The notes under the pieces: model-generated
What the model saw: the letters and a program-made list of their open reading frames with translations, nothing else
The model's database searches: none
Told to the model about the DNA's origin: nothing
In this document: positions 1 to 64,000 of the stretch, one piece after another
Layout of the letters: the number at the start of each line of letters is the position of its first letter
How positions within the stretch are numbered: position 1 is the first letter of the stretch
Assembly: GCA_045641325.1 (NCBI GenBank)
Contig: JAZUGU010000138.1
Location: 440-64,439, forward strand
Direction of reading: 5' to 3'
Length of the DNA: 64,000 bases
Source of the DNA: Candidatus Avispirillum sp.
Lineage (GTDB): Bacteria; Bacillota; Clostridia; Oscillospirales; CAG-272
Made by a program: the position numbers and the translations under genes

Positions 1-1328
1 AATTCAGAGGTTACAGTTATTTTCACAGAGTTTTTACAAGAATCGCATGTGATTTCAAATTCTTTTCCGGCAACTTTCCTTGATAAAAAATCTTTATCAG
101 ATACCAATTTTTCGACCTTATTCATGACAGAATCCATATTGACATTGCTGTCGGCTGAGTCATCACATACGGTCGTTTCTTCAGCAGGATCATCAAGTAA
201 TCGCTCATCAATGACTCGTTGGGCAGCTTTTCGTGCCGTTTCTAAGATGATATGGACTCCGCTTGCCCCAAGCCCTTTCGGAGTAAACTGTTTGTCAAAT
301 TCCTCTCCAAGTAAAATCATCATTGAACACAGTGTTTTTGTGAAATCCATATCTGCGCCGGTTTGACCGCTTTTATGAACGGCTACTGTAATTAAAGAAT
401 AAATTTCGTCTAATGCCTTTTGTAAGGTTTCGGTTAAATCACTATGGTGTTCCAAGAACAACATATCTCCGGTAAAATCGCTGTGAATACAACACCAACA
501 CATTGCAAGATCAAAGGTAGCAGATTTTTGTTTTGAGGTTATTTTGCAATCTTTAATCGCAAAATAAAGTATGAATGTCAAAAGGTTTTCGATGATTTCC
601 CGATTGTAAGATGGCTCGTTTATATCACAAGTTTTATCTGCTTCATCAAACAGAGTTTTTGCTTTTTTGAAGACTGAATTTATTGCGGTGCAAAAATCTG
701 TTGTGCCTGCGTAATTCCGAAGTGCTTCAAATTCTTTTTTGGCAACTTCCCGTTTTCTTTTTGCCTCTTCCTCTTGCCTTTTCTTTTTACAAGATTCCGA
801 ATACTCTTTTTCAATTTTTTCAAGGTTTTGATTCTTTTGATTGCAGAAATAATAGACTCCCCATCCTAAAACGGCAAATGCAACCAAACATACGATTCCA
901 AAAGAATCGGAATCTTCTCCGATTCCCGAAATCAAGCCTATAAATATTCCAATTGCCGCAATAGCAATGAGCCAAATGGATGTCTTGAAGTTTGAATTTG
1001 CATCCTGTTTCTTCCGTTCATATTCAGCTTCGCTCATATAACTGGCTGTGCCGGTAGTGTATCTTGAAGTTGTAACCGGTACGGAAATATCATCAAAATC
1101 GTTTGAAATGTTGTCATTGTCAAATGCACCTTCTGCACCCAGAAATCCGGCAAGTGTTGCCATTTCATCGTCGGAGGTATGACCAAGCCCCATTGCGAGA
1201 CCTGTGGCTGCCCATTTGTCCACCTTACCGTTTTCGTCACGGGTGGCTTCCACTGCACCTTTGATTTCAATGGTGTTACATATATCTTCAACTAACCAAT
1301 CCATAAATCCTTGTTCATCTTTTGCCAT
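1..1328 (-). CDS. hypothetical 2-TM membrane protein, N-terminal 442 codons only (ORF continues past the left edge)
   Basis: Not on the ORF track because it has no stop in the window. My reverse-complement translation from ATG 1328 (GGAGG 8 nt upstream) stays open to position 1: MAKDEQGFMDWLVEDICNTIEIKG... Two hydrophobic segments (IWLIAIAAIGIFIGLISGI, FGIVCLVAFAVLGWGVYYF) are followed by a K/E-rich coiled-coil-like stretch. No family recognised. Confidence 0.7.
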   Translation of the reverse strand, partial: MAKDEQGFMDWLVEDICNTIEIKGAVEATRDENGKVDKWAATGLAMGLGHTSDDEMATLAGFLGAEGAFDNDNISNDFDDISVPVTTSRYTTGTASYMSEAEYERKKQDANSNFKTSIWLIAIAAIGIFIGLISGIGEDSDSFGIVCLVAFAVLGWGVYYFCNQKNQNLEKIEKEYSESCKKKRQEEEAKRKREVAKKEFEALRNYAGTTDFCTAINSVFKKAKTLFDEADKTCDINEPSYNREIIENLLTFILYFAIKDCKITSKQKSATFDLAMCWCCIHSDFTGDMLFLEHHSDLTETLQKALDEIYSLITVAVHKSGQTGADMDFTKTLCSMMILLGEEFDKQFTPKGLGASGVHIILETARKAAQRVIDERLLDDPAEETTVCDDSADSNVNMDSVMNKVEKLVSDKDFLSRKVAGKEFEITCDSCKNSVKITVTSE

Positions 1329-1342
1329 ATCCTTATCCTCCA

Positions 1343-1843
1343 TCAGCTTGCTTGTATCAAAGCAACGCACTTATCAAAATCATAATCCAATTTCTTAAAC
1401 GCCACACATACTCCTATGCTACGGTAAATTTCCTCTATGTACTCCTCAAACGAATAATCATTTGTTATCGTAACAAAAAATGCCGTATAATGGTTAAGTA
1501 GAGTACCGCTTTCCACACGCAATACCCTTACGCCTTCATTTTTGGCGGAAATCTGTTTTACAAGAGATAATATTAACGAAGATCGGTCTTGCGTTTCTTG
1601 AAGTGTCGATTTTTCTTTTTTAGGTTTACTGATATAGTGAAAACATTGTTTTTCGATGCAATTATGCTGCTTGCGAAGCTTTTCTGTGAGAAACCCCGGA
1701 TGCTCTTTACATTGGCAATAGCCGCAACATTTACTACATCCAACGATTTTCCCGTCTATGCAATGTCGTTCATACAAGGAATGTTCTGCTTTTTCGTATA
1801 GAATATATTGGTTGATTTCTGTCGAATATAAAACATTATTCAT
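1343..1843 (-). CDS. hypothetical Cys-rich protein (166 aa)
   Basis: ORF track 1343..1852. ATG 1843 preferred (GAGGTG 6 nt upstream, MNNVLYSTEIN...). The Cys/His cluster CIDGKIVGCSKCCGYCQCKEHPG...HNCIEKQCFH suggests metal binding. Gaps of 10 nt and 14 nt to the neighbouring genes. No family recognised. Confidence 0.6.
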   Translation of the reverse strand: MNNVLYSTEINQYILYEKAEHSLYERHCIDGKIVGCSKCCGYCQCKEHPGFLTEKLRKQHNCIEKQCFHYISKPKKEKSTLQETQDRSSLILSLVKQISAKNEGVRVLRVESGTLLNHYTAFFVTITNDYSFEEYIEEIYRSIGVCVAFKKLDYDFDKCVALIQAS

Positions 1844-1853
1844 CTTGCACACC

Positions 1854-2177
1854 TCAATGCGAAGCGTGCATCAGAAAGACAGTGTTTCTATGTTCACGAC
1901 AGCATTTACACCTTTTAGGCACATTCCACCCTTGCTTATCAAAATATTTTTGAGATTTTGCCGAAAATACAAACTCTTTACCACAATCTTTACAAATAAT
2001 GTTGAAATCAGAATAATCTTCAAAATCATTGCAGTCTTGCTTCGCTGCAACCTGAATTTTGGGGATTTCAAAATGTACTTCAATTTTTACTTCGGTGTCA
2101 ATGTTTGCTTTACTCAGCAATGTAATTCTTTCAGAGATCAATTCGTTAATATCTTCAGTATATTTTGCCCAGCCCAT
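1854..2177 (-). CDS. zinc-ribbon domain protein (107 aa)
   Basis: ORF track 1854..2186 (GTG). ATG 2177 preferred (AAAGGAG 8 nt upstream). The C-terminal CKDCGKEFVFSAKSQKYFDKQGWNVPKRCKCCR fits the C-x2-C...PKRC-x2-CR pattern of the 'probable zinc-ribbon' (zf-trcl-like) family as I remember it. Confidence 0.6.
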   Translation of the reverse strand: MGWAKYTEDINELISERITLLSKANIDTEVKIEVHFEIPKIQVAAKQDCNDFEDYSDFNIICKDCGKEFVFSAKSQKYFDKQGWNVPKRCKCCREHRNTVFLMHASH

Positions 2178-2237
2178 ATAACACACTCCTTTGGCTTTTG
2201 TTTTCTGAGTATATTATAAGGGATGGGCATTCAAAGG

Positions 2238-2261
2238 TGTTAGGACAAGATTTGTCGTATT
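2238..2261 (-). promoter_or_regulatory. 24-bp operator-like box, copy 1 (+ strand TGTTAGGACAAGATTTGTCGTATT), upstream of the zinc-ribbon operon
   Basis: 22/24 identical to 3758..3781, and the two mismatches fall in the central spacer. Contains the inverted repeat GACAA-N3-TTGTC. In minus-strand sense it ends 19 nt upstream of a TATAAT (2213..2218), so it overlaps the -35 position. Confidence 0.55.
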
Positions 2262-2483
2262 CTAAATTGCTCTGAAAAAATCAGTAAATGAGACATCAAA
2301 ATAATCGGCAAGAGCTTGTATATCCATAATATTTGTGAGTTTTTCTTCGTTTATCCAACGGCTAACCGTACGTAATTCCAAACCGTAATCATCAGCAAAT
2401 GATTGTTGAGTCATATTATTTTCTTTTAGGAGACGGCGCAAATTCTTGCCGGTTATTTTTCCTGTGTAATTCTCGTTAGCCAT
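2262..2483 (-). CDS. XRE-family helix-turn-helix transcriptional regulator (73 aa)
   Basis: ORF track 2262..2600. ATG 2483 preferred (GGAGGGAG upstream, MANENYTGKITGKNLRRLLKENNMTQQSFADDYGLELRTVSRWINEE...). Typical Cro/C1 HTH signature (Q-x3-A-x3-G-x5-S-x2-E). Start overlaps the upstream gene by 8 nt. Confidence 0.85.
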   Translation of the reverse strand: MANENYTGKITGKNLRRLLKENNMTQQSFADDYGLELRTVSRWINEEKLTNIMDIQALADYFDVSFTDFFRAI

Positions 2484-3699
2484 TGTTACTCCCTCCGAGC
2501 CTTGCCGTAATGCGCTTATCCATACGCTCAAAGCCACCGTTATAAAGGGTAAATGGCAAACGGATCGGAACCTCAATTCCTCCTTTGGAAACCGGTCCAC
2601 ATGTTTTTTTGAGTGTCTTTATATAGTTTCCCCAACCATATAGTTCACTTCTGTTCTTATTAACGTAAATATATGTTCGTTCTTTTGCACGTTCTTCTAC
2701 AGGAATCGATTTAAGACCACATATTTGATCAACTGCCGCCATTTCTTGCTCATCTTCATCAGAATATTGAATCGGTTTGGCATCAGACCAAACAAACTCG
2801 CAAGAAAAATTCGTCAACTCCATGCCAAATTCTCGCATCTTTGCTTTTGTCTGTGGAAAGACTGTGACAAATTTTTGCAAAAGAGATGCATCACTAAAGA
2901 ATTCTTGACAGCGCCACGGATTGCTGTCAACAAACGCTTTAATTTTTGCGTACTCAAAGAAATCATCTAAATTTTCTTCTTTATAAATTTTGTGATAGCA
3001 TCTTACATTCTCATATGTAATCAATGTATCCGATGTAACTATGTCACAGGCTCGCAACCAACTTGCAAGAAAGTTCATTTCATTTATTTCGTCTGAAAGA
3101 AGTTCCGTTTCTATTGCTTTGTAGAACAATTCTTGAAGTCTGTCTGTCATATCGAGAAAAGATTGAATCATAGTTGGGCATTCCGGAAAAGAAATCATAG
3201 TTTGAGTAGAAATTCGTAAATCAGTGATTTCTGCGCCTTCGTGATATACGCCCGGCATAACAGCGTTGTATTCCTTTAATTGCCGAACAAGTCTTTCCTT
3301 GATAGACCGGATATCATATCTGTATCTAACCGAAATACCCTTATTAACTGCAAAAATAGCATTGAATAGTAATTCTTCGGCGGTCGGCTCGGGATCCTTA
3401 TATTTTTGATTCCATTCAATTAAATGCAGATATTGCTTATACAATTTGAAAAAGGGATATTTGTTCCAGTAGCGCATAGCCGCACAATCGTCGATATTTA
3501 AAATTTCATCTGGAGTGATGCCAAAATTGATACTGATTTTTGCAATAGTATCTTTATCAACTTTTCCAAGCTGAAATAGCGGAACTTCAATCGTTTGATC
3601 GGTATCTTCATCATAATCATGAAAGAATCCATAATCATTCATAGAATACAGATCAAATAATTTTGAAACATATTTTGTTATTTTTTCGGTCTTCTTCAT
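2476..3699 (-). CDS. hypothetical protein (407 aa), translationally coupled to the XRE regulator
   Basis: Long ORF with GGAGA 8 nt upstream of ATG 3699. Acidic and apparently helical. No catalytic motif or family recognised. The 3' end overlaps the HTH gene start. Confidence 0.75.
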   Translation of the reverse strand: MKKTEKITKYVSKLFDLYSMNDYGFFHDYDEDTDQTIEVPLFQLGKVDKDTIAKISINFGITPDEILNIDDCAAMRYWNKYPFFKLYKQYLHLIEWNQKYKDPEPTAEELLFNAIFAVNKGISVRYRYDIRSIKERLVRQLKEYNAVMPGVYHEGAEITDLRISTQTMISFPECPTMIQSFLDMTDRLQELFYKAIETELLSDEINEMNFLASWLRACDIVTSDTLITYENVRCYHKIYKEENLDDFFEYAKIKAFVDSNPWRCQEFFSDASLLQKFVTVFPQTKAKMREFGMELTNFSCEFVWSDAKPIQYSDEDEQEMAAVDQICGLKSIPVEERAKERTYIYVNKNRSELYGWGNYIKTLKKTCGPVSKGGIEVPIRLPFTLYNGGFERMDKRITARLGGSNNG

Positions 3700-3757
3700 A
3701 TGTGCTTGTCTCCTTTTCTGTTGAGATGATTTAATTATAACAACAGAAATGCAATTA

Positions 3758-3781
3758 TGTTAGGACAACTTTTGTCGTATT
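3758..3781 (-). promoter_or_regulatory. 24-bp operator-like box, copy 2 (+ strand TGTTAGGACAACTTTTGTCGTATT), upstream of the 407-aa/XRE operon
   Basis: Same box as 2238..2261. Ends 18 nt upstream (minus sense) of a TATAAT (3734..3739), which lies 35 nt from ATG 3699. The other copy shows the same geometry (36 nt). Confidence 0.55.
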
Positions 3782-3820
3782 GATGTTTTAGAACCTTTTG
3801 GATATACAAGCCTTTTTCAT

Positions 3821-4273
3821 TTATATTTTCAACCATTTTTGATATGCTTCTCCTCGTTTTAGAGAAAATTGTGATTGCAGTCCTTTTTCCAAAGCCTTTT
3901 TTTCGTTTTCCAACTCAACTTCGGTTTTGTTATGACAAGTACCATGATTTTGAGCATATTCTATATCTCCAATTAGGATATTGCATTTTTCAGCAGTCTG
4001 TATGATGTTGTTTCGTAATTTGCCATATTCTTCATTAAAAAGTGCGACCACTTCCTGTTCTGAGTACTTTGTAATATGTTTCATTTCTCCTTGCCAACCC
4101 CAACAAGGTAGTATTTCAAAAACAAATTTCTCAAAATCATCTAATGTTTTCGCTCTCCTATCAAACAAGGCTATTCTTTCCTGGCGATGATAAATACGTA
4201 TAGCCGTAATTATAGCGCCAACTGCACCAAGTCCAGAGAGTGCAGTGAATATCATTATAAAGCAATCATACAT
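3821..4273 (-). CDS. hypothetical single-pass membrane protein (150 aa)
   Basis: N-terminal hydrophobic helix FIMIFTALSGLGAVGAIITAI. GGAG in the preceding ORF's last codons. Starts 4 nt after the stop of the small ORF 4278..4442. No family recognised. Confidence 0.65.
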   Translation of the reverse strand: MYDCFIMIFTALSGLGAVGAIITAIRIYHRQERIALFDRRAKTLDDFEKFVFEILPCWGWQGEMKHITKYSEQEVVALFNEEYGKLRNNIIQTAEKCNILIGDIEYAQNHGTCHNKTEVELENEKKALEKGLQSQFSLKRGEAYQKWLKI

Positions 4274-4277
4274 ATAC

Positions 4278-4442
4278 TTAATTCTCCTTACTTACTGCTG
4301 CATTGTACGGCTCCGTCAAAAACTCTTTGATCGTTCTCAGCACCGTATCGTAATCATCGGTCTTTGTATCAATCTTCCGGCAGAATGCTTTCCATTTCTT
4401 CTGCATCGCATCATCGCTGCCGTAATTATCAGTGCCGACCAT
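4278..4442 (-). pseudogene. 54-codon ORF, probable remnant of an AbiEii (DUF1814 nucleotidyltransferase) toxin gene
   Basis: Below the ORF-track cut-off; hand translated as MVGTDNYGSDDAMQKKWKAFCRKIDTKTDDYDTVLRTIKEFLTEPYNAAVSKEN*. The ATG overlaps the abiEi stop, which is the position where abiEii normally starts. The W-x2-F/Y...Y...V-x3-I-x2-FL tail resembles AbiEii C-termini as I remember them. About 230 codons of a normal AbiEii are missing. Confidence 0.4.
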
Positions 4443-5052
4443 TCAGCAGCACCTCCATTACATTCATCATTTTTTTGTAAACGCCCATTTCCTTTGCGTA
4501 TTTGGAAAGGTTAGCAAGGTTTTTCTTTTCGTCCGAAACATAAGCGTTGACCGCTTTGTTGAATATCTCATTATCGAGTTTTGTGCGGTATTTGAAACAG
4601 TCACAGATCGTGCGCTCCCGGTCATATACGGGAAGCATTACACCGTTGAACGTGCCGGTCGTTTCGCCCAAGTGGTACATATCGTTCTGAACATAATACG
4701 CCTTGACCGGGACTTCTTCCCGTATTACTTTCACTGTTCTGGAAAAAGAATACGGAACGGCAATCGTCCATTCGCGTGGTGCAAAATCGCTGTAGCCATA
4801 ATAGAACAGCGCCGATTCAACACAGACGATACCTTGTTTGATCAATCCGGCAAGGATGTATTCCTCTTTGGGTGCATCGTTGTTTGCCAGCTTATAATAA
4901 CCGTACCTTACTCTCTCTATATATCCCCGCTTAATTAGTGAAACGACATCTTTTTCTTGCAATCCTGCTTTTAGCAGGTCCGACTTTTTGGCAATTTCAC
5001 CGATCGTGTGAAATACTTTATCTGCTATATCGTACGGTGTCAAACGATTCAC
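4429..5052 (-). CDS. abiEi: AbiEi-family type IV toxin-antitoxin antitoxin / transcriptional regulator
   Basis: 207 aa. The N-terminal winged-helix-like part (GLQEKDVVSLIKRGYIERVRYGYYKL) and C-terminal part (CVESALFYYGYSDF...ERTICDCF) match the AbiEi_4-type architecture. GTG start. Confidence 0.75.
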   Translation of the reverse strand: MNRLTPYDIADKVFHTIGEIAKKSDLLKAGLQEKDVVSLIKRGYIERVRYGYYKLANNDAPKEEYILAGLIKQGIVCVESALFYYGYSDFAPREWTIAVPYSFSRTVKVIREEVPVKAYYVQNDMYHLGETTGTFNGVMLPVYDRERTICDCFKYRTKLDNEIFNKAVNAYVSDEKKNLANLSKYAKEMGVYKKMMNVMEVLLNGRH

Positions 5053-5170
5053 CTACCTCTCGACAGAATAGTAGCATCATACTCGTTCATATTGTACTAC
5101 ATATTTTCCTAAAAAATCAATAGCTACGCACGAACTCATAAAAATAATCGTGCATTTTTGTGAAAATCTC

Positions 5171-5199
5171 TTGCAATCATTCTGAAAGTGTGCTATACT
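5171..5199 (+). promoter_or_regulatory. sigma-70/SigA-type promoter (TTGCAA-17-TATACT with TG extension)
   Basis: TTGCAA 5171..5176, 17-nt spacer, TGc-TATACT 5191..5199. Divergent from the abiEi promoter region. Confidence 0.5.
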
Positions 5200-5205
5200 A
5201 TCATC

Positions 5206-5435
5206 AGCGAACAGAAAGTTTTATGCGATTACCCGGTGATATGATTTTGATACTAAACTTCGTACAATCCGATACAGTTCGAACAGATGTTCGCGTATTT
5301 CCCCTGAAAATACGGGAAAATGAACAGCCGCAAGCTATGAATAAATGTGAATTTGGCGAGTGGGAATAAGTTTCCGACGGCTTAAATGAAAATAATCCTA
5401 TCCGGCGGCAGGGAGAAATCCCTGCCGCCTTTAAA
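5206..5435 (+). ncRNA. candidate small RNA or leader (promoter-to-terminator unit, about 230 nt)
   Basis: Bounded by the promoter at 5171..5199 and the hairpin GGCGGCAGGGA-GAAA-TCCCTGCCGCC (5404..5429) followed by TTTAAATT. Internal pairings include GCGAACA/TGTTCGC and two mutually exclusive hairpins, CGTATTT/AAATACG and TTTCCC/GGGAAA. Triple GAACAG. Not recognised as a known family. Confidence 0.25.
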
Positions 5436-5458
5436 TTCTGCTGTACCACACGTCTTTG

Positions 5459-5487
5459 TTGACAAATCGTCCCGCCTCGGTTAAAAT
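5459..5487 (+). promoter_or_regulatory. promoter of the BNR-repeat gene (TTGACA-17-TAAAAT)
   Basis: TTGACA 5459..5464, 17-nt spacer, TAAAAT 5482..5487. Confidence 0.55.
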
Positions 5488-5546
5488 TGATAATGAAAAA
5501 TAACGATTACATTCTTGAAATAAAGCAGCGCTTGAAAGGGAAAGCA

Positions 5547-6623
5547 ATGAAGCAAATTAAGAAAATCTCATCAGTTCACCTTGATGCTGGTACGTTCGCG
5601 GTGGACAATGCCGACGGCGGCGATGGAAGGCTTCTTGTAGGAGTGCAGGGAGTCGGCTCAAAATACGGGATTTATTCCGAGGACGGCGGCGAAAGCTGGA
5701 AGCGAATAGACGGGCGTTTCGATACCCCGCGCATGATAAGGCTGCAGGACGGCACGTATTTCGGTATGGGTATCGACACGCCGATCAAGTATCATGTGAA
5801 CATTAAGAAACAAAAGAAATTTCCGCACGTGCTTCAAATGAAATACGCTGAGAGCTTTGACGCCATTCTCGACGAGGATATTCAGACAGACTTTTTCTGT
5901 GTCGACATTCCGGACCTCAATTTCGGATACGGTGACGGACTGGACCCGAAGGAGTATCAGCTTGGCTACGTAAGCCTTTTCAACCAGCTGGATAACGGCG
6001 ACATTTTGGGCGCTATGTACGGGCAGTTCAAGGCAGATAAGTCAAAGCTTGACTATTTCAAGGATTACTACGATATGTACCAGTACCGTACGTGGATGAT
6101 CGTCTCTCACGATAACGGACATACTTTCAGTTATCTTTCAACTGTCGCCGACTGCATGACCTATCCGGGACTGGCAGGTGAAGGCGAGGGCTTCTGCGAG
6201 CCGGACATTCTTGATCTCGGCGGCGGCGAGGTCATTTGCGTAATGCGTACACAGGGCCACGAGGTATATACACCCATGTATATCTGCCGCTCATACGACT
6301 ACGGTAAAACGTGGGATGCACCGCAGAAAATTTGTGATTACGGTGTATATCCCAGACTTCTGAAACTGTCTGACGGCACTCTGGTATGTGCTTCGGGAAA
6401 ATGGGACTCTTTCCTGCTCTTCTCCGAGGACAAAGGAAAAACTTGGTCTGCGCCTTATGTCTTTAAGGAGAATAAAGGGCAGTGGGAACGTGGTCCGTCG
6501 GGCTATTGCTCAATTTTCGAGACAGCGCCGAATGAGCTTCTCGTAGTCTATGATGACGCTGAAAAAGAAGTATCGCCCGGCTTCTGGCGTACAGTATACG
6601 CGGAAAAATTCAAAATTGAATAA
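5547..6623 (+). CDS. BNR/Asp-box repeat protein (sialidase-fold, exo-alpha-sialidase-like)
   Basis: Four S-x-D-x-G-x-T-W-type Asp boxes (SEDGGESW, SHDNGHTF, SYDYGKTW, SEDKGKTW). The ORF track starts at TTG 5487. ATG 5547 preferred (GGGAAAG upstream, and it lies downstream of the promoter at 5459..5487). Confidence 0.8.
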   Translation: MKQIKKISSVHLDAGTFAVDNADGGDGRLLVGVQGVGSKYGIYSEDGGESWKRIDGRFDTPRMIRLQDGTYFGMGIDTPIKYHVNIKKQKKFPHVLQMKYAESFDAILDEDIQTDFFCVDIPDLNFGYGDGLDPKEYQLGYVSLFNQLDNGDILGAMYGQFKADKSKLDYFKDYYDMYQYRTWMIVSHDNGHTFSYLSTVADCMTYPGLAGEGEGFCEPDILDLGGGEVICVMRTQGHEVYTPMYICRSYDYGKTWDAPQKICDYGVYPRLLKLSDGTLVCASGKWDSFLLFSEDKGKTWSAPYVFKENKGQWERGPSGYCSIFETAPNELLVVYDDAEKEVSPGFWRTVYAEKFKIE

Positions 6624-6681
6624 AAGTATTACTGCAGCGCAAAATCACAAAAATGATTTGATCATTTCAAAACACTAAGGC

Positions 6682-6711
6682 GGCGGGGAAGTTTCCCCCC
6701 CGCCTTTATAT
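6682..6711 (+). terminator. intrinsic terminator between convergent BNR gene and argF
   Basis: GGCGGGG...CCCCGCC stem followed by TTTATATT. Confidence 0.5.
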
Positions 6712-7695
6712 TCATAGAGTTGCCGCCATGACGGCTTTTATTGTGTGCATACGGTTTTCGGCTTCGTCAAAGACGATGGACTGTTCGCTTTCGAACACTT
6801 CGTGTGTGACTTCCATACAAGTTATACCGAACTTATCGTATATCTCTTTTCCCACCTTGGTATTAAGGTCATGGAATGCGGGCAGACAATGCATGAATCT
6901 GCATTGAGATCCTGCGTTGTCCATCAGCGCTTTGTTGACCTGATAGGGGGACAGCTCTCCGATCCTTTCCTCCCATACGCTGTCGGGCTCTCCCATGGAC
7001 ACCCAAACATCTGTATATATAACGTCGGCGTTCTTTGTAGCATCCATGGGATCTTCAATGAACTCGAGAACTGCGCCTGTATCTGCGGCTATCTTTTCAC
7101 ATTCCGAGATCAGCTCCGGCGCGGGGAAATACTTTTTCGGAGCACATGCAACGAAATTCATACCCATTTTTGCACATCCGACCATAAGTGAATTGCCCAT
7201 GTTATAGCGGGCGTCGCCCATATATACCAGTTTTTTTCCTGCAAGTGTGCCGAAATGCTCACAGATCGTCAGAAAATCCGCAAGGATCTGTGTGGGATGA
7301 AATTCATTGGTGAGGCCGTTCCATACGGGAACGCCCGCATATTTTGCGAGCTCTTCAACTATTTCCTGTCCGAATCCTCTGTATTCGATACCGTCAAACA
7401 TTCTGCCGAGCACGCGCGCGGTATCCGCTATACTTTCCTTTTTGCCTATCTGTGAGCCGGAGGGATCAAGATAGGTGGGATGCATGCCGAGATCGGTAGC
7501 CGCTACCTCAAAGGAACAGCGTGTTCTGGTACTCGTTTTTTCAAATATGAGTGCTATGTTTTTGCCCTCGCAGATCCTATGAGGGATACCAGCTTTTTTC
7601 TTTGCTTTCAGATCAGCCGCAAGATCAAGTAATCCCGAAATTTCCTCGGGTGTGAAATCAAGAAGCTTTAAAAAATTTTTGCCTTTAAGATCCAT
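6712..7695 (-). CDS. argF: ornithine carbamoyltransferase
   Basis: STRTR, HPTQ and HCLP motifs ([31 protein letters not shown]). 327 aa. Confidence 0.95.
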
Positions 7696-7708
7696 AATTA
7701 CACCTCAA

Positions 7709-9739
7709 TTACTGTGCGCATACTTCCTTTATGACGGAAGCGGCTTTTTTCAGAACGCTCATGGGGATGTTCAGCGCAGGAAGAAGACCTACTTTATCCT
7801 TTGCCGTCAGGCACAGAACGCCGTTTTCAATACATTTTGCCACGACCTCCGCGGAGGGCTTTTTTGTTTTCAGACCGATCATAAGACCCATTCCGCTGAC
7901 GGATTCGATGCCGTCGGCGCCGTTGAAAGTGTCAAACAGATATTTGCTCTTTTCATTGACCTCCGCCATAAGCTGGTCGTCAATACGGTCAAGAATGGAT
8001 ATAGCACCTGCACAGCACACTGGATTTCCTCCGAAGGTGGAGCCGTGATCACCGTGGCCGAGTACGTCTTTTACCTTTTCGCCGAGAATGGTCGCACCGA
8101 GGGGGAGACCTCCCGCAAGTCCTTTTGCGGTAGTAATGATATCGGGCTTGAAACCGTAATTCATGTATGAATACAGCTTGCCGGTCCTGCCGTTGCCGGT
8201 CTGAACTTCGTCTACGATAATGAGCACGTCGTGTGCCTGAGCATACTCTACGACTTCGTTTACGAAGGATTTTTTGAGATCGATAACTCCGCCCTCACCC
8301 TGGATACATTCGATGATGATAGCTGCCAGTTTATTCGACGAACCGACAACTTCAAGCTCATAAATGTTATGGGAATCTATATTAATAAAACCGGGTGTCA
8401 GTGGCTGATACAGCTCGTGGTAATGATCCTGACCGGTTGCGGCGAGCGTTGTCAGCGTTCTTCCGTGGAAGCTGTTTTTAAGCGTTGCGATCGTGCTGTA
8501 TTCCGGTCCCTTCTTTTCTGCTGCATATTTTCTTGCGACCTTTATCGCACATTCGTTTGCTTCCGCGCCGGAATTTGAGAAAAACACTTTGCTCATCCCG
8601 GTTCTTTCGCAGAGCTTTTCGGCAAGTACGGCGCAGGGCTCGGTGTAGTACAGGTTTGAAGCATGCTGGAGCTTTGAAGCCTGCCCCGAAACTGCTGCCT
8701 GCCATATATCGTCGGCATAGCCGAATGATGTAACGCCGATACCGGAACCCATATCAATATATTCCTTGCCGTTTTCGTCCCATACAAGTGATCCTTTTCC
8801 ATGGGAGAGAACGACAGGGAAGCGGTTGTACGTACCGGCGATATAATTTGAATCTTTTTCTTTTATCGTCATATCTCTTTTCTCCTTAAACATGGTGCCG
8901 GCGCCTTCATCCGTGAGGAGCTCCATAAGAATTGAATGAGGAACTCTTCCGTCCATGATGACCACGTTTTTAACGCCTTTTTTCAGTGCTTCTATACAGC
9001 AGTTCACTTTGGGTATCATGCCGTCTGATATCATACCGTCACGATACAGCTTTTCAGCTTCGCTGATGCTGATCTCGGGAATCAGAGAATCCGGATCGTT
9101 TTTATCCATAAGGATTCCGGCGATATCCGTCATCATTATAAGACGCTCTGCGCCGAGTGCTCCGGCGATCGAAGCTGCTGCCGTGTCTCCGTTGATATTG
9201 TAGGTATTACCGGCGTCATCGCATCCGAGAGAAGATATAACGGGAATATAACCTTTTTCGAGGATGTCAGTTACGGGTTCTATATGGACTTTCGTGACTT
9301 CGCCCACATATCCGAGCTTCTCATCTTTTACGGCGGCTTCAATGAGCTTTCCGTCCATGCCGGAAATACCTATAGCCTTTCCGCCGTACATTTCGATGAG
9401 ACTTACGAGAGATTTGTTGACCTTTCCCGCAAGGACCATCTGGACTATATCAACTGTTTCTTTGTCTGTCACTCTGAGACCGTCGATAAACTCCGGCTTT
9501 TTGCCGAGCTTATCCATAAGTTCGCTTATTTCAGGGCCGCCTCCGTGAACGAGAACAATCTTCACGCCGATGAGCCAAAGAAGAACGATGTCCTCCATGA
9601 CCTGCTTTTTCAGCTGTTCGTCGATCATTGCATTTCCGCCGTATTTGATCACGATAGTTTTTCCGGTGTAGCGCTTTATGTAGGGAAGTGCCTGCGTCAG
9701 CACTTCTGCACGTTCCGTATTAGTGAATTTGTCAAGCAT
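7709..9739 (-). CDS. argB-argD: in-frame fusion ORF: acetylglutamate kinase (ArgB, 289 aa) joined to acetylornithine aminotransferase (ArgD, 387 aa)
   Basis: A single open frame on the ORF track (7709..9808). Start ATG 9739 (GGAGG upstream, 11 nt after the argJ stop). The ArgB part is MLDKF...IKYGGNAM...GTMFKEKRD. The ArgD part begins at ATG 8872 (MTIKEKDSNYIAGTYNRFPV...) and includes a class-III PLP aminotransferase motif (DEVQTG). No stop codon separates them. Confidence 0.85.
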   Translation of the reverse strand: MLDKFTNTERAEVLTQALPYIKRYTGKTIVIKYGGNAMIDEQLKKQVMEDIVLLWLIGVKIVLVHGGGPEISELMDKLGKKPEFIDGLRVTDKETVDIVQMVLAGKVNKSLVSLIEMYGGKAIGISGMDGKLIEAAVKDEKLGYVGEVTKVHIEPVTDILEKGYIPVISSLGCDDAGNTYNINGDTAAASIAGALGAERLIMMTDIAGILMDKNDPDSLIPEISISEAEKLYRDGMISDGMIPKVNCCIEALKKGVKNVVIMDGRVPHSILMELLTDEGAGTMFKEKRDMTIKEKDSNYIAGTYNRFPVVLSHGKGSLVWDENGKEYIDMGSGIGVTSFGYADDIWQAAVSGQASKLQHASNLYYTEPCAVLAEKLCERTGMSKVFFSNSGAEANECAIKVARKYAAEKKGPEYSTIATLKNSFHGRTLTTLAATGQDHYHELYQPLTPGFINIDSHNIYELEVVGSSNKLAAIIIECIQGEGGVIDLKKSFVNEVVEYAQAHDVLIIVDEVQTGNGRTGKLYSYMNYGFKPDIITTAKGLAGGLPLGATILGEKVKDVLGHGDHGSTFGGNPVCCAGAISILDRIDDQLMAEVNEKSKYLFDTFNGADGIESVSGMGLMIGLKTKKPSAEVVAKCIENGVLCLTAKDKVGLLPALNIPMSVLKKAASVIKEVCAQ
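8870..8887 (-). promoter_or_regulatory. retained Shine-Dalgarno (AAGGAG) plus ATG of argD inside the fused ORF
   Basis: The minus strand reads ...ACC ATG TTT AAG GAG AAA AGA GAT ATG ACG..., with AAGGAG 8 nt upstream of the ArgD Met codon. Confidence 0.6.
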
Positions 9740-9750
9740 AAATACCTCCG

Positions 9751-10965
9751 TCAGGTGCGGTAATCTCCGTTGATTTTTACGTAATCGTATGTAAGATCGC
9801 ATCCCCATGCAACGGCTGATGCGCTTCCGGAATTAAGTCCGACGAGTATCTCGATCTCTTTTTCAAGCAGGACCTCTTTTGCTTTCTCCTCGGAAAAGTC
9901 GATTCCGGCTCCTCCTTTGCAGACGTCCACCGTGCCCTTACAGCTTTTGAACGAAACGTCCACAAGGTTAACGTCAACGTCTGCGCCGCTGTAACCGATC
10001 GCACATAGCACTCGGCCCCAGTTTGCATCTGCCCCGAACATGGCGGCTTTCAGAAGACTGGAACAAATAACGCTCTTCGCAACTGTTTTTGCACAAGTGA
10101 TGTCCTTTGCTCCGGTAACGGAACATTCAAGGAGCTTTGTCGCGCCTTCACCGTCACCTGCTATCATTCTGCAAAGATAAACGGTCACGGTGTTTAGTGC
10201 TTTCATAAATGCCGTGAAGTCTTCGCCATCTGAGACAATTTCGCTGTTTCCCGCCATTCCGTTGGCGATAACGGTCACCATATCGTTAGTGGATGTATCA
10301 CCGTCAACGCTGACCATATTGAAGGTATCGGCTATATCAGAGGAGAGCGCGTTCTGTAGCATTTGAGAAGAAATTGCAGCGTCAGTCGTGATGAATACGA
10401 GCATGGTAGCCATGTTGGGATGTATCATGCCGCTTCCTTTTGCGATACCGCCGATATGGCAGGTCTTTCCGTCAAGAGTAAACTCAACGGCTATCTCCTT
10501 CAAAGCGGTGTCAGTCGTCATGATTCCCTCGGCGGCATCGGCACTTCCGTTTTCCGATATGGAAGCAGCAAGGACGGGGATGCCTGCGGCGATTGGAGTG
10601 ATGTCGAGAGGCTGACCAATAACTCCCGTTGAAGCAACTATCACGTCGTCAGACCTTATACCGAGCGTTTCTGCGGTAAGTGCGCTCATTTTTTCGGCTA
10701 TTTCTATACCGTTTGCATTACATGTATTTGCATTTCCGCTGTTGCATATGACAGCCTGCGCTTTGCCATCGGAAATATGATTTTTCGTAACTGTGAGAGG
10801 TGCGCCCTTTACCAGGTTCGTAGTATATACCGCCGCCGCATTTGCTCTGACCTCGCTGAAAATTATTGAAAGGTCTTTCTTTGTTCTGTTCTTGCGGATG
10901 CCGCAATGGACACCTCCCGCTTTGAAACCTTTTGCGGCGCATATACCGCCTTTGATTACATTCAT
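9751..10965 (-). CDS. argJ: bifunctional ornithine acetyltransferase / N-acetylglutamate synthase
   Basis: 404 aa with the ArgJ autoprocessing site context (PNMATMLVFITTDA). Confidence 0.95.
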   Translation of the reverse strand: MNVIKGGICAAKGFKAGGVHCGIRKNRTKKDLSIIFSEVRANAAAVYTTNLVKGAPLTVTKNHISDGKAQAVICNSGNANTCNANGIEIAEKMSALTAETLGIRSDDVIVASTGVIGQPLDITPIAAGIPVLAASISENGSADAAEGIMTTDTALKEIAVEFTLDGKTCHIGGIAKGSGMIHPNMATMLVFITTDAAISSQMLQNALSSDIADTFNMVSVDGDTSTNDMVTVIANGMAGNSEIVSDGEDFTAFMKALNTVTVYLCRMIAGDGEGATKLLECSVTGAKDITCAKTVAKSVICSSLLKAAMFGADANWGRVLCAIGYSGADVDVNLVDVSFKSCKGTVDVCKGGAGIDFSEEKAKEVLLEKEIEILVGLNSGSASAVAWGCDLTYDYVKINGDYRT

Positions 10966-10967
10966 TT

Positions 10968-11894
10968 TTAACCTCCTATGTTCAGCCCGGTCGTTTCATC
11001 AACGCCGAGCACTATGTTCATGTTCTGTATCGCGGCACCGGATGCGCCTTTGCCGAGATTGTCAAATCTTGAAACAAGAGTAATGCGTTCATCGTTGCCG
11101 AACACGCTGATCTGCATCGAATCAAGGCCTGACAGCGATCCTGCGGAAGCAAATCCGTCCGGATCCGGGTTGTCATTATAAGTGACGACAGGACCTTTGT
11201 AATACTCTTTATAAAACTGTTTTAGTTCTTCGACACTAACGTTTAGCTGATCTGCAAACAGGGGAACAGTCACTTCCATTCCTGAGTAGTACGACGATAC
11301 TATCGGAGAAAATACGGGATCATGGCTAAGACTGCAGATCTTTTTCATTTCTCCGAGATGCTTGTGATTTTGTGTCAGCCCGTACATTCTGGGCGCTGTA
11401 AGTTTTTCTTTCTCATCGCCCTCATAATCTGCTATCATCTTTTTGCCGCCGCCCGAGTATCCGGTAACCGAAAAGCAGGTGAGCTTTACTTCTTTACTGA
11501 TCAGCCCATTGGCGGCGAGGGGCGCTATAAGAGATATGAAACCGCTGGCATGACAACCGGGATTGGAAATATATTTTGAATTTTTGATTTTTTCTTTAAG
11601 ACATCCTATTTCAGGGAATCCGTACGTCCAGTTATCGTCAGTCCTGTGAGCGGTTGATGTGTCAATAACTACTGTATGCGGGTTATTTACCATTTCTGCC
11701 GATTCAATTGCCGCCGCATCCGGCAGACAAAGGAAGACTATGTCGGAACTGTTGATTGCATCACTGCGTGCCGCTGCATCTTTTCTGTACTCATCGGGGA
11801 GCCTGATAAGCTCTATATCATCTCTTGCTTCGAGCCGATTGACGATTTTCAGCCCGGTAGTACCGGCACTGCCGTCAACAAAAACTTTTGTCAT
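10968..11894 (-). CDS. argC: N-acetyl-gamma-glutamyl-phosphate reductase (short type)
   Basis: N-terminal VDGSAGTTG Rossmann motif and active-site NPGCHASG. ORF track gives 11927; ATG 11894 preferred (MTKVFVDGS). Confidence 0.9.
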   Translation of the reverse strand: MTKVFVDGSAGTTGLKIVNRLEARDDIELIRLPDEYRKDAAARSDAINSSDIVFLCLPDAAAIESAEMVNNPHTVVIDTSTAHRTDDNWTYGFPEIGCLKEKIKNSKYISNPGCHASGFISLIAPLAANGLISKEVKLTCFSVTGYSGGGKKMIADYEGDEKEKLTAPRMYGLTQNHKHLGEMKKICSLSHDPVFSPIVSSYYSGMEVTVPLFADQLNVSVEELKQFYKEYYKGPVVTYNDNPDPDGFASAGSLSGLDSMQISVFGNDERITLVSRFDNLGKGASGAAIQNMNIVLGVDETTGLNIGG

Positions 11895-11974
11895 ACGTAT
11901 TACCCCATGCACTGTATAAATATGCATATATTATAAACCCTGCAACCCATATTTGTCAATGGTTTACTGCAAAT

Positions 11975-12131
11975 TTGATGAATAAATATTATAAAAATTC
12001 TGCGAATATACGGAATATATTCACAATGAATAATCACAGGCGGATATAATTCCGATTTGTTATACAAAATGATGAATCAAATACGGTAAACGTGTCGGAT
12101 TTTTCAGTTCGGGATTGAATATATTCGCAAA
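11975..12131. promoter_or_regulatory. cluster of AT-rich TGAAT/ATTCA-type palindromes (possible ArgR/AhrC boxes) plus the argC promoter region
   Basis: ATGAATAAATATTAT (11979..), GGAATATATTCA (12012..12023), ATGAATAATCA (12026..), TTGAATATATTCGCAA (12115..12130), and TGCGAATATA at 12001 as an inverted partner of 12121..12130. The half-site spacing differs from the canonical ARG box, so the call is tentative. Confidence 0.3.
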
Positions 12132-12177
12132 GTATGATAAAATGCTGACATAAGAATAAACGAAAGGACGTGATTCA

Positions 12178-13593
12178 GTGATCGATATAACACCGGAGAA
12201 TTATATGCAGAAGCGCCGTGAACTGTCCGAGGCAAATTCAAATCTTATCGGCGTTGTCATGAAAGAAAAAGAGATCAGACTGAACGGCGTTCTGTCTGAA
12301 CTCAAAAAAGAATATAAGGAAAGCTGCGGAGGAGAGGTGCATTACAGCGTTCCGGTGCTCACGGACCGGAACCTTTGTGAGAGCAGGCTTTACCGCTTCT
12401 GTACTCTTATGCCCAAAGGAGCAGATCTGCACGTTCACGATCTGACCGAGCTTCCGGTACGGGAACTGTGCAGGGTGCTTTCAGATCGCCCGGAAATATA
12501 TATTAATACTGACCGCAAAAGCTATGACCTGAAACGTTTCGTGCCCGGAGAAACGGTACCGGACGGATATATTATGTTCTCTGAGGCTCTTAATGAAGGT
12601 ATAGTATCCGAAGATGAACTTATAGAAAACTGGACTGTACTTGGGGCAGAAAAGAATTCTGTGGGGATCTGGCAATGGTTTGAGGAACTGTTCTGTAAGC
12701 ATGCGGTGCTTTCCGATAACAGAGAATTTGCCGAGGCTTTTTATGAAAAAGCATTCAGATATTATGTGTCACGCGGCATATATCATATAGAAATACATCT
12801 TCTTCTCACCGAAGACCTTGATGCCTGTGCGGAATATATCAAAACCGTGAGGGACGTCTATTATCGGGTTAAGGACGAATTTCCGTTCTTCTCCGTAAAG
12901 ATCATTGGTGCAGGGGTAAAAGCGGATACAGATAGACTTGAATATTCAAAAAAGTGTTTTTTGAACACTCTTTATGCGAAAGAGAATATCAAGGATTGTT
13001 ACGATCCGGAGCATATTTCCGATTTTGTTATCGGCTTTGATCTCGTAAATGAAGAGGATACCAATCTTCCGCTGAAGGATTTTGCTCCGATGCTGTTGAA
13101 GGCGAGAAAACTGTATCCCGATATGAAGCTGTTCATTCACAGCGGAGAGAGTCTTGACGCAAATAATGATAATTTGATAGATGCATATCTGCTCGGCGTG
13201 GCCCGCGTGGGTCACGGACTGAATCTCTACAGATTTCCGGATCTGCTCGAGAGATATGCAAAGTCCGAAATTTGTCTTGAGGTCTGCGTTATAAGTAATC
13301 AGACACTCGGTTATACACGGGATATACGCAATCATCCTGCGGCAGAATATCTGCGGCGAGGTGTCCCTGTGGCACTTTGCTCCGATGATCCTCTGTACCA
13401 GGAAAATGAAACGCTGACGGACGATTTCTTCGCTGCGGCGCTCTGCTGGGATCTCAGCATAGCCGATCTCAAACAGCTTGCCATCAATTCAATAATGTAC
13501 AGCGGACTTGATAATTATGAAAAGCACAAACTGATGACAACATTCAACGAAAAGTGGAATGAATTTGTAGACCTCGCTTTGAATATATTTTGA
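12178..13593 (+). CDS. adenosine/AMP deaminase-family metallohydrolase (ADGF/CECR1-like length)
   Basis: Metal and catalytic motifs in the family order: HVHD, HSGES, GHG, SDDP. 471 aa. GTG start with AAAGGA upstream. Confidence 0.8.
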   Translation: MIDITPENYMQKRRELSEANSNLIGVVMKEKEIRLNGVLSELKKEYKESCGGEVHYSVPVLTDRNLCESRLYRFCTLMPKGADLHVHDLTELPVRELCRVLSDRPEIYINTDRKSYDLKRFVPGETVPDGYIMFSEALNEGIVSEDELIENWTVLGAEKNSVGIWQWFEELFCKHAVLSDNREFAEAFYEKAFRYYVSRGIYHIEIHLLLTEDLDACAEYIKTVRDVYYRVKDEFPFFSVKIIGAGVKADTDRLEYSKKCFLNTLYAKENIKDCYDPEHISDFVIGFDLVNEEDTNLPLKDFAPMLLKARKLYPDMKLFIHSGESLDANNDNLIDAYLLGVARVGHGLNLYRFPDLLERYAKSEICLEVCVISNQTLGYTRDIRNHPAAEYLRRGVPVALCSDDPLYQENETLTDDFFAAALCWDLSIADLKQLAINSIMYSGLDNYEKHKLMTTFNEKWNEFVDLALNIF

Positions 13594-13624
13594 GAAATAT
13601 AAAAAGCCCCTGCAAAGGGGCGCT

Positions 13625-13841
13625 CACTTAGGGAGAGAGGCGCCGCTGATTGTTCGTTCTGAATACAGTCGCCTTACAAAAGTACGGCAGGTGTTCAGAA
13701 CGGACAAAGGAAAGATATAACAAAATGACCGAAACGAAAGTTTCGGTCATTTTTTCATTAGATATTCGGAAAATCTCCCACCATTCGTGACCTAACAGAG
13801 TATTTCTTCTTTCCGGTCAGTGGTGAAAAAATCCCTAAGTG
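13625..13841 (+). repeat. 217-nt structured repeat element, copy 1
   Basis: Same length as 49069..49285 and collinear with it: 6 point differences plus a flipped 4-nt loop in the first 142 nt, then a divergent segment of about 40 nt. Terminal inverted repeats CACTTAGGGA / TCCCTAAGTG. See findings. Confidence 0.85.
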
Positions 13842-13869
13842 AAGCCCCGTAAGGGGGCTTTTTCTTTGA

Positions 13870-14544
13870 TCAGAATGTTACTTCACCATCGTGAGCGATT
13901 ACGGAGGCAGATATAACCCCTTCGATTTTCATTATCTCACGTGTAAGTTCGGCATCATCTGCACCGGCAACTTCAATTATTATATCAAGTTGCTCCTGAG
14001 TCATGGAACGGGATCTTACGGTAGCCCTGCGGCAGAATTCTCCTGCTTTTTTGAGAATTGTTTCCTCAGAGTCGATGTCCGTTGTGCTTACAAGCAGAAG
14101 CTTGGGCGCTTTGCCTACAGGCAGAGCATTGAACAGTATAAGTATCAGCGCCATAATAATGCTGAGTGCAACTGCAATCACGGCAAGACCCGCGCCTGCG
14201 ATTATTCCGCAGCTGATGGACCAGAACAGGAAAATCAGATCAAGAGGATCTTTTATTGCCGTTCTGAAACGAATTATTGAAAGAGCTCCGACCATACCGA
14301 GTGAGATCACCACACTCGACTGAACCGTCAGAATGATTGCGGCTGTTATTACGGATATGGCAATAAGGGATATGCTGAAATTCTTATTGAAGAAAGCTTT
14401 TCTGCACATGATACGGTACATAACGAATATGAAAATACCGATAATGCATGCTACAAGAAGGCAGGATGCAATACTTGCCATGTTGATTTCCGATGAAGAA
14501 TATCCCTCGATGAAAGATTTCTTGAATATGTCCTTGAATGTCAT
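13870..14544 (-). CDS. DUF4956 domain membrane protein
   Basis: Polytopic N-terminal half with IRFRTAIKDPLDLIFLFWSI, as in DUF4956. Overlaps the VTC gene by 4 nt. Confidence 0.8.
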   Translation of the reverse strand: MTFKDIFKKSFIEGYSSSEINMASIASCLLVACIIGIFIFVMYRIMCRKAFFNKNFSISLIAISVITAAIILTVQSSVVISLGMVGALSIIRFRTAIKDPLDLIFLFWSISCGIIAGAGLAVIAVALSIIMALILILFNALPVGKAPKLLLVSTTDIDSEETILKKAGEFCRRATVRSRSMTQEQLDIIIEVAGADDAELTREIMKIEGVISASVIAHDGEVTF

Positions 14545-15242
14545 AAGGAAATACCTCCGAGATTATAATTCCTGCAAAGATAGTACTTTGAAAATGCGGT
14601 CCATTGCATCTGCTCGAGCTGCAGAGTGTCATATATGTATGACGGAAGAAACTGATCCCATTTTACCTCAAGAAGACACTTGTTTTCCGGAAGGATCTTT
14701 CTGAGCGGGATATCTTTTTCAAAGAATCGGTCAAAAGCCTGAGAGGATGCGATCTGCGTATCAAGAGTCACTCTTGTGTTTCCTGATTTTTCAACATACG
14801 GAAGTCTGACGTACTGTACGATGACCGCCGGGTGCATAGCGCGTTCAGTCATATCCGAAAGCATCCTTTTCAAAAGTGTCGGCATATCATCAGACACAAC
14901 CGGTATATGTCCGCTCATAAAGCACAGAGCTTGTTCACGTGTGACCAGGGCTGCATCCTTGTGTGTCATTGAGCGCATTTTTGCCTTGCGTTCCAAAGAG
15001 ATAAAACTGTCGTCACAGTTATAAATCCGCAGTCTGTATTTTGCCCGTGGATCAGCGCCGTCTTCATTATCGTAGAAACAGGAATCATAGGGATCATCGA
15101 AATAGATGCTTCTGATCAGGTATGATCCGTCTCCGACGATATGAGAGTCATGTTTCATCAATGCATCTAATCGCGACTTCAGTATAACGGACTGTGAAAG
15201 ACTGCACAGATATTTATATTCATGTCTGAATTCAGTACTCAT
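14541..15242 (-). CDS. VTC-domain (polyphosphate polymerase domain) protein
   Basis: FRHEYKY...IRSIYFDD...RAKYRLRIY pattern typical of bacterial VTC-domain proteins. Usual partner of DUF4956. Confidence 0.8.
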   Translation of the reverse strand: MSTEFRHEYKYLCSLSQSVILKSRLDALMKHDSHIVGDGSYLIRSIYFDDPYDSCFYDNEDGADPRAKYRLRIYNCDDSFISLERKAKMRSMTHKDAALVTREQALCFMSGHIPVVSDDMPTLLKRMLSDMTERAMHPAVIVQYVRLPYVEKSGNTRVTLDTQIASSQAFDRFFEKDIPLRKILPENKCLLEVKWDQFLPSYIYDTLQLEQMQWTAFSKYYLCRNYNLGGISL

Positions 15243-15269
15243 AATACTCTTTATGGTTCTGTCGTTTGC

Positions 15270-17630
15270 TCATTTCAGCCCGTCACAGTAACGGACGGTT
15301 TCCATGGCATCCGACGCATAGAAATCAGCCCCGATCGACTTTGCATATTCCTCAGTCAGAACGGCGCCGCCTACGACGATTTTTACATCCGGTGCTTTTT
15401 CACGTAACAGTTTGATGGTTTCCTCCATCGCCGGAACGGTGGTCGTCATCAATGCGCTTAAACCTACTACCGGAGATGAGGTGGCAATAACTGCTTCAAG
15501 TACTTTTTCCGGAGGAACGTCGCGGCCGAGATCGGTCACGGCAAATCCGTAGTTCTCAAGAAGAAGTTTAACTATATTCTTGCCTATATCGTGAATGTCG
15601 CCCTTGACTGTTGCAAGTACAACAGGGAATTTGACGGCTGCAGATCTCGAGAGGCGGCTTTTTACTGCATCAAATGCGGATTTTGCCGCTTCAGCCGACA
15701 TAAGCAGCTGAGGCAGATATATCTTTTTATCTTCAAATCCGCGGCCTACCTCATCAAGTGCGGGAATGATATGCTCATTTACGACGGCAAGAGGATCGTT
15801 CGTTCCGAGGAGTTGTTCGCACAGAGATGCCGAACGCTCCTTCATTCCTTTTTCAATGGCAGTTCTCAAGGTGTAGTCAAATGATACTGTCTTTTCGTCT
15901 TTTTTGTTCTTTTCGGAAAAAGAGATATAATCCGCGCAGTTTTCGTCAAGACCGTGGAGCACACGGAAAGAGTGATAAGTGCGCATCATTCCTTCGGAAT
16001 ACGGATTCATTATAGCAGCACACAGCCCCGATTCGAGGCACTCTGCGAAGAAGGTGCAGTTGACAAAGTCACGGTCCGGCAAGCCGAATGATACGTTGGA
16101 AATGCCGAGAGAGGTGGGACAGCCGGTCGCGGCTGATATAAGTTTGATAGATTCTATTGTTGTTTCCGCCGCACTTCTGTCCGCACTGACTGCCATGCAC
16201 AGAGGGTCAAAAATTATATCTTTTTTCCGAATGCCGTATTCTGCGGCACTTTCGATTATTTTTTCAGCTATTTTCAGTCTGCCTTCCGCGGTTGCGGGTA
16301 TTCCGTTTTCATCAAGTGTCAGGGCGACGAGAACGCCTCCGTACTTTTTGGCAATAGGGAAGATCTTACGCATGCTTTCTTCTTTGCCGTTTACGGAATT
16401 TATGAGGGGTTTTCCGTTGTAGATACGAAGCGCGGCTTCCATTGCAGACGGATCTGACGTATCAATCTGAAGAGGCAGATCGCATACGGACTGAACTGCA
16501 CAGACGGATTTCTTAAGGACATCTGTTTCGTTGATCCCGGGAAGACCGACGTTCACGTCGAGAACGTGCGCTCCGTGTTCCGTCTGACCGATAGCCTCGG
16601 AAAGAATATAGCCGGAATCGCCGGAAAGGAGGGCTTCTTTCATAGCCTTTTTACCGGTGGGATTAAGACGTTCTCCTATCAGCACGGGGGAATTACCGAA
16701 GTCAACTGCGTGAGTGTAGGATGAAACACATGTGATTTCTTTATCAGTTATCACATCCGGAATATAATCACCGATAATACTCTTGAGAGCTTTGATATAT
16801 TCGGGTGTAGTCCCGCAGCATCCGCCGACGATACGAACGCCCTTTTTGATTTGAGAGAATACTTCTTCTGCAAATTCATCGGGGGTTACGTCATACACGG
16901 TTTTACCGTCAACGATGCAGGGAAGCCCTGCATTGGGCTTGAATATTAAGGGTGCTGACGATCTTTCAATGAGTTTTTCGGCAACGGGGAAAAGCGCACG
17001 CGGACCGAGCGAACAGTTCGCTCCTATGGCATCGGCTCCCAAGCCTTCAAGCATGGCGGCCATGGCAACTGCATCGGCACCGGTCATCAGTTTGCCGTCT
17101 TCGCCGTATGCGTTTGTAACAAAAACGGGAAGATCGGAGTTTTCTTTTGCCGCAAGAAGAGCAGCTTTTGTTTCATATGAGTCATTCATCGTTTCGATGA
17201 CGATGAGATCAACACCGTATTTCACGCCGAGCTTTACAGTTTCAGCAAAGATCGAAACGGCATCCTCAAAATCAAGATCGCCGAGGGGCTTGATAAGCTT
17301 ACCCGTGGGACCTATATCAAGAGCGATGAACTTTTCACCGTCGGCCGTACTTTCATTGCGCGCCGTATCTGCACAGAACACTGCACATTTAACTATTTCG
17401 TCAAGTTCTTCTTTGGAAAATTTGAGAAGATTTGCACCGAAAGTGTTGGTGTATACCACATTTGAGCCGGCATCGAAATAGTCACGGTGTATCTTTGTGA
17501 CAACATCCTTATGGGTGATGTTCCATCTTTCCGGCAGTTCTCCTGACGGCAGACCTGCATTTTGCAGAAGTGTTCCGGAGCCGCCATCCAGCAGCAGTAT
17601 TCTGTTTTTCAGAAATTCCAATACGTTCAT
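15270..17630 (-). CDS. metH: methionine synthase (homocysteine S-methyltransferase + pterin-binding + B12-binding domains, no activation domain)
   Basis: 787 aa from ATG 17630 (ATGA overlap with the upstream gene). The C-terminus carries the GGCCGTTP Zn site and the cobalamin-binding DIHDIGKNIV motif. Confidence 0.9.
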   Translation of the reverse strand: MNVLEFLKNRILLLDGGSGTLLQNAGLPSGELPERWNITHKDVVTKIHRDYFDAGSNVVYTNTFGANLLKFSKEELDEIVKCAVFCADTARNESTADGEKFIALDIGPTGKLIKPLGDLDFEDAVSIFAETVKLGVKYGVDLIVIETMNDSYETKAALLAAKENSDLPVFVTNAYGEDGKLMTGADAVAMAAMLEGLGADAIGANCSLGPRALFPVAEKLIERSSAPLIFKPNAGLPCIVDGKTVYDVTPDEFAEEVFSQIKKGVRIVGGCCGTTPEYIKALKSIIGDYIPDVITDKEITCVSSYTHAVDFGNSPVLIGERLNPTGKKAMKEALLSGDSGYILSEAIGQTEHGAHVLDVNVGLPGINETDVLKKSVCAVQSVCDLPLQIDTSDPSAMEAALRIYNGKPLINSVNGKEESMRKIFPIAKKYGGVLVALTLDENGIPATAEGRLKIAEKIIESAAEYGIRKKDIIFDPLCMAVSADRSAAETTIESIKLISAATGCPTSLGISNVSFGLPDRDFVNCTFFAECLESGLCAAIMNPYSEGMMRTYHSFRVLHGLDENCADYISFSEKNKKDEKTVSFDYTLRTAIEKGMKERSASLCEQLLGTNDPLAVVNEHIIPALDEVGRGFEDKKIYLPQLLMSAEAAKSAFDAVKSRLSRSAAVKFPVVLATVKGDIHDIGKNIVKLLLENYGFAVTDLGRDVPPEKVLEAVIATSSPVVGLSALMTTTVPAMEETIKLLREKAPDVKIVVGGAVLTEEYAKSIGADFYASDAMETVRYCDGLK

Positions 17631-18190
17631 TTTATACCTATTATCGCAGTAACTGATTTTGTGGGAGACATTAATAAACTTTCGTTCAATGTGAGACCTA
17701 TTTTCCGCGGGCAATCCAGCAAAGCGAATATATCGCGCTGTAATTCGAGGGGGAGATCGCCGTATCCCGGACTGAAACGGGGACGTGCATTATCATATTC
17801 CGAGGAAACGATATCGCAGAGCGCTTCGATCCTTTCCGCCCCTATTGCCTGAAACAGAAGTGCCTTTGCAGGTGATACCGCACCGTATTTCATGACCATC
17901 CTGTCGGGGAACGGGCCTACCGTTGCGGCAAATATAACTGCTTTGCTGCAACCGGACAGGTTTTTCGAAAGATCACTTGAGATGATCTTTGCGAAAGACA
18001 TGTCCACTGAATTCCCGCAGATAACAACGGGAACTTCCGTGCGGCAAACCTTGTAGGAGAGACGGCCCTCAGCTTCTGTGAGACATTCCGAAAGAAGCTC
18101 GCAGACCGTATCATCACCGCCGCCGGCGTATCTCAGTATTTCCTTTTCTGACACCGGAGGCGCATTATAAATTTTATATGTTACATTCAT
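17627..18190 (-). CDS. stand-alone methionine synthase B12 activation (AdoMet-binding) domain protein
   Basis: 187 aa ending in RFSPGYGDLPL...SVTAIIGI, typical of the Met_synt_B12 domain. Overlaps both metF and metH by 4 nt. Confidence 0.8.
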   Translation of the reverse strand: MNVTYKIYNAPPVSEKEILRYAGGGDDTVCELLSECLTEAEGRLSYKVCRTEVPVVICGNSVDMSFAKIISSDLSKNLSGCSKAVIFAATVGPFPDRMVMKYGAVSPAKALLFQAIGAERIEALCDIVSSEYDNARPRFSPGYGDLPLELQRDIFALLDCPRKIGLTLNESLLMSPTKSVTAIIGIK

Positions 18191-19065
18191 TTTCCGAGAA
18201 TATCAGAAAGATTCTCCTGTATTTTTGAAGCGACCTCCGGCTTGTTCATGGAGTAAACGTGTACTAAGGGAAGGCCGTTTGCATACAGATCTATTATCTG
18301 GTCGGTAGCATATGCTATTCCGGCTTGCTTCATAGCCGCAGGATCCGAGCCGAAACGGTCTACAAGGCTCATAAAACGCCGAGGAACGAACGATCCGGAA
18401 AGCTTTATGGCTCGTTCAAGCTGTTTTGCATTGGTAATAGGCATGATCCCGGGTACCACGGGCACGGTTATTCCTGTTTCACGTATCCTGTACAGAAAGC
18501 TGTACAGGAGACTGTTGTCAAAAAACATCTGTGTGGTAAGGAACTGTGCGCCTGCATCGACCTTGTCTTTCAGATGCTTTATGTCTTCTACGCTGTTTGC
18601 ACTTTCCGGATGGACTTCCGGATAGCAAGCAGCACCGATACAGAAATCGGCTCCGCTCTCACGAAGTTCGCAAATCAGATCAGAGGCATGGGAATATGCC
18701 CATCCGGAACGGTCACTGTTTTCAAGTTCGGGAGTGAGGTCACCTCTCAATGCCATCACGTTTTCGATGCCGCGTGCTTTCATATCTTCTATGCGTGCTT
18801 TGACAGTTTCCCGTGTGGATGAAACGCAGGTGAGGTGGGCGAGAGTCGGCACGGAATACAGATTCTCGATATTCTGTGCTATGTCAAGGGTATATTTGCT
18901 CGTTCCGCCGCCTGCACCGTATGTAACACTCATAAATGCCGGACGGAGTTCGGCGATCTTTTCTGTTGCTTCCTTTACGCTGTCGAATGACGAATCCGTT
19001 TTGGGAGGGAATACCTCAAAAGAGAGAGCAGGTGAACCGGATTTTAAGATTTCTGTGATTTTCAT
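18187..19065 (-). CDS. metF: methylenetetrahydrofolate reductase
   Basis: 292 aa. SFEVFPPKT and TYGAGG motifs of MetF. Confidence 0.9.
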   Translation of the reverse strand: MKITEILKSGSPALSFEVFPPKTDSSFDSVKEATEKIAELRPAFMSVTYGAGGGTSKYTLDIAQNIENLYSVPTLAHLTCVSSTRETVKARIEDMKARGIENVMALRGDLTPELENSDRSGWAYSHASDLICELRESGADFCIGAACYPEVHPESANSVEDIKHLKDKVDAGAQFLTTQMFFDNSLLYSFLYRIRETGITVPVVPGIMPITNAKQLERAIKLSGSFVPRRFMSLVDRFGSDPAAMKQAGIAYATDQIIDLYANGLPLVHVYSMNKPEVASKIQENLSDILGK

Positions 19066-19072
19066 GTTTATG

Positions 19073-19753
19073 TTATTCCTTTATAAGATCTTTGATGATT
19101 TCTCCCGCCATGATCATTCCCATAACACCGGGAGTGAATGAGTTTGATCCGACAGTTCTGCCCGGATTGATCGGTTCTTCTTTTGAATAGACGACTTTCA
19201 AAGAGTCAATACCCAGTTTGCGAAGATTCGTTCTGATCGTTTTCGCAAGCGGACACACGGATGTTTTACTGATGTCTGTTACCTCAAAACGTGTCGGATC
19301 AGCCTTGTTTCCCGCACCCATTGCGGATATTATCGGGATCCCGGCGGCTTTTGCCGTGTAGATGAGCGACAGCTTGTCCCGGACGGAGTCAATCGCGTCC
19401 AGAACATAATCATAAGATGAAAAATCAAAGCTGTCGGAGCTTCCGGAAGAATAGAAACGGTTGATGATGTTCAGCCTGCAGTCCGGGTTTATTTCGGAGA
19501 TCCTTTCGGCAAATGCATCACCTTTGTACATGCCGACGGTTTTCCGAGTTGCTATCAGTTGTCTGTTTATATTTGAACGTGAAACCTTATCACCGTCGAC
19601 TAAAGTCAGACTGCCGATCCCGGCACGCACAAGTGCTTCAACGGCATGTCCTCCGACGCCTCCGAGACCGAAAACGGCAACGTGAGCACCGGACAGTTTG
19701 CCGAAAGCATCTTCGCCGAACATCAGGGCTGTCCTTTCAAATTCTTCCTTCAT
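19073..19753 (-). CDS. tcdA: tRNA threonylcarbamoyladenosine dehydratase (ThiF/MoeB-family)
   Basis: GLGGVGGHAVEALVRAGIGSLTLVDGDKVSRSNINRQ nucleotide-binding signature. 226 aa. Confidence 0.8.
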   Translation of the reverse strand: MKEEFERTALMFGEDAFGKLSGAHVAVFGLGGVGGHAVEALVRAGIGSLTLVDGDKVSRSNINRQLIATRKTVGMYKGDAFAERISEINPDCRLNIINRFYSSGSSDSFDFSSYDYVLDAIDSVRDKLSLIYTAKAAGIPIISAMGAGNKADPTRFEVTDISKTSVCPLAKTIRTNLRKLGIDSLKVVYSKEEPINPGRTVGSNSFTPGVMGMIMAGEIIKDLIKE

Positions 19754-19935
19754 CCGTCTACCTCATAAAAAATTCCTAACATACATATTACCACTAATTG
19801 TCAGAAAAATCAATATTGGAGCAAATAAACAATAAATATCATAAATTTAAATAATTTATTGACAAATTTATAAAGAAATGTTATCATAAATTATAAAATA
19901 AACCGATTGTCGGTATTTGTATCAGGAGGTTTTAC

Positions 19936-22692
19936 GTGAAAAAAACGACTAAAAGATTGCTTGAAGTTCTGACAGTTGCAGTGCTTCTGTGCGTTTTGCT
20001 CGTAGGCGTGTTCTCGGCATCTGCTGTGTCCGATGATCCCGCCGACAGCTATGTTAAGCAGAACGCGGCAAACGAGGATTCAAGCCTTTCAATGTGGTTT
20101 GACCACTCATTCCGCAAGACGTTCACTTCTGATGTGACGTCCACCGGAAAGGAAACTTACTCTATCTACATGGCGAAGAACGAGATAGAATCGGCCCAGG
20201 TAGTGCTTTATTCCGCAACCGATAGAACCGGAATGAACATCGAAGTTACCGATTTTACCGACGGCAACGGTAATACAGTTCCCGCAGAACTGTATTACGA
20301 AATGTATGTCACTACTTCAAAGCTGAACTCCGCCTATGTGCTGGGAGCAACGGCAAATGACACTATCATCCGCTCCGGCGAGACCCCCGACCCCGTGCTC
20401 CCCTACTCGGCTCTCGGAACAAAAAGCAAACCCGCGACTTTCAAACTCAACGCAGGCAAGTCTCAGGCGTTCCTTATCCGTGCAACGTCCGCTGAGGATA
20501 CTCCTGCCGGCTGGTATTCCGCACAGCTCAACGTGTATGATTCAAACGGCAACCAGGTAAAGACCGCTACCGTTTATCTGCACGTCTGGGATTTTGTTAT
20601 TTCTGATGAGACCGCACTGCAGACTGCGTTCTTTATGGGAAATAATACTTCATACGGCGGCTCATATCAGGCCTTCTACGATTATTTCCTTGAGAACAGA
20701 CTCAACGCTATGGACGTTCCCGGCGGAAAAATCACCTCTTCCAATCCTTATCTGACCAATCCCCGTGTAACGGCAGTCCGTATGTCCACGACAGGTCTTG
20801 GTTCAGTATCCGGTTCTACGTATATGGATGGCACTAACCAGTATGGTCAGTATCTTCCCATGTATTACGATTTGTCTGCTTCCCCCAACTGGGACGAGTT
20901 TAAGGATAAGCTGTATTTCTACACTGTTGATGAGCCTACATCCGAGGAACAGCACGATGCAATAAGACTGTCACAGCCTAATTTCACCGGTGTTACCATC
21001 GACAATGTAAAAAGCGCCAGCGCTTATCTCAGCCGCTTCTGGCCCGATGCAAATACGGTAGTTCCTTATCATGAGGATCATCCTTATCCTTATTACAGAT
21101 ATCCCAACAATCCCGCAACATATTCCTACGGCGAGAGACGTGATGCAACTGAAGAACTGCTGATAACAGGCTCCGTTACCACATGGTGTCCTCAGATTTA
21201 CGCATTCACTCCCAAATATGAGCTTGATGCGGTAAACTACATTGGCGGCGAAGACACTTATATTCGTGAGCTGGGATGCACAATTTCCGGCATATACTGC
21301 GCAGGACCCAAGGGAACAACTGTATTCGGTTCTCCCTATGTTGACTGGACCGAGCAGTTCGGTGAATTCCACGACAGAGTAATGTCCCATCAGATAGTTG
21401 AAAACGCCAAGGGCGGCAATTACAAGCTGTGGGCATACTCCGCAGGCTGGAATAAGGGCTATACTTATTGTAACCACCTTATCGAGAACACCGGACTGCA
21501 GACAAAACTTCTGTTCTGGCAGCTCTTCCAGAACGACGTTACCGGTTATCTCTACTACGGCACGAATAACTGGGATGAATACAAGACAGGTCACGATTCC
21601 ACCACAACCGGTGCAAAATCCACCTGTACATGGTTTGTAAACCGTCACGACTACGGCACCGGATATTCCATCTTCGGTAACGGTACTCTGTTCTACGGTA
21701 AGAACATGGCAAGAGTATCTGCTGTTGATGTTGTCGGTACTCTCCGTATCGAAATTCTCCGCGACGGCGTTGAAGAATATCAGATGCTGAAAATGCTGTC
21801 CGATATGAAGGGCAACAATGCTGCAAAGGACGTTGTATCCGAAGTATCCGCCAACGTTGTAAATTACCTGTCCCTCAATAATTTCTCAACCTCCGCCTGG
21901 GGCAATATGGATGATTACGACATTATGGAAACCGTCAGACGCAACCTTGGTGCCGCTGTTGAAGAGGCATCAGCTGACGTTTGCGAGCATAACTGGGACG
22001 ACGGCGTTGAGACCAAGGCAGCTACATGCAAGGTCATGGGCGAAACCACTTATACATGTACTGAGTGCGGTGCCGTTAAGACCGAGTATATCCCCGCAAG
22101 ACATTCCATTCAGGAGAACTTTACTGAAATCGGCGGAACTCCTGCAACTTGTACTGAAAACGGAAATATCGTTTACAGATGTAATTTCTGCGACTATGAA
22201 AAGTCAGTTGATATTATTGCATTCCATAACGACGAGTTTTCATGGGCCTATGAAATGAAGAGCGACAGCGCTCACGTCATTAAATGCTCCGTGTGCGGTA
22301 CGACTCTCGTTTCCTCTGAAGCTCACGACATGCGTCATGAGAACAGGGAACCTACCTGCACCGAGGCGGGCGTTGAAAGAGATTACTGTCGCGTATGCGA
22401 TTATGAGGCCAATGTTATTGAGGGCGATCCCGCAACCGGACACAACTATGTTGACGGTGTATGTACTGCTTGCGGCGAGCCCGATCCTTCGTACAACCCC
22501 GAACCTCCCGCACCGGAATTTATTCCCGGAGATCTTGACGGCGACAATAAAGTCACCGCAAAGGACATCAACCTCATGAAAAAGATGATGACCGGCGTTG
22601 TGGCTTATGTTGACGCAGCTGACTTGAACGGAGACAACAAGCTGACTGTTGCCGACGTTAACCAGCTGAAGAAAATCGTTACCGGTTCATAA
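19936..22692 (+). CDS. secreted DUF4091 (GH123-like) protein with Cys-rich repeats and a C-terminal type-I dockerin
   Basis: Signal peptide. A DUF4091-like N-terminal two thirds. Three or four repeats of H-x...ATC-x...Y-x-C-x2-CG. Terminal DLDGDNKVTAKD...DLNGDNKLTVAD dockerin duplication. Confidence 0.8.
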   Translation: MKKTTKRLLEVLTVAVLLCVLLVGVFSASAVSDDPADSYVKQNAANEDSSLSMWFDHSFRKTFTSDVTSTGKETYSIYMAKNEIESAQVVLYSATDRTGMNIEVTDFTDGNGNTVPAELYYEMYVTTSKLNSAYVLGATANDTIIRSGETPDPVLPYSALGTKSKPATFKLNAGKSQAFLIRATSAEDTPAGWYSAQLNVYDSNGNQVKTATVYLHVWDFVISDETALQTAFFMGNNTSYGGSYQAFYDYFLENRLNAMDVPGGKITSSNPYLTNPRVTAVRMSTTGLGSVSGSTYMDGTNQYGQYLPMYYDLSASPNWDEFKDKLYFYTVDEPTSEEQHDAIRLSQPNFTGVTIDNVKSASAYLSRFWPDANTVVPYHEDHPYPYYRYPNNPATYSYGERRDATEELLITGSVTTWCPQIYAFTPKYELDAVNYIGGEDTYIRELGCTISGIYCAGPKGTTVFGSPYVDWTEQFGEFHDRVMSHQIVENAKGGNYKLWAYSAGWNKGYTYCNHLIENTGLQTKLLFWQLFQNDVTGYLYYGTNNWDEYKTGHDSTTTGAKSTCTWFVNRHDYGTGYSIFGNGTLFYGKNMARVSAVDVVGTLRIEILRDGVEEYQMLKMLSDMKGNNAAKDVVSEVSANVVNYLSLNNFSTSAWGNMDDYDIMETVRRNLGAAVEEASADVCEHNWDDGVETKAATCKVMGETTYTCTECGAVKTEYIPARHSIQENFTEIGGTPATCTENGNIVYRCNFCDYEKSVDIIAFHNDEFSWAYEMKSDSAHVIKCSVCGTTLVSSEAHDMRHENREPTCTEAGVERDYCRVCDYEANVIEGDPATGHNYVDGVCTACGEPDPSYNPEPPAPEFIPGDLDGDNKVTAKDINLMKKMMTGVVAYVDAADLNGDNKLTVADVNQLKKIVTGS

Positions 22693-22708
22693 TCTATCAG
22701 ACTTAAAT

Positions 22709-22745
22709 CAAAATGACCGAAACTTATGTTTCGGTCATTTTTTTA
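22709..22745. terminator. bidirectional intrinsic terminator (ATGACCGAAAC-TTAT-GTTTCGGTCAT flanked by an A-run and a T-run)
   Basis: 11-bp perfect stem with T6 downstream and A4 upstream, between convergent genes. Same stem as the internal hairpin of the 217-nt repeat. Confidence 0.8.
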
Positions 22746-22755
22746 TATGCTGTTT

Positions 22756-23787
22756 TCAGTGCCGCATACTCTTGATCTTCTTGATTGTTTTTCTCGGATA
22801 CAGGAGAATTTCGGGAACGATGAGAAGCTTCATGATGTACGCCACAACGAAGGGAATGGCTATTCCTGAGGCGACACCGCAAATGAAATGCACCCACGGA
22901 TTGTACACCGAAAGCTTTATGAGAATTGCTCTGATTGCAGGAGCTGACAAAGTATGCATAAGAAATACGGGCAGGGTGTAACCGGCGGCGAATGATATGA
23001 ATTTAAGCGTATGCCTTCTGCAGATGAGATATGAAGGCGTGATGACAAGTATACACCCGAGAACGCCCATTACTGTGCTCGCCAGCGGGAATTCGATACT
23101 GTATCTTTGTATGAGTAATGCTAAAGGTATAAACGAAACACCGAGCAAAGAAAACAAAACTGTAAATGATTTTTTGCGGAGCAGGGATAACAGATCATAT
23201 GAACAAACGACACTTCCCGCCGCAAACCACATCCAATCCTCAAATATACATTTGAGGAAATACGGCATCGGTGCGCCGTCGAGAAACAAGGCGTAAATAA
23301 TATGCGCTATGGCTGATAGAGCGAATATTATGAGATTTGATCTTTTGTTCTTGATCGGAGGTGAAATCAGGAATATGAAAAACAATGCATACAGGTACCA
23401 GTACGGTGCCTCCGGACGAAGAAACAGCGTTTCGACGTAAGAGTATTTGCTTGCATTGTTAACGCTGGATTCAAATAACTGCTTCAGTATATAACCTGCT
23501 GTCAAAAAAACGACATACGGTATTCCCAGGTCTATAAGCTTTTTTGAGATTCCTGCAAGATAACCCTTCGGTGAAGGTGTGCTCCGCTTCGTGAAGAGCC
23601 AACCGCTGCAGAAGAAGAACAGATTGACATGGAAATAATAAATTACAGTTATGAATGTGCGGGCAGTTCCGTCCGGAGAGATGATTCCTGCTGAAATCAG
23701 GCCCCGGAGAACGTGTCCTACAACTACCAGAAGACAGGCTGTGACCTTTACAAGGTCAATCCATCTTTCTCTTTTGTAAATATCCAT
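22756..23787 (-). CDS. acyltransferase family 3 membrane protein
   Basis: 343 aa, about 10 TM segments. N-terminal W-x-D-x-K...GH pattern (RWIDLVKVTACLLVVVGHV). Confidence 0.75.
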   Translation of the reverse strand: MDIYKRERWIDLVKVTACLLVVVGHVLRGLISAGIISPDGTARTFITVIYYFHVNLFFFCSGWLFTKRSTPSPKGYLAGISKKLIDLGIPYVVFLTAGYILKQLFESSVNNASKYSYVETLFLRPEAPYWYLYALFFIFLISPPIKNKRSNLIIFALSAIAHIIYALFLDGAPMPYFLKCIFEDWMWFAAGSVVCSYDLLSLLRKKSFTVLFSLLGVSFIPLALLIQRYSIEFPLASTVMGVLGCILVITPSYLICRRHTLKFISFAAGYTLPVFLMHTLSAPAIRAILIKLSVYNPWVHFICGVASGIAIPFVVAYIMKLLIVPEILLYPRKTIKKIKSMRH

Positions 23788-23797
23788 TACGGACTCC

Positions 23798-24832
23798 TTA
23801 TATCAGCTTCTTTAACCGATCAAGGAAAGAATCGACTTCACATTCTTTTGTGCCGTATGACGTTACGAGCCTTATAGGTATCAATCCGTTTTCCTCTTCG
23901 CCCCATACGGTGAAGAAAAAGTCCTTTTCAAGCTTTGATACTACATGTGACGGAAGAACGGGGAAAACCTGGTTCGTGGGCGAATTTCCCATAAATGATA
24001 TTCCCAGCTCTTTTATTCCGGAACGCAGTTTGTCCGCCATTTCATTGGCGTATGATGCGATCCTGTAATAAAGGCTGTTTTCTCCGCCGGAAAGAAGTGC
24101 CTCGAACTGAACTCCGATGAGCCTGCCTTTTGCCAGCATACCGCAATGCTGTTTTATCATCCATCTGAAATGGTCGTCCATGAGAGGATTTTTAATTACA
24201 AGGGCTTCGCCCATCATAGCGCCGTTTTTTGTTCCGCCTATGTAGAATGCATCACATAGGGAAGCGAGTGTACGGATATCAAGATCGTTTTCACGGCATG
24301 TAAGAGCTGATCCGAGTCTTGCACCGTCAACGTAAAGGAAAAGACCTTTTTCGCGGCACTTGTCGGACAAAGCCTGCATTTCTGCTTTTGAATATATAGT
24401 ACCTATCTCCGTAGGCTGGGAGATATATACAAGACGTGCACTGAGGGTGTGCTCATCGGAGCATTCAAGAAGTGCCTCGTCGATCATTTCCGGATATACT
24501 TTGCCATCTTTTCCGGTGACTGTTATTACACGGTGGCCCGTGGCTTCAACGCCTCCGGTTTCATGTGCGTATATATGACCGGATTTTGCACATATTACCG
24601 CCTCGTAGGGACGGAGCGCCGAGGAGATCGTTATTATGTTGCAGGGCGTTCCGCCGATCATCATATATACGCGGCAATCATCAATGCCTATGAGATCGCG
24701 GATGATCCTTGCGGCATTTTCGCAGTGAGGATCGATCCCGTAACCGTCTGTATGCTCATCATTTGTTTTTGTTAATGCATCAAGCACCAGGGGGTGTGCA
24801 CCCTGGCTGTAATCGGAACGGAAAAATATCAT
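23798..24832 (-). CDS. ltaE: low-specificity threonine aldolase / beta-eliminating lyase family (PLP)
   Basis: FRSDYSQGAHP...GGTKNGA pattern. ORF track gives 24898; ATG 24832 preferred (AAGAGGTGA upstream). Confidence 0.75.
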   Translation of the reverse strand: MIFFRSDYSQGAHPLVLDALTKTNDEHTDGYGIDPHCENAARIIRDLIGIDDCRVYMMIGGTPCNIITISSALRPYEAVICAKSGHIYAHETGGVEATGHRVITVTGKDGKVYPEMIDEALLECSDEHTLSARLVYISQPTEIGTIYSKAEMQALSDKCREKGLFLYVDGARLGSALTCRENDLDIRTLASLCDAFYIGGTKNGAMMGEALVIKNPLMDDHFRWMIKQHCGMLAKGRLIGVQFEALLSGGENSLYYRIASYANEMADKLRSGIKELGISFMGNSPTNQVFPVLPSHVVSKLEKDFFFTVWGEEENGLIPIRLVTSYGTKECEVDSFLDRLKKLI

Positions 24833-24991
24833 AAATATCACCTCTTTTAACGACAGTATAACACAAAATGCGTACAATGTAAATAATAATAATTGCACGG
24901 TAACGGTGTGTATTACAAAATATTAACAGTTTATTTATTACAAATTTATATATCAAGTGTACAATAAAAAAATAAAATCGGGGGGGATCGT

Positions 24992-25834
24992 ATGTTCGGC
25001 TATATAAAACCATATATCCCGGATATGAAGGTGCGCGAGCATGAGATGTATCGCGGGCTTTACTGCGGTCTTTGCCGTTCAATGGGAAAACACACAGGAA
25101 CGCTCTCAAGAATGTTTCTGAGCTACGATTTTGTTTTTCTTGCCGCGGTGCGTTCCGTGCTTGAAAAAGATACGGTTTGTCCGTCGCTGAAACGGTGTAT
25201 GGTGCATCCGCTGAAAAAACGCTGCTGTGTGTGTGACAATAATTCGCTGCGTTACTGTGCCGCATCTGCCGCGCTCCTGACGTCAGCGAAGCTTATGGAC
25301 GATGTCAATGATTCTTCCGGTGTCAAGCGAATAATATCACGATTGCTTCACGCTTTGATCCGTCCTTCTGAGAAAAGAGCGGTCAAAAACAATTCCGTGC
25401 CGGAAAAAGAGATATATGAATTTCTCAGGAAGCTTTCGGAACTCGAGGGAAGTAAGTGCTCGTCTGTTGACGATCCTGCCGATATTTTCGGAGATCTCCT
25501 TTCTGCGGTATTTTCATACGGGCTCCCCGAAAAGGAAGCACGAATAGCTTCTGTTATCGGGAAATCAGCCGGCAGGTTAATATATGTTCTTGATGCGGCT
25601 GATGATAAGTTAAAAGACGAAAAAACCGGAAGCTATAACCCGCTTAATATAGAGCATGTCGACGTCAATGATCTTTCACTTGCCGTCAGACTTGAGCTTG
25701 AAAGAATGGCTGCGGCAGTTGAACTGATGGATTTCAATGGCATGCCGGAGCTTGAAGGAATTATCAAAAATACCGTATATGAAGGTTTGCCGAAAAATGC
25801 GGATGGCGTATTCGGCGGAAAGGAGAAGAAATGA
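24992..25834 (+). CDS. DUF5685 family protein
   Basis: The N-terminus [36 protein letters not shown] is the characteristic start of this family. Confidence 0.7.
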
Positions 25835-26457
25835 CCGATCCCTATAAAGTCCTCGGCGTATCAAGAAGCGCTACGGACGAGGAGATTAAAAAAGCATACA
25901 GAGCGCTTGCCAGAAAATATCACCCCGATAATTATACTGATTCCAACCTTGCTGATCTTGCTGAAGAAAAAATGAAAGAGATCAATGAGGCATATGATAC
26001 CATTCAGTCCGAACGTTCCGGAAAGGGAAGCGGTTCATCCGGCAATTCATATAATTACGGCGGCGGCACAACTTCTGATGTCCGTTTTGCGGAAATCAGA
26101 AGCCTTATCAATCAGCGCAGATATTCAGAAGCTGAAATCAGGCTGGACTCTATGTCCGCATCGGACAGAAACGCCGAATGGAACTTTTTGAAGGCATGTG
26201 TCCTTATTCAGAGAGGTCATTTCTTTGACGCACAGAAATATATAGAAACTGCCTGCTATATGGATCCGGGTAATATGGAATACAGAAACGTCAGAGACCA
26301 GATGTCTTCACGTGCCGGCAGCTTCGGCTCGGGTTACAATACGGGATATAATACGAGCAATCCGTCTGATTGCGATATCTGCTCAATATGTCAGACCATT
26401 TACTGCATGGACTGCTGCTGCGAGCTGATGGGCGGCGACTGTATACGCTGCTGCTGA
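25831..26457 (+). CDS. J-domain protein with Cys-rich C-terminal tail
   Basis: [31 protein letters not shown] (HPD motif). Tail [32 protein letters not shown] overlap with the upstream gene. Confidence 0.85.
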
Positions 26458-26458
26458 C

Positions 26459-26977
26459 ATGGGAAACAAAAACACCAAAAAAACGGCTGTTGCCGCGATG
26501 CTTGCGGCTCTCAGCTTCGTTCTTATGTACCTCGGTGCTTTGTCGGGAGTCTTTGATCTCTGTGCGGTGACTGTCGGAGCTCTCGGATGTGCCTTCGCAG
26601 TCATTGAACTGGGCGGCATATGGCCGTGGCTCGTTGCCGCGGTATGCGGGACTCTTTCCATCATTCTCCTTCCGGATAAATTCGCGGCTCTCGAGTATAT
26701 AGTCCTCGGCGGTATATATCCTATTGTCAAGTCATATGTGGAAAGACTCCCGAAAATACCTGCATGGCTGCTGAAATTAATATATTTCAACGTAATGCTA
26801 ACCCTTTGCCTTCTTGCCGCCAGATTTCTTATCGGGACGGAGGAAGACTGGGTCACCTTTAATCTGATTGTCTACGGCGCCGCAAACATATTTTTTATAA
26901 TATTCGACGTTGCACTGACTATGTTCATATCGGTTTATGTTTTAAGACTGAGAAAAAAGTTTAAATTCAAGATTTGA
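26459..26977 (+). CDS. hypothetical polytopic membrane protein
   Basis: 172 aa with 4-5 hydrophobic segments. Starts 1 nt after the J-protein stop. Confidence 0.65.
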   Translation: MGNKNTKKTAVAAMLAALSFVLMYLGALSGVFDLCAVTVGALGCAFAVIELGGIWPWLVAAVCGTLSIILLPDKFAALEYIVLGGIYPIVKSYVERLPKIPAWLLKLIYFNVMLTLCLLAARFLIGTEEDWVTFNLIVYGAANIFFIIFDVALTMFISVYVLRLRKKFKFKI

Positions 26978-27002
26978 TCGAAAAAAATGACGGAGGCGTA
27001 AA

Positions 27003-27710
27003 GTGTCTGCTATCAACAAAGAAAATTATCAGTTATTTACTTATACCAATGAGAATCTCCTTACGGGAACTCCCCGCGGTATTTGTATAGAATTCCACGG
27101 TCTCAACCTCACGGGGCCTTATTGGGAGCCTGAAGAGCGTGCAAAAAAATTTGCAGACGCAGGCGTGATACTTGTAAAGCCTATGACTAACCCCTGGTCC
27201 TGGATGAATCCCCAGGCATTTGAAATTACAGAGAGAATCGTTGAAATATTAGGAGAAAAATATCCTAATGTTGACAAAAATCTGTGCGTAGCAGGCGGAA
27301 GCATGGGCGGATATGAATCGCTGATGTATTCTGTATATACTGACAGAAAGTTGCTGTCCTGTACGGTCAACTGTCCTCTCTGCGACTGCGAGATTTTTGA
27401 ACAGGATGATCCCTGGAGAGCGAAGACCATTAAAGAAGCCTTTTATAACGAGGGAGATTTCGCAAAATCTCTTTCCGTTCATTCTCCTATAAACCGTATT
27501 TCCGATATGCCCGATATCCCGTACTATGTTTTTCAGTGCACCGGTGATCAGATCATAAAAAAAGACCATCAATCAGATCCTTTCGTCGAAAAGGCGAAGG
27601 CATCACATAACGTAACCTACTTTATATCCGAAACTCCCGAGCATTGTGAACTCTCTCCCGAGCTTTGGATCAAGTACGACGAATGTATTCTTTCTTCATT
27701 CGATAACTGA
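27003..27710 (+). CDS. alpha/beta hydrolase (prolyl-oligopeptidase/esterase-like)
   Basis: Nucleophile elbow GGSMGG. 235 aa. GTG start. Confidence 0.65.
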   Translation: MSAINKENYQLFTYTNENLLTGTPRGICIEFHGLNLTGPYWEPEERAKKFADAGVILVKPMTNPWSWMNPQAFEITERIVEILGEKYPNVDKNLCVAGGSMGGYESLMYSVYTDRKLLSCTVNCPLCDCEIFEQDDPWRAKTIKEAFYNEGDFAKSLSVHSPINRISDMPDIPYYVFQCTGDQIIKKDHQSDPFVEKAKASHNVTYFISETPEHCELSPELWIKYDECILSSFDN

Positions 27711-27812
27711 TATATAATATTTGTCACTTTTTTGTCGAATGTACTTGAAAAAGAACGTGAACGGGTTTATAATTAATTAATAAAATATGCGTATACGCAG
27801 AAAGAGGATATT

Positions 27813-28442
27813 ATGAGTCGTTTACACGTGCTTGATCATCCCATGATTACTCATAAGCTGACACTTATGAGAAAGAAAGAGACCGGAGCCAAGGATTTCC
27901 GTCAGCTTCTGAATGAGATCTCAATGCTTATGGGATACGAGATCACAAGAGATCTTCCTCTTGAAGACGTAGAGATAGAAACTCCCGTTTCCAAGATGAC
28001 CGCCAAGATTATTTCCGGTAAAAAGCTTGCAGTAGTTCCGATCCTCCGTGCCGGGCTCGGTATGGTAGACGGTATTCTCAGCCTTGTTCCCGTTGCGAAA
28101 GTAGGTCATATTGGTCTTTACCGTGACCCTGAAACACACCTTCCCGTTGAGTATTACTGCAAGATGCCTCCCGATATCAACGACCGTATCGTTATTGTTG
28201 TCGATCCCATGCTTGCGACCGGCGGCAGCGCATCTGATGCCATTTCCATGCTGAAGAAACGCGGATGTACCAACATTAAGCTTATGTGTCTTGTAGGTGC
28301 TCCTGAGGGCGCGGAAAAGGTCATGGCAGATCATCCCGATGTTGATATTTACATTGCTGCAATGGATGAGAAGCTTAACGAGAACAAATATATCATTCCC
28401 GGCCTCGGCGATGCAGGCGACAGACTTTTCGGCACGAAATAA
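27813..28442 (+). CDS. upp: uracil phosphoribosyltransferase
   Basis: 209 aa. Full-length match to the Upp pattern ([31 protein letters not shown]). Confidence 0.95.
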
Positions 28443-28467
28443 CAGAATTACTGAATCATACGAGAAA

Positions 28468-28491
28468 ACGTGGGCATGCCCACGTTTTCTC
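28468..28491 (+). terminator. intrinsic terminator after upp
   Basis: ACGTGGGC-at-GCCCACGT followed by TTTTCT. Confidence 0.6.
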
Positions 28492-28514
28492 CGTAATAGT
28501 TTGTTTTTAAAATT

Positions 28515-29498
28515 ATGATAAGATTGGTGCTCAATAAAAACGACGGCGGACAGCGTCTTGATAAATACCTTACCAAGGCGCTTTGCGGTATTCCCGCACC
28601 GCTTATGTATAAGTATATCCGAAAGAAGCGTATCAAGGTCAACGGAAAACGTGCAAAAGAAAATGATATTCTGTCCGAAGGGGACGTTATAGAGCTTTAT
28701 ATCCCGGATGAATTTTCGGTGAATTCTGCTGACACCTCGGAATTCGACAGAATCAACGTTAACCTTGATGTAGTATATGAAGACGGGAACATCATAATAT
28801 GTGAAAAACGTCCCGGTGTTCTTTCACATACAGGAGATAAAGGCGAAAACGGTACTGCCGCTATTCCCGAGCGCGATACGCTGATTTTCATGATTTGGGC
28901 ATACCTTTATAAGAAGGGCGAATACGATCCCGGTAATGAAACCACTTTTTCTCCCGCGCTTTGTAACCGTATAGACAGAAACACCGGAGGTCTCGTGATA
29001 GCCGCAAAAAATGCGGAGAGTCTGCGTGAAATGAACAGACTTATTGCGGGTGGCTTGGTGGATAAAAGATATCTGTGTGCCGTCCATGGCAGAATGACTC
29101 CCGCCAAAGGAACGCTTACCGGATATCTTTTCAAGAACTCAAAGACAAAAAAGGTCACGGTATCAAAAGATATGAGGAGGGGTGCCAAGAGCATCGTCAC
29201 CTCATACATCACCATGAAATACAGCAAAGCAAATGATTTGTCTCTGCTTGAGGTGCACCTTGAAACCGGAAGAACTCACCAGATACGCGCTCACATGGCA
29301 TCTGTCGGACATCCGCTTCTGGGCGAAGGAAAATATGCCGAAAACAGGGAAGACCGGAAGCTCGGTTATAAGTATCAGGCTCTGTATTCTTATAAGGTAA
29401 GCTTCGGTGAGTCGGATGGATGTTTATCGTATCTCGGATCAAAATGCTTTGAAGCAAATCGCAATAATATAGGATTTCTTAAGATATTTGAGGATTAA
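28515..29498 (+). CDS. RluA-family pseudouridine synthase with N-terminal S4 domain
   Basis: NRIDRNTGGL catalytic Asp motif and TGRTHQIRAH. Confidence 0.85.
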   Translation: MIRLVLNKNDGGQRLDKYLTKALCGIPAPLMYKYIRKKRIKVNGKRAKENDILSEGDVIELYIPDEFSVNSADTSEFDRINVNLDVVYEDGNIIICEKRPGVLSHTGDKGENGTAAIPERDTLIFMIWAYLYKKGEYDPGNETTFSPALCNRIDRNTGGLVIAAKNAESLREMNRLIAGGLVDKRYLCAVHGRMTPAKGTLTGYLFKNSKTKKVTVSKDMRRGAKSIVTSYITMKYSKANDLSLLEVHLETGRTHQIRAHMASVGHPLLGEGKYAENREDRKLGYKYQALYSYKVSFGESDGCLSYLGSKCFEANRNNIGFLKIFED

Positions 29499-29500
29499 TA

Positions 29501-31096
29501 ATGGAGAAAGCCGGAAACATAAAAACGATTCACCGTATACTGCGGTTTTGTCTTTATGCTGCATCCGGCTTTCTTTGCGCTTTCCCGCTTGTTTTCGGCA
29601 GCTGGTGGATAACAGCGTGGATCGCTCCAGTACCTGTACTTTTCTGCGAGTTCTTTTCTGATTTTCCCCGTGAACACAGATTTTTCAAGGCATGGGCGAG
29701 AGGACTTCTGTTTTTCTTTTGTTACAGCTTTGTTGCATTTTCATGGTTTGCCAGCATATATCCAATAGATTACCTCGGATATAGCAGAGCAGATGCGATA
29801 ATCGTAATTGTGCTTGCAATGACGGGGCTGCCGCTTATACAGGCTGCTGTTTCTGCTTTTGTATTTGTATATATTTCCGCTGTTCGCGAAAGAGTGAATA
29901 AATATATCGTATTCATAGGATGTGCTTTTCTCTGGGCTGTTGCTGAATGGATGCAGACATTGACGTTTGCAGGCGTTCCATGGGGCAGAATGGCTGTAGG
30001 CCAGGCGGAGAACAAGGCCGTCATTCAGAGTGCTTCGTTGTTTGGATCATATTTTGTGACGTTTATCATCATCCTGACAGCTTGCTTTCTTGCGGATTGC
30101 GCGCACCGCTTTGTCTTATCGCAGAGGAAAAGATCTCTGATTTCTTTCATTGTTGCGATCGGCATTTTTTCACTCAATCTTGGATACGGAAGTATTAAGA
30201 TAAATACGAGTGATTATAGCGGCGAAAATGTAAAGGTTGCCGCACTTCAGGGAAATATTCTGTTTGAAGATAAATACTACCTCAAAGAAGATTACATAAT
30301 GGACACCTACCGCGAATTGACAATGTCTGCCGCAAATGACGGTGCAGGGCTGATCCTGTGGCCTGAAACTGCAATTCCGTGTGATTTTGAAGAAGACGAT
30401 ATGTATGCCGACTATCTGACGGACCTTCAGACTGACGCTGACTGTGTTATAATGGCAGGATTTTTCCGGCAGGACGGTGACAGACTTTATAATTCCGTTT
30501 TTCCGGTCACCGAAAAAGGAATATCAAGAGAGTATTACAGCAAACGTCATCTCGTACCGTTCGGTGAATACGTTCCTTATGAAGACTTGATAAATATGAT
30601 CTGTCCTCCATTAGGCAGATTTGCCGCCATTGATTACCCGTTATCCGCAGGCGATGATGCTTGTGTTTTCGGTATCCCGTGCGGAAGGGTGTCATGTCTT
30701 GTTTGCTTCGATTCAATATATGAAGATCTGTCGCTTGAGGCTGTTCGTGACGGTTCACAGCTCCTTCTCGTTTCAACTAACGATTCGTGGTTTTCCGGCA
30801 GCCCGGCACTCCGGCAGCATAATCTTCAGACCGCTCTCAGATGCGTTGAAACAGGGCGTTATGCCGTGAGAGCGGCAAATACCGGTATCTCTTCGGTTAT
30901 TACTCCAAACGGTGAAATAACGTCTTCTCTGGGTGACGGAGAACGCGGATACATTATCGATGAAGTGAAAATGATAACTGATATGACGTTATACGATTCG
31001 GTGGGAAATATCATCATACCTATCGGTATCGGTTTTGCATTTCTCACGGTCATTGCCGCCTTATTGAGGAAAAAAGATGGAAATAATAATAAATAA
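29501..31096 (+). CDS. lnt: apolipoprotein N-acyltransferase homologue (polytopic N-domain + CN-hydrolase domain)
   Basis: 531 aa. Residues match the E-K-C triad contexts: LILWPETAIP, YSKRHLVPFGEYVP, VSCLVCFDS. Confidence 0.75.
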   Translation: MEKAGNIKTIHRILRFCLYAASGFLCAFPLVFGSWWITAWIAPVPVLFCEFFSDFPREHRFFKAWARGLLFFFCYSFVAFSWFASIYPIDYLGYSRADAIIVIVLAMTGLPLIQAAVSAFVFVYISAVRERVNKYIVFIGCAFLWAVAEWMQTLTFAGVPWGRMAVGQAENKAVIQSASLFGSYFVTFIIILTACFLADCAHRFVLSQRKRSLISFIVAIGIFSLNLGYGSIKINTSDYSGENVKVAALQGNILFEDKYYLKEDYIMDTYRELTMSAANDGAGLILWPETAIPCDFEEDDMYADYLTDLQTDADCVIMAGFFRQDGDRLYNSVFPVTEKGISREYYSKRHLVPFGEYVPYEDLINMICPPLGRFAAIDYPLSAGDDACVFGIPCGRVSCLVCFDSIYEDLSLEAVRDGSQLLLVSTNDSWFSGSPALRQHNLQTALRCVETGRYAVRAANTGISSVITPNGEITSSLGDGERGYIIDEVKMITDMTLYDSVGNIIIPIGIGFAFLTVIAALLRKKDGNNNK

Positions 31097-32057
31097 AGAA
31101 ACGGATGGCAAGACTGTCAAGGACTATCTGTTCCGTGATCTCGGTTATTCGAGCGGCCTTGTAAAGAAACTTAAATTCCGTGACAACGGTATCACGGTAA
31201 ACGGCGAATTCGTGACTGTGCGCCGAATACTCCACACGGGAGATGTGCTTCGTCTTCGTACAGAGGATGAGGAGGAAGATACATGTCCGTACATGATCCC
31301 GGTTGATCTTCCCATCAGGATAGCATATGAGGACGAGTATCTTACTGTTGTGGATAAGCCCCCCATGATGCCAGCTCATCCGTCATATCAGCACAGACTT
31401 GACACAGTTGCCAATGCGCTTGCATTCAGATATTCGGATGCCCCGTTCGTTTTTCGCCCTGTCAACAGACTTGATCGTGACACAAGCGGACTTATGCTTA
31501 CTGCAAGAACGAGAATAGCTGCTTTGAAGCTCTATTCATCCATGGTCGGCGGAGATATTACAAAGCTTTATCTGGCATTGCTTTCCGATACGCCGAAGGA
31601 ATCATCCGGGATAATCAGAACTTATATGAAAAGAGCGAATGACAGTATAATCATGCGCCGGGTCTGCGACGAAAATGAAGAAAAAGCCCGGCTTGCTCTT
31701 ACAGCTTATAAAGTGATATATTCAGCGCCCGGTGTATGTGCCGTTATCGCATCACCTGTTACGGGCAGAACACATCAGCTGAGAGTACACTTTTCGCACA
31801 TAGGATGTCCTCTGCTCGGAGATACCATGTACGGTGGAAATACAGAAAAAATAGAACGGCATGCTCTACATTCGGCGTACTTATCTTTTCCGCACCCGGA
31901 CGGTACGATCCGTGAGGTGGTATCGCCGATCCCGGATGATATGAGGTCAGTCCTCGGAACTGATGCCCGTCTTGTCAATGAATCATTTTCTGAAGAAATT
32001 CACGGTGAAATAGAAGAATTAAGGAAAATATGCACAGAAGTAAAAACAAAAAAATAA
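31077..32057 (+). CDS. RluA-family pseudouridine synthase
   Basis: NRLDRDTSGL and TGRTHQLRVH motifs. GAGGAAAAAAG upstream of the ATG. Overlaps lnt by 20 nt. Confidence 0.85.
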   Translation: MEIIINKETDGKTVKDYLFRDLGYSSGLVKKLKFRDNGITVNGEFVTVRRILHTGDVLRLRTEDEEEDTCPYMIPVDLPIRIAYEDEYLTVVDKPPMMPAHPSYQHRLDTVANALAFRYSDAPFVFRPVNRLDRDTSGLMLTARTRIAALKLYSSMVGGDITKLYLALLSDTPKESSGIIRTYMKRANDSIIMRRVCDENEEKARLALTAYKVIYSAPGVCAVIASPVTGRTHQLRVHFSHIGCPLLGDTMYGGNTEKIERHALHSAYLSFPHPDGTIREVVSPIPDDMRSVLGTDARLVNESFSEEIHGEIEELRKICTEVKTKK

Positions 32058-33127
32058 GGGCGATCCCCCTCGTATTTATTATCCTTGCGGTTCTTGCCGT
32101 TCTTTGTGTATCGGCACAGATATCATTTCTGTATTCCCCTGCATTTGCCGATGGCTTCAATTCATCTGTCGGATTTGCCTATAGATATCTGACAGCGAAA
32201 CTGACGGATTTTATCCCTTTTTCATTTGCGGAATTTCTTCTGTTTACATCTCCGCTTCTTTTGACGGTTATTATCATAAGCCTTTGCAGATATGCGAGCA
32301 AAGGCCGTGTCTGTCTTGTCCGCGGAATATGCTTTTTCCTCTGTCTCCCGATCCTTGTATACTGTATGTTCGTTGCGGGTCTTGCTCCCGGATATCGGGG
32401 AACCGGGCTTGATGAAAAGCTCTCTCTTGACAAAAGGGAAGTATCTGCAGGCGATCTTTATCATACTCAGATGATAATTGTGAGCGAACTCAATAACTGT
32501 GCTGAAAATGTCACTTTTTCGCCGGACGGTTCTTCGGTTATGCCGTTTGGTTATTCTGAAATGAGTAATAAGCTCTGCCGTGCATATGACAAAGTATGCG
32601 GTAATTACGGCTTTATTGACGATTTCAGCTCTGATGTTAAGCCTTTGGTCGTAAGCGAATATATGACGTACACGCATCTCTCCGGTATATATACTTTTTT
32701 CACCGGAGAAGCCAACATCAATACTAACTATCCGCAGTACATTGTAGCTTATACTGCCGCACATGAAATGTCCCATCAGCGAGGAATATCAAAAGAAGAC
32801 GAGGCAAACTTTATCGCTTTTCTTGTTTGTACGTCTTCCGATGATCCGTATATAAGATACAGCGGATATCTGAATATGTACAGCTATGTTGCCAATGCGC
32901 TGTATTCTGCGGATCAGACTTTATATTCATCCGCATACAATTCGCTTGATCCGCGTGTCAGAGGGGAACTTAAGGCTTATTCGGAGTTTTTTGATAAATA
33001 CCGTGACAGTAAAGCATCCGAGGTTTCCGACAAACTTAACGAAGCGTACCTTGAAAGCCAGGGAACTGCCGGTGTCAGGAGCTACGGAATGGTAGTTGAT
33101 CTTGCTGTTGCTTATTATATGAAATAA
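32030..33127 (+). CDS. DUF3810-family membrane-anchored putative zinc metalloprotease
   Basis: N-terminal TM segments and an HEMSHQ (HExxH) motif. Confidence 0.7.
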   Translation: MHRSKNKKIRAIPLVFIILAVLAVLCVSAQISFLYSPAFADGFNSSVGFAYRYLTAKLTDFIPFSFAEFLLFTSPLLLTVIIISLCRYASKGRVCLVRGICFFLCLPILVYCMFVAGLAPGYRGTGLDEKLSLDKREVSAGDLYHTQMIIVSELNNCAENVTFSPDGSSVMPFGYSEMSNKLCRAYDKVCGNYGFIDDFSSDVKPLVVSEYMTYTHLSGIYTFFTGEANINTNYPQYIVAYTAAHEMSHQRGISKEDEANFIAFLVCTSSDDPYIRYSGYLNMYSYVANALYSADQTLYSSAYNSLDPRVRGELKAYSEFFDKYRDSKASEVSDKLNEAYLESQGTAGVRSYGMVVDLAVAYYMK

Positions 33128-33160
33128 TAAAGAGCGGCACTTTTAGTGCCGCTCTTTTAT
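33128..33160. terminator. bidirectional terminator between convergent DUF3810 gene and ileS
   Basis: AGAGCGGCAC-ttta-GTGCCGCTCT flanked by an A-run and a T-run. Confidence 0.75.
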
Positions 33161-33161
33161 G

Positions 33162-36100
33162 TTATCTTTTGATCGTAATGACAACGTCTTCGCCGTTGAT
33201 GTTCCAATCCTTGGAAACACCGTCTGCGGGAGCATTTTCATATGCGAGCGAGTCCGCAAGAACAGCCTTTGAGAATTCGTCGGGATTGTTTTTGAGAATA
33301 TTCTTAATCTTCTCACTTCCGGTGACAGTCACGGAGATGTGATCGGTCACATTGAAATCGGAATCTTTTCTCATTGTCTGTACTTTGGAGATCAGCTCTC
33401 TGATGAAGCCCTCTTCGATAAGCTCATCGGTAAGAGTTGTGCAAAGGGCAACTGTGAGTCCGTTATCGGCAACGGAGAACCAGCCTTCCTTCTGTGAAAC
33501 ATCTATAAGAAGATCGTCACGTGTAAGGGTTACGGTATCACCGTTAACGTCAAACGTAAGGGCGCCGGTCGCATCTATCTGTGCCATTGCCGCATTACCG
33601 TCAACATTGGCAAGATATTCTTTTATAGCTCCGAGGTATTTGCCGTACTTAGGACCAACCGTACGAAGCTGAGGCTTGAAACTGTACGATGAGATCTGCG
33701 AAATATCTGCAGAGAAGGATGCGTATTTTACGTTCAGCTCGTCTTCAACGATTGCCTTATAATAATCGCTGACCTCTCTGTCAGTCTTTATGCAGATTTC
33801 AGACAGAGGCTGACGGTTCTTGATGTTCGCGCCGTTTCTTGCTGAACGTCCGAGGACGACCGCATCGAGGATGAATTCCATATCCTCTTCAAGTTTCTTA
33901 TCGATGAATGATTCATATACTTCGGGATAAGAGCAGAAATGAACTGATTCGGGCGCGGTGGGATCTACCGTGCATACAAGGTTTCTGTATATATCCTCTG
34001 CCATGAAGGGTATCATAGGAGCTGCTGCCTTTGCTATGGTGACGAGGCAGGTGTAGAGCGTCATATAAGCGGCGATCTTATCGTCGGTCATGTCGGAAAC
34101 CCAGAAACGCTCGCGTGAACGTCTTACGTACCAGTTGGAAAGCTCATCCACAAAGGTGGAAAGACACTTAGCTGCCTCGGGAATCTTGTAAGCAGCGAGA
34201 TTTGCATCAGTATCCTTAACGGTGGAATTGAGGCGAGACAGAATGAATTTGTCCATAACAGTCAGCTTGTCTGCCTCGAGATGATGCTTTGTGGGATCGA
34301 AATTGTCGATATTTGCGTACAGTACCCAGAATGCATAGGTGTTCTGGAGAGTACCCATGAATTTTCTCTGGCCCTCGGTGACAGCCTTATCGCTGAAACG
34401 TGAGGGAAGCCAGGGAGCGGAGTTGGTGTAGAAATACCAGCGGATAGCATCTGCACCGTGTGTTTCAAGCGCATTGAAGGGATCGACGGCATTTCCTTTG
34501 GATTTGGACATTTTCTGTCCGTCCTCATCCTGTACGAGACCAAGAACTATAACGTTTTCGAAAGGTGCTTTGTCAAAGAGAAGTGTGGAGATCGCAAGCA
34601 GGGAATAGAACCAGCCTCTTGTCTGGTCTACTGCCTCGGAAATAAACTGTGCGGGGAACTGTTCCTCGAATTTCTCTTTGTTTTCGAAAGGATAGTGATG
34701 CTGAGCGAAAGGCATGGAGCCGGAGTCGAACCAGCAGTCAATGACCTCGGGAACTCTCTTCATTTCGCCGCCGCAGTCGGGACATTTGATTGTAACTGTG
34801 TCGATATAAGGACGGTGGAGCTCGATCTCATCGGGGCAGTTGTCAGACATCTGTTTCAGTTCTTCGATAGAGCCGATTGCGTGTCTCTTTCCGCACTTAC
34901 ATTCCCATATATTAAGGGGAGTGCCCCAGTAACGGTTACGGGACAGGGCCCAGTCCTGAACGTTTTCAAGCCAGTCACCGAATCTGCCCTTGCCGATAGA
35001 CTCGGGGATCCAGTTGATGGTATTGTTGTTCTTGATAAGGTCGTCACGGACCTCGGTCATCTTGATGTACCAGCTCTCACGGGCATAGTATATCAGAGGA
35101 GTGCCGCAGCGCCAGCAATGAGGATAGCTGTGCTCGAAATTGGGAGCGGAGAACAGTAGGCCAAGCTCCTTAAGGCTCTGAAGAATGAGCTTGTCAGCAT
35201 CCTTTACGAATACTCCTGCCCAATCCGTTTCTTCGGTCATCTCGCCTTTTTCGTTTACGAGCTGGATAAGGGGAAGTCCGTAAGCTCTGCCTATTCTCGC
35301 ATCGTCTTCACCGAATGCGGGCGCGATATGAACGATACCGGTACCGTCTTCCATGGTAACGTAATCATCGCAGGTCACGAACCAGCATTTCTCCTTGGGA
35401 GAAACAAATCTGTAAAGAGGCTCATATTCACGGCCCTCAAGGTCACGTCCAACGTATCTTTCGATAACTTCGTATGCACCCTCGCCGAGAACTTTATCAC
35501 AGAGTTTTTCTGCCAGAATATAAACGGCATCCTCGGTTTTTACTTTGACATAAGATTCATCGGGATTTACACACAGAGCGGTGTTGGAGGGAAGAGTCCA
35601 GGGCGTGGTAGTCCATGCGAGGAAAAATGCATCCTCGCCGGGGATCTTGAATTTTGCGATAGCGGAACGTTCTTTTACGTCTTTATATCCCTGAGCTACT
35701 TCGTGAGAGGACAGAGGTGTACCGCAGCGGGGGCAATAAGGTACTATCTTAAATCCCTTGTAAAGAAGACCTTTATCCCAGATCTTTTTGAGAGCCCACC
35801 ATTCGGACTCGATATAGCTGTTGTGATAGGTAACGTAGGGATCTTCCATATCAGCCCAGAATCCGACTGTATCGGAGAAGCTTTCCCACATTCCCTTATA
35901 CTTCCATACGGATTCCTTACACTTTTCTATAAAAGGTGCAATTCCGTAGTATTCGATCTGCTCCTTGCCGTTGATGCCGAGAAGCTTTTCAACTTCAAGC
36001 TCAACGGGAAGTCCGTGGGTGTCCCATCCGGCTTTTCTGGGAACGTATGCGCCCTTCATTGCATGGTAACGGGGGATCATATCCTTTATGACACGTGTCA

Positions 36101-36278
36101 GTACGTGTCCGATATGAGGCTTGCCGTTTGCCGTGGGAGGACCGTCATAAAAAGTATAGGTGGTGTCACCTTTCCTCTCGTGAAGAGCTTTTTTGGTGAT
36201 ACCGCACTCGTTCCAGAACTTGAGCGTCTCTTTCTCGCGCTCGACAAAATTCAGATCTGTCGGAACTTTCTTGTACAT
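33162..36278 (-). CDS. ileS: isoleucine--tRNA ligase
   Basis: HIGH (PHIGHVLT) and KMSKS motifs and Zn-finger cysteines. ATG 36278 preferred (AAGGAG upstream). The longer track ORF reads into the T-box leader. Confidence 0.95.
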   Translation of the reverse strand: MYKKVPTDLNFVEREKETLKFWNECGITKKALHERKGDTTYTFYDGPPTANGKPHIGHVLTRVIKDMIPRYHAMKGAYVPRKAGWDTHGLPVELEVEKLLGINGKEQIEYYGIAPFIEKCKESVWKYKGMWESFSDTVGFWADMEDPYVTYHNSYIESEWWALKKIWDKGLLYKGFKIVPYCPRCGTPLSSHEVAQGYKDVKERSAIAKFKIPGEDAFFLAWTTTPWTLPSNTALCVNPDESYVKVKTEDAVYILAEKLCDKVLGEGAYEVIERYVGRDLEGREYEPLYRFVSPKEKCWFVTCDDYVTMEDGTGIVHIAPAFGEDDARIGRAYGLPLIQLVNEKGEMTEETDWAGVFVKDADKLILQSLKELGLLFSAPNFEHSYPHCWRCGTPLIYYARESWYIKMTEVRDDLIKNNNTINWIPESIGKGRFGDWLENVQDWALSRNRYWGTPLNIWECKCGKRHAIGSIEELKQMSDNCPDEIELHRPYIDTVTIKCPDCGGEMKRVPEVIDCWFDSGSMPFAQHHYPFENKEKFEEQFPAQFISEAVDQTRGWFYSLLAISTLLFDKAPFENVIVLGLVQDEDGQKMSKSKGNAVDPFNALETHGADAIRWYFYTNSAPWLPSRFSDKAVTEGQRKFMGTLQNTYAFWVLYANIDNFDPTKHHLEADKLTVMDKFILSRLNSTVKDTDANLAAYKIPEAAKCLSTFVDELSNWYVRRSRERFWVSDMTDDKIAAYMTLYTCLVTIAKAAAPMIPFMAEDIYRNLVCTVDPTAPESVHFCSYPEVYESFIDKKLEEDMEFILDAVVLGRSARNGANIKNRQPLSEICIKTDREVSDYYKAIVEDELNVKYASFSADISQISSYSFKPQLRTVGPKYGKYLGAIKEYLANVDGNAAMAQIDATGALTFDVNGDTVTLTRDDLLIDVSQKEGWFSVADNGLTVALCTTLTDELIEEGFIRELISKVQTMRKDSDFNVTDHISVTVTGSEKIKNILKNNPDEFSKAVLADSLAYENAPADGVSKDWNINGEDVVITIKR

Positions 36279-36299
36279 TGTAAACTCCTTATATGGTAA

Positions 36300-36537
36300 A
36301 TGATTATTATAAAAATAAAATCCCTCTGTCTTACGGACAGAGGGAAAAAACACCTATGTAACCACCGCATACAGATATATGCTCCTCTTATAACGGAGAG
36401 GCACCGGCACAGGCTAAAACGTTCGCCCTGCGGCTCAGAAGTGATATTCACGGAAACGCCGTCACCGGGCTTGCACCGTCCCCGGCTCGCTTAGATGCTC
36501 ATTTCCGCTGTTTGTCTTCGTCACAGCCTTTTGACCT
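36300..36537 (-). promoter_or_regulatory. T-box leader (Ile, specifier AUC) with terminator/antiterminator
   Basis: On the minus strand: stem I with AGCGAG...GGUGCAAGCC; a specifier region GAAUAUCAC (AUC at 36443..36445); the T-box core GCGGUGGUUAC (about 36355..36368); and the terminator CCCTCTGTC-cgtaa-GACAGAGGG plus a U-run (36311..36344). Confidence 0.8.
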
Positions 36538-36542
36538 CGAAT

Positions 36543-36571
36543 ATTGTATCACGCTGACGTCATTTTGTCAA
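36543..36571 (-). promoter_or_regulatory. promoter of the ileS T-box leader (TTGACA-17-TACAAT)
   Basis: The minus strand has TTGACA at 36566..36571 (inside the 3' end of the MATE gene), a 17-nt spacer, and TACAAT at 36543..36548. Confidence 0.65.
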
Positions 36572-37987
36572 GGATTTCTTTTCATTCAGATATTTTGCAT
36601 ATCCTGCTTTACCTGCCTCGGTGACAGGTCGTATCCACTTTTCCGAAAGGTAATGCTTAATGCACATAAAAGCTTTGGGAATGTCTTCAAGCAGATACAT
36701 AAACAGAAAGACAAGGGTGAAGGGAAGCTTGACCCAATATGCAAGGATCGCGGTTATGGGAATTGCTATGCACCAAAGGGGAATAAGATCCACGAGCATG
36801 CCGGTCTTTGCATCTCCTCCGGGACGGAAAACGCCTACTATCATCAGATAGGGAAGATTTCTTCCGGGCATTATTGATGCATAAACTGTCAGACATATAA
36901 TGGCTGATGATATCGCAAGCTGTGAGTAGTTGCCATTCATTGTGAACAGGCTGACAATGGGATGACGGAGAAGAAGCATCATACCGCCGATGGCTACTGT
37001 AAATATAGGCATGATGAGATTGAAACGAACTGTGTCGTCCTTGGCGGCTCTGATTTCTCCCGCTCCGATGTTTTTGCCGACCATAATACAGCAGGCGTTG
37101 CACAGACCGATAGATGCAACGAATGCAACATCCTCGATCGTACGCAGTATTGTTACACCGGCATAGTAATCGTCACCCATATTGGAAAGAATGGCATTCA
37201 TAACCGTGGTGCCGAGCGCCCAGATCGTTTCGTTAGCTGTTGCGGGTATGGTTTTCGAAAGAAATTCTTTAACGTGCCTTATTCCGAAGCCGAACAGATC
37301 GCGCAGGGGTGCACGGCATATGTTTCTGCTGAAATAACATACCGCTATAAGAACGAAAAGCATGATCCAGTTTGAAACGGAGGTGGCGAGCGCCGCACCT
37401 GCTGCACCCATTTTCGGAAAACCGCAATGTCCGCCTATAAGGCAATAGTTAAGAAATACGTTGAGAATTGAGTTGCATCCGGAAATTATCACAGGCAGTT
37501 TTACGGATTCGGTTGAACGAAGGACTGCACACAGTACAAAAGTCAGCGAGTTGGGAATATATGACCAGCAGGCAAACCTTATGTAGTCAGCTCCGTACGC
37601 TATGACGGCAGGTGTGTCTGTGTATATACCGACAATACCTTCCGCAAATATGTAACCGAAAAGGCAGAACAGGGCGCTGAAAACGGCAGCAAAAACAAGA
37701 GCGATTCCTTCAGTGCGGTGTATCGCTTTTCTGTCGCCTGCACCCCAGTACTGAGAAACGAATATGGACGTGCCCGATACTATGCCGAACATGATACCGT
37801 TCATCAGCCACGATAGCTGAGTAGCCATTCCGACTGCTGAAAGAACAGTACCGCCGAGCCCCGCGACCATGAACGTATCGACCATGGCGAAAGAAGCGGC
37901 GAGCAGGTTCTGCAGGGCGATGGGAACTGCGAGCTTCAAAGTGCGTTTCCAGAAGAGTTTATTCAAATAAATTTGTCTGAGCGTCAT
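36560..37987 (-). CDS. MATE-family efflux transporter
   Basis: About 12 TM segments at MATE-typical length. ATG 37987 preferred (AGGTGGA upstream). Confidence 0.85.
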   Translation of the reverse strand: MTLRQIYLNKLFWKRTLKLAVPIALQNLLAASFAMVDTFMVAGLGGTVLSAVGMATQLSWLMNGIMFGIVSGTSIFVSQYWGAGDRKAIHRTEGIALVFAAVFSALFCLFGYIFAEGIVGIYTDTPAVIAYGADYIRFACWSYIPNSLTFVLCAVLRSTESVKLPVIISGCNSILNVFLNYCLIGGHCGFPKMGAAGAALATSVSNWIMLFVLIAVCYFSRNICRAPLRDLFGFGIRHVKEFLSKTIPATANETIWALGTTVMNAILSNMGDDYYAGVTILRTIEDVAFVASIGLCNACCIMVGKNIGAGEIRAAKDDTVRFNLIMPIFTVAIGGMMLLLRHPIVSLFTMNGNYSQLAISSAIICLTVYASIMPGRNLPYLMIVGVFRPGGDAKTGMLVDLIPLWCIAIPITAILAYWVKLPFTLVFLFMYLLEDIPKAFMCIKHYLSEKWIRPVTEAGKAGYAKYLNEKKSLTK

Positions 37988-38000
37988 ATATCCACCTAAC

Positions 38001-38030
38001 AAAAAATCTCTGCTGAGCAGAGATTTTTGT
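38001..38030. terminator. bidirectional terminator downstream of rplS
   Basis: AAAAAA-ATCTCTGC-tga-GCAGAGAT-TTTT. Confidence 0.75.
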
Positions 38031-38043
38031 TTTGTAAGCTGAA

Positions 38044-38388
38044 TTACTGGATCTGTTCCTTAACCTTTGCAGCCTTACCTACTCTGTCACGCAGGTAGTA
38101 CAGCTTTGCACGTCTTACCTTACCGACTCTGACTACATCAACGCCGGCAACGTTGGGAGAGTGGATGGGGAAGGTCTTCTCAACGCCGCAGCCATATGCA
38201 ACGCGGCGAACGGTGAACGTTTCGGATGCGCCAGCTCCGTGCTTACCGATAACGGTGCCCTCGAAAAGCTGGATTCTCTCTCTTGTACCTTCCTTGATAC
38301 GGTTGTGAACTCTAACGGTATCACCGATAGAGAACTGAGGAACGGATTCCTTCATCTGCTCGTTAGCAAAAGCCTGAAGTTTTGTCAT
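38044..38388 (-). CDS. rplS: 50S ribosomal protein L19
   Basis: 114 aa from ATG 38388 (AAGGAGA upstream): ...[29 protein letters not shown]...RRAKLYYLR. Confidence 0.95.
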
Positions 38389-38470
38389 TGTGACTATCTC
38401 CTTTTCTTTTGATATCTGGAACGTTCGTACGGAGCCGCATTGGACCGTTCCGGCGGCCGGAGCCGCATAC
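38389..38470 (-). promoter_or_regulatory. structured 5' UTR of rplS (possible L19 autoregulatory leader)
   Basis: Direct 11-nt repeat ATGCGGCTCCG (minus strand; 38430..38440 and 38458..38468). Hairpins TCCGG/CCGGA and GGAACG/CGTTCC. Identity with the Rfam L19 leader was not verifiable by eye. Confidence 0.3.
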
Positions 38471-38476
38471 GTTGGG

Positions 38477-38505
38477 ATTATATCATAACTTCCGCGTGAT
38501 TGCAA
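38477..38505 (-). promoter_or_regulatory. rplS promoter (TTGCAA-17-TATAAT)
   Basis: The minus strand has TTGCAA at 38500..38505, a 17-nt spacer, and TATAAT at 38477..38482. Confidence 0.7.
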
Positions 38506-38629
38506 TAGTTTTTTTGATATTTTTTTATTTTTTTGCAAATGTCGTCAATTGTTTTTTGATAATGCTTGAAAGTGTGCATCTTATATGTTATCATTAAGAA
38601 AATAAAGGTATTTTGAAAGGAATAGTACT

Positions 38630-39868
38630 ATGGCGATACCTGTACCGGAAAAAAGAATAGCTGATTTTGAAAATATGGGATTCGGAATGTTTATCCATTT
38701 CGGAATGTACTCCCAGCTCGGACGCGGCGAATGGATTATGAATATTGCCAATATGCCGGTTGAAGAGTATTCTCAGCTGACAAAAACGTTTACCGCAAAG
38801 GATTTCGACGGCAGAAAAATTGCTAAGATCGCAAAAGCTGCCGGAATGAAGTACATAACGCTTACAACACGTCACCACGACGGATTCTCTCTCTATGATA
38901 CTAAGGGCCTCTGCGATTATGACGCACCTCATTCCGCTGCCGGCCGTGACCTTATCCGCGATTTTGTGGACGGCTGTAATGCAGAGGGCATCATGCCCAT
39001 GTTCTACCATACGACGCTTGACTGGTATCAGCCTTCTTTCAAAAATGATTTCAAAGCATATCTTGAGTATCTGCGCCGCAGCGTTGAAGTGCTTTGTACC
39101 AATTACGGCAAAATAGGCGGTCTCTGGTTTGACGGTAACTGGTCCAGACCTGCCGGTGACTGGGACGAAGACGGTCTTTACGCAACCATCAGAAAGCATC
39201 AGCCTGAAGCACTCATCATCAACAATACCGGTCTTGATGCGAGAGGAAATACGGGACATCCCGAGATCGACAGCGTTACCTTTGAGCAGGGAAGACCTAC
39301 TCCTATGTACCGTGACGGTATGAAAAAGTACGTTGCCGCCGAAATGTGCCATACAATGAATGATCACTGGGGCCATGGAGCGGGCGACCTGAATTATAAG
39401 AGCCTCCCCGAAATGATAGAAACTCTGTGCGCTTGCAGAAAAGTCGGAGCAAACTATCTTCTCAACGTAGGTCCCGACGGTGACGGTAATATCGTTCCCA
39501 TGCAGCAGGTACTTCTTGAGGGAATGGGCAAATGGATCAATACCTGCGGCGGGTGTATTTATAAGGGTAAACCCTCTGAGATCAGCGGTGAATACAAGAA
39601 TTTCGCCCTTGAAGCAGACGGAAAAGCTTACCTTTTCTTCCACGATTTGAGCATCTCCGGAAACGCGAGCGTTACTGTTGCAGGCGGCGGTCTTGGATAT
39701 AAGTATTTCAGAAACGTAAAGAAAAATGTTAAATCAGTTAAATGGACTGATAACGACGAAGCTCTTGAGTTCGTCCAGAACGGTGAAAATCTTTGGGTCA
39801 ACGCTACCGGTTATCCTTACGGATGCAATTACATCGTAAGAGTAGCTGAAGTTGAATTCGACAAATAA
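38630..39868 (+). CDS. alpha-L-fucosidase (GH29)
   Basis: FGMFIHFGMYS...TTRHHDGFSLYDT signature. 412 aa. Confidence 0.9.
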   Translation: MAIPVPEKRIADFENMGFGMFIHFGMYSQLGRGEWIMNIANMPVEEYSQLTKTFTAKDFDGRKIAKIAKAAGMKYITLTTRHHDGFSLYDTKGLCDYDAPHSAAGRDLIRDFVDGCNAEGIMPMFYHTTLDWYQPSFKNDFKAYLEYLRRSVEVLCTNYGKIGGLWFDGNWSRPAGDWDEDGLYATIRKHQPEALIINNTGLDARGNTGHPEIDSVTFEQGRPTPMYRDGMKKYVAAEMCHTMNDHWGHGAGDLNYKSLPEMIETLCACRKVGANYLLNVGPDGDGNIVPMQQVLLEGMGKWINTCGGCIYKGKPSEISGEYKNFALEADGKAYLFFHDLSISGNASVTVAGGGLGYKYFRNVKKNVKSVKWTDNDEALEFVQNGENLWVNATGYPYGCNYIVRVAEVEFDK

Positions 39869-39886
39869 TATAATAAAGGAAACATT

Positions 39887-41272
39887 ATGAAAAACAGAAT
39901 TACGGCATTATTTCTTGCGGCAGTTCTGATTATATGTCCTGCCGTAACGGTCTTTGCAGACGATGCATCCGAAGCGCCCATTGCCACTGTAATGTTTGCA
40001 TCAGATTATCAGTTTGACTACGGTACACTTCCCAAAAGAATACTTTTAGATATTTCGGGAACTGTTTTGAAAGATGGAAAATGCCCCGACAGCTTTGTGC
40101 TGTGCGGCGATGTTACCAACGAAAGCGGATACAGCAATTATAATGCATCGGTCGAAGGTACGGTCAAGTCAATCGTTGAGTCTGAAGCGGTGATCAAAGA
40201 CACTTTCGGAGAGGATACCGATTACCACGTTTTCCAAGGCAATCATGATCCGTTCCTTCCCGATTATATGGATGCTACCGGTGCATACGAGTATGAAGAT
40301 TACATACTTTATGTAATAAACACCGAAGGATATAACCCCTGGGCTCAGGGCGTTACGCAATCGGAAGAAATTGTTCGCAACGCTGCTGAAAAGCTGGATG
40401 AATATCTGACGGAAAAAATTGCTGACTGCGACCACCGTCCCGTATTCGTTGCAACGCACGTTCCGCTCCATTTTTCCGGAAGAACGTCTTCACGTTTCGG
40501 CGTTGGCGACAATATGTATTCAAGGTATTTCTTTGATGTGCTGAACCGTGCAGGTGAGTTTCTCGATATAGTTTTCATTTTCGGGCATAACCATTCAAAG
40601 GGCTTTGATAATTATCTCGGGAACGGAAGTATATTTCTTCCTCGCGGCGGTTTGATACTGATTCCGGATACTACCGGTGTTACCACTCCTTATACCGATA
40701 AATATACGAGGGAAACTCTTAATTTCACGTATATGAATGCGGGATATGTGGGCAATATTGCCAACAGCGAAAGTCCGGAAAACGCTGACCTTACTGCAAC
40801 CGTTGTTGAAATATATGAAGATGATATGGTATTCTCCCGTTACGGTATGTACGGTGTGCACGTACTGTGCGGCGAAGGACACTTCAATACCGTTGAACAG
40901 TATCCCGATCTGAACGTCATACCTACGATGCCCGGACAGTCCTTTGTTCTGGGCGTGTTCCCGACCAAACCCGAGGGAGTGCTTTCCGAAAGAGTGGATA
41001 GTCCTGTTTCGGTATCGAGGCTCCCCGTACACGTACACGATTTCGTTGACGGCGTTTGTACAGGGTGCGGTATCCCGGAGTCGTATTTTGACGAAGCGAT
41101 GCCCGGCGACACCGACGGTGACGGTAAAATTACTGCAAAGGATGTCAATATCCTTAAAAAGGTGCTGACAGGTCAGGTCGAGCAAATGCCTGCCGCCGAC
41201 CTGAACGGTGACGGCAAAATAAGCGTATCCGATGTATCCCTACTTAAGCGAAAATTGTCCGGCTCATTATAA
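39887..41272 (+). CDS. secreted calcineurin-like metallophosphoesterase with C-terminal dockerin
   Basis: Signal peptide. Motifs GDVTN, GNHD, THVPLH and GHNH. Terminal DTDGDGKITAKD...DLNGDGKISVSD. Confidence 0.8.
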   Translation: MKNRITALFLAAVLIICPAVTVFADDASEAPIATVMFASDYQFDYGTLPKRILLDISGTVLKDGKCPDSFVLCGDVTNESGYSNYNASVEGTVKSIVESEAVIKDTFGEDTDYHVFQGNHDPFLPDYMDATGAYEYEDYILYVINTEGYNPWAQGVTQSEEIVRNAAEKLDEYLTEKIADCDHRPVFVATHVPLHFSGRTSSRFGVGDNMYSRYFFDVLNRAGEFLDIVFIFGHNHSKGFDNYLGNGSIFLPRGGLILIPDTTGVTTPYTDKYTRETLNFTYMNAGYVGNIANSESPENADLTATVVEIYEDDMVFSRYGMYGVHVLCGEGHFNTVEQYPDLNVIPTMPGQSFVLGVFPTKPEGVLSERVDSPVSVSRLPVHVHDFVDGVCTGCGIPESYFDEAMPGDTDGDGKITAKDVNILKKVLTGQVEQMPAADLNGDGKISVSDVSLLKRKLSGSL

Positions 41273-41273
41273 A

Positions 41274-41312
41274 TAAAAAAAGCGACAGATCCTCGGATCT
41301 GCCGCTTTTTTT
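41274..41312. terminator. bidirectional terminator between the phosphoesterase gene and mazF
   Basis: A7-GCG.CAGATCC...GGATCTG.CGC-T7. Confidence 0.75.
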
Positions 41313-41652
41313 ACAAACCAAAGCTAACGCTTATTGCTTCGTTTACAGACTGCATCATGTCTTCATCAAGATGCCCCATTTTTTCTTTGAGCCTCTTTTT
41401 GTCTATGGTGCGTATCTGTTCAAGAAGAACTACCGAGTCACGCTGAAGCCCGACCTTATCAGCATATACATCAATATGAGTGGGAAGATTGGTTTTTCCG
41501 AGCTTTGATGTAATAGCCGCCGCAATGACGGTAGGACTGTATTTGTTCCCAATGTCGTTCTGCACGATAAGTACAGGCCGAAGCCCGCCTTGTTCACTGC
41601 CTACGACAGGGCTGAGATCAGCATAGAATATATCTCCTCTTTTAACTGTCAA
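41311..41652 (-). CDS. mazF: PemK/MazF-family endoribonuclease toxin (EndoA-like)
   Basis: [31 protein letters not shown]...[10 protein letters not shown]... is a full-length MazF/EndoA pattern. TTG start with GGAGAG 7 nt upstream. Confidence 0.9.
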
Positions 41653-41791
41653 AATATCACTCTCCGTTTTTATTAACTTCCGGTTCTGCTTTTAGTATTT
41701 CCGTCCGGAGCGTGCATTTAATCACCGTAAGTGAAAAAAGTACATCTGCTCCGTTACCATAATATTCCGAAGAGCTGTAATGTGAGCATCA

Positions 41792-41826
41792 TGAGAAAAG
41801 CGGTTAAGGATTATCCTTAACCGCTT
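41792..41826 (-). terminator. intrinsic terminator after the tagA-like gene
   Basis: The minus strand reads AGCGGTTAAGGA-taa-TCCTTAACCGCT followed by TTTTCT. Confidence 0.75.
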
Positions 41827-41829
41827 TCA

Positions 41830-42597
41830 TTACTTTTTAAACTTGTATATCCAGGTTCCGAAATAGAATTTCGGAAGCTTCATCATTCTGCCTATCCTTT
41901 TCGGCTCGCACAGAAGTCTGTAAAACCACTCAAGGTTCAATTTGATAAACAGCTTGGGGGCACGTTTCAGATTTCCGGAATATACGTCGAGGCTTCCGCC
42001 TAAAGCGAGGAAAATTTTCACGCCGGGCATTTTTTCTCTGTTTTCGTATATCCACTTTTCCTGCAGGGGAGCACCCAGACAAACGAAAAGAATTTCTGCG
42101 CCGGATTCGTTGATCAGACGGAGTGTTTCTTCGTTTTCTTCACCGTCTTTCTTGCAATATCCGTCACGTGTGCCGCAGATATTGATGCATTCGTATTCTT
42201 TTTCGAATACTGCTTTGCATTGATCGGCAACGGAAATTCCGCTTTCTGTTCTTGTTGCGTCTTTACTGCCGAATAGAAAAACGGGAATATTGCGCCTTGC
42301 GGCCATATCAAGTGTTTTTCTTCCGAGTTCAATTCCCGCTACTTTGCATTTCAGAGGTGTACCGAGAATATTGGACGCTTTTACCACGCCTATACCGTCG
42401 GGAATTATGAGCTCTGCCGAATTGATGATATCATAGTTCTTTTCGTCCTCGATACAAAGCTGAACGATCTCCGGATTGGGTGTGTAAACGGCGGTGGTCT
42501 CACCTGCATCATATCTTTCCTCAAGATACTGTGCGGCTTCATCCAGAGTCACATTATCAAACATGACTCCGCGTACATCGATTTTTTCTGTTTTCAT
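41830..42597 (-). CDS. WecB/TagA/CpsF-family glycosyltransferase
   Basis: 255 aa. Pattern PDGIGVV...LGAP.QE.W of the family. Confidence 0.8.
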   Translation of the reverse strand: MKTEKIDVRGVMFDNVTLDEAAQYLEERYDAGETTAVYTPNPEIVQLCIEDEKNYDIINSAELIIPDGIGVVKASNILGTPLKCKVAGIELGRKTLDMAARRNIPVFLFGSKDATRTESGISVADQCKAVFEKEYECINICGTRDGYCKKDGEENEETLRLINESGAEILFVCLGAPLQEKWIYENREKMPGVKIFLALGGSLDVYSGNLKRAPKLFIKLNLEWFYRLLCEPKRIGRMMKLPKFYFGTWIYKFKK

Positions 42598-42640
42598 GAT
42601 TTCAAATTTAAAGGGGCTTGTTAGCCCCTTTAACCTTTTC

Positions 42641-42865
42641 TTATTTGTTGCTTTCCAGATATGTAACTACGTCACCAACGGTAACGAATGTTCTGATATC
42701 ATCGTCGCTGATGGAAACGCCGAATTTATCTTCACACAGAAGAACAAGGTCTGCAAGTTCAAGAGAGTTGATACCCAGATCACCTGAGAGCTGTGCGTCG
42801 GCGGTAACGGAATCTGCGGCTACGTCCATTTCGGACACGAGAATGTTCTTGATTTCTTCAAACAT
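42641..42865 (-). CDS. acyl carrier protein
   Basis: 74 aa with the phosphopantetheine site DLGINSLELADL. Confidence 0.85.
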   Translation of the reverse strand: MFEEIKNILVSEMDVAADSVTADAQLSGDLGINSLELADLVLLCEDKFGVSISDDDIRTFVTVGDVVTYLESNK

Positions 42866-42892
42866 GGTTTTGATCCCTTTCGTTTGGTTGAT

Positions 42893-44599
42893 TTATTTAA
42901 TGAGAAAACGCTTGATCTTTTTGGTGAGGGTCTTTTCAAAATCCTCATGTCTTATTTCGAAACGGTCGATGTGCTTGTATGCGGGAAGTCCGTGGTTGAT
43001 CTGTGCGATCGCTTCTTTGAAAATGATGCTCGCGGCGGCATCTGTGGTGCCTTCTCCGAGAACTTCATAATCGGGAACTATTATCGCGACTATCTCCTGT
43101 CCTTCATCGCTGTCACGGGAAAGAACAATGGATTCGCGGACGGACGGAAGTCTGTTAAGTCTTTCCTCAAGCTCCTCGGGGAATACGTTCTTGCCGTTGG
43201 AGGCGATAATAACGTTCTTCAGTCTTCCGGTGATCTTGATATAGCCGTTTTTATCAATTGTACCGATGTCACCGGTGCGGAACCATCCGTCCTCGGTAAA
43301 TGCGGCTTCGGTAGCTTCGGGGTTGCCGTAGTAGCCGATCATGACGTTATCGCCGCGGACAAGTATCTCGCCGTCTCTGTTTTCGGATCCGTCTTCGAGA
43401 ACTTCGATCTTGACTTCGCAACAGTCAACAGGCTGGCCTACTGAATCAAACATTACTTTTCCGGGACGGTTTACTGCAACCAGAGGTGAGCACTCGGTGA
43501 TGCCGTATCCCTGAATAACGGTTATGCCGAATGAATAGAAATCTTTTACGATCTGAGGATCGAGAGGTGCACCGCCCACAACGATACTCTTCAGTCTGCC
43601 TCCGAAAACAGCGGTAATATCTGCGAAGAGCTTATCACGGTTGTCGATACCGATCTTCAGAAGAGAATCGCTGAACTTGATAGCTGCGCGGACTTTCTTT
43701 TCCATTCCTTTGCGTCGAATCTCTGCCCAGATTTTTTTATGAATGGTTTCGAGGAAGAGAGGAACAAGAACAAGACACGTAGGTCTTTCTTCCTTGAATC
43801 TTCTTGTGGCATAACGCACGCCGTCACAAATAAACACGGTAGAGCCGAGATTGGTCGCGGATATCTGAGCGGGCACAAGTTCATAGGTGTGATGAATGGG
43901 AAGAACGGATACGTATACGTCATCCACACCGTATTGTGTCGCTCTGCAGGAAGAATTTGCAGCTGCAACGATGTTTTTCTGGGAGAGCATAACGCCCTTG
44001 CTGGTTCCGGTAGTTCCGGAAGTGAAGAACAGAGCGCTCATTTTCTCCATGTCGATCTCCACATCGTGGAAGCGTGTGTCGCCTGCGGCAATCGCATTAT
44101 TACCCTCGGCAATAATATCGCAGAAGGGAAGGACACGCTCGCCGGTGCTGTCGGCAGATACGGGAATGAAATATTCAAGGAAATCGAGCATGGGCTTCGC
44201 TTCCTCGATCTTTTTGTTCATTGCCTGCGTATATACAATTGCGGAACAGTTGGCGATCTTGATAAAATTTGCCATCTGCTCAACATCGAGCTCGTGGTCA
44301 AGAGGAACTATAACGCCGCCGCTGATAACGGTAGAATGGAAAGCGGTCATCCATGCGGGATGAAGATCGCCTATAACGGCGATATTCTTTCCGTTGAGTC
44401 CTCTGCAGAAAAGCCCGGTCGTGAATGCCATTACATCGGCATACATTTCGTTGAAGGTCTTCTCGACTCTTTCGCCGTTTTCAAGATATATGAACTGTGC
44501 CTTGTCGCCGTATGCCTCGGCATTCGTTCTGACAAGCTGACGGAAGTCTTCGATTTCTTTGGGCTTTTCAACTGGTTTCAGGTTATTGTAGGTTTTCAT
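42893..44599 (-). CDS. AMP-dependent synthetase/ligase (acyl-CoA/ACP ligase-like)
   Basis: FTSGTTGTSKGV AMP-binding motif, GYGITE, and GWFRTGDIG...GRLKN. Confidence 0.85.
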   Translation of the reverse strand: MKTYNNLKPVEKPKEIEDFRQLVRTNAEAYGDKAQFIYLENGERVEKTFNEMYADVMAFTTGLFCRGLNGKNIAVIGDLHPAWMTAFHSTVISGGVIVPLDHELDVEQMANFIKIANCSAIVYTQAMNKKIEEAKPMLDFLEYFIPVSADSTGERVLPFCDIIAEGNNAIAAGDTRFHDVEIDMEKMSALFFTSGTTGTSKGVMLSQKNIVAAANSSCRATQYGVDDVYVSVLPIHHTYELVPAQISATNLGSTVFICDGVRYATRRFKEERPTCLVLVPLFLETIHKKIWAEIRRKGMEKKVRAAIKFSDSLLKIGIDNRDKLFADITAVFGGRLKSIVVGGAPLDPQIVKDFYSFGITVIQGYGITECSPLVAVNRPGKVMFDSVGQPVDCCEVKIEVLEDGSENRDGEILVRGDNVMIGYYGNPEATEAAFTEDGWFRTGDIGTIDKNGYIKITGRLKNVIIASNGKNVFPEELEERLNRLPSVRESIVLSRDSDEGQEIVAIIVPDYEVLGEGTTDAAASIIFKEAIAQINHGLPAYKHIDRFEIRHEDFEKTLTKKIKRFLIK

Positions 44600-44777
44600 T
44601 GGTGTCTCCGAAAATTGGCAAAATCCAACAGGTTGAATTTTTGCATTACTTACGCATTATATATAGTATTATTATAAGGATTTGACCTGTTTATGTCAAG
44701 CGATATTTTGAAAAATTGCATAATTCATATATTTTGAATATTTTTTACACATTTATGAAAGGATTTGTAATTTATTA

Positions 44778-44805
44778 TTGACATTTGAAGAATAATCTGT
44801 ATAAT
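44778..44805 (+). promoter_or_regulatory. promoter of the pot operon leader (TTGACA-16-TATAAT)
   Basis: TTGACA 44778..44783, TATAAT 44800..44805. Confidence 0.65.
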
Positions 44806-44811
44806 GATTTT

Positions 44812-45117
44812 ACCACAATTTAATATGCACGATTTTTGCATCTGTGCTAACAGCGATTCCGAGGGCAAAGGTATCGGAATCGTTCCTCAAACATCCCGGC
44901 ATGAACGTTTAAAAACGTTGACGCAACAGCGTTGCGGGATGTTCACATATGTCAGTCCCGAACAGGGACCGTTGGTATTTGCCATGAGAAACCGTATGCT
45001 GCAAACGTCAGTCGTTTGTAACACACTCTTTGCGGGGGCTGCGGTAAGGCTTATGTGAGTTCGCGCAGAGCTGTAATACGGCTTACGCGGTCTTGGCCGC
45101 AAAGGGGGATGCAAAAA
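44812..45117 (+). promoter_or_regulatory. about 300-nt structured 5' leader of potABCD (candidate riboswitch/attenuator)
   Basis: Several hairpins are visible, including a helix that sequesters the SD. Coordinates are given in the finding on 44778..45117. Confidence 0.4.
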
Positions 45118-46245
45118 ATGGAAAACAAAAAGTTAATCCAGCTTGAGAACATTTCAATGTCTTTCGACGGAGAAAAGGTGCTTGACAATGTAAACCTGTC
45201 TATCGCAGACGGGGAGTTTGTCACGCTCCTCGGACCCTCCGGATGCGGAAAGACCACAACACTTCGCATAATTGCGGGATTTCTCGATCCCGACGAGGGC
45301 GAAGTTGTTTTTGATTCTCAGCGGATCAATGGTGTTCCGCCTCACAAACGTAAGGTGAACACCATTTTTCAACGTTATGCACTTTTTCCGCATTATAACG
45401 TGTTCGACAACATAGCATACGGACTTAAGGTGCGTCATGTTCCCAAGAATGAGATCAAAGAGCGTGTTTCCGAAATGCTCAAAATGGTCAATCTTGAGGG
45501 ATTTGAGAACAGAAGAGTAGCGAAGCTGTCCGGCGGTCAGCAGCAGAGAGTTGCGATCGCGCGTGCTGTTATCAACCACCCGCAGGTCCTTTTGCTTGAC
45601 GAGCCTCTGGCAGCTCTTGATCTCAAGCTTCGTAAGGATATGCAGAAGGAACTGAAGAACATTCAGAAACAGCTTGGCATTACCTTTATTTTCGTTACAC
45701 ATGACCAGGAAGAGGCTCTTTCCATGTCCGATACCGTTGTGGTAATGGATAACGGTAAGATACAGCAGGTAGGATCTCCTACCGATATATATAATGAGCC
45801 TGTAAACGCTTTTGTCGCTGACTTTATCGGTGAATCAAATATTCTTGACGGTGTGATGGCAGAGGACTATCTCGTACGGTTTGCAGGGCATACTTTCAAG
45901 TGCCTTGACGCCGGCTTTGATAAGAACGAGGCTGTTGACGTCGTTATCCGTCCCGAGGACGTTGATATAGTATCGCCGGAGGGCGCAATGCTTACGGGTA
46001 CCGTGACGTCGGTTACTTTCCTCGGCGTTCACTATGAGATAATCGTTGACATCTGCGGATTCAAATGGATGATACAGACCACCGATTACTGCAGCGAAGG
46101 TGAGACCGTAGGCCTTGACATTGAACCGGACGCGATCCATATTATGAAAAAATCCGAGTATTCCGGCAGATACGGTGATTACAGTTCTTTCTCCGAGGAA
46201 ATGGATACTATGAGTGAAATCCCGGAGGATGAAGAGGATGAGTAG
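45118..46245 (+). CDS. potA: spermidine/putrescine ABC transporter ATP-binding protein
   Basis: Walker [10 protein letters not shown], signature LSGGQQQR, Walker B LLLDEP. ATG 45118 preferred (GGGGGA upstream). Confidence 0.9.
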
Positions 46246-47104
46246 TGTCAAAACAAAGAAAGGGTATGAGCGTACGCTGAAGAAACGCAGCTACGGAGCT
46301 ACCTTTCTGAATATTCCTTATATTATCTGGGCCGCGATCTTTATCGTAGTTCCCATGTTTATCGTGGCGGTGTATGCTTTCACGGACAATTCCGGAGCTT
46401 TTACTCTCGATAACTTCCGTCAGCTTTCCGTTTACCGTGACAATATTATCGATTCTTTCATTTATGCTCTTATCGCAACGGTCGTGACGCTGATCCTCGC
46501 TTATCCGTTCTCATACTTTGTAGCTAGATGCTCTGAAACTACGCAAAAGGTCATAATGATGCTTGTTATGCTTCCCATGTGGATGAATCTTCTCATTATG
46601 ACTTATTCGATAATGAACATAATTGAAACGAACGGTCTTATCAATAACCTGCTTGCCGCGTTGGGGCTGAACAAGCTGGAACTGATAAATACTCCCGGTG
46701 CCGTAATTTTCGGAATGGTTTATAACTATTTTCCTTATATGGTACTGCCTCTTGTTTCGGTAATGTCGAAGATCGATGACTCACTTCTGGAGGCTTCTTC
46801 CGATCTTGGTTCAAACGCCGCATCACGTTTTCTGCGCGTCGTTCTGCCGCTGAGCGTGCCCGGTATCATATCAGGGTTTACAATGGTGTTCGTGCCGTCT
46901 GTCAGTACGTTCTACATTTCGCAGAAGCTGGGCGGAACGAACGTCAATATGATAGGCGACAGTATCGAGGCACTTGTTAAGAGTGTCAATACCATCCATC
47001 TGGGTGCTATGCTGTCATTGGTACTCATGGTAGTTATCCTTATCTGTATCATGCTTATGAACAAGTTTTCCGATGATACTGACGGAGGAGGTATAATACT
47101 GTGA
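46238..47104 (+). CDS. potB: spermidine/putrescine ABC transporter permease
   Basis: Six TM segments with an EAA-like loop ([10 protein letters not shown]). Start ATG 46238 overlaps the potA end. Alternative starts at 46214 and 46229. Confidence 0.85.
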
Positions 47105-47916
47105 GAAAAACAGGAAAAATCTATACGGCGATAATTTTCGTCATAATGTACCTGCCTCTCCTTGTAATGGTATTCTTTTCCTTCAACGAAGGGAACAGTA
47201 CTGCAAATTTCACGGGATTTTCTCTTAAATGGTATCAGGAACTGATCGAAGACGAAGCGGCAATGGGAGCCTTGAGAAACACTCTTCTTCTGGCGCTTCT
47301 CAATTCCGTTATAGCTACCGTGCTCGGTACTATGGCCGCCGTCGGCATATTCGGCATGAAAAACAAGTGGTTCAAAACGGGCATTCTGTCTGTTACGAAC
47401 ATACCGATGATGAATCCCGAAATCGTAACGGGTGTTTCTCTGATGCTTCTGTTTGCTTTTGTGGGCAGGCTCACTGCATCACCCGAATCTCTCGGATTCG
47501 GCACTATGCTTATAGCACACGTTACGTTCAGCCTTCCGTATGTTGTTTTGAACGTACTTCCCAAACTTCAGCAGACCGACCCGCACCTTGCCGAAGCGGC
47601 GCAGGATCTGGGAAGCACACCGGTCCATGCATTCTTCAAGGTCGTTCTGCCTTCCATTTCCTCCGGAATTCTGTCCGGTGCACTGATGGCGTTCACGCTT
47701 TCAATTGACGATTTCGTTATCAGTCATTACGTAAGCGGCGGCTTTACAACGCTTCCTTTGCTCATATATAACATGACGAAAAAGCGCGTAACTCCCGAAA
47801 TGTACGCTGTCTGTACGTGTATATTCGTATCCGTGCTGATACTTTTGCTCATCATGAATATATCCCAGATCAAACAAACCAAAAACAAAAATATAAAAAA
47901 TGAAAGGGCCAACTAA
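47101..47916 (+). CDS. potC: spermidine/putrescine ABC transporter permease
   Basis: EAA loop AEAAQDLGST. GTG start overlapping the potB stop. Confidence 0.85.
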   Translation: MRKTGKIYTAIIFVIMYLPLLVMVFFSFNEGNSTANFTGFSLKWYQELIEDEAAMGALRNTLLLALLNSVIATVLGTMAAVGIFGMKNKWFKTGILSVTNIPMMNPEIVTGVSLMLLFAFVGRLTASPESLGFGTMLIAHVTFSLPYVVLNVLPKLQQTDPHLAEAAQDLGSTPVHAFFKVVLPSISSGILSGALMAFTLSIDDFVISHYVSGGFTTLPLLIYNMTKKRVTPEMYAVCTCIFVSVLILLLIMNISQIKQTKNKNIKNERAN

Positions 47917-49031
47917 TGAAAAAAACAGTATCTGTAATTCTTGCGGCAGTTATGGTACTCTGTGCATTCTGCCTTGTCTCCTGCGGCGATTCCGCCCCTG
48001 AAATTGACCCCGCAAAGCTTGAGGGAACGTACACCCGTGATCTTGAGGGCACTACTCTTAAGGTATATAACTGGGGCGAGTATATTTCCGACGGTAAAGA
48101 GGGAACTCTTGACGTAAACAAGGCATTTGAGGAAGTGACCGGTATCGACGTGGTTTATTCCAATTACGATGATAACGAATCCATGTACTCCGAACTTGCG
48201 GCAGGTGCAACCTATTACGACATCATTATCCCCTCCGATTATATGGTCGAGAGACTTATCCGTGAGGGAATGCTTCATGAGATAGACGTTAATACCCTTT
48301 CTAACTATAAATACATTGACGATCAGTATAAAGGACTGTATTTTGACCCGGACGAAAAATTCTCCGTGCCTTACAACCTTGGTATGGTAGGACTTATCTA
48401 CAATACTACCATGGTTGAAGAAGCGCCTACAAGCTGGAGCGCAATGTGGGATTCAAAATATTCCGGACAGATTCTTATGTTCAACAACCCCCGCGATGCT
48501 TTTGCGATCGCACAGTTCCGTCTCGGCCAGAGCCTCAACACTCTTGATAAAGCAGAATGGGATGCAGCTGCCGAACTTCTGAAAGAGCAGAAGCCCGTGC
48601 TCCAGTCTTACGTAATGGACGAGGTGTTCAACAAGATGGAGGGCGGCAATGCCGCAATGGCTCCTTACTATGCCGGTGATTTCCTCTCCATGTATGAGAA
48701 TAATCCCGATCTGGCGTTCGTATATCCCGAAGAGGGTGTTAACATTTTCTGCGATTCTGTCTGCATTCCCGCTAACTGTCAGAATTATGAAGCTGCTATG
48801 CTTTATATGAATTTCCTTATGGAGCCTGCTGTTGCGCTTGAAAATGCCGAAAAATTAGGATATCTTTGTCCTAATACATCCGTTATAAACAACGAAGAGT
48901 ATAGTTACAAAGGAAATGAGATCCTTTATCCCTCCGAAGAAAATATGCCCAAGACACAGTGGTTCCACGATATTGATCCCGAAGTTGTCAAGTATTATGA
49001 AGAGCTTTGGGTCGGCGTAAAGAACAGCTGA
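47916..49031 (+). CDS. potD: spermidine/putrescine-binding lipoprotein
   Basis: Lipobox LVSCGD. PotD-like length and pattern. Confidence 0.85.
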   Translation: MKKTVSVILAAVMVLCAFCLVSCGDSAPEIDPAKLEGTYTRDLEGTTLKVYNWGEYISDGKEGTLDVNKAFEEVTGIDVVYSNYDDNESMYSELAAGATYYDIIIPSDYMVERLIREGMLHEIDVNTLSNYKYIDDQYKGLYFDPDEKFSVPYNLGMVGLIYNTTMVEEAPTSWSAMWDSKYSGQILMFNNPRDAFAIAQFRLGQSLNTLDKAEWDAAAELLKEQKPVLQSYVMDEVFNKMEGGNAAMAPYYAGDFLSMYENNPDLAFVYPEEGVNIFCDSVCIPANCQNYEAAMLYMNFLMEPAVALENAEKLGYLCPNTSVINNEEYSYKGNEILYPSEENMPKTQWFHDIDPEVVKYYEELWVGVKNS

Positions 49032-49068
49032 ATTTATTGATGAAAAAGACCGAAGCATTAGGAGCCCT

Positions 49069-49285
49069 CACATAGGGAGAGAGGCGCCGCTGATCGTTCG
49101 TTCTGAATACCGTCGCCGTACAAAGGTACGGCAAGTGTTCAGAACGGACAAAGGAAAGATATAACAAAATGACCGAAACTTTCGTTTCGGTCATTTTTTC
49201 ATTAGATATTCGGAAATCTTCCCACCGTTCTTGGTTTATTAGTCTTTTTTCTCTTTCCGGTCGGCGGTGAAAAAATCCCTATGTG
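49069..49285 (+). repeat. 217-nt structured repeat element, copy 2
   Basis: Collinear with 13625..13841. Terminal inverted repeats CACATAGGGA / TCCCTATGTG. Nested between AAAAAGACCGAAGC (49043..49056) and GCTTCGGTC+T7 (49299..49314). Confidence 0.85.
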
Positions 49286-49295
49286 TGCGCTCCGT

Positions 49296-50582
49296 TCAGC
49301 TTCGGTCTTTTTTTACTTTTATGACTGCATCGAAAAACTCTTTGTACATATAAAGACTGCCCAATCCCAACGTATCTCCGTCGGAGAGCGCGGCACGAAC
49401 TGCAGCTTCAACCGTCTCAAACGGTTCTGCTTCAATTCCGCAATCAAGGTAGACCTGCGTAAGCTTTTCTGCAGGAAGAGCCCTGGGATTATCGGGTGTA
49501 ACGCAGTACACTTTTTTCGCTACCGTACTTATCATTTCCGCCATTTGTGTGTAGGCTTTATCTGCCATAACACCGGTGACCACGTTGATTTTCACGGGAA
49601 ATACCTCTTTTACGGTTCGTACAGCCGCCGAAACGCCCTGAGGATTGTGTCCGCCGTCGAATATGACCGTGGGATCGCTCGAAAGCCTTTCAAACCTGCC
49701 TCTCCAGCTTGCTCGCTTAAGTCCCTCGTGTATGTATCTCTCGTTGATACAGAGCTTCTCACATGCAGTAATAACAAGTGCTGCGTTCTCCGGCTGATAA
49801 GACCCGGCAAGTGCGATCTTAAACGGATCTTTGTAACCGGAAAAACGGAATGATGCGCCGGTAAGTGAAAGCTTTATGTCGGAAAGTCTGGAATAATCCG
49901 TTTTTTCAAAGGGGGCATTTTTGCTTTCAGCCGCGTTGAATACGACCTTTTCGGATGAATTCAACCCGCCGTCGGCGGGATAAGTCGCTTTGCATTTTCC
50001 GATAAGAACGGGACACCCTTCTTTTATGATCCCGGCTTTTTCTGCCGCGATTTTTTCGCAGGTGTCACCGAGAATTGCAGTATGGTCGAGGTCAATTCCG
50101 GTAATTATCGAAAGCAGAGAGCTTTTGATAACGTTCGTTGAATCGAGCCTGCCGCCCATGCCGGCTTCAAGAACAACAACGTCACATTTTAGGTCTTTGA
50201 AATATTCGAACCCAACGGCGGTTATCAGTTCAAATTCCGTAGGCGGATCAGCCATTTTGTCGGCATATGTCTTAACTTTTTCGACCGTTTTTGCCAGATC
50301 GCCGTCTGATATGGGCTCTTTGCCGATTGCTATACGCTCATTAAAGCGATAAACATAAGGCGATGTGAATACTCCGACTTTCATGCCGGCTTCAGTCAGA
50401 ACGGAAGAGAGCATGGAAGAAACCGAGCCCTTGCCGTTAGTCCCTGCAACGTGGATGAATCGGAGTGAGTCCTGCGGATCGCCGAGCATACCGCATAGCT
50501 CTGTTATTCTCGAAAGTCCGGGACGACTGCCCGTCCATGAAACGGTATGTATGTAATTAATTGCTTCTTCGTATGTCATCAT
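49296..50582 (-). CDS. folC: bifunctional folylpolyglutamate synthase / dihydrofolate synthase
   Basis: HVAGTNGKGS P-loop and Mur-ligase fold pattern. Start uncertain (TTG 50603, ATG 50582 or 50579), with weak SD signals. Confidence 0.9.
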   Translation of the reverse strand: MMTYEEAINYIHTVSWTGSRPGLSRITELCGMLGDPQDSLRFIHVAGTNGKGSVSSMLSSVLTEAGMKVGVFTSPYVYRFNERIAIGKEPISDGDLAKTVEKVKTYADKMADPPTEFELITAVGFEYFKDLKCDVVVLEAGMGGRLDSTNVIKSSLLSIITGIDLDHTAILGDTCEKIAAEKAGIIKEGCPVLIGKCKATYPADGGLNSSEKVVFNAAESKNAPFEKTDYSRLSDIKLSLTGASFRFSGYKDPFKIALAGSYQPENAALVITACEKLCINERYIHEGLKRASWRGRFERLSSDPTVIFDGGHNPQGVSAAVRTVKEVFPVKINVVTGVMADKAYTQMAEMISTVAKKVYCVTPDNPRALPAEKLTQVYLDCGIEAEPFETVEAAVRAALSDGDTLGLGSLYMYKEFFDAVIKVKKDRS

Positions 50583-51111
50583 TTTCGTTAAGTACCTTTG
50601 CAATGACTTTATTTTTGAGCAGAACCGTTATTATTCCGAATTCAATTGCCGCAATCACGATATAAAGGGGCAGTCTCGGGTACAGGAGCGGTATTGCCCA
50701 CGAATACATAATGTGAAGACCTGCAGATTTAACAATTATGTTCCCGACAATGTGAGCAGCGAACACGCTGATAAACAGAACTTTGCCGTTCTTTTTGCCG
50801 ATCAGGTGCGGTATGCTTCCCGCAATAAGCCCGACAAGTCCCGCACCGATAGTGATTATTGGATTGATGCCGCCGAGCCCGTACTGAGATATTGCCGTAC
50901 TGATAATGTCGGACGCCAAACCGCATAAAAGCCCCGGAATCGGACCGAAGAAATATCCCGCCATGATCAGCGGCAGGTTTTCAAAGGTTATCCGGATGTA
51001 CGGCGTGACCGTGAGAAACATCTTGCACAGCCAAGCAATGGCTACGGAGAGTGCCGTCAACATAGCACAGAAGCACATGATCTTCACATTTTTGAATGCT
51101 TTTGATTGCAT
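50557..51111 (-). CDS. folT: folate-family ECF transporter S component
   Basis: 184 aa with 5-6 TM segments. ATG 51111 preferred (GGAGG upstream). Preceded by a THF riboswitch and followed by folC. Confidence 0.8.
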   Translation of the reverse strand: MQSKAFKNVKIMCFCAMLTALSVAIAWLCKMFLTVTPYIRITFENLPLIMAGYFFGPIPGLLCGLASDIISTAISQYGLGGINPIITIGAGLVGLIAGSIPHLIGKKNGKVLFISVFAAHIVGNIIVKSAGLHIMYSWAIPLLYPRLPLYIVIAAIEFGIITVLLKNKVIAKVLNENDDIRRSN

Positions 51112-51159
51112 AAAAAATACCTCCTTCCCGTAGTCAGCGGAATAAGAGGTAATCTTTAT

Positions 51160-51280
51160 GTCCGTTGAAGCGGGATGCAGTATCGGCACCGTATGCCCGC
51201 TTTTCGAAAGAGGACAAATTCGTCCGTGTGACAACTCCCCGTCCACACGGCACTTGCGCACCGAAACTTACTCTTCAGTT
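51160..51280 (-). promoter_or_regulatory. THF (tetrahydrofolate) riboswitch
   Basis: The minus strand reads GAGUAAGUUUCGGUGCGCAAGUGCCGUGUGGACGGGGAGUUGUCACACGGACGAA...GCGGGCAUACGGUGCCGAUACUGCAUCCCGCUUC. This parallels the folT-motif consensus (GAGUAG...GCGUUAAGUG...GGGAUGUCGUCACAC.ACGAAGC...GCAUCCGCUC) as I remember it, and it lies upstream of folT. Confidence 0.8.
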
Positions 51281-51286
51281 TGTGAT

Positions 51287-51871
51287 TTATTGTTTTTCTT
51301 TTTTCTTGATTATACGGAAATTGTTGAAACCTGCAATGTAGCCTAATGTTGCGGATACTATCGCGGGAATGACGATGACGAGATATAAGGACATATAAAG
51401 AGCTCCGGCGGGATTCTCGAGAACGTCATACGCATAATAAGCAGTATTGTCAACAACGTGAAGCGTCTTCGGGAAAATCGTCCATAAAAGGCCGGAATAC
51501 ATGCTCTCCCACATGATGGCAATATTTCGCGCCAAAACGACCACGGAATTCTCCATACTGTCGAAAACTGTGAAAAGAGTGCAGAGAAGACCGAGAATTA
51601 TATTGGGGATTCCCGCGAGCAGAGCTGATTTTGTTCCGATGAACAGATCTTTCGGCGCTCTTCCTCCGTCAACCTTAAGACGGTCGCGCGCACCGATATC
51701 CCACATGGACGTATACACGATGACCATATAGAAACCTATGGTGAACAGACTGGTGAAAACGGACATGGGAATGCTGTTCCTGCTTGCCATAAAGAGCATT
51801 ACTCCCATAACAGCTGCACCGAACTGGTTCAGTATCAGTTTTTTTATGGGGGTACCGTAATTATACCGCAT
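51287..51871 (-). CDS. hypothetical polytopic membrane protein
   Basis: ATG 51871 preferred (AAAGGTGGTGA upstream). About 5 TM segments. No family recognised. Confidence 0.65.
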   Translation of the reverse strand: MRYNYGTPIKKLILNQFGAAVMGVMLFMASRNSIPMSVFTSLFTIGFYMVIVYTSMWDIGARDRLKVDGGRAPKDLFIGTKSALLAGIPNIILGLLCTLFTVFDSMENSVVVLARNIAIMWESMYSGLLWTIFPKTLHVVDNTAYYAYDVLENPAGALYMSLYLVIVIPAIVSATLGYIAGFNNFRIIKKKEKQ

Positions 51872-52002
51872 GATATTCACCACCTTTCTTTTCTATTGTA
51901 TATCACAAAACCGTATTTGCAATAGATTGGAAAAAAAGTTTACAAAATATCTATGATTTCGGATTCAATTATGTTATCATAGACGGGAAAGGATGTGATA
52001 AG

Positions 52003-53025
52003 GTGTCATACGATGAACGGGACGGATATCCGCAGCCTCTGCTGGACTTTGCCGCTTATAAAAATATCAGCGGCCTTTCTCCTAAAACGGTGTCTGAATA
52101 TCTGCTCGACCTTCGCACTTTCAGCCGGTATATGGTACTGAAGAGAGCAAATGCCCAGATTGACGATGAATCCATTCAGAAAGCGGACATATCGTCTCTC
52201 GACTGGGACTTTTACGATTCAGTACGTGAGCATGAGGTCTACGAATTTATAGCTTATGCCGCAAACGGACGAAATAACGGGAATGCATCAAAAGCGAGAA
52301 AGCTTTCCGCCATCAGAAGCTTTTACAAGACTGCAACGGTCCGTCTGCATAAGATCAGCAATAATCCTGCAAAAGATATTGAATCGCCGAAAAAGAAAAA
52401 ACAGCTTCCCAAGCACCTTTCTATGGAAGAATGTGTCGATCTTCTGTCTGTTGTAAAAAACGATCCCGCTTCAAGGACAAAGGAGAGAGATTACTGTATA
52501 CTTACCTTGTTCCTTAACTGCGGTATGCGTCTTTCCGAGCTGTGCGGCATTTCTCTCGGGGACATAGACCGTGATCTCAGGTCGCTGCGCGTTGTGGGAA
52601 AGGGCTCAAAAGAGAGAGTCGTTTATCTCAACCAGGCGTGCCGTGATGCTTTGAACGGATATCTGCCTATCCGACGTGCCGATACCAAGGTCAAAGAACG
52701 TGAAAACGCTCTTTTCCTCTCAGGCAGGGGGCAGAGGATCAGCGTCAAGACCGTTCAGTGGATGGTGAAGAAATATCTGAACGGCGCAGGCCTTGAATAT
52801 AAGCATTATTCGACTCATAAACTGCGTCATACCGCCGCAACACTTATGTATCAGTCCGGTGATGTTGATATCCGTGTTCTGAAGGATATTCTTGGTCATG
52901 AACAGCTGAATACAACGCAAATATATACCCATGTCAGTAATGAGGGGATGGAACGTGCCATGGAGCATAATCCTCTTGCAAACATAAAAATCAAAGAAGA
53001 AAAACAAAGTGAGGACAAGTCATGA
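52003..53025 (+). CDS. tyrosine recombinase (XerC/XerD-like site-specific integrase)
   Basis: SAM-like N-domain. Catalytic region MRLSEL...HKLRHTAAT...LGHEQLNTTQIYTH (R...H-x-x-R...H...Y). Confidence 0.85.
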   Translation: MSYDERDGYPQPLLDFAAYKNISGLSPKTVSEYLLDLRTFSRYMVLKRANAQIDDESIQKADISSLDWDFYDSVREHEVYEFIAYAANGRNNGNASKARKLSAIRSFYKTATVRLHKISNNPAKDIESPKKKKQLPKHLSMEECVDLLSVVKNDPASRTKERDYCILTLFLNCGMRLSELCGISLGDIDRDLRSLRVVGKGSKERVVYLNQACRDALNGYLPIRRADTKVKERENALFLSGRGQRISVKTVQWMVKKYLNGAGLEYKHYSTHKLRHTAATLMYQSGDVDIRVLKDILGHEQLNTTQIYTHVSNEGMERAMEHNPLANIKIKEEKQSEDKS

Positions 53026-54785
53026 TAATTGCTCAGAACAGAGAAAGTGAGTACAGTATAATCTATCCCGTGAATCCCACGGAATCATACTATCATGCAG
53101 CACAGGAGCTTAAGAAATATCTTGCGAAGATCACCGGTGCCTACCTGCCCGAATTCCAGTCAAACAGACATCACGAAGAAAAAGAAATCGTGATCGGTTA
53201 TACTGACCGCGGCGGCTATACCGACGAGGAAAAAGCAGAGCTGGGAGACGAGGGCTTTATAATCAGAAATGTCGGTGAAAAGATATATATTGCGGGAAGC
53301 GGAGTCAGAGGAGCACTCTACGGCGTATATACTTTTCTCGAAAAGTTTTGCGGCGTAAGATTTTATCTTAACGATTTTGAAAAAGTACCCGAAAAGGAAA
53401 CACTTGAAATCGCTCCTTTTGATGATGATAAAGAAATCCCGGTGTTCTTTTACCGTAATCCGTACTGGTATCCCGTCACAGATCCCGTTATTTCCGCAAA
53501 ACTCAAGATCAACGGATGCCACGGAAGAAAAAGATTTCCCTCAGAGATCGGCGGCGACGTGAACTATGAGGGCGGATTTGAGCACACTATCGGCTGGCTT
53601 GCGGGTCAGTGCAAATTCGGAGAAAGAGCGTGGAGTCAGCCTTGCCTCACAGATGAAAAAACGTTTGATACGGTTGTTTCAAATCTTCGCTGGCTTCTTT
53701 CAGAGCATCCCGATGCAAAGCTTGTGTCAATCACTCAGAATGACGGCGATTCCGGCGCATGCAAATGCGAGAAATGTCAGGTAATAAATGACAGGGAAGA
53801 GAGCCAGATGGGCACGATGCTCGATTTTGTCAACCGTGTTGCCGAGAAACTGGAACCCGAATACCCTGATGTTATGTTCGATACTTTTGCATACAGGTTC
53901 ACACGTAAGCCCCCGAAATATGTCCGTCCGCGTAAGAACGTTATAGTGCGTCTTTGCTCGATCGAGTGCTGCTTCAATCATCCTGTTTCCGAGTGTGACC
54001 GGACTCCCGGACACGGTCAGCTCAATACTTCTTTTGCAGACGACGTGAAAGCATGGACAAAGATCGCACCCAGACTTACCATCTGGAACTATACTACCAA
54101 TTTTACGAATTTCAATACGCTGTTCTTTAATTTCCGAACCCTTCTCAAGAACGAAAGATTCTTTGCGGATCAGGGTGTATGCGGTATGTTCGAACAGGGC
54201 AACTTTGCATCTCCCAACGGTGAGTTCGCAGAGCTCAGAGGTTATATCCTCTCCAGAATTCTTTGGAATCCTTATATGACTGAAGACGAGTACAGAGCTC
54301 TGATGCATGAATTTGTTATGGATTATTACGGCGAGGGCGGAAAGTACATCGAACAGTATCTTGACCTTGCCGCAAAATGCTCAGAGGATTCGCACTTCGG
54401 TATATATTACGATGATTCATCTGACTACATCTGGGTCCGTGATATGGAAACGAAGCTTGCCGGACAGGAAGAGTTCATAAAACTCGGGAACGAGCTTTTC
54501 GACAAGGCGGAAGCGTGTGCGGAGGACGGATACCGTCTTGCCAATATCCGCAGATCACGGATACAGCTTCTTGATTACATTGATTTCGTTACCCGTGAAA
54601 AAGCCAATGCAGCAGACGGTGAAGAAAAGGAAATGCTCACCCGTGAATTCCTTGCGAATAATGAGAAGAGATTCACATATATGCGCCGTTACGGTGTTAC
54701 AAATAACCGTGAGTTTAACAATATTGCTTCCCTCAGCGATCCCGACTACATGAAATACACCCTCCAATGGGACCCTGTTGAATAA
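53022..54785 (+). CDS. DUF4838 domain protein (glycoside-hydrolase-like)
   Basis: Central ITQNDGDSGACKCEKCQ...FDTFAYRFTRKPP...CSIECCFNHP pattern typical of DUF4838. ATGA overlap with the recombinase gene. Confidence 0.65.
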   Translation: MIIAQNRESEYSIIYPVNPTESYYHAAQELKKYLAKITGAYLPEFQSNRHHEEKEIVIGYTDRGGYTDEEKAELGDEGFIIRNVGEKIYIAGSGVRGALYGVYTFLEKFCGVRFYLNDFEKVPEKETLEIAPFDDDKEIPVFFYRNPYWYPVTDPVISAKLKINGCHGRKRFPSEIGGDVNYEGGFEHTIGWLAGQCKFGERAWSQPCLTDEKTFDTVVSNLRWLLSEHPDAKLVSITQNDGDSGACKCEKCQVINDREESQMGTMLDFVNRVAEKLEPEYPDVMFDTFAYRFTRKPPKYVRPRKNVIVRLCSIECCFNHPVSECDRTPGHGQLNTSFADDVKAWTKIAPRLTIWNYTTNFTNFNTLFFNFRTLLKNERFFADQGVCGMFEQGNFASPNGEFAELRGYILSRILWNPYMTEDEYRALMHEFVMDYYGEGGKYIEQYLDLAAKCSEDSHFGIYYDDSSDYIWVRDMETKLAGQEEFIKLGNELFDKAEACAEDGYRLANIRRSRIQLLDYIDFVTREKANAADGEEKEMLTREFLANNEKRFTYMRRYGVTNNREFNNIASLSDPDYMKYTLQWDPVE

Positions 54786-56689
54786 TGAAATACTGGAATA
54801 TTAAAGACTGTGCGATTGTACGAAACGGATCGTCTCCTTTTTCGGACAACATTGAGATGGCGGGCATAAAATGTGCCGCAGTAATTTATTACGGAACAAG
54901 TGAAGACGGCACGCTCTCGTGCTCATACCGCCTTTTCTTTCCGATGCTTCGAAAGATCCCCAATGATACTCATGCAACCTTCAGACATGACATAGAAACA
55001 GATGAGCATATTTCGTTCCTGTGCAGCGGAGATAAGATTACGGAATATCCTGAAGAATACAGGATTGACGGTGTTCTCTCGGTTACGTCATGTGATAAGG
55101 ACAGACGGCTCAAGGTAAGAAGATATTATTTCCCGTGCAGGGAAAAGAGCGCGTTCGTTGAATACATAACCGTTCAGAATATCACGGATTCTGCCGTCGA
55201 TGTGTCTGCTGTATTTCCCGACAGAGAGGCTTTCGGCAGAGGTACCAAGGGCATCTATTCTTTCCGTGCAGACAGTATCGGTAATAAAGATATCCGTCTT
55301 GAAAGCGGCGGTATCGAAGTATTTGCGACCGTATATTCCGGCAGAGTGTATTCTGACGTAAAGGTTTGCGTTGATCCTGGTGAAGAGCTTATGTTAAGGC
55401 GCTCGTTCACAGATGAGATATTCTCGGAAAGCCTTGTGCTGAATACTCCTGATGATTCTATCAACCTTGAATTCGCATTTTCAAAGCTCCGTATATCCGA
55501 AAGCATATTCGATACTTTGAAAGGAAAAATGCATTGTCCGGGAGGACAGGCATATTATGCCGCAGTCTGGGCGAATGATGAAGCAGAGTATGCGGCACCT
55601 TATTTCGGCTTTTCCGGATTTGAGAACGGTATTGATGCGACAGTTAATCTGATGGAGCTGTACCGTCCGTTTATGGGCCCGGAAATGCTGCCCATACCGT
55701 CTTCGATAATTGCAGAAGGTCTTGATATATGGGAAGGTGCGGGCGACGAGGGCGATGCATCCATGTATCTCTACGGTCAGAGCCGATTCCTGCTTGAATG
55801 CGGAAACAGGGAACTGGCAGAGCAGTATTTTGACACCATTGACTGGTGCGTGAAATACATTGCAACAAAAGAGACGGAAGACCACGTTATATCATCTGAC
55901 TGCGATGAGCTCGAAGCCCGTTTTAAGATCGGCAATGCTAATCTTCTGACGAACAGCCTTTCTTACGGCGGACTTGTTTCCGCATCATATCTTGCTCGTG
56001 CTCTCGGATATTCTGACAAAGAAAAAGAATATAAGGAATTCGCTGAGAGACTTCATAACGGTATCGAAAACCATTTCGGCAGGAATTTCAAAGGATATGA
56101 TACCTACGTGTATTATACCGAATGCGATATTTTCCGCTCTTATATCTGTTCGCCGCTGACTGTGGGAATCACGGAAAGAGCTGACGGTACCGTGAAAGCT
56201 CTTCTTGATAACCTCTATACGGAAAACGGATTCCTCACGGCTGAGGGCGAGAAAATGTTCTGGGACCGTTCCACATTGTATACTTTTAGAGGTATATTCT
56301 GTGCAGGACTAACAGACTCGGCATTTGACAAATTCGTTGATTATACGGAGAAACGTCTCCTTTCTGAGCACGTACCGTACCCCATAGAAGCATGGCCCGA
56401 GGGAAATCAGCGGCATCTGTCTGCAGAGGGCGGCTTGTACGCCCGCTGTATTATTGAAGGTCTGTTTGGCATAACACCTTGCGGACTTGACAGCTTCTGC
56501 ATTAAACCTTCGCTTCCTTCCGAATGGAAGGGTAAAACCGTTTCTCTTGAAAACGTACGTGCGTTCGGCACGGTATTTGATATCGAGATCGAAATGAACG
56601 ATTCTTACCGTGTGAGTGTAACCGATTCAATCGGAACGTTTGTCAAAAATGTCGGATTCGGTGAGAGCACCGAGTTTACGGTAAAATAG
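54785..56689 (+). CDS. hypothetical protein, possibly a six-hairpin (alpha/alpha)6 glycosidase-like enzyme
   Basis: 634 aa. The start overlaps the upstream stop (TAATG). The C-terminal half looks like a helical repeat followed by a beta-sandwich tail. Assignment is weak. Confidence 0.4.
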   Translation: MKYWNIKDCAIVRNGSSPFSDNIEMAGIKCAAVIYYGTSEDGTLSCSYRLFFPMLRKIPNDTHATFRHDIETDEHISFLCSGDKITEYPEEYRIDGVLSVTSCDKDRRLKVRRYYFPCREKSAFVEYITVQNITDSAVDVSAVFPDREAFGRGTKGIYSFRADSIGNKDIRLESGGIEVFATVYSGRVYSDVKVCVDPGEELMLRRSFTDEIFSESLVLNTPDDSINLEFAFSKLRISESIFDTLKGKMHCPGGQAYYAAVWANDEAEYAAPYFGFSGFENGIDATVNLMELYRPFMGPEMLPIPSSIIAEGLDIWEGAGDEGDASMYLYGQSRFLLECGNRELAEQYFDTIDWCVKYIATKETEDHVISSDCDELEARFKIGNANLLTNSLSYGGLVSASYLARALGYSDKEKEYKEFAERLHNGIENHFGRNFKGYDTYVYYTECDIFRSYICSPLTVGITERADGTVKALLDNLYTENGFLTAEGEKMFWDRSTLYTFRGIFCAGLTDSAFDKFVDYTEKRLLSEHVPYPIEAWPEGNQRHLSAEGGLYARCIIEGLFGITPCGLDSFCIKPSLPSEWKGKTVSLENVRAFGTVFDIEIEMNDSYRVSVTDSIGTFVKNVGFGESTEFTVK

Positions 56690-56704
56690 CGCTTAACGGA
56701 TTTT

Positions 56705-56741
56705 GCCCCGCAGGACGGTTTCGTCCCGCGGGGCATTTTTT
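56705..56741 (+). terminator. intrinsic terminator
   Basis: GCCCCGCaGGACG-gttt-CGTCCcGCGGGGC followed by ATTTTTT. Confidence 0.8.
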
Positions 56742-56848
56742 GATACCTAAATGTGACCTGTAAAGAGTTTTTTTCGAAAAAAAGTAAAAAAGTAATAATT
56801 TGCGTATAATATATATGAATAACAAAATGACGAAAGGCGGCGTAAACG

Positions 56849-57862
56849 GTGACTTTAGCGGAGATTTTCTGCGAAAGAGAAAAAACGACTCTTTCTCCTT
56901 ATGCGTTTCTCACCTGCAATACAAAGGGGCGTGATTATCCCTACGTACCGTGTCAGAACCGTACCGAATTCCAGCGGGACAGGGATAAGATAATCCATTC
57001 AAAAGCTTTCCGCCGTCTGATGCATAAAACCCAGGTCTTCCTGTTTCCCGTTGATGAGCATTACAGGACAAGACTTACTCATACCCTCGAGGTGGCGCAG
57101 ATAGCCCGGATAATCTGCCGTGCTCTTATGCTCAATGAGGACCTTTGCGAAGCTGCTGCTCTCGGCCATGACCTCGGACACACTCCTTTCGGTCATGCAG
57201 GCGAAAAAGTCATGCAGGAGTGCTTCGATCCCGGATTTACGCATTATAAGCAGAGCGTACGTGTGGTCGAAAAACTTGAGCGCGACGGCAAGGGCCTTAA
57301 TCTAACCGTTGAGGTACGTGACGGGATGCTCAATCATGCCGGCGACTGCGTGGCATCTACACTTGAGGGGCGTATCATTAAATTTGCGGACCGTATAGCA
57401 TACATAAATCATGATATTGATGATGCATGCCGCGCAGGGATCATGGAAATTGACGATATCCCGAAAGACATATTGGATGTCGTCGGCAGAGGGCATAGCG
57501 AAAGGATCAACACAATGGTCACCGCTGTTATCGACGCTTCAAAGGATAAGCCGGATATTTCAGTGACTGATGAGGTGGGCGAGGCAATGAACGAGCTGAG
57601 AGATTTCCTGTTCGAGGCAGTTTACCGGAATCCCATAGCAAAGGGCGAAGAGGCCAAAGCCCGCGAGATGTTGTCGGAGCTGTTTGCATATTTTGTAAAA
57701 TTCCCCGAAAAAATGCCGGAATTCTTCTTCAACAATACGAAAGAAGAATCCGTTGAACGTTGTGTCTGTGATTATATCTCAAGCATGACCGACAGATATG
57801 CGATAGATATTTTCAAGAGCATTTTCGTTCCGTCTGTATGGCAGAAACCGTCTGAATACTGA
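56849..57862 (+). CDS. dgt: dGTPase-like HD-domain triphosphohydrolase
   Basis: RTRLTHTLEV...GHDLGHTPFGH HD signature. Sits upstream of dnaG-rpoD. GTG start. Confidence 0.85.
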   Translation: MTLAEIFCEREKTTLSPYAFLTCNTKGRDYPYVPCQNRTEFQRDRDKIIHSKAFRRLMHKTQVFLFPVDEHYRTRLTHTLEVAQIARIICRALMLNEDLCEAAALGHDLGHTPFGHAGEKVMQECFDPGFTHYKQSVRVVEKLERDGKGLNLTVEVRDGMLNHAGDCVASTLEGRIIKFADRIAYINHDIDDACRAGIMEIDDIPKDILDVVGRGHSERINTMVTAVIDASKDKPDISVTDEVGEAMNELRDFLFEAVYRNPIAKGEEAKAREMLSELFAYFVKFPEKMPEFFFNNTKEESVERCVCDYISSMTDRYAIDIFKSIFVPSVWQKPSEY

Positions 57863-57896
57863 TATCTTATTTTGAACATTTATAAGGAGGATGCTG

Positions 57897-59642
57897 ATGA
57901 TACCTGCTAATATTATCGAAGATCTTAAATTCAGAAACAGCATCGAAGACGTTATTTCATCCTATGTCAATCTGACTCGTTCCGGTTCTAACATGAAGGG
58001 ACTCTGTCCTTTCCACAGTGAGAAAACTCCATCGTTCACGGTTTACTCCGGCGACGGACACTTCTATTGCTTCGGATGCGGCGCGGGAGGAGACGTGGTC
58101 TCGTTTATCATGCGCATCGAAAATCTTGAGTACCGACCTGCCTTGGAATTTCTCGCAAAGCGGGCTGGGATCACACTTCCCGATGAGGACTGGCAGAAAA
58201 AGGACGGAGTTTCAAGAAACCGCGTCCTTGATATGAACCTTGAAGCCGCAAAATATTTCAGAAGCGTGCTTTTTTCACCGGAAGGAGAGTCGGGAAGAGC
58301 TTATTTTGAAAAGAGAAAGCTCTCCGGGTCAACGATAAAGCATTTCGGCCTCGGATATGCACCAAACCGTTTCGACGGTCTTAAAACTCACCTTCGTTCA
58401 AAGGGCTATACCGATGAGGAAATGGTCGCGGGGTATCTTTGCCAACGAAGCAAAAAGAACGAAAATAACACGTATGACTGCTTCAGAAACCGTGTTATGT
58501 TTCCCATAATAGATACCGCCGGAAACATCGTCGCTTTCGGAGGACGTGTTCTTGACGACAGTGTTCCGAAATATCTGAACTCAGCAGATACTCCTGCTTT
58601 CAAGAAAAGCAGAAACCTGTTTGCGCTGAATTACGCCCGTAATCATACTGAAAACGGTTTTATCCTTTGTGAGGGATATATGGACGTGATAGCGCTCCAC
58701 GCGGCGGGCTTTGAAAATGCTGTTGCCACTCTCGGTACTGCGATAACATCCGAGCAGGCAAGAATAATGAAGAAATACACCGATAAGGTGATAATCTCCT
58801 ATGACAGCGATGAAGCCGGACAAAAAGCTGCGGATAAAGCGCTCAGGCTGCTCGGCGAGGTCGATATAGATGCGAAAGTCCTGTCTATACCGGGAGCAAA
58901 GGATCCCGACGAATACATTAAGACATATGGCACCGAAAAGTTCCGTGAAGTATTGTCGGGAAGTAAGACGAAATTTGATTTCAAGGTTTCAAAGACACTT
59001 TCCAAATACAATATCGACGATCCCGTAGAAAAAGCAAGAGCCGCAAGGGAACTTTGTTACAGTATTGCCGATATCTATTCCAAGGTGGAAAGAGATATCT
59101 ATATCCAGAATCTCGCAAAGAAGCTTGAGCTCGATCCTAAAAGCATTGCGGCTGACGTGAACGGTATCATCAAGCGGAAAAACGCAGAAGAGAAGAAAAC
59201 AAGGCACTCAGAAATCGTGCGCGAGACCTCCGGCATGGGCAACCGCATAGACCCGGATTATGCAAAAAACGTTCGTTCTTCTGTGATCGAACGTACGGTA
59301 ATCGGACTGCTTCTTGTAAGACCGGAATATATAAAGCTTACGTCTGCGCTGTCTCCCGAGGATTTTGCATCTTCACTTACAAGGAGATTATTTGAGACTA
59401 TTACCGAAGCCTGCGCCGCCGGCGGATTTGATTTCGGTATGCTTTCCGAAAGCTTTACACAGGATGAGGTCTCCGAAGCCGAGAAGATGGCTGAGGGCAG
59501 AAGAAAGGTTTCATCAAATGGTGAAGACGTCATGAAAGAAGCCGTTGAAAGGCTGCTTGAAGAGTCTTCAAAACGAAAGCTTAAGGAATCCGGTGAAAGA
59601 GATATAAGATCTCTTATCGAAAACAGAAGAAAAAATAATTAA
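57897..59642 (+). CDS. dnaG: DNA primase
   Basis: CHC2 zinc finger CPFHSEKTPSF...CFGCG. TOPRIM motifs EGYMDV and DSDEAG. The second ATG (57897) has better spacing from AAGGAGG than 57891. Confidence 0.95.
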   Translation: MIPANIIEDLKFRNSIEDVISSYVNLTRSGSNMKGLCPFHSEKTPSFTVYSGDGHFYCFGCGAGGDVVSFIMRIENLEYRPALEFLAKRAGITLPDEDWQKKDGVSRNRVLDMNLEAAKYFRSVLFSPEGESGRAYFEKRKLSGSTIKHFGLGYAPNRFDGLKTHLRSKGYTDEEMVAGYLCQRSKKNENNTYDCFRNRVMFPIIDTAGNIVAFGGRVLDDSVPKYLNSADTPAFKKSRNLFALNYARNHTENGFILCEGYMDVIALHAAGFENAVATLGTAITSEQARIMKKYTDKVIISYDSDEAGQKAADKALRLLGEVDIDAKVLSIPGAKDPDEYIKTYGTEKFREVLSGSKTKFDFKVSKTLSKYNIDDPVEKARAARELCYSIADIYSKVERDIYIQNLAKKLELDPKSIAADVNGIIKRKNAEEKKTRHSEIVRETSGMGNRIDPDYAKNVRSSVIERTVIGLLLVRPEYIKLTSALSPEDFASSLTRRLFETITEACAAGGFDFGMLSESFTQDEVSEAEKMAEGRRKVSSNGEDVMKEAVERLLEESSKRKLKESGERDIRSLIENRRKNN

Positions 59643-59664
59643 CATATAAGGAACGGTGAAAGAA

Positions 59665-60762
59665 ATGGAACAGGAAAAGAAAAATTTCGATATCAAATCG
59701 CTTATCGAAAAGGGTAAGGGAAAAGGCTCCCTTTCAAACTCCGATATTATGGAGGCTATCGAGTTCGCTGATTTTGATATCGACCAGATCGAAAAGATCT
59801 ACGACCAGCTGGAGGCTAACGGCATCGAGGTCATCAGCTATGAAAATCCTGCAGAATTTGAAGAGATCGAAACTGAAGTTGAACAGCTTGAATCTGCCGA
59901 GGACATGGAAAAGATGCTTCAGCAGGAGGGTCTTAACATTGACGACCCTGTAAGAATGTATCTTAAAGAAATCGGTAAAGTTCCGCTTCTTGATGCCGAA
60001 AAAGAACTCGAGATCGCTGCTAAAATGGCAGAGGGCGACGAACAGGCGAAGCAGATCCTTATTGAGGCTAACCTGCGTCTTGTGGTAAGTATCGCAAAAA
60101 GATACGTCGGCAAAGGCATGTTCTTCCTCGATCTTATCCAGGAGGGAAATCTCGGCCTTATGAAGGCTGTTGAAAAATTCGACTACACCAAGGGCTATAA
60201 GTTTTCGACCTATGCTACCTGGTGGATAAGGCAGGCTATAACCCGTGCTATTGCTGATCAGGCGAGAACCATCCGTATCCCCGTTCACATGGTTGAAACG
60301 ATACATAAGGTCTCAAGATACCAGAGACAGCTTCTTCAGGAGCTCGGACATGAGGCTACCGCAGATGAGGTCGCCGAAAAGATCGGTATGTCCGCAGAAA
60401 AAGTCCGTGAGATCATGAAGATCGCGCAGGATCCCGTATCTCTCGAAACTCCTATCGGTGAAGAGGAAGACAGCCATCTGGGCGATTTCATTCCCGATGA
60501 TGATTCTCCCGCACCTCAGGATGCCGCATCATATGCAATGCTCCGCGAGCAGATCAAAGAGGTTCTTCATACTCTCACCCCCCGCGAAGAGCACGTCCTA
60601 AAGCTCCGCTACGGCCTTAACGACGGCAGAACTCATACGCTTGAGGAAGTCGGCAAGGAGTTCAATATTACCCGTGAACGTATCCGTCAGATAGAAGCTA
60701 AAGCTCTTCGTAAACTTCGCCATCCCAGCCGTTCGAAGAGACTTAAAGATTTTCTTGACTGA
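59665..60762 (+). CDS. rpoD: primary RNA polymerase sigma factor
   Basis: Regions 1.2 to 4 are present ([52 protein letters not shown]). Start ATG 59665 or GTG 59656. Confidence 0.95.
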
Positions 60763-60787
60763 TTGGTCAAAAAGCGCCCGATTGTCC

Positions 60788-60816
60788 TTGACATACGGGA
60801 ATATATAGTGTAGAAT
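60788..60816 (+). promoter_or_regulatory. promoter (TTGACA-17-TAGAAT) of the lipoprotein gene
   Basis: TTGACA 60788..60793, TAGAAT 60811..60816. Confidence 0.55.
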
Positions 60817-60861
60817 ATATTTATGTAATTGTGCTTATTTGCACATTTTAGGAGGATCCTG

Positions 60862-62601
60862 ATGAATAAGAAGCTTGTATGTATTCTGCTTTGCGTATGT
60901 ATGCTTGCCGGAACGTTCCTCATGACCGGTTGTTCGGTTGCCGGAGGAGATTCCTCCGCTGTCGGCGGAGAAGAGACCACCGGTACTGCTTCAAGCCTTG
61001 ACCGTTCCAGTATGACACTTTCTCTGTGGGTTCCCACTTCAAAGGATACCACGGAAGAGGCTTTGTACCTTGCAGAAGAAGCAATAAACCGTATAACACA
61101 GACTGAGTTTGATACTGCAATCAAGCTCTACGGTATTCCCGAGGATGAATATGATGCTGTTATAAAGGACCGTATCACCACTCTTGAAACCCGTGTTAAC
61201 GAGGCTGAACAGAAGGCCATTGAGCAGAGAAAAAAAGAGATCGAAGCCGCTAAAAACGGCGAGGATTATATTCCCGATTCCACGGCATATGAGAATCCCA
61301 ATATGGACGGAGATTACAGCCTTGTCGTAAGAGGAGCATCCGGATACACTCCCATTGAGAAAAACCAGATGGATATTTTCCTCATCCACGGCGAAGAGGA
61401 TTATGATTACTACGCTGAAAACTACTACATAGAGTCTCTTGACGAGGAAATCACCAATTCCTGCAAAGTGCTGAAATCCTATATTTATCCCGATTTCTTC
61501 ACCGCTGCTCAGAATGACGGCACCGTTTACGGCGTTCCCAATAACCACGCTGTCGGAGAATTCACATATTTCCTTGTTAACAAAAGACTTACCGAGGAGG
61601 AGTTCCTCAATCCCGATAAGCTTACCAGCCTTTCTGACTGTCAGGAGTTTATCGAGGACGTGGCAAAATACCACAAGGACGTAACCCCCATATACGGTGA
61701 TTACGCTCCCAGCTATTACAGATTCTGGTCCGGTAAGGATCAGGCTACGTTCTCAACCCTTGCATCCCGTATTATGTACAGCACTCCCATCGAGGAAGTT
61801 GCGTTCAACAATATCTTCAGCTATAACAACTATACATCCAACTTCTACCTTTACAAAATGTTTAAGGAAAAGGGATATGTTGCTACCACTGAGCCTAAAG
61901 AGTTCGGCGTCGGATACGTCACCTGTTCTGCTGAAGAAGTGCAGAAATACGCTGACGATTATAACATAATCACTTATCTGCGTCCCGAAGGCAAACGTGC
62001 TGATTACCTCAAATCCGTATTTGCCGTGAGCTGCTTTACCAAGAGCACTGCACGTTCCATGGAAATCATCACTATGCTGAATACTGATACCGAGCTGAGA
62101 ACTATTCTCCAGTACGGCGCAGAGGGAACTCATTGGAAGTATGATGAGGAAGACAAGAACATCATCGTTAAGCTTTCCGATGATTACAAGATGAATATTG
62201 AGGATACCGGTAATGAATTCATTACTTTCCCCGACTATGGCAAGAGCATGGATGCGTGGAAGTATGCAAAAGAGCAGAACCTCAATTCCTATTATCCTAT
62301 CACCGGCAACTTCCTCAACTATCAGAACGAGAGCAACGCAGAGCTTCTTGCAGGCTTTGATAAGTTCAATGCGGAAATTTGGAACCGTATAAACAATATG
62401 AAGTCTGATGAGTTCAAGGCAAGCATTGCTTCCCTTGAAGGCGAGGTCGAGGATAACGAGTATTTCCAGAAGTTATCTTATATTCCTTCCGATAACGATT
62501 CGAGAACCGGAAGAACTGAAGAGAACGGCTGGTTTGCTTCAGCTTCTATCACCAATCTCTGGACTGAGTATTTCAACGAACTGATGGGTATTGACCAATA
62601 A
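60862..62601 (+). CDS. large extracellular solute-binding-type lipoprotein
   Basis: ATG 60862 (GGAGG upstream). Lipobox LMTGCS. Size and composition are like family-1 ABC substrate-binding proteins, but no permease genes are adjacent. Confidence 0.5.
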   Translation: MNKKLVCILLCVCMLAGTFLMTGCSVAGGDSSAVGGEETTGTASSLDRSSMTLSLWVPTSKDTTEEALYLAEEAINRITQTEFDTAIKLYGIPEDEYDAVIKDRITTLETRVNEAEQKAIEQRKKEIEAAKNGEDYIPDSTAYENPNMDGDYSLVVRGASGYTPIEKNQMDIFLIHGEEDYDYYAENYYIESLDEEITNSCKVLKSYIYPDFFTAAQNDGTVYGVPNNHAVGEFTYFLVNKRLTEEEFLNPDKLTSLSDCQEFIEDVAKYHKDVTPIYGDYAPSYYRFWSGKDQATFSTLASRIMYSTPIEEVAFNNIFSYNNYTSNFYLYKMFKEKGYVATTEPKEFGVGYVTCSAEEVQKYADDYNIITYLRPEGKRADYLKSVFAVSCFTKSTARSMEIITMLNTDTELRTILQYGAEGTHWKYDEEDKNIIVKLSDDYKMNIEDTGNEFITFPDYGKSMDAWKYAKEQNLNSYYPITGNFLNYQNESNAELLAGFDKFNAEIWNRINNMKSDEFKASIASLEGEVEDNEYFQKLSYIPSDNDSRTGRTEENGWFASASITNLWTEYFNELMGIDQ

Positions 62602-62610
62602 CATTATGAA

Positions 62611-62646
62611 GGGACTGTTGAAAATTTATTTCAACAGTCCCTTTTT
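62611..62646 (+). terminator. intrinsic terminator
   Basis: GGGACTGTTGAAA-attta-TTTCAACAGTCCC followed by TTTTT. Confidence 0.85.
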
Positions 62647-62666
62647 GCTAAGAAAGGAAAACCGAT

Positions 62667-63575
62667 ATGAAAAAACCTCTTCCCATAATACTTGATACTG
62701 ATATCGGAAGCGATATTGACGATTCCTGGGCACTTGCCATGATACTGAAGAGCCCGGAACTTGACTTAAAGCTCGTTTCCGTCACGTCCTATGATATTCC
62801 TTACCAGACCAAGGTCGCCGCAAAAATGCTCGAAGCAGCCGGCAGAACTGATATTCCTCTTGCGATGGGCAGAGGAGGATGTCCGTCGGAACTGGCGGTA
62901 GCCGACTGGGTAGGAGATTATCAGCTTGAGTCTTACCCCAATCTCAAAGAATCTGCGGCTGATGCCATTATCGAAACTGTAATGAATTCTCCGGAGCAGA
63001 TAACCATCCTTTGCATCGGAAGCTTTAAGAATCTTGCAGATGCATATGAGAAATGCCCGGAGGTTACAAAAAACAGCCGTCTTGTGGTTATCGGCGGTAA
63101 TATATATAACGGATTCTGCCAGGGTTGGCATCCCGCACTCGCCAGCGAGTGGAATATCCGTTGTGACCTTGATGCCTGGAAACGCGGCATTGAAAAGTCT
63201 GATTGGGAGGTTGAGCTTGTACCTCTTGACGTTTCAGGAAACGTTATGCTTGATACCCCGTATTTTGAAAAAGTCAGAGAAGCAGGGAAGACCGATCCGC
63301 TTATCAAGGCTCTGGTCGACAGTAATGACGTTTGGTTCAAAACCGAAAACTGGAATTATCACGGCCCTACGTCCCCCTTGTTCGATACCGTAGGTGTGTA
63401 TGCTTGTATCACACATGAAAATCTCAATTACCAAATGCTTCCCATATACTCCAGCGATAAATCCATCACTTATATTGACCCGGAAAGAGGTAAAATGATG
63501 AATACCGCTCTTACCTGGGATGACAAAGAAAGATTCTACAAATTTTTGACTGCACGTCTTTGCGGAGAAATCTGA
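62667..63575 (+). CDS. nucleoside hydrolase (inosine/uridine-preferring family)
   Basis: N-terminal DTDIGSDIDD aspartate cluster. 302 aa. Confidence 0.8.
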   Translation: MKKPLPIILDTDIGSDIDDSWALAMILKSPELDLKLVSVTSYDIPYQTKVAAKMLEAAGRTDIPLAMGRGGCPSELAVADWVGDYQLESYPNLKESAADAIIETVMNSPEQITILCIGSFKNLADAYEKCPEVTKNSRLVVIGGNIYNGFCQGWHPALASEWNIRCDLDAWKRGIEKSDWEVELVPLDVSGNVMLDTPYFEKVREAGKTDPLIKALVDSNDVWFKTENWNYHGPTSPLFDTVGVYACITHENLNYQMLPIYSSDKSITYIDPERGKMMNTALTWDDKERFYKFLTARLCGEI

Positions 63576-63600
63576 ATATTTACAGATCACGGAGAATAAC

Positions 63601-64000
63601 ATGAAAAAGATACTTTCAATTATCCTTTGCGCGGCTATGATAGCCGGATCTCTGTTCTTTGCATTGCCTGCACAGGCATATTGCAGGGGTGACCTTAATA
63701 ACGATGGAAAATTCAATGCTGTCGATACTAACATCATATCAAAGATCATTCTCGGTATCGATACAACGAACCTTGCTGAGGGATTTGCTGATGTCAACGG
63801 TGACGGTAAAGTAAACGTCAGCGATCTTGCTCTTTTAAAGAAAGCTGTTCTCGGTATTTATGAAATTATCGCCGAAAAATACAGCGTCAGCGAATTTACG
63901 ATCGGCGGTATTGATATCTGTGAGTTTGCTATCGTTATTCCTACTGAATATCCCGAATGGACAAGCGAAGAAAATGCCCGTTTCAGCGCATCTGTAATTG
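63601..64000 (+). CDS. secreted protein with N-terminal dockerin, 5' part only (runs off the right edge)
   Basis: Not on the ORF track (no stop in the window). ATG 63601 (GGAGA upstream): MKKILSIILCAAMIAGSLFFALPAQA then GDLNNDGKFNAVD...DVNGDGKVNVSDLALLKKAV. Confidence 0.75.
   Translation, partial: MKKILSIILCAAMIAGSLFFALPAQAYCRGDLNNDGKFNAVDTNIISKIILGIDTTNLAEGFADVNGDGKVNVSDLALLKKAVLGIYEIIAEKYSVSEFTIGGIDICEFAIVIPTEYPEWTSEENARFSASVI

Follow-up and report, generated by a model that had tools for sequence, protein, structure and literature searches.

Two intergenic regions of the DNA analysed here, a 64,000-nt stretch from Candidatus Avispirillum sp. (hereafter the window), carry the same structured repeat, which raises the question of whether this repeat is an RNA gene or a mobile element. 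Both readings had been left side by side in the first-pass annotation, which described a collinear pair of 217-nt copies (13625-13841 and 49069-49285) with a covarying closing helix. The repeat, 234-235 nt long in full, is probably MITE-like and non-autonomous, i.e., a small interspersed element that targets the loops of transcription terminators. The family is new, the kind of bacterial repeat to which it belongs is already known, and the element is so far limited to one lineage of uncultured Clostridia.

The collinear pair is indeed present and, after re-alignment, the two copies are 87% identical over 226 nt. The six point differences reported for the first 142 nt are found at 13628, 13651, 13667, 13674, 13681 and 13690, and the flipped 4-nt loop is that of the internal terminator, GAAA vs. 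TTTC, i.e., exact reverse complements. On the other hand the limits first given to the element are too short (see Table 1 for its true extent). The 5-bp tier that had been placed in the flanks is conserved in all five copies now known (consensus GGAGCGC/GCGCTCC) and thus lies inside the element, the conserved ends of which are AGGAGCG...CGCTCCG in the five-copy alignments. These ends form imperfect inverted repeats (AGGAGCGCTCACATAGGGA...TCCCTATGTGnnCGCTCCG), present in each of the four intact copies as three tiers of 5-7, 10 and 11 bp with internal loops between them. Both window copies stand between convergent genes, as had been noticed: an adenosine deaminase-like gene and a gene for a 224-aa membrane protein in the case of copy 1, PotD-like and FolC genes in that of copy 2. 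The element is non-coding, its open reading frames being all short and without conservation, and its length is under the limit of about 500 bp taken for MITEs. A small peptide was considered, i.e., a 24-codon frame starting from CTG behind a Shine-Dalgarno-like GGGAGAGAGG, and rejected: the frame is broken by a 1-nt indel in copy 5 and by changes in copy 3. Copies 1 and 2 differ at five places in this frame, three of them synonymous.

Table 1. Coordinates of the element, its parts, its flanks and its relatives (window positions unless a sequence of GCA_045597805.1 is named).
Feature	Position	Strand	Details
Copy 1, left flank	13601..13615	+	5' arm AAAAAGCCCC 13601-13610, loop remnant TGCAA
Copy 1, putative left target repeat	13614-13615	+	AA, last bases of TGCAA
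Copy 1, full-length element	13616..13849	+	234 nt, AGGGGCGC...AAGCCCCG; ends from five-copy alignments
Closing helix, 5' strand, copy 1	13617..13651	+	MFE fold and alignment of copies
Tier 0	13617-13621; 13844-13848	+	5' strand GGGGC; 3' strand GCCCC
Tier 1	13625-13634; 13832-13841	+	5' strand CACTTAGGGA; 3' strand TCCCTAAGTG
Purine loop	13635-13640; 13826-13831	+	GAGAGG; opposite A6
Tier 2	13641-13651; 13815-13825	+	5' strand CGCCGCTGATT; 3' strand GGTCAGTGGTG
Hairpin H1, copy 1	13652..13706	+	outer stem GTTCGTTCTGAATAC/GTGTTCAGAACGGAC, inner GCCTTAC/GTACGGC, loop AAAA
Stem 6, copy 1	13709..13715; 13808..13814	+	5' strand GGAAAGA; 3' strand TCTTTCC
Internal predicted terminator, copy 1	13721..13755	+	A-tract, stem, loop, stem, T-run to 13755
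Internal terminator stem and loop	13725-13735; 13736-13739; 13740-13750	+	stem ATGACCGAAAC; loop GAAA; stem GTTTCGGTCAT
Variable segment, copy 1	13772..13807	+	pyrimidine-rich, mostly unpaired
Closing helix, 3' strand, copy 1	13815..13848	+	
Copy 1, right flank	13850..13863	+	loop remnant TAAG, 3' arm GGGGCTTTTT 13854-13863
Solo hairpin	22714..22741	+	ATGACCGAAAC-TTAT-GTTTCGGTCAT with A- and T-tracts; chance expectation of 0.01 matches
Copy 2, left flank	49043..49059	+	5' arm AAAAAGACCGAAGC 49043-49056, loop remnant A-TT; TT 49058-49059 is the putative left target repeat
Copy 2, full-length element	49060..49294	+	235 nt, AGGAGCCC...TGCGCTCCG
Copy 2, all sub-parts	copy 1 coordinate + 35444		
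Copy 2, right flank	49295..49312	+	TT 49295-49296 is the putative right target repeat, remnant CA, 3' arm GCTTCGGTCTTTTT 49299-49312
Sister-species copy	L007 18589-18822	+	
Sister-species copy	L007 about 3894-3677	-	
Sister-species copy	L019 3145-2911	-	

The + strands of the two window copies fold at -126.5 and -134.5 kcal/mol (z -12.6 and -13.3 vs. shuffled sequence). The - strand of copy 1 reaches -108.5 kcal/mol (z -8.0), i.e., it is less stable by 18 kcal/mol, and the copy 1 element alone folds at -108.9 kcal/mol. Among the four intact copies the predicted pairs are kept in 97.2% of cells and six pairs show compensatory double changes, vs. 0-2 in slid controls and none in 500 shuffles; the sense strand has 12 G.U positions vs. 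5 A.C positions. The compensatory changes in the closing helix and the preference for pairing on the sense strand, both claimed earlier, are upheld. Tier 1 changes from CACTTAGGGA/TCCCTAAGTG to CACATAGGGA/TCCCTATGTG between copies 1 and 2, CGCCGCTGA of tier 2 pairs with TCAGTGGTG or TCGGCGGTG, and the outer 5-bp tier (tier 0) reads GGGGC/GCCCC vs. GGAGC/GCTCC, all as described. Tiers 0 and 1 have one compensatory pair apiece, three pairs of tier 2 switch between G.U and G-C or between U-A and U.G, and the outer stem of H1 has three compensatory double changes in copy 5. Two of the three internal hairpins that had been proposed are retained, i.e., H1 and the internal terminator; the third, CGGAAA/TTTCCG, is unsupported, its 3' part pairing instead within stem 6. 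The latter covaries (GGCAAGA/TCTTGCC in copies 3 and 5, i.e., A-U to C-G), with a C.U intermediate in copy 4. It must be noticed that copy 4 is decayed: H1 is partly deleted, tier 1 is broken and the fold reaches only -82 kcal/mol (z -4.3).

Conservation is very uneven along the element. The pairwise difference is 41% in the variable segment, 11% in stems and 17% at other unpaired positions, and the terminator stem differs by 1.8% vs. 75% for its loop, which is different in every copy. Together with the compensatory changes in internal hairpins, this unevenness indicates a functional constraint beyond the needs of a purely selfish, recently spread MITE. The variable segment was also considered as a guide (bridge RNA, omega RNA or intron EBS-like) and this idea was rejected, the local alignments with its own flanks being not significant (p about 0.15-0.2).

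From the compensatory changes and the G.U excess, we conclude that it is selection on the sense strand, in single-stranded form, that maintains the fold. This form is most likely the 3'-UTR or the read-through RNA of the upstream gene, the alternative being a single-stranded DNA intermediate of transposition or replication. On our analysis the fold appears to be under selection in a manner comparable to bcr1, BOX and REPINs. The earlier proposal of selection at the RNA level is thus upheld as regards the changes themselves and the strand preference, yet these do not separate an RNA from a mobile repeat, because bcr1 and REPINs, which are mobile, show compensatory changes too (PMC3184786, PMC3116915).

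The internal hairpin has the sequence features of an intrinsic terminator: an 11-bp stem, a 4-nt loop, a T-run of 5-6 and AAAA upstream. The terminator scan flags the - strand, and the T-run of the + strand was read from the sequence; the predicted terminator looks bidirectional and stronger in the sense direction. If transcription stops there, the closing helix cannot form in the sense RNA. The first alignment, of four elements, shows 100% identity of the terminator stem, and a solo hairpin has this stem without any change; copy 5 has one A to G change leading to a G.U pair. The solo hairpin (one in about 120 kb) stands between two convergent genes, directly behind a stop codon, and presumably serves as the terminator there. 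Wider homology to the element was considered at this place (22.7 kb) and rejected: the nhmmer alignment past the hairpin is weak and T-rich, so that the hairpin only is taken as shared.

The search for further copies in related genomes, suggested by the first-pass annotation, yields three in a sister-species MAG, GCA_045597805.1 (nhmmer E-values 1e-33 to 1e-85). The five copies occupy five non-orthologous loci in two species (two MAGs), differ by 10-20% and have different flanks; within one syntenic stretch three are in + and two in - orientation. Where the neighbouring genes are in tandem (two copies), the element lies in sense orientation to the upstream gene. GC skew was weak in a check of the replication strand, and copies were found in both orientations. 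Two further samples, 18 kb from GCA_029010655.1 and about 21 kb from a species whose PotD is 76% identical, contain no copy.

The comparison of empty sites had also been suggested at first. All three comparable sites are empty in related genomes and contain only a plain terminator hairpin: (i) that of copy 2 in L003/L008 and L004/L007, i.e., the orthologous PotD/FolC spacers of two related MAGs, with a simple terminator only; (ii) that of copy 3 in the window itself (56690-56745); (iii) that of copy 4 in the window and in L008. These empty sites belong to other species and their terminators differ in sequence, so that they do not make an exact before/after insertion pair. The closest adenosine-deaminase homologues of the copy 1 site (74-76% identical) have different gene neighbourhoods and are therefore uninformative.

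The insertion sites lie just 3' of genes, and the arms of a host intrinsic terminator flank copies 1, 2, 3 and 5, i.e., all four intact copies are inserted in an apical loop. The two arms of copy 1 pair in the MFE fold; a terminator-like hairpin can also form locally in its right flank. In copy 2 the loop remnant contains the FolC stop codon (TCA on the + strand, 49296-49298). When the element and one repeat are removed, ordinary terminator loops of 4-5 nt are obtained (ATTCA, TTCG, GTCA). As for target-site duplications, the dinucleotides on both sides are identical in three of the four intact copies (TT/TT, TT/TT, TC/TC), copy 1 is an imperfect match (AA/TA), and the decayed copy 4 shows no clear pair. 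The three identical pairs are the pattern that a 2-bp target duplication would leave. By our own estimate at least three perfect dinucleotide matches among four copies are expected by chance in about 0.3% of cases, a value to be read with the small sample in mind and with element boundaries that were chosen after the alignment was seen.

No named RNA family had been recognised at first, and none matches in Rfam scans of the window, of the locus (permissive) and of the sister loci, as far as the element is concerned. With release 15 at the gathering threshold, the whole window and L007 gave no family at the element, the sole match being a THF riboswitch; the best sub-threshold matches at the locus, Yfr10 (29 bits vs. 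a gathering score of 43) and STnc240, cover the terminator hairpin only. A search for a transposase with matching ends had been suggested as well: neither a transposase nor an autonomous partner was found in about 170 kb of unique lineage sequence, in which isolated element ends (up to 6 mismatches) gave only the five known copies. Exact element patterns of 20-22 bases were used for larger collections. CAGAACGGACAAAGGAAAGA has two chance matches, in coding sequence, among 185,579 species genomes; AGGGAGAGAGGCGCCGCTGA and the hairpin pattern have none in JGI metagenomes, and three patterns have none in viral contigs. The family is thus rare, exact patterns being absent from these three collections, and the case for mobility consequently rests on few events. 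Comparison of the element with plasmids and phages (blastn) gave no match, and a literature search found no account of the element or of a Ruminococcaceae MITE with terminators.

Taken as a whole, the five non-orthologous loci, the empty sites, the insertion in terminator loops, the 2-bp flanking repeats and the decayed copy support the mobile reading; against it speak the small number of known copies, the imperfect repeat of copy 1, the lack of a transposase, parent or isolated end in the 170 kb searched, the uneven conservation with changes in internal hairpins, and a closing helix that a stop at the internal terminator would prevent. In the mechanism that we propose, a transposase encoded elsewhere would make a cut staggered by 2 bp at the tip of a terminator hairpin, or of a cruciform, and insert the element there. 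The latter would then fold back through its three-tier closing helix, the long hairpin H1 and the stem that encloses its own terminator and the variable segment, and this folding would reunite both halves of the host terminator, the element bringing moreover its own replacement terminator. Since the host terminator would be re-formed and another one supplied, insertion would be nearly harmless to both neighbour genes, and copies would therefore survive in this niche. A bolder and rather doubtful extension is a structure-directed transposition system not yet described: the recombinase would read the tip of any intrinsic-terminator hairpin through its cruciform or single-stranded form and not through its sequence, the mobile DNA would have to fold as a closed three-way junction, i.e., a self-sealing patch that restores termination, and the ATGACCGAAAC/GTTTCGGTCAT hairpin would be a protein recognition module, possibly a free-standing REP-like unit.

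The element could instead be mainly a functional structured RNA, either a cis-acting 3'-UTR/terminator module or a 3'-UTR-derived small RNA, with a three-way junction selected by the host (to protect mRNA 3' ends, to insulate convergent transcription or to bind a protein, for example) and a spread by rare duplication rather than active transposition. Every major helix has compensatory changes, including H1, which is no terminal repeat, and the sense-strand G.U excess, the better + strand fold, the sense orientation of the tandem-context copies and the far better conservation of junctions and stems than of the variable segment all agree with such an RNA. We nevertheless hold it to be unlikely. 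The element is not retained at the orthologous loci that could be compared, one copy is decaying, and the 2-bp repeats and the loop placement are signatures of transposition; there is no conserved promoter, flanks vary among copies, and there is no Rfam match. Sense transcription, moreover, should end at the internal terminator, before the 3' strands of the closing helix, and compensatory changes are also known from the mobile repeats cited above.

Mobility as folded single-stranded DNA, rather than as a classical DDE-transposase MITE, would account for other observations: pairing is kept over the whole element with G.T tolerated on one strand only, the terminator stem is nearly invariant next to its variable loop, the identical stem stands alone at 22714-22741 and the target is a hairpin tip. 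A HUH/Y1-type or hairpin-recognising recombinase (REPIN-RAYT-like, or with IS110/IS1111-like palindrome targeting) would then take the ATGACCGAAAC/GTTTCGGTCAT hairpin as protein recognition site and the solo hairpin would be a minimal REP-like unit. REPINs have compensatory changes in a single-stranded DNA hairpin (PMC3116915), several IS families target REP palindromes, and IS1397/ISKpn1, IS621 and ISPpu9/10 target palindromic repeats (PMC1525189). We consider this quite unlikely, in view of the single solo hairpin, the lack of any Y1 or IS110-type gene among the Pfam-labelled genes near the copies, and the two orientations within one syntenic stretch, which are against a strict dependence on the lagging-strand template. 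Moreover, neither 2-bp flanking repeats nor long terminal inverted repeats are known features of IS200/IS605, RAYT and IS110 systems. That there is no discrete element at all, but a terminator duplicated or gene-converted locally, the remaining ends of a larger element since deleted, or an assembly artefact, is hardly credible. All sequences come from metagenome-assembled genomes, palindromic terminators recombine readily and the GAAA/TTTC loop flip is a DNA-level rearrangement in a hairpin, but five copies share the same exact ends with unique flanks and intact neighbour genes in two independent assemblies, partial ends were not found elsewhere in the fetched lineage DNA (about 170 kb), and a divergence of 10-20% between copies is not that of collapsed or duplicated reads.

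The MITE-like reading has documented precedents in repeats of this type that show compensatory changes at the RNA level, are enriched between convergent genes and contain terminator-like modules (PMC3049150, PMC3184786, PMC3116915). SPRITE, BOX and RUP, the small interspersed repeats of Streptococcus pneumoniae (Croucher et al. 2011, PMC3049150), are likewise short, non-coding and from a Firmicute; much RNA structure is predicted for them, they are strongly enriched near gene 3' ends and between convergent genes, and they occur in one species group only; SPRITE has in addition a rho-independent-terminator-like module and no known cognate IS. However, SPRITE is about 105 nt long and AT-rich, with only AAAA/TTTT as ends and no established target duplication, whereas the present element (compared by description) has 234 nt, terminal inverted repeats of 26 bp in three tiers, a branched fold, a precise placement in terminator loops and 2-bp flanking repeats. 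The bcr1/bcr repeats of the Bacillus cereus group are also MITE-like (about 155 nt), vary in distribution among related strains, are flanked by direct repeats and are transcribed, with an RNA structure kept by compensatory changes and destabilised in some copies; they differ by 5-bp direct repeats, another fold, no reported preference for terminator loops and no built-in terminator (PMC3184786). REPINs and REPs are extragenic palindromes whose long hairpins show compensatory changes between the arms, with a conserved core beside a freely varying middle and a long persistence in their lineage, but REPINs consist of two inverted REPs of 20-40 nt (about 100 nt in total), reach hundreds of copies, leave the target unduplicated and have a single-copy Y1 transposase gene linked to them (PMC3116915, PMC3333891). 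The architecture of the present element contains no REP doublet.

The homing sites of class C group II introns lie next to terminator stem-loops. In the same manner as palindrome-targeting IS, these introns resemble the present element in that the target is a DNA hairpin or palindrome and not a long specific sequence, and in that insertion in extragenic terminator-like structures does little harm. Both are, unlike it, autonomous, measure 1-2.5 kb and encode a transposase or a reverse transcriptase, and they target a host REP family or a site downstream of a terminator, whereas the present element enters the apical loop of ordinary intrinsic terminators of diverse sequence. Given the criteria used (ribozyme domains I-VI, over 600 nt, insertion downstream of the terminator stem), a class C group II intron is ruled out by the length of 234 nt and by the insertion inside the loop; the sole group II model match at the locus has 12 bits (E = 3). 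An IS200/IS605-derived PATE was defined by the absence of terminal inverted repeats and target duplication, by similar subterminal hairpins and by insertion 3' of a fixed tetra- or pentanucleotide. It is ruled out by the long terminal inverted repeats, the 2-bp flanking repeats, two internal hairpins that are unrelated and the left flanks, in which the five-copy comparison found no common motif. Correia/NEMIS of Neisseria and ERIC of enterobacteria have a length of 100-160 nt and terminal inverted repeats, Correia making in addition a 2-bp (TA) duplication; transcripts of neighbour genes include them, and their hairpin RNAs affect mRNA processing or termination. They belong to other phyla, have no sequence similarity to the present element, are not known to target terminator loops and form simple hairpins vs. 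a three-way junction. Both are listed in PMC3184786.

For genome annotation, the element accounts for two oversized convergent intergenic regions, and the 3' ends of the upstream genes can be flagged as closing in predicted element-borne terminators. For pipelines of ncRNA discovery it is a caution: covariation and G.U asymmetry alone cannot tell an RNA gene from a mobile repeat. Such an element might find use as a self-insulating insertion module. More generally, it is a clean case of a bacterial repeat that survives in the loops of transcription terminators, with empty sites that can be reconstructed. If the targeting of terminator tips is directed by an enzyme, one would expect uncultured Clostridia of the gut or rumen to possess a structure-specific transposase.

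Both copies of the repeat in the window are flanked by convergent genes (see table), and the comparison made in the first-pass annotation holds: 13625-13841 and 49069-49285 share a length of 217 nt and are collinear (87% identity over 226 nt), with six point differences and a 4-nt loop swap (GAAA vs. TTTC) in the first 142 nt, then a strongly divergent segment of ~36 nt, beyond which conserved ends resume. The swapped loops are reverse complements, atop a perfect 11-bp hairpin. The changes claimed in the helix pairing the two ends are also present, i.e., T-A to A-T in tier 1, G.U exchanged with G-C and U-A with U.G in tier 2, and G-C to A-U in a 5-bp tier. The latter had wrongly been placed in the flanks: in the alignment of five copies, conservation runs from AGGAGCG to CGCTCCG, and this tier (tier 0, consensus GGAGCGC/GCGCTCC) is the outermost part of an element of 234-235 nt.

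Location of the element copies and associated features (L007 and L019 are two regions of GCA_045597805.1)
Feature	Region	Coordinates	Strand	Remarks
Adenosine-deaminase-like gene	window	12178-13593	+	left of copy 1
Copy 1	window	13616-13849		full extent from five-copy alignment
224-aa membrane protein gene	window	13870-14544	-	right of copy 1
PotD-like binding-protein gene	window	47916-49031	+	left of copy 2
Copy 2	window	49060-49294		full extent from five-copy alignment
FolC gene	window	49296-50603	-	right of copy 2
Copy 3	L007	18589-18822	+	intact; directly behind 634-aa gene
Copy 4	L007	about 3894-3677	-	decayed; 2 bases past WecG-family glycosyltransferase stop codon
Copy 5	L019	3145-2911	-	intact; between convergent epimerase and ATP-grasp genes
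Internal terminator, stem and loop	window	13725-13750, 49169-49194
Internal terminator, stem and loop	L007	18699-18724, 3783-3808
Internal terminator, stem and loop	L019	3009-3034
Solo hairpin ATGACCGAAAC-TTAT-GTTTCGGTCAT	window	22714-22741		A/T tracts 22710-22746; stem identical to that of the element
THF riboswitch (RF01831)	window	51166-51277	-
THF riboswitch	L007	13030-13136	-
Loci with dockerin-like repeats	window	19936-22692, 41024-41266
Locus with dockerin-like repeats	L007	2896-3129

With flanks, copy 1 folds at -126.5 kcal/mol (z -12.6 vs. shuffles) and copy 2 at -134.5 kcal/mol (z -13.3) on the + strand; the - strand of copy 1 gives -108.5 kcal/mol (z -8.0). The Rfam scan of the window returned no family at threshold for the element and found only a THF riboswitch; sub-threshold matches at the locus cover the terminator hairpin alone. 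The riboswitch precedes an ECF-type S-component gene adjoining FolC and is conserved in the sister MAG (scores of 68 and 74 bits); this layout is ordinary and already known. A 24-codon frame initiated at CTG (13646-13720, 49090-49164) stands 5 nt downstream of the Shine-Dalgarno-like GGGAGAGAGG, and within it the window copies show 5 differences, 3 of them synonymous; a conserved peptide is ruled out by a 1-nt frameshifting indel in copy 5.

PotD homologues (86-87% identity) led to two MAGs, GCA_045597805.1 and GCA_029010655.1, where PotD and FolC are separated by only 50-64 nt, with an ordinary terminator hairpin in between (AAAAAGCCCCGAAATGGGGCTTTTT or AAAAAGCCCGCGGTGCGGGCTTTTTT); neither sister species thus has the element at the site of copy 2. 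An nhmmer profile search over ~21-kb regions, and over another part of the same contig reached via an RluA orthologue, found three further copies, all in GCA_045597805.1. Copy 3 with flanks folds at -121 kcal/mol (z -10.5). Copy 4 (-82 kcal/mol with flanks, z -4.3) has lost part of H1 (the long internal hairpin), its tier 1 is broken and 7 nt are duplicated near its right end (GCGCTCC-TGACTCC-GTTC, L007 3677-3690, - strand); in place of a clear host terminator, the last part of the coding region pairs weakly there (AAAGAAC/GTTCTTT). The orthologous sites of copy 3 (window 56690-56745) and copy 4 (window ~41790-41830 and L008, in a sister genome) are empty, with a simple terminator in each. With the profile, neither GCA_029010655.1 (18 kb searched) nor a species with a 76% identical PotD (~21 kb searched) yielded a copy. 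An exact 20-mer of the element gave just two chance matches, in coding sequence, against 185,579 species genomes; there was no match for a second 20-mer and the hairpin pattern in an exact scan of JGI metagenomes, for three exact patterns in viral contigs, or by blastn against plasmids and phages. Neither an autonomous parent, nor a transposase gene, nor an isolated element end was found in ~170 kb of unique lineage sequence.

Right outside the element, sequences are unrelated between copies, apart from the terminator arms around each intact copy. Copy 1 is bracketed by the two arms of a typical A-tract/T-tract terminator, AAAAAGCCCC with GGGGCTTTTT, and copy 2 in the same manner by AAAAAGACCGAAGC with GCTTCGGTCTTTTT; in the MFE folds of both, these arms pair across the entire element. 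The intact copies each lie within a different terminator (stems GCCCC, GACCGAAGC, GCACCC and GCCCCC). The flanking dinucleotides are TT/TT for copies 2 and 3, TC/TC for copy 5 and AA/TA for copy 1; decayed copy 4 gives no clear pair. Removal of the element and one repeat from the sites of the four intact copies rebuilds loops of A-TT-CA (5 nt, copy 2), TT-CG (copy 3, the canonical C(UUCG)G tetraloop), G-TC-A (4 nt, copy 5) and 5-7 nt (copy 1). The chance of three perfect dinucleotide matches in four intact copies is ~0.3% by our own estimate, which assumes AT-rich loops and is affected by element boundaries set after the alignment was seen. Judging from these sequences, the dinucleotides are likely 2-bp target duplications. 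Random intergenic insertion would hit a loop of 4-7 nt in perhaps 1 case out of 10; all intact copies (4/4) lie in loops, hence targeting or very strong survivorship.

The FolC frame, with ...KKDRS at its end, runs across the right-hand arm of the host terminator split by copy 2 (49296-49312). The loop remnant holds its stop codon (49296-49298, TCA when read on the + strand), one base off the right end of the element; FolC of the two sister MAGs terminates 4 to 7 residues sooner. In copy 1 alone, each flank (13601-13621, 13841-13863) can also form a local terminator-like hairpin, because of a chance match between tier 0 (GGGGC/GCCCC) and the host stem, i.e., GCCCC-TGCAAA-GGGGC at left (- strand) and GAAGCCCC-GTAAG-GGGGCTTT at right (+ strand). 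On these predicted hairpins, termination may be kept there even without long-range pairing.

The RNAalifold consensus of the four intact copies has eight helices with 72 pairs in total: three in the closing helix (tiers 0, 1 and 2), two in H1 (an outer and an inner stem), stem 6 (GGAAAGA/TCTTTCC, 3' strand 13808-13814 in copy 1), the terminator hairpin and a 3-bp hairpin. Standard pairs occupy 97.2% of cells. Six pairs are changed on both sides, vs. 0-2 with partners slid by 1-3 columns and 0/500 column shuffles, these controls being indicative only with four related sequences. The events are spread: tier 0, tier 1 and stem 6 have one each, and the outer H1 stem has the other three, every one in copy 5. 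In stem 6, A-U became C-G in copies 3 and 5, and decayed copy 4 has the one-sided intermediate C.U; the CGGAAA/TTTCCG hairpin proposed earlier, which would have to use the same 3' strand, is thereby refuted. G.U is found at 12 helix positions vs. A.C mismatches at 5 (two being alignment slips of copy 5), thus the sense strand pairs better, on a measure biased by a structure predicted with G.U allowed. Pairwise difference increases from 1.8% (terminator stem) to 11% (all paired positions), 17% (other unpaired positions), 41% (pyrimidine-rich variable segment) and 75% (terminator loop). The variable segment evolves ~3x faster than the remainder of the element and has no significant match with its own flanks.

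The internal terminator (ATGACCGAAAC/GTTTCGGTCAT, T-run of 5-6 in sense and T4 in antisense) is near-invariant in its stem, the single change among copies giving a sense-strand G.U. Its 4-nt loop is unlike in every instance (GAAA, TTTC, CTGT, TTGC, TTAC, TTAT), and GAAA vs. TTTC, as exact reverse complements, points to a loop inversion at the DNA level. The solo hairpin (0.01 matches expected by chance) is a predicted terminator between two convergent genes, one of 918 aa (dockerin-type) and one of 343 aa. This hairpin may be a REP-like unit on its own, the origin of the terminator carried by the element, or a gene-conversion product. Terminator function needs structure only. A near-invariant stem with a varying loop suggests a sequence-specific partner, either a transposase or a host protein, or else gene conversion or a REP-like unit that exists independently; the same stem stands alone at 22714.

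Dockerin-like repeats (GDLDGDNKVTAKD..., DLNGDNKLTVAD...) are present at the C-termini of two secreted proteins, and the sister-MAG loci bear glycoside-hydrolase Pfam labels (GH67 N-terminal domain, alpha-L-fucosidase). Repeats and labels together suggest that the host is an uncultured clostridial fibre degrader of the cellulosome type; judged by the names of the organisms that its homologues come from, it is Ruminococcaceae-like.

The element matches what is expected of a non-autonomous mobile repeat, whether MITE or small interspersed repeat, since it occupies non-orthologous loci in two species, with empty orthologous sites and a decaying copy, and has terminal inverted repeats, likely 2-bp target duplications and a sharply defined insertion niche. 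Of the two readings offered by the first-pass annotation, the terminator-targeting MITE is the better supported (distribution, empty sites, loop niche). As for RNA-level selection, the compensatory changes and the G.U excess stand as observations and are not diagnostic, since known mobile repeats show compensatory changes too. In bcr1 (Bacillus cereus group) and REPINs, as in the element, compensatory changes maintain hairpins (PMC3184786, PMC3116915). Pneumococcal BOX, RUP and SPRITE repeats are structured and enriched between convergent genes, where the element is also found, and SPRITE is terminator-like (PMC3049150), comparable to the terminator module here. The use of a hairpin as insertion target is known from IS elements landing in REP palindromes (PMC1525189). 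By analogy, structural conservation does not contradict a mobile repeat.

For such a mobile repeat, a trans-acting enzyme would cut the apex of the terminator hairpin with a 2-bp stagger and insert the element, whose ends, pairing in three tiers, would rejoin the host terminator halves as an extension of the closing helix; the internal terminator would add termination for both directions. Both neighbouring genes would therefore still be terminated, so that a 234-nt insertion would cost almost nothing here, among few such places. The pairing may be selected on RNA, where it would stabilize the 3' end of the upstream mRNA and, in transcripts that read through, reseal the host terminator, or alternatively on a folded single-stranded DNA intermediate. 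The copies in tandem-gene contexts (2/2) are in sense to the upstream gene; with the sense-strand G.U excess, this leans towards RNA. One difficulty is the internal terminator, which, if efficient, would halt transcription in the sense direction ahead of the closing helix's 3' strands.

It is rather unlikely that the element represents a transposition system that is directed by structure and specific for hairpin tips, with folded cargo that seals itself. It is a new family within a known kind of element; its target, the apical loops of intrinsic terminators, is unusually clean, and a replacement terminator is built into it.

Follow-up and report, generated by a model that had tools for sequence, protein, structure and literature searches.

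A 235-bp element, probably a MITE-like transposon, inserted into terminator hairpin loops of Candidatus Avispirillum

Introduction

Transposons persist through choice of harmless sites. In a 64-kb stretch of Candidatus Avispirillum DNA, hereafter the window, two copies of a repeat are each enclosed by the arms of a further hairpin. One of them, copy 2, separates the convergent genes potD and folC, and its right outer arm is also the end of the folC reading frame. Did the repeat enter a terminator that was already there, does it choose such sites in general, and what becomes of termination for the genes on either side?

Results

Copy 2 and its outer arms

The arms that enclose copy 2 are perfectly complementary: GCTTCGGTC+T7 on the right is the reverse complement of AAAAAGACCGAAGC on the left (Table 1). 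On the minus strand, folC ends AAA AAA GAC CGA AGC TGA, read as K K D R S stop, and its ORF of 435 codons has the stop codon (49296-49298) in the terminator loop. Re-reading of the sequence bears out all that the original prediction had said of these arms, of the end of folC and of its stop. Look-ups of exact matches to proteins of the window (FolC, taken from one start, DUF4956, the potD-like protein, P0121 and P0241) returned no record. The stop remains intact after the duplication of TT described below, because base 49296 doubles as its last base. The whole copy-2 region folds at -134.5 kcal/mol, compared with -68.5 ± 4.8 kcal/mol for shuffled sequences (z = -13.7); together with a similar flanking architecture at ~20 independent sites, this places the arrangement far from chance.

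Table 1 Positions of the repeat copies, their parts and the neighbouring genes in the window.
Feature	Position	Strand	Details
Copy 1, 235-bp element, subfamily B ('CACTTAGGGA')	13616..13850	+	Core 13625-13841
Solo terminator hairpin	22709..22741	.	AAAATGACCGAAAC-TTAT-GTTTCGGTCATTTTTTT; stem is that of the element's internal terminator
potD-like ABC-transporter solute-binding protein	47916..49031	+	Pfam SBP_bac_8/6/1; synteny with L002; convergent with folC
Left arm of pre-existing bidirectional terminator hairpin	49043..49056	.	A-tract + GACCGAAGC; full arm AAAAAGACCGAAGC
Left TT of 2-bp target-site duplication	49058..49059	.	Loop positions 2-3 of ATTCA in the empty allele
Copy 2, MITE-like element, 235 bp, subfamily A ('CACATAGGGA')	49060..49294	+	Missing from L001; homologous copies elsewhere
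Left terminal inverted repeat (TIR), AGGAGCCCTCACATAGGGA	49060..49078	+	Pairs with 49276-49294; helices 1 and 2 of the consensus
Conserved internal hairpin, left half	49095..49150	+	Helices 4 and 5; 6 pairs with compensatory changes
Internal bidirectional intrinsic terminator	49166..49199	.	AAAATGACCGAAAC-TTTC-GTTTCGGTCATTTTTT; hairpin 49166-49197; terminator-like by scan
Right TIR, TCCCTATGTGTGCGCTCCG	49276..49294	+	Pairs with the left TIR
Right TT of 2-bp target-site duplication	49295..49296	.	From the sequence and the L001 alignment overlap
folC, folylpolyglutamate synthase / Mur-ligase family	49296..50603	-	Pfam Mur_ligase_M, Mur_ligase_C; homologues named FolC at source
Right arm of pre-existing terminator	49299..49314	.	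GCTTCGGTC+T7; minus strand gives the last five folC codons (KKDRS)

Between the arms of copy 2 the order is atta-GGAGC-cct-[core]-tgc-GCTCC-gttca, and copy 1 is laid out as AAAAAGCCCC-tgcaaa-GGGGC-gct-[core]-aa-GCCCC-gtaa-GGGGGCTTTTT, both as first described. The pair GGAGC/GCTCC had been taken for a separate layer outside the element. It is present as claimed, and it is the outermost part of the element's own TIR: like its counterpart GGGGC/GCCCC in copy 1, it is homologous in all copies and covaries. The element therefore measures 235 bp, not the 217 nt given at first.

An empty site in a nearly identical strain

Strain L001, known from a Logan contig that matches 3.3 kb of the window at 99.79% identity, is free of the element at the potD-folC junction. 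What stands there is an uninterrupted hairpin, AAAAAGACCGAAGC-ATTCA-GCTTCGGTCTTTTTTT. It folds at -21.9 kcal/mol, is flagged as terminator-like by the scan, and has the G+C-rich stem, short loop, A-tract and 3' T-run of a predicted intrinsic terminator. The extra sequence of the window relative to L001 is exactly 235 bp and a duplicated TT (2 bp), and at the break the two BLAST alignment blocks between them share exactly 2 nt. Copy 2 entered the 5-nt loop (ATTCA) of the potD/folC bidirectional terminator, directly 3' of the folC stop. It is a presence/absence polymorphism between strains that are 99.8% identical, its two alleles being compatible with insertion or precise excision.

Comparison with related strains had been set in advance as the test of whether the outer hairpin is older than the element; L001 keeps the hairpin intact, and the claim passes. 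The premise behind it fails. The outer arm was supposed to be old as part of a conserved coding sequence, but the folC tail is not conserved: past ...YKEFxDA(V) it differs in all orthologues of 75% identity or less. The age of the arm thus follows only from the empty site in L001.

Copy 1, 87% identical to copy 2, lies inside the hairpin AAAAAGCCCC...GGGGGCTTTTT (13601-13610 and 13853-13863) with AA on both sides (13614-13615 and 13851-13852). It occupies the same site in a second sample, on the only near-identical contig, which ends inside the element (L037). Two relatives of ~80% identity (L035 and L036) differ in synteny and in their plain terminators, which makes them uninformative about an empty site for copy 1.

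Target sites across the family

We analysed the targets of 20 complete copies, setting the element uniformly as the core ± 9 nt and reconstructing each empty site by deletion of the element and one repeat. A hairpin composed of A-tract, stem, 3-6-nt loop and T-tract is restored in 18 of them, with the insertion point in the loop and within ~1 nt of the dyad centre. Identical 2-bp flanks (TT, TC, AA, GA or TA) border 15 of the 20 copies, where ~1.25 would be expected by chance, and are missing in five. A TA-specific duplication of the IS630/mariner type is rejected, TA being found in 1 of the 15 matching duplications. The arms are unrelated in sequence, different at each of the ~20 sites. The only copy at a non-hairpin junction (L007) has truncated ends and lies between abutting ORFs.

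The element specifically targets terminator hairpin loops, and the preference first proposed from the two copies of the window generalises to the family. The sites are not confined to convergent gene pairs, as had been supposed: at least three copies (two in L002, one in L004b) lie between co-directional genes. At the three unambiguous co-directional sites the plus strand of the element is the sense strand of the upstream gene (3/3). Genes flanking the copies are functionally unrelated.

Copies and coding capacity

BLAST and nhmmer recover at least 23 copies, none above ~355 bp: two in the window and at least 21 in the Candidatus Avispirillum MAG GCA_045597805.1. A 20-mer from the left end matches 19 places, and every one of them belongs to a single Ca. 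Avispirillum MAG. The window has a plain terminator at two syntenic positions where the MAG holds a copy; the potD-folC junction shows the opposite pattern, with the copy in the window and the plain terminator in the MAG. One site (L010) carries a tandem dimer. The homology between copies ends exactly at the core ± 9 nt.

The element has no conserved ORF, and alignment columns 150-197, in its variable right half, carry indels. A small ORF starting from an ATG in the internal hairpin was rejected, as its frame and length vary between copies. The consensus scan finds no promoter within the element. With Rfam 15 at the gathering score, the sole match in the whole window is a THF riboswitch (51166-51277), outside the element; at E ≤ 10 the element region gives terminator-like noise only (E > 0.01).

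Neither the window nor ~155 kb of MAG loci contains a transposase or an autonomous relative with the ends of the element, and the plasmid, phage, viral and JGI metagenome collections yield none either. Across ~220 kb of window and MAG loci, the search for further TIR-like ends or for a copy above ~355 bp returned chance 10-mers only. BLAST against plasmids and phages and two scans of viral contigs gave no element match. A scan of JGI metagenomes with the two-end pattern CACWTAGGGANNNNNNCRCCGCTGA gave 14 single matches, all by chance and without homology to the element.

A conserved fold with a predicted terminator at its centre

The TIRs follow the consensus A-GGRGC-N3-CACWTAGGGA ... TCCCTWWGTG-N2-3-GCYCC-G, with compensatory changes at columns 4/237 and 13/228. 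The consensus fold as a whole has 71 pairs, in which 97.4% of cells are paired, against ~40% in slid controls; compensatory changes occur at 10 of these pairs. In the plus-strand fold there are 88 G-T cells and 16 A-C cells, which marks the plus strand as the folding strand. The hairpin of the left half, with many G-U pairs in this strand only, folds independently within the predicted potD 3' UTR. An invariant purine-rich internal loop places GAGAGG opposite GAAAAAA.

The central hairpin, with its stem, short loop, T-run and A-tract, is predicted by the scan to be an intrinsic terminator. Its stem is nearly invariant among all copies, its 4-nt loop is hypervariable, and A and T tracts flank the stem in every copy. 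A decayed copy has kept this terminator (37/40), its left part being only 57% conserved.

The solo hairpin at 22.7 kb resembles the element only in the hairpin and its A and T tracts. It was rejected as the relic of a full element: past the hairpin the likeness is weak and falls within coding sequence.

Discussion

Nature of the element and proposed mechanism

We consider it likely, with good confidence, that the repeat is a family of ~235-bp non-coding, MITE-like, non-autonomous transposons that target terminator loops and bring their own terminator. The family has terminal inverted repeats and makes a 2-bp target-site duplication. MITEs are non-coding and under about 500 bp; the element has 235 bp, or ~355 bp in its long variants. 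Its 19-nt ends pair and are conserved in all copies, its duplication is attested by the 2-bp overlap with L001 and by the matching flanks at 15 of 20 sites, and its copies are dispersed over the window and the MAG.

A transposase acting in trans would cut a palindromic target with a 2-bp stagger. As the arms are unrelated between sites, the target is presumably chosen by the geometry of the hairpin or inverted repeat rather than by arm sequence, perhaps with a weak preference for a T/A-rich dinucleotide. The element would be tolerated because its centre holds a strong bidirectional intrinsic terminator: transcripts of either flanking gene are predicted to end inside the element, which would replace the terminator it has split. 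The conserved plus-strand hairpin upstream of that terminator would then join the 3' UTR of the upstream gene. The idea that the nested hairpins form a transcriptional insulator probably misses the point, since transcripts from either side should stop at 49166-49197 before the outer arms can pair.

As no transposase or autonomous relative was found in the loci and collections searched, the enzyme and its family are conjecture. Members of the IS30 family make 2-3-bp duplications and prefer palindromic targets. The element duplicates 2 bp within ~1 nt of the hairpin dyad, and IS30 may be the best-fitting known precedent for its mobilisation; no IS30-type transposase or autonomous copy was found in the loci searched, and the link is drawn only from the pattern of target and duplication. 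IS1630 of Mycoplasma fermentans duplicates a whole inverted repeat of 16-26 bp (PMC3317919). Its recognition of diverse inverted repeats (work of 1999, cited in PMC3317919) is structure-like, a trait that the present element shares, although here the repeat is split at its loop and 2 bp are duplicated instead of the entire repeat.

Alternative explanations

The compensatory changes and the G-T asymmetry are more than a purely double-stranded cut-and-paste element needs, and hint that an RNA or a single-stranded DNA form is under selection. It is conceivable, if unlikely, that a shape-reading machinery recognises any terminator hairpin, whether present as a cruciform, as single-stranded DNA or as RNA, and integrates at its loop. 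The element would then be a strand-specific folded molecule, whose plus-strand fold, internal loop and terminator stem would either belong to the transposition intermediate or guide it. If true, this would be a structure-guided 'safe-harbour' integration with no described enzyme, in which the host terminator is swapped for the element's own.

A reading that we hold to be quite improbable makes the element a functional RNA module first (an sRNA, a stabiliser of 3' UTRs or a portable terminator that the host has recruited), with sequence and fold kept by selection at the host level and mobility incidental or historical. The left-half hairpin, situated upstream of the internal terminator, covaries and has G-U pairs on the plus strand, which would suit such a role, as would the near invariance of the terminator and its survival (37/40) in a decayed copy that is otherwise eroded. 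The sense orientation at 3/3 co-directional sites and the presence of copy 1 in the second sample point the same way. Such a module fits poorly with an element that has neither a promoter-like site nor an Rfam family, a variable, indel-bearing right half and functionally unrelated neighbours, and above all with a copy 2 that is polymorphic between 99.8%-identical strains and bordered by a clean target duplication.

It is very unlikely that the element moves as hairpin-folded single-stranded DNA by means of an HUH/Y1 enzyme (IS200/IS605- or RAYT-like), with the loop of an extruded terminator hairpin as its target. A strand-specific fold (88 G-T against 16 A-C cells) and internal helices kept paired through compensatory changes would agree with this route, the loop that serves as target is the one part of a hairpin left single-stranded, and the loops of the internal hairpin occur as flip pairs (TTTC/GAAA, TCAG/CTGA), suggesting that the hairpin forms in DNA. 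However, IS200/IS605-type elements are without TIRs or target duplication and insert on the 3' side of a fixed tetra- or pentanucleotide. The present element is bounded by 19-nt TIRs, its flanks vary, and 15 of 20 copies show a 2-bp duplication, and on these grounds membership in the IS200/IS605-derived or REP/RAYT types is rejected; the REP-like GTAG/CGTC tag is absent as well.

Finally, the outer arms might belong to the repeat, one large nested palindrome duplicating as a unit without insertion into a native terminator, given that the ends of copy 1 (GGGGC/GCCCC) are complementary to its outer arms, allowing two small flanking hairpins, and that the copy-2 arms (GACCGAAGC) resemble the stem of the internal hairpin (GACCGAAAC); this is refuted by L001, where the arms stand without the element, and conflicts with arms that differ at each of ~20 sites and with a homology that stops exactly at the core ± 9 nt.

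Comparison with known systems

The likely MITE-like family described here resembles Correia/NEMIS, ERIC, RUP, BOX and SPRITE, likewise small, non-coding and multi-copy, with paired TIRs and a stable fold, and likewise enriched just downstream of genes. None of these is known to insert into pre-existing terminator loops. Correia and RUP make a TA-type target duplication. Unlike those MITEs, the present element has an empty site that is proven, duplicates 2 bp whose sequence varies, and holds its terminator in the middle of a larger branched fold. Especially close among them is SPRITE of Streptococcus pneumoniae, which is Rho-independent-terminator-like and proposed to function as a terminator (PMC3049150; review PMC10969869); for SPRITE a target duplication or an empty site could not be established (PMC3049150). 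No sequence similarity of the element to Rfam, plasmid or phage entries was found.

Specific insertion into extragenic palindromic hairpins is described for IS1397 and ISKpn1 (IS3 family) and for IS621, ISPpu9 and ISPpu10 (IS110 family) (PMC1525189, PMC8450116, PMC12288879). These REP/BIME-targeting IS are autonomous and recognise one repeated REP sequence, partly by a bridge RNA in IS110, whereas the present element is non-autonomous and its targets are unique terminators with unrelated arms. REPINs and RAYT-mobilised REPs are short intergenic extragenic palindromes that form mobile units with a conserved hairpin (PMC3116915, PMC3333891). REPs are 20-40 bp long, carry GTAG/CGTC tags and do not duplicate their target (PMC3733652), in contrast to the larger, branched, TIR-bounded element described here with its 2-bp duplication.

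Class C (IIC) group II introns use intrinsic-terminator motifs as an insertion signal, whatever the gene (PMC4424553, citing Robart et al. 2007). They are ribozyme retroelements inserting after the terminator stem-loop, in contrast to a 235-bp element that lies inside the loop, with TIRs and target duplication. A group IIC intron is rejected, since there is no significant Rfam match and the insertion is inside the loop.

Significance

Two strategies appear to be combined in the family: it picks terminator loops precisely, whatever their sequence, and it brings a bidirectional terminator of its own that should make good the damage of insertion. Should the prediction on termination be true, the elements rewrite the 3' ends of many unrelated genes cheaply in an uncultured lineage of gut Clostridia, and they would be natural "portable terminators". 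As a structure-directed integrase, the putative enzyme would be of practical interest. With copy 2 polymorphic between 99.8%-identical strains, the elements also serve as strain-level insertion markers. Two contigs, L009 and L037, terminate within element copies, and such copies explain assembly breaks in MAGs of the lineage.

An empty site in a sister strain

A FolC search led to L001, a 3.3-kb Logan contig (run SRR19882019) whose FolC is ~99.8% identical to that of the window and whose folC-potD junction lacks the 235-bp non-coding repeat, hereafter the element. Its whole spacer reads ...tga atttattgatg AAAAAGACCGAAGC ATTCA GCTTCGGTC TTTTTTT...: an intact hairpin whose 5-nt loop includes the folC stop codon, terminator-like in our scan and folding at -21.9 kcal/mol. 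Aligned to the window by BLAST, L001 falls into two gap-free blocks with 99.79% identity (7 mismatches over 3.3 kb), which stop at window positions 49295 and 49059 and overlap in L001 by exactly 2 nt. From this single allele pair it follows that the window allele is the empty allele plus the element (copy 2) and a duplicated TT, which keeps the folC stop codon intact.

Re-read base by base, the copy 2 region has the arms, inner order (atta-GGAGC-cct, 217-nt core, tgc-GCTCC-gttca) and folC tail of the original prediction; copy 1, between an adenosine/AMP-deaminase-family gene and a DUF4956 gene, has the layered layout described there. The same prediction held the outer hairpin to be older than the element and proposed a comparison with related strains; in L001 the hairpin is indeed uninterrupted. 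The premise offered, that the arm belongs to conserved coding sequence, does not hold. Every orthologue at ≤75% identity has a FolC tail of its own beyond the conserved ...GSLYMYKEFxDA(V) motif (NG, KSNTV, KETVG, QKIT, CKQKLL etc.), and KVKKDRS is common only to the window FolC and that of the same-species contig, so the conclusion is right only because of the empty site. That site also refutes any reading of the outer arms as part of the repeat. In a more remote relative, a Ca. Avispirillum MAG with a 75% identical FolC, a different plain terminator (AAAAAGCCCCGAAATGGGGCTTTTT) occupies the equivalent junction.

Location of the element, its parts and neighbouring features (bare coordinates, window; L-numbers, retrieved relative loci)
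Feature	Location	Strand	Remark
potD-like solute-binding protein gene	47916-49031	plus	upstream of copy 2
Left outer arm	49043-49056		AAAAAGACCGAAGC
Copy 2	49060-49294
Duplicated TT	49058-59 and 49295-96		flanks copy 2
Right outer arm	49299-49314		GCTTCGGTC + T7; perfect complement of AAAAAGACCGAAGC
folC, Mur-ligase/FolC protein ORF	49296-50603	minus	ends ...K K D R S stop; stop at 49296-49298 (TCA on plus strand)
Copy 1	~13616-13850		87% identical to copy 2
Helices 1 and 2			TIR stems
Internal loop after TIR stems			invariant, purine-rich; GAGAGG opposite GAAAAAA
Helix 3			CGCCGCTGAT / GTCRGCGGTG; closes three-way junction
Helices 4 and 5	49095-49150		long left-half hairpin, one junction branch
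Helix 6			GGMAAG/CTTKCC; leads to central hairpin
Central hairpin	49166-49199		AAAATGACCGAAAC-N4-GTTTCGGTCATTTTTT
Copies between co-directional genes	L002 3627-3861; L002 18557-18765; L004 7354-7589		L002 18557-18765 decayed
Non-hairpin copy	L007 2470-2704
Tandem dimer	L010 1606-2075
Long variant (example)	L013 749-1092
Solo terminators with the internal stem	22709-22741; L015 676-697
Plain terminator syntenic with decayed copy	41790-41830
Second repeat family	L006 ~3700-3960; L014; L015 700-980; L019 60-330; L003	minus (L006)	coordinates approximate
ECF-transporter S-component gene	50557-51261		overlaps folC
THF riboswitch	51166-51277	minus	Rfam RF01831, 68 bits
ORF with dockerin-like repeat	19936-22692	plus	918 aa

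Copies and ends of the element

The left-end 20-mer GGGAGAGAGGCGCCGCTGAT, scanned against one genome per species (185,579 species), gave 19 matches, all from one MAG of Candidatus Avispirillum sp., GCA_045597805.1 (Bacillota, Clostridia). With BLAST and nhmmer searches of the retrieved loci, the count there rises to at least 21 copies, including one decayed copy, one tandem dimer and five long variants; the longest copy measures ~355 bp. No copy found contains a gene, and no match occurs in the Rfam, plasmid, phage, viral or JGI metagenome collections. As most copies come from one MAG, their context is described at contig level, with ORF-based gene calls.

In an alignment of 15 short copies, homology reaches 9 nt past the 217-nt core on both sides, from a left end A-GGRGC-N3-CACWTAGGGA to a right end TCCCTWWGTG-N2-3-GCYCC-G(T). 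GGAGC/GCTCC (GGGGC/GCCCC in copy 1), taken at first for a separate layer, therefore belongs to the element as the outer portion of its terminal inverted repeat (TIR): it is homologous across copies and covaries, with A-U at alignment column 4/237 in 8 copies, G-C in 5. The window has one member of each of the two subfamilies, CACATAGGGA and CACTTAGGGA.

The long variants (L012-L016) have a core of 292-336 bp with an extra ~75-120 bp hairpin module in the right half. It holds a perfect hairpin, TTTGTGACTTTTGCCGCC-TATT-GGCGGCAAAAGTCACAAA, and may have arisen when another small element inserted into this one. The dimer is head-to-tail, with a single A between units and a more diverged second unit. 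The copy 1 site is also filled in a second sample, where contig L037 stops inside the repeat (at 1643); contig L009 likewise terminates within a copy, at 402. The repeat thus breaks short-read assemblies of this lineage, and copy numbers are probably underestimated.

Insertion into terminator loops

The element is non-autonomous mobile DNA with TIRs and a 2-bp target duplication, residing almost exclusively in terminator loops; it has all the structural features of a MITE except an identified parent IS. Taken uniformly as the core ± 9 nt, 15 of the 20 complete copies lie between identical dinucleotides (TT six times, AA four, TC three, GA and TA), where chance would give ~1.25. Once the element and one of the flanking repeats are taken out, 18 of the 20 sites fold as A-tract, stem, loop and T-tract, with a 5-10-bp G+C-rich stem and a 3-6-nt loop; the insertion point falls within this loop, ~1 nt or less from the dyad. 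Arm sequences are unrelated from site to site. Terminator loops make up ~1% or less of intergenic DNA by a rough estimate, so such a distribution is not random insertion plus selection alone and points to real targeting, in line with the loop preference of the original prediction. The two exceptions are the dimer and the L007 copy, the only one outside a hairpin, which is truncated at its right end, sits between abutting convergent ORFs and has a 6-nt ATTATT direct repeat on both sides.

The convergent setting, also predicted, applies to most sites; at least three copies occupy terminators between co-directional genes. Both L002 copies are syntenic with window positions that hold a plain terminator without the element.

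The MAG also holds a second repeat family of ~300 nt with low-complexity TIRs, (A)GTTTTAAGAGTTAAGTTTTAAG ... CTTAAAACTTAACTCTTAAAAC, adjoining the A-tract side of terminators that also hold the 235-bp element; L013 and L016 carry further elements whose ends are of low complexity. In this genome, small repeats in general appear to land near terminators.

Structure of the element

RNAalifold gives a consensus of 8 helices with 71 pairs; the stretch past the central hairpin is variable, with many indels. Consensus cells are paired in 97.4% of cases versus 35-44% with slid partners, 10 consensus pairs carry compensatory changes, and none of 500 shuffles matched the covariation score. Wobble cells are strongly one-sided (88 G-T versus 16 A-C), so the folding constraint acts on the strand shown as plus. 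The whole copy 2 region folds at -134.5 kcal/mol versus -68.5 ± 4.8 in shuffles (z = -13.7); for copy 1, z = -12.7. An RNA module under host selection would be compatible with this covariation, but it leaves unexplained the clean presence/absence polymorphism at 99.8% strain identity, the unrelated neighbouring genes and the lack of any predicted sigma-70-like promoter within the element.

The central hairpin lies between an A-tract and a T-tract in every copy and scores as terminator-like; its stem is almost invariant and its 4-nt loop hypervariable. Close relatives show reverse-complement loops, TTTC/GAAA and TCAG/CTGA (window 49180-49183 versus 13736-13739; L010/L020 versus L017; L013 versus L012). 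These flip pairs bear the signature of hairpin-loop inversion and suggest that the hairpin takes shape in DNA in vivo.

The decayed copy, immediately behind the stop codon of a gene for a WecG-family glycosyltransferase, matches the consensus at 37/40 positions in the terminator segment and 57/100 in the left part, where the helix 4/5 hairpin is deleted. Solo terminators with the element's internal stem (GACCGRARC...GYTTCGGTC) also exist, and the hairpin entered by copy 2 has this stem type: either the element picked up a frequent type of native terminator, or hairpins of this kind spread by themselves.

Mobilisation and tolerance

A transposase acting in trans would make a 2-bp staggered cut close to the inverted-repeat dyad, recognising target geometry and not arm sequence. 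Among known systems the IS30 family comes closest, with 2-3-bp duplications at palindromic targets. One member, IS1630, is directed to inverted repeats that vary in sequence (cited in PMC3317919). Mobilisation as single-stranded DNA by an HUH/Y1 enzyme fits in part, as it suits the strand-specific fold and the loop as target, but it is at odds with the TIRs and the target duplication.

Transcription entering from potD would run through the left arm, the left half of the TIRs and the helix 4/5 hairpin before reaching the internal terminator; the isolated 148-nt potD-side RNA folds into just this hairpin and the terminator (-64.2 kcal/mol, z = -8.6). From folC, transcription would meet the reverse of the same internal hairpin, then UUUUGUUAU. 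The internal terminator would stand in for the split one, the outer arms rarely pairing in RNA. Such a replacement would explain tolerance of the element better than the nested-hairpin insulator first envisaged. The element is sense-oriented at all three co-directional sites; with the plus-strand G-U pairs and the terminator kept in the decayed copy, this small sample fits RNA-level selection on the left half.

The searchable literature yielded no MITE that combines ordinary intrinsic-terminator loops as target with a central bidirectional terminator. SPRITE, BOX, RUP, Correia and ERIC are known MITEs of terminator-like or hairpin form found at gene 3' ends (PMC3049150, PMC10969869). IS elements inserting into REP hairpins are on record (PMC1525189, PMC8450116), as is insertion of group IIC introns after terminators (PMC4424553).

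Other features of the window

The THF riboswitch lies upstream of the ECF-transporter S-component gene; with folC, they form a folate-sensing uptake/polyglutamylation operon ending at the copy 2 terminator. Elsewhere, a dockerin-like repeat (...DLNGDNKLTVADVNQLKKIVTGS), spotted by eye, closes the 918-aa ORF and suggests that this organism has an extracellular protein of the cellulosome type or one bound to a scaffold.
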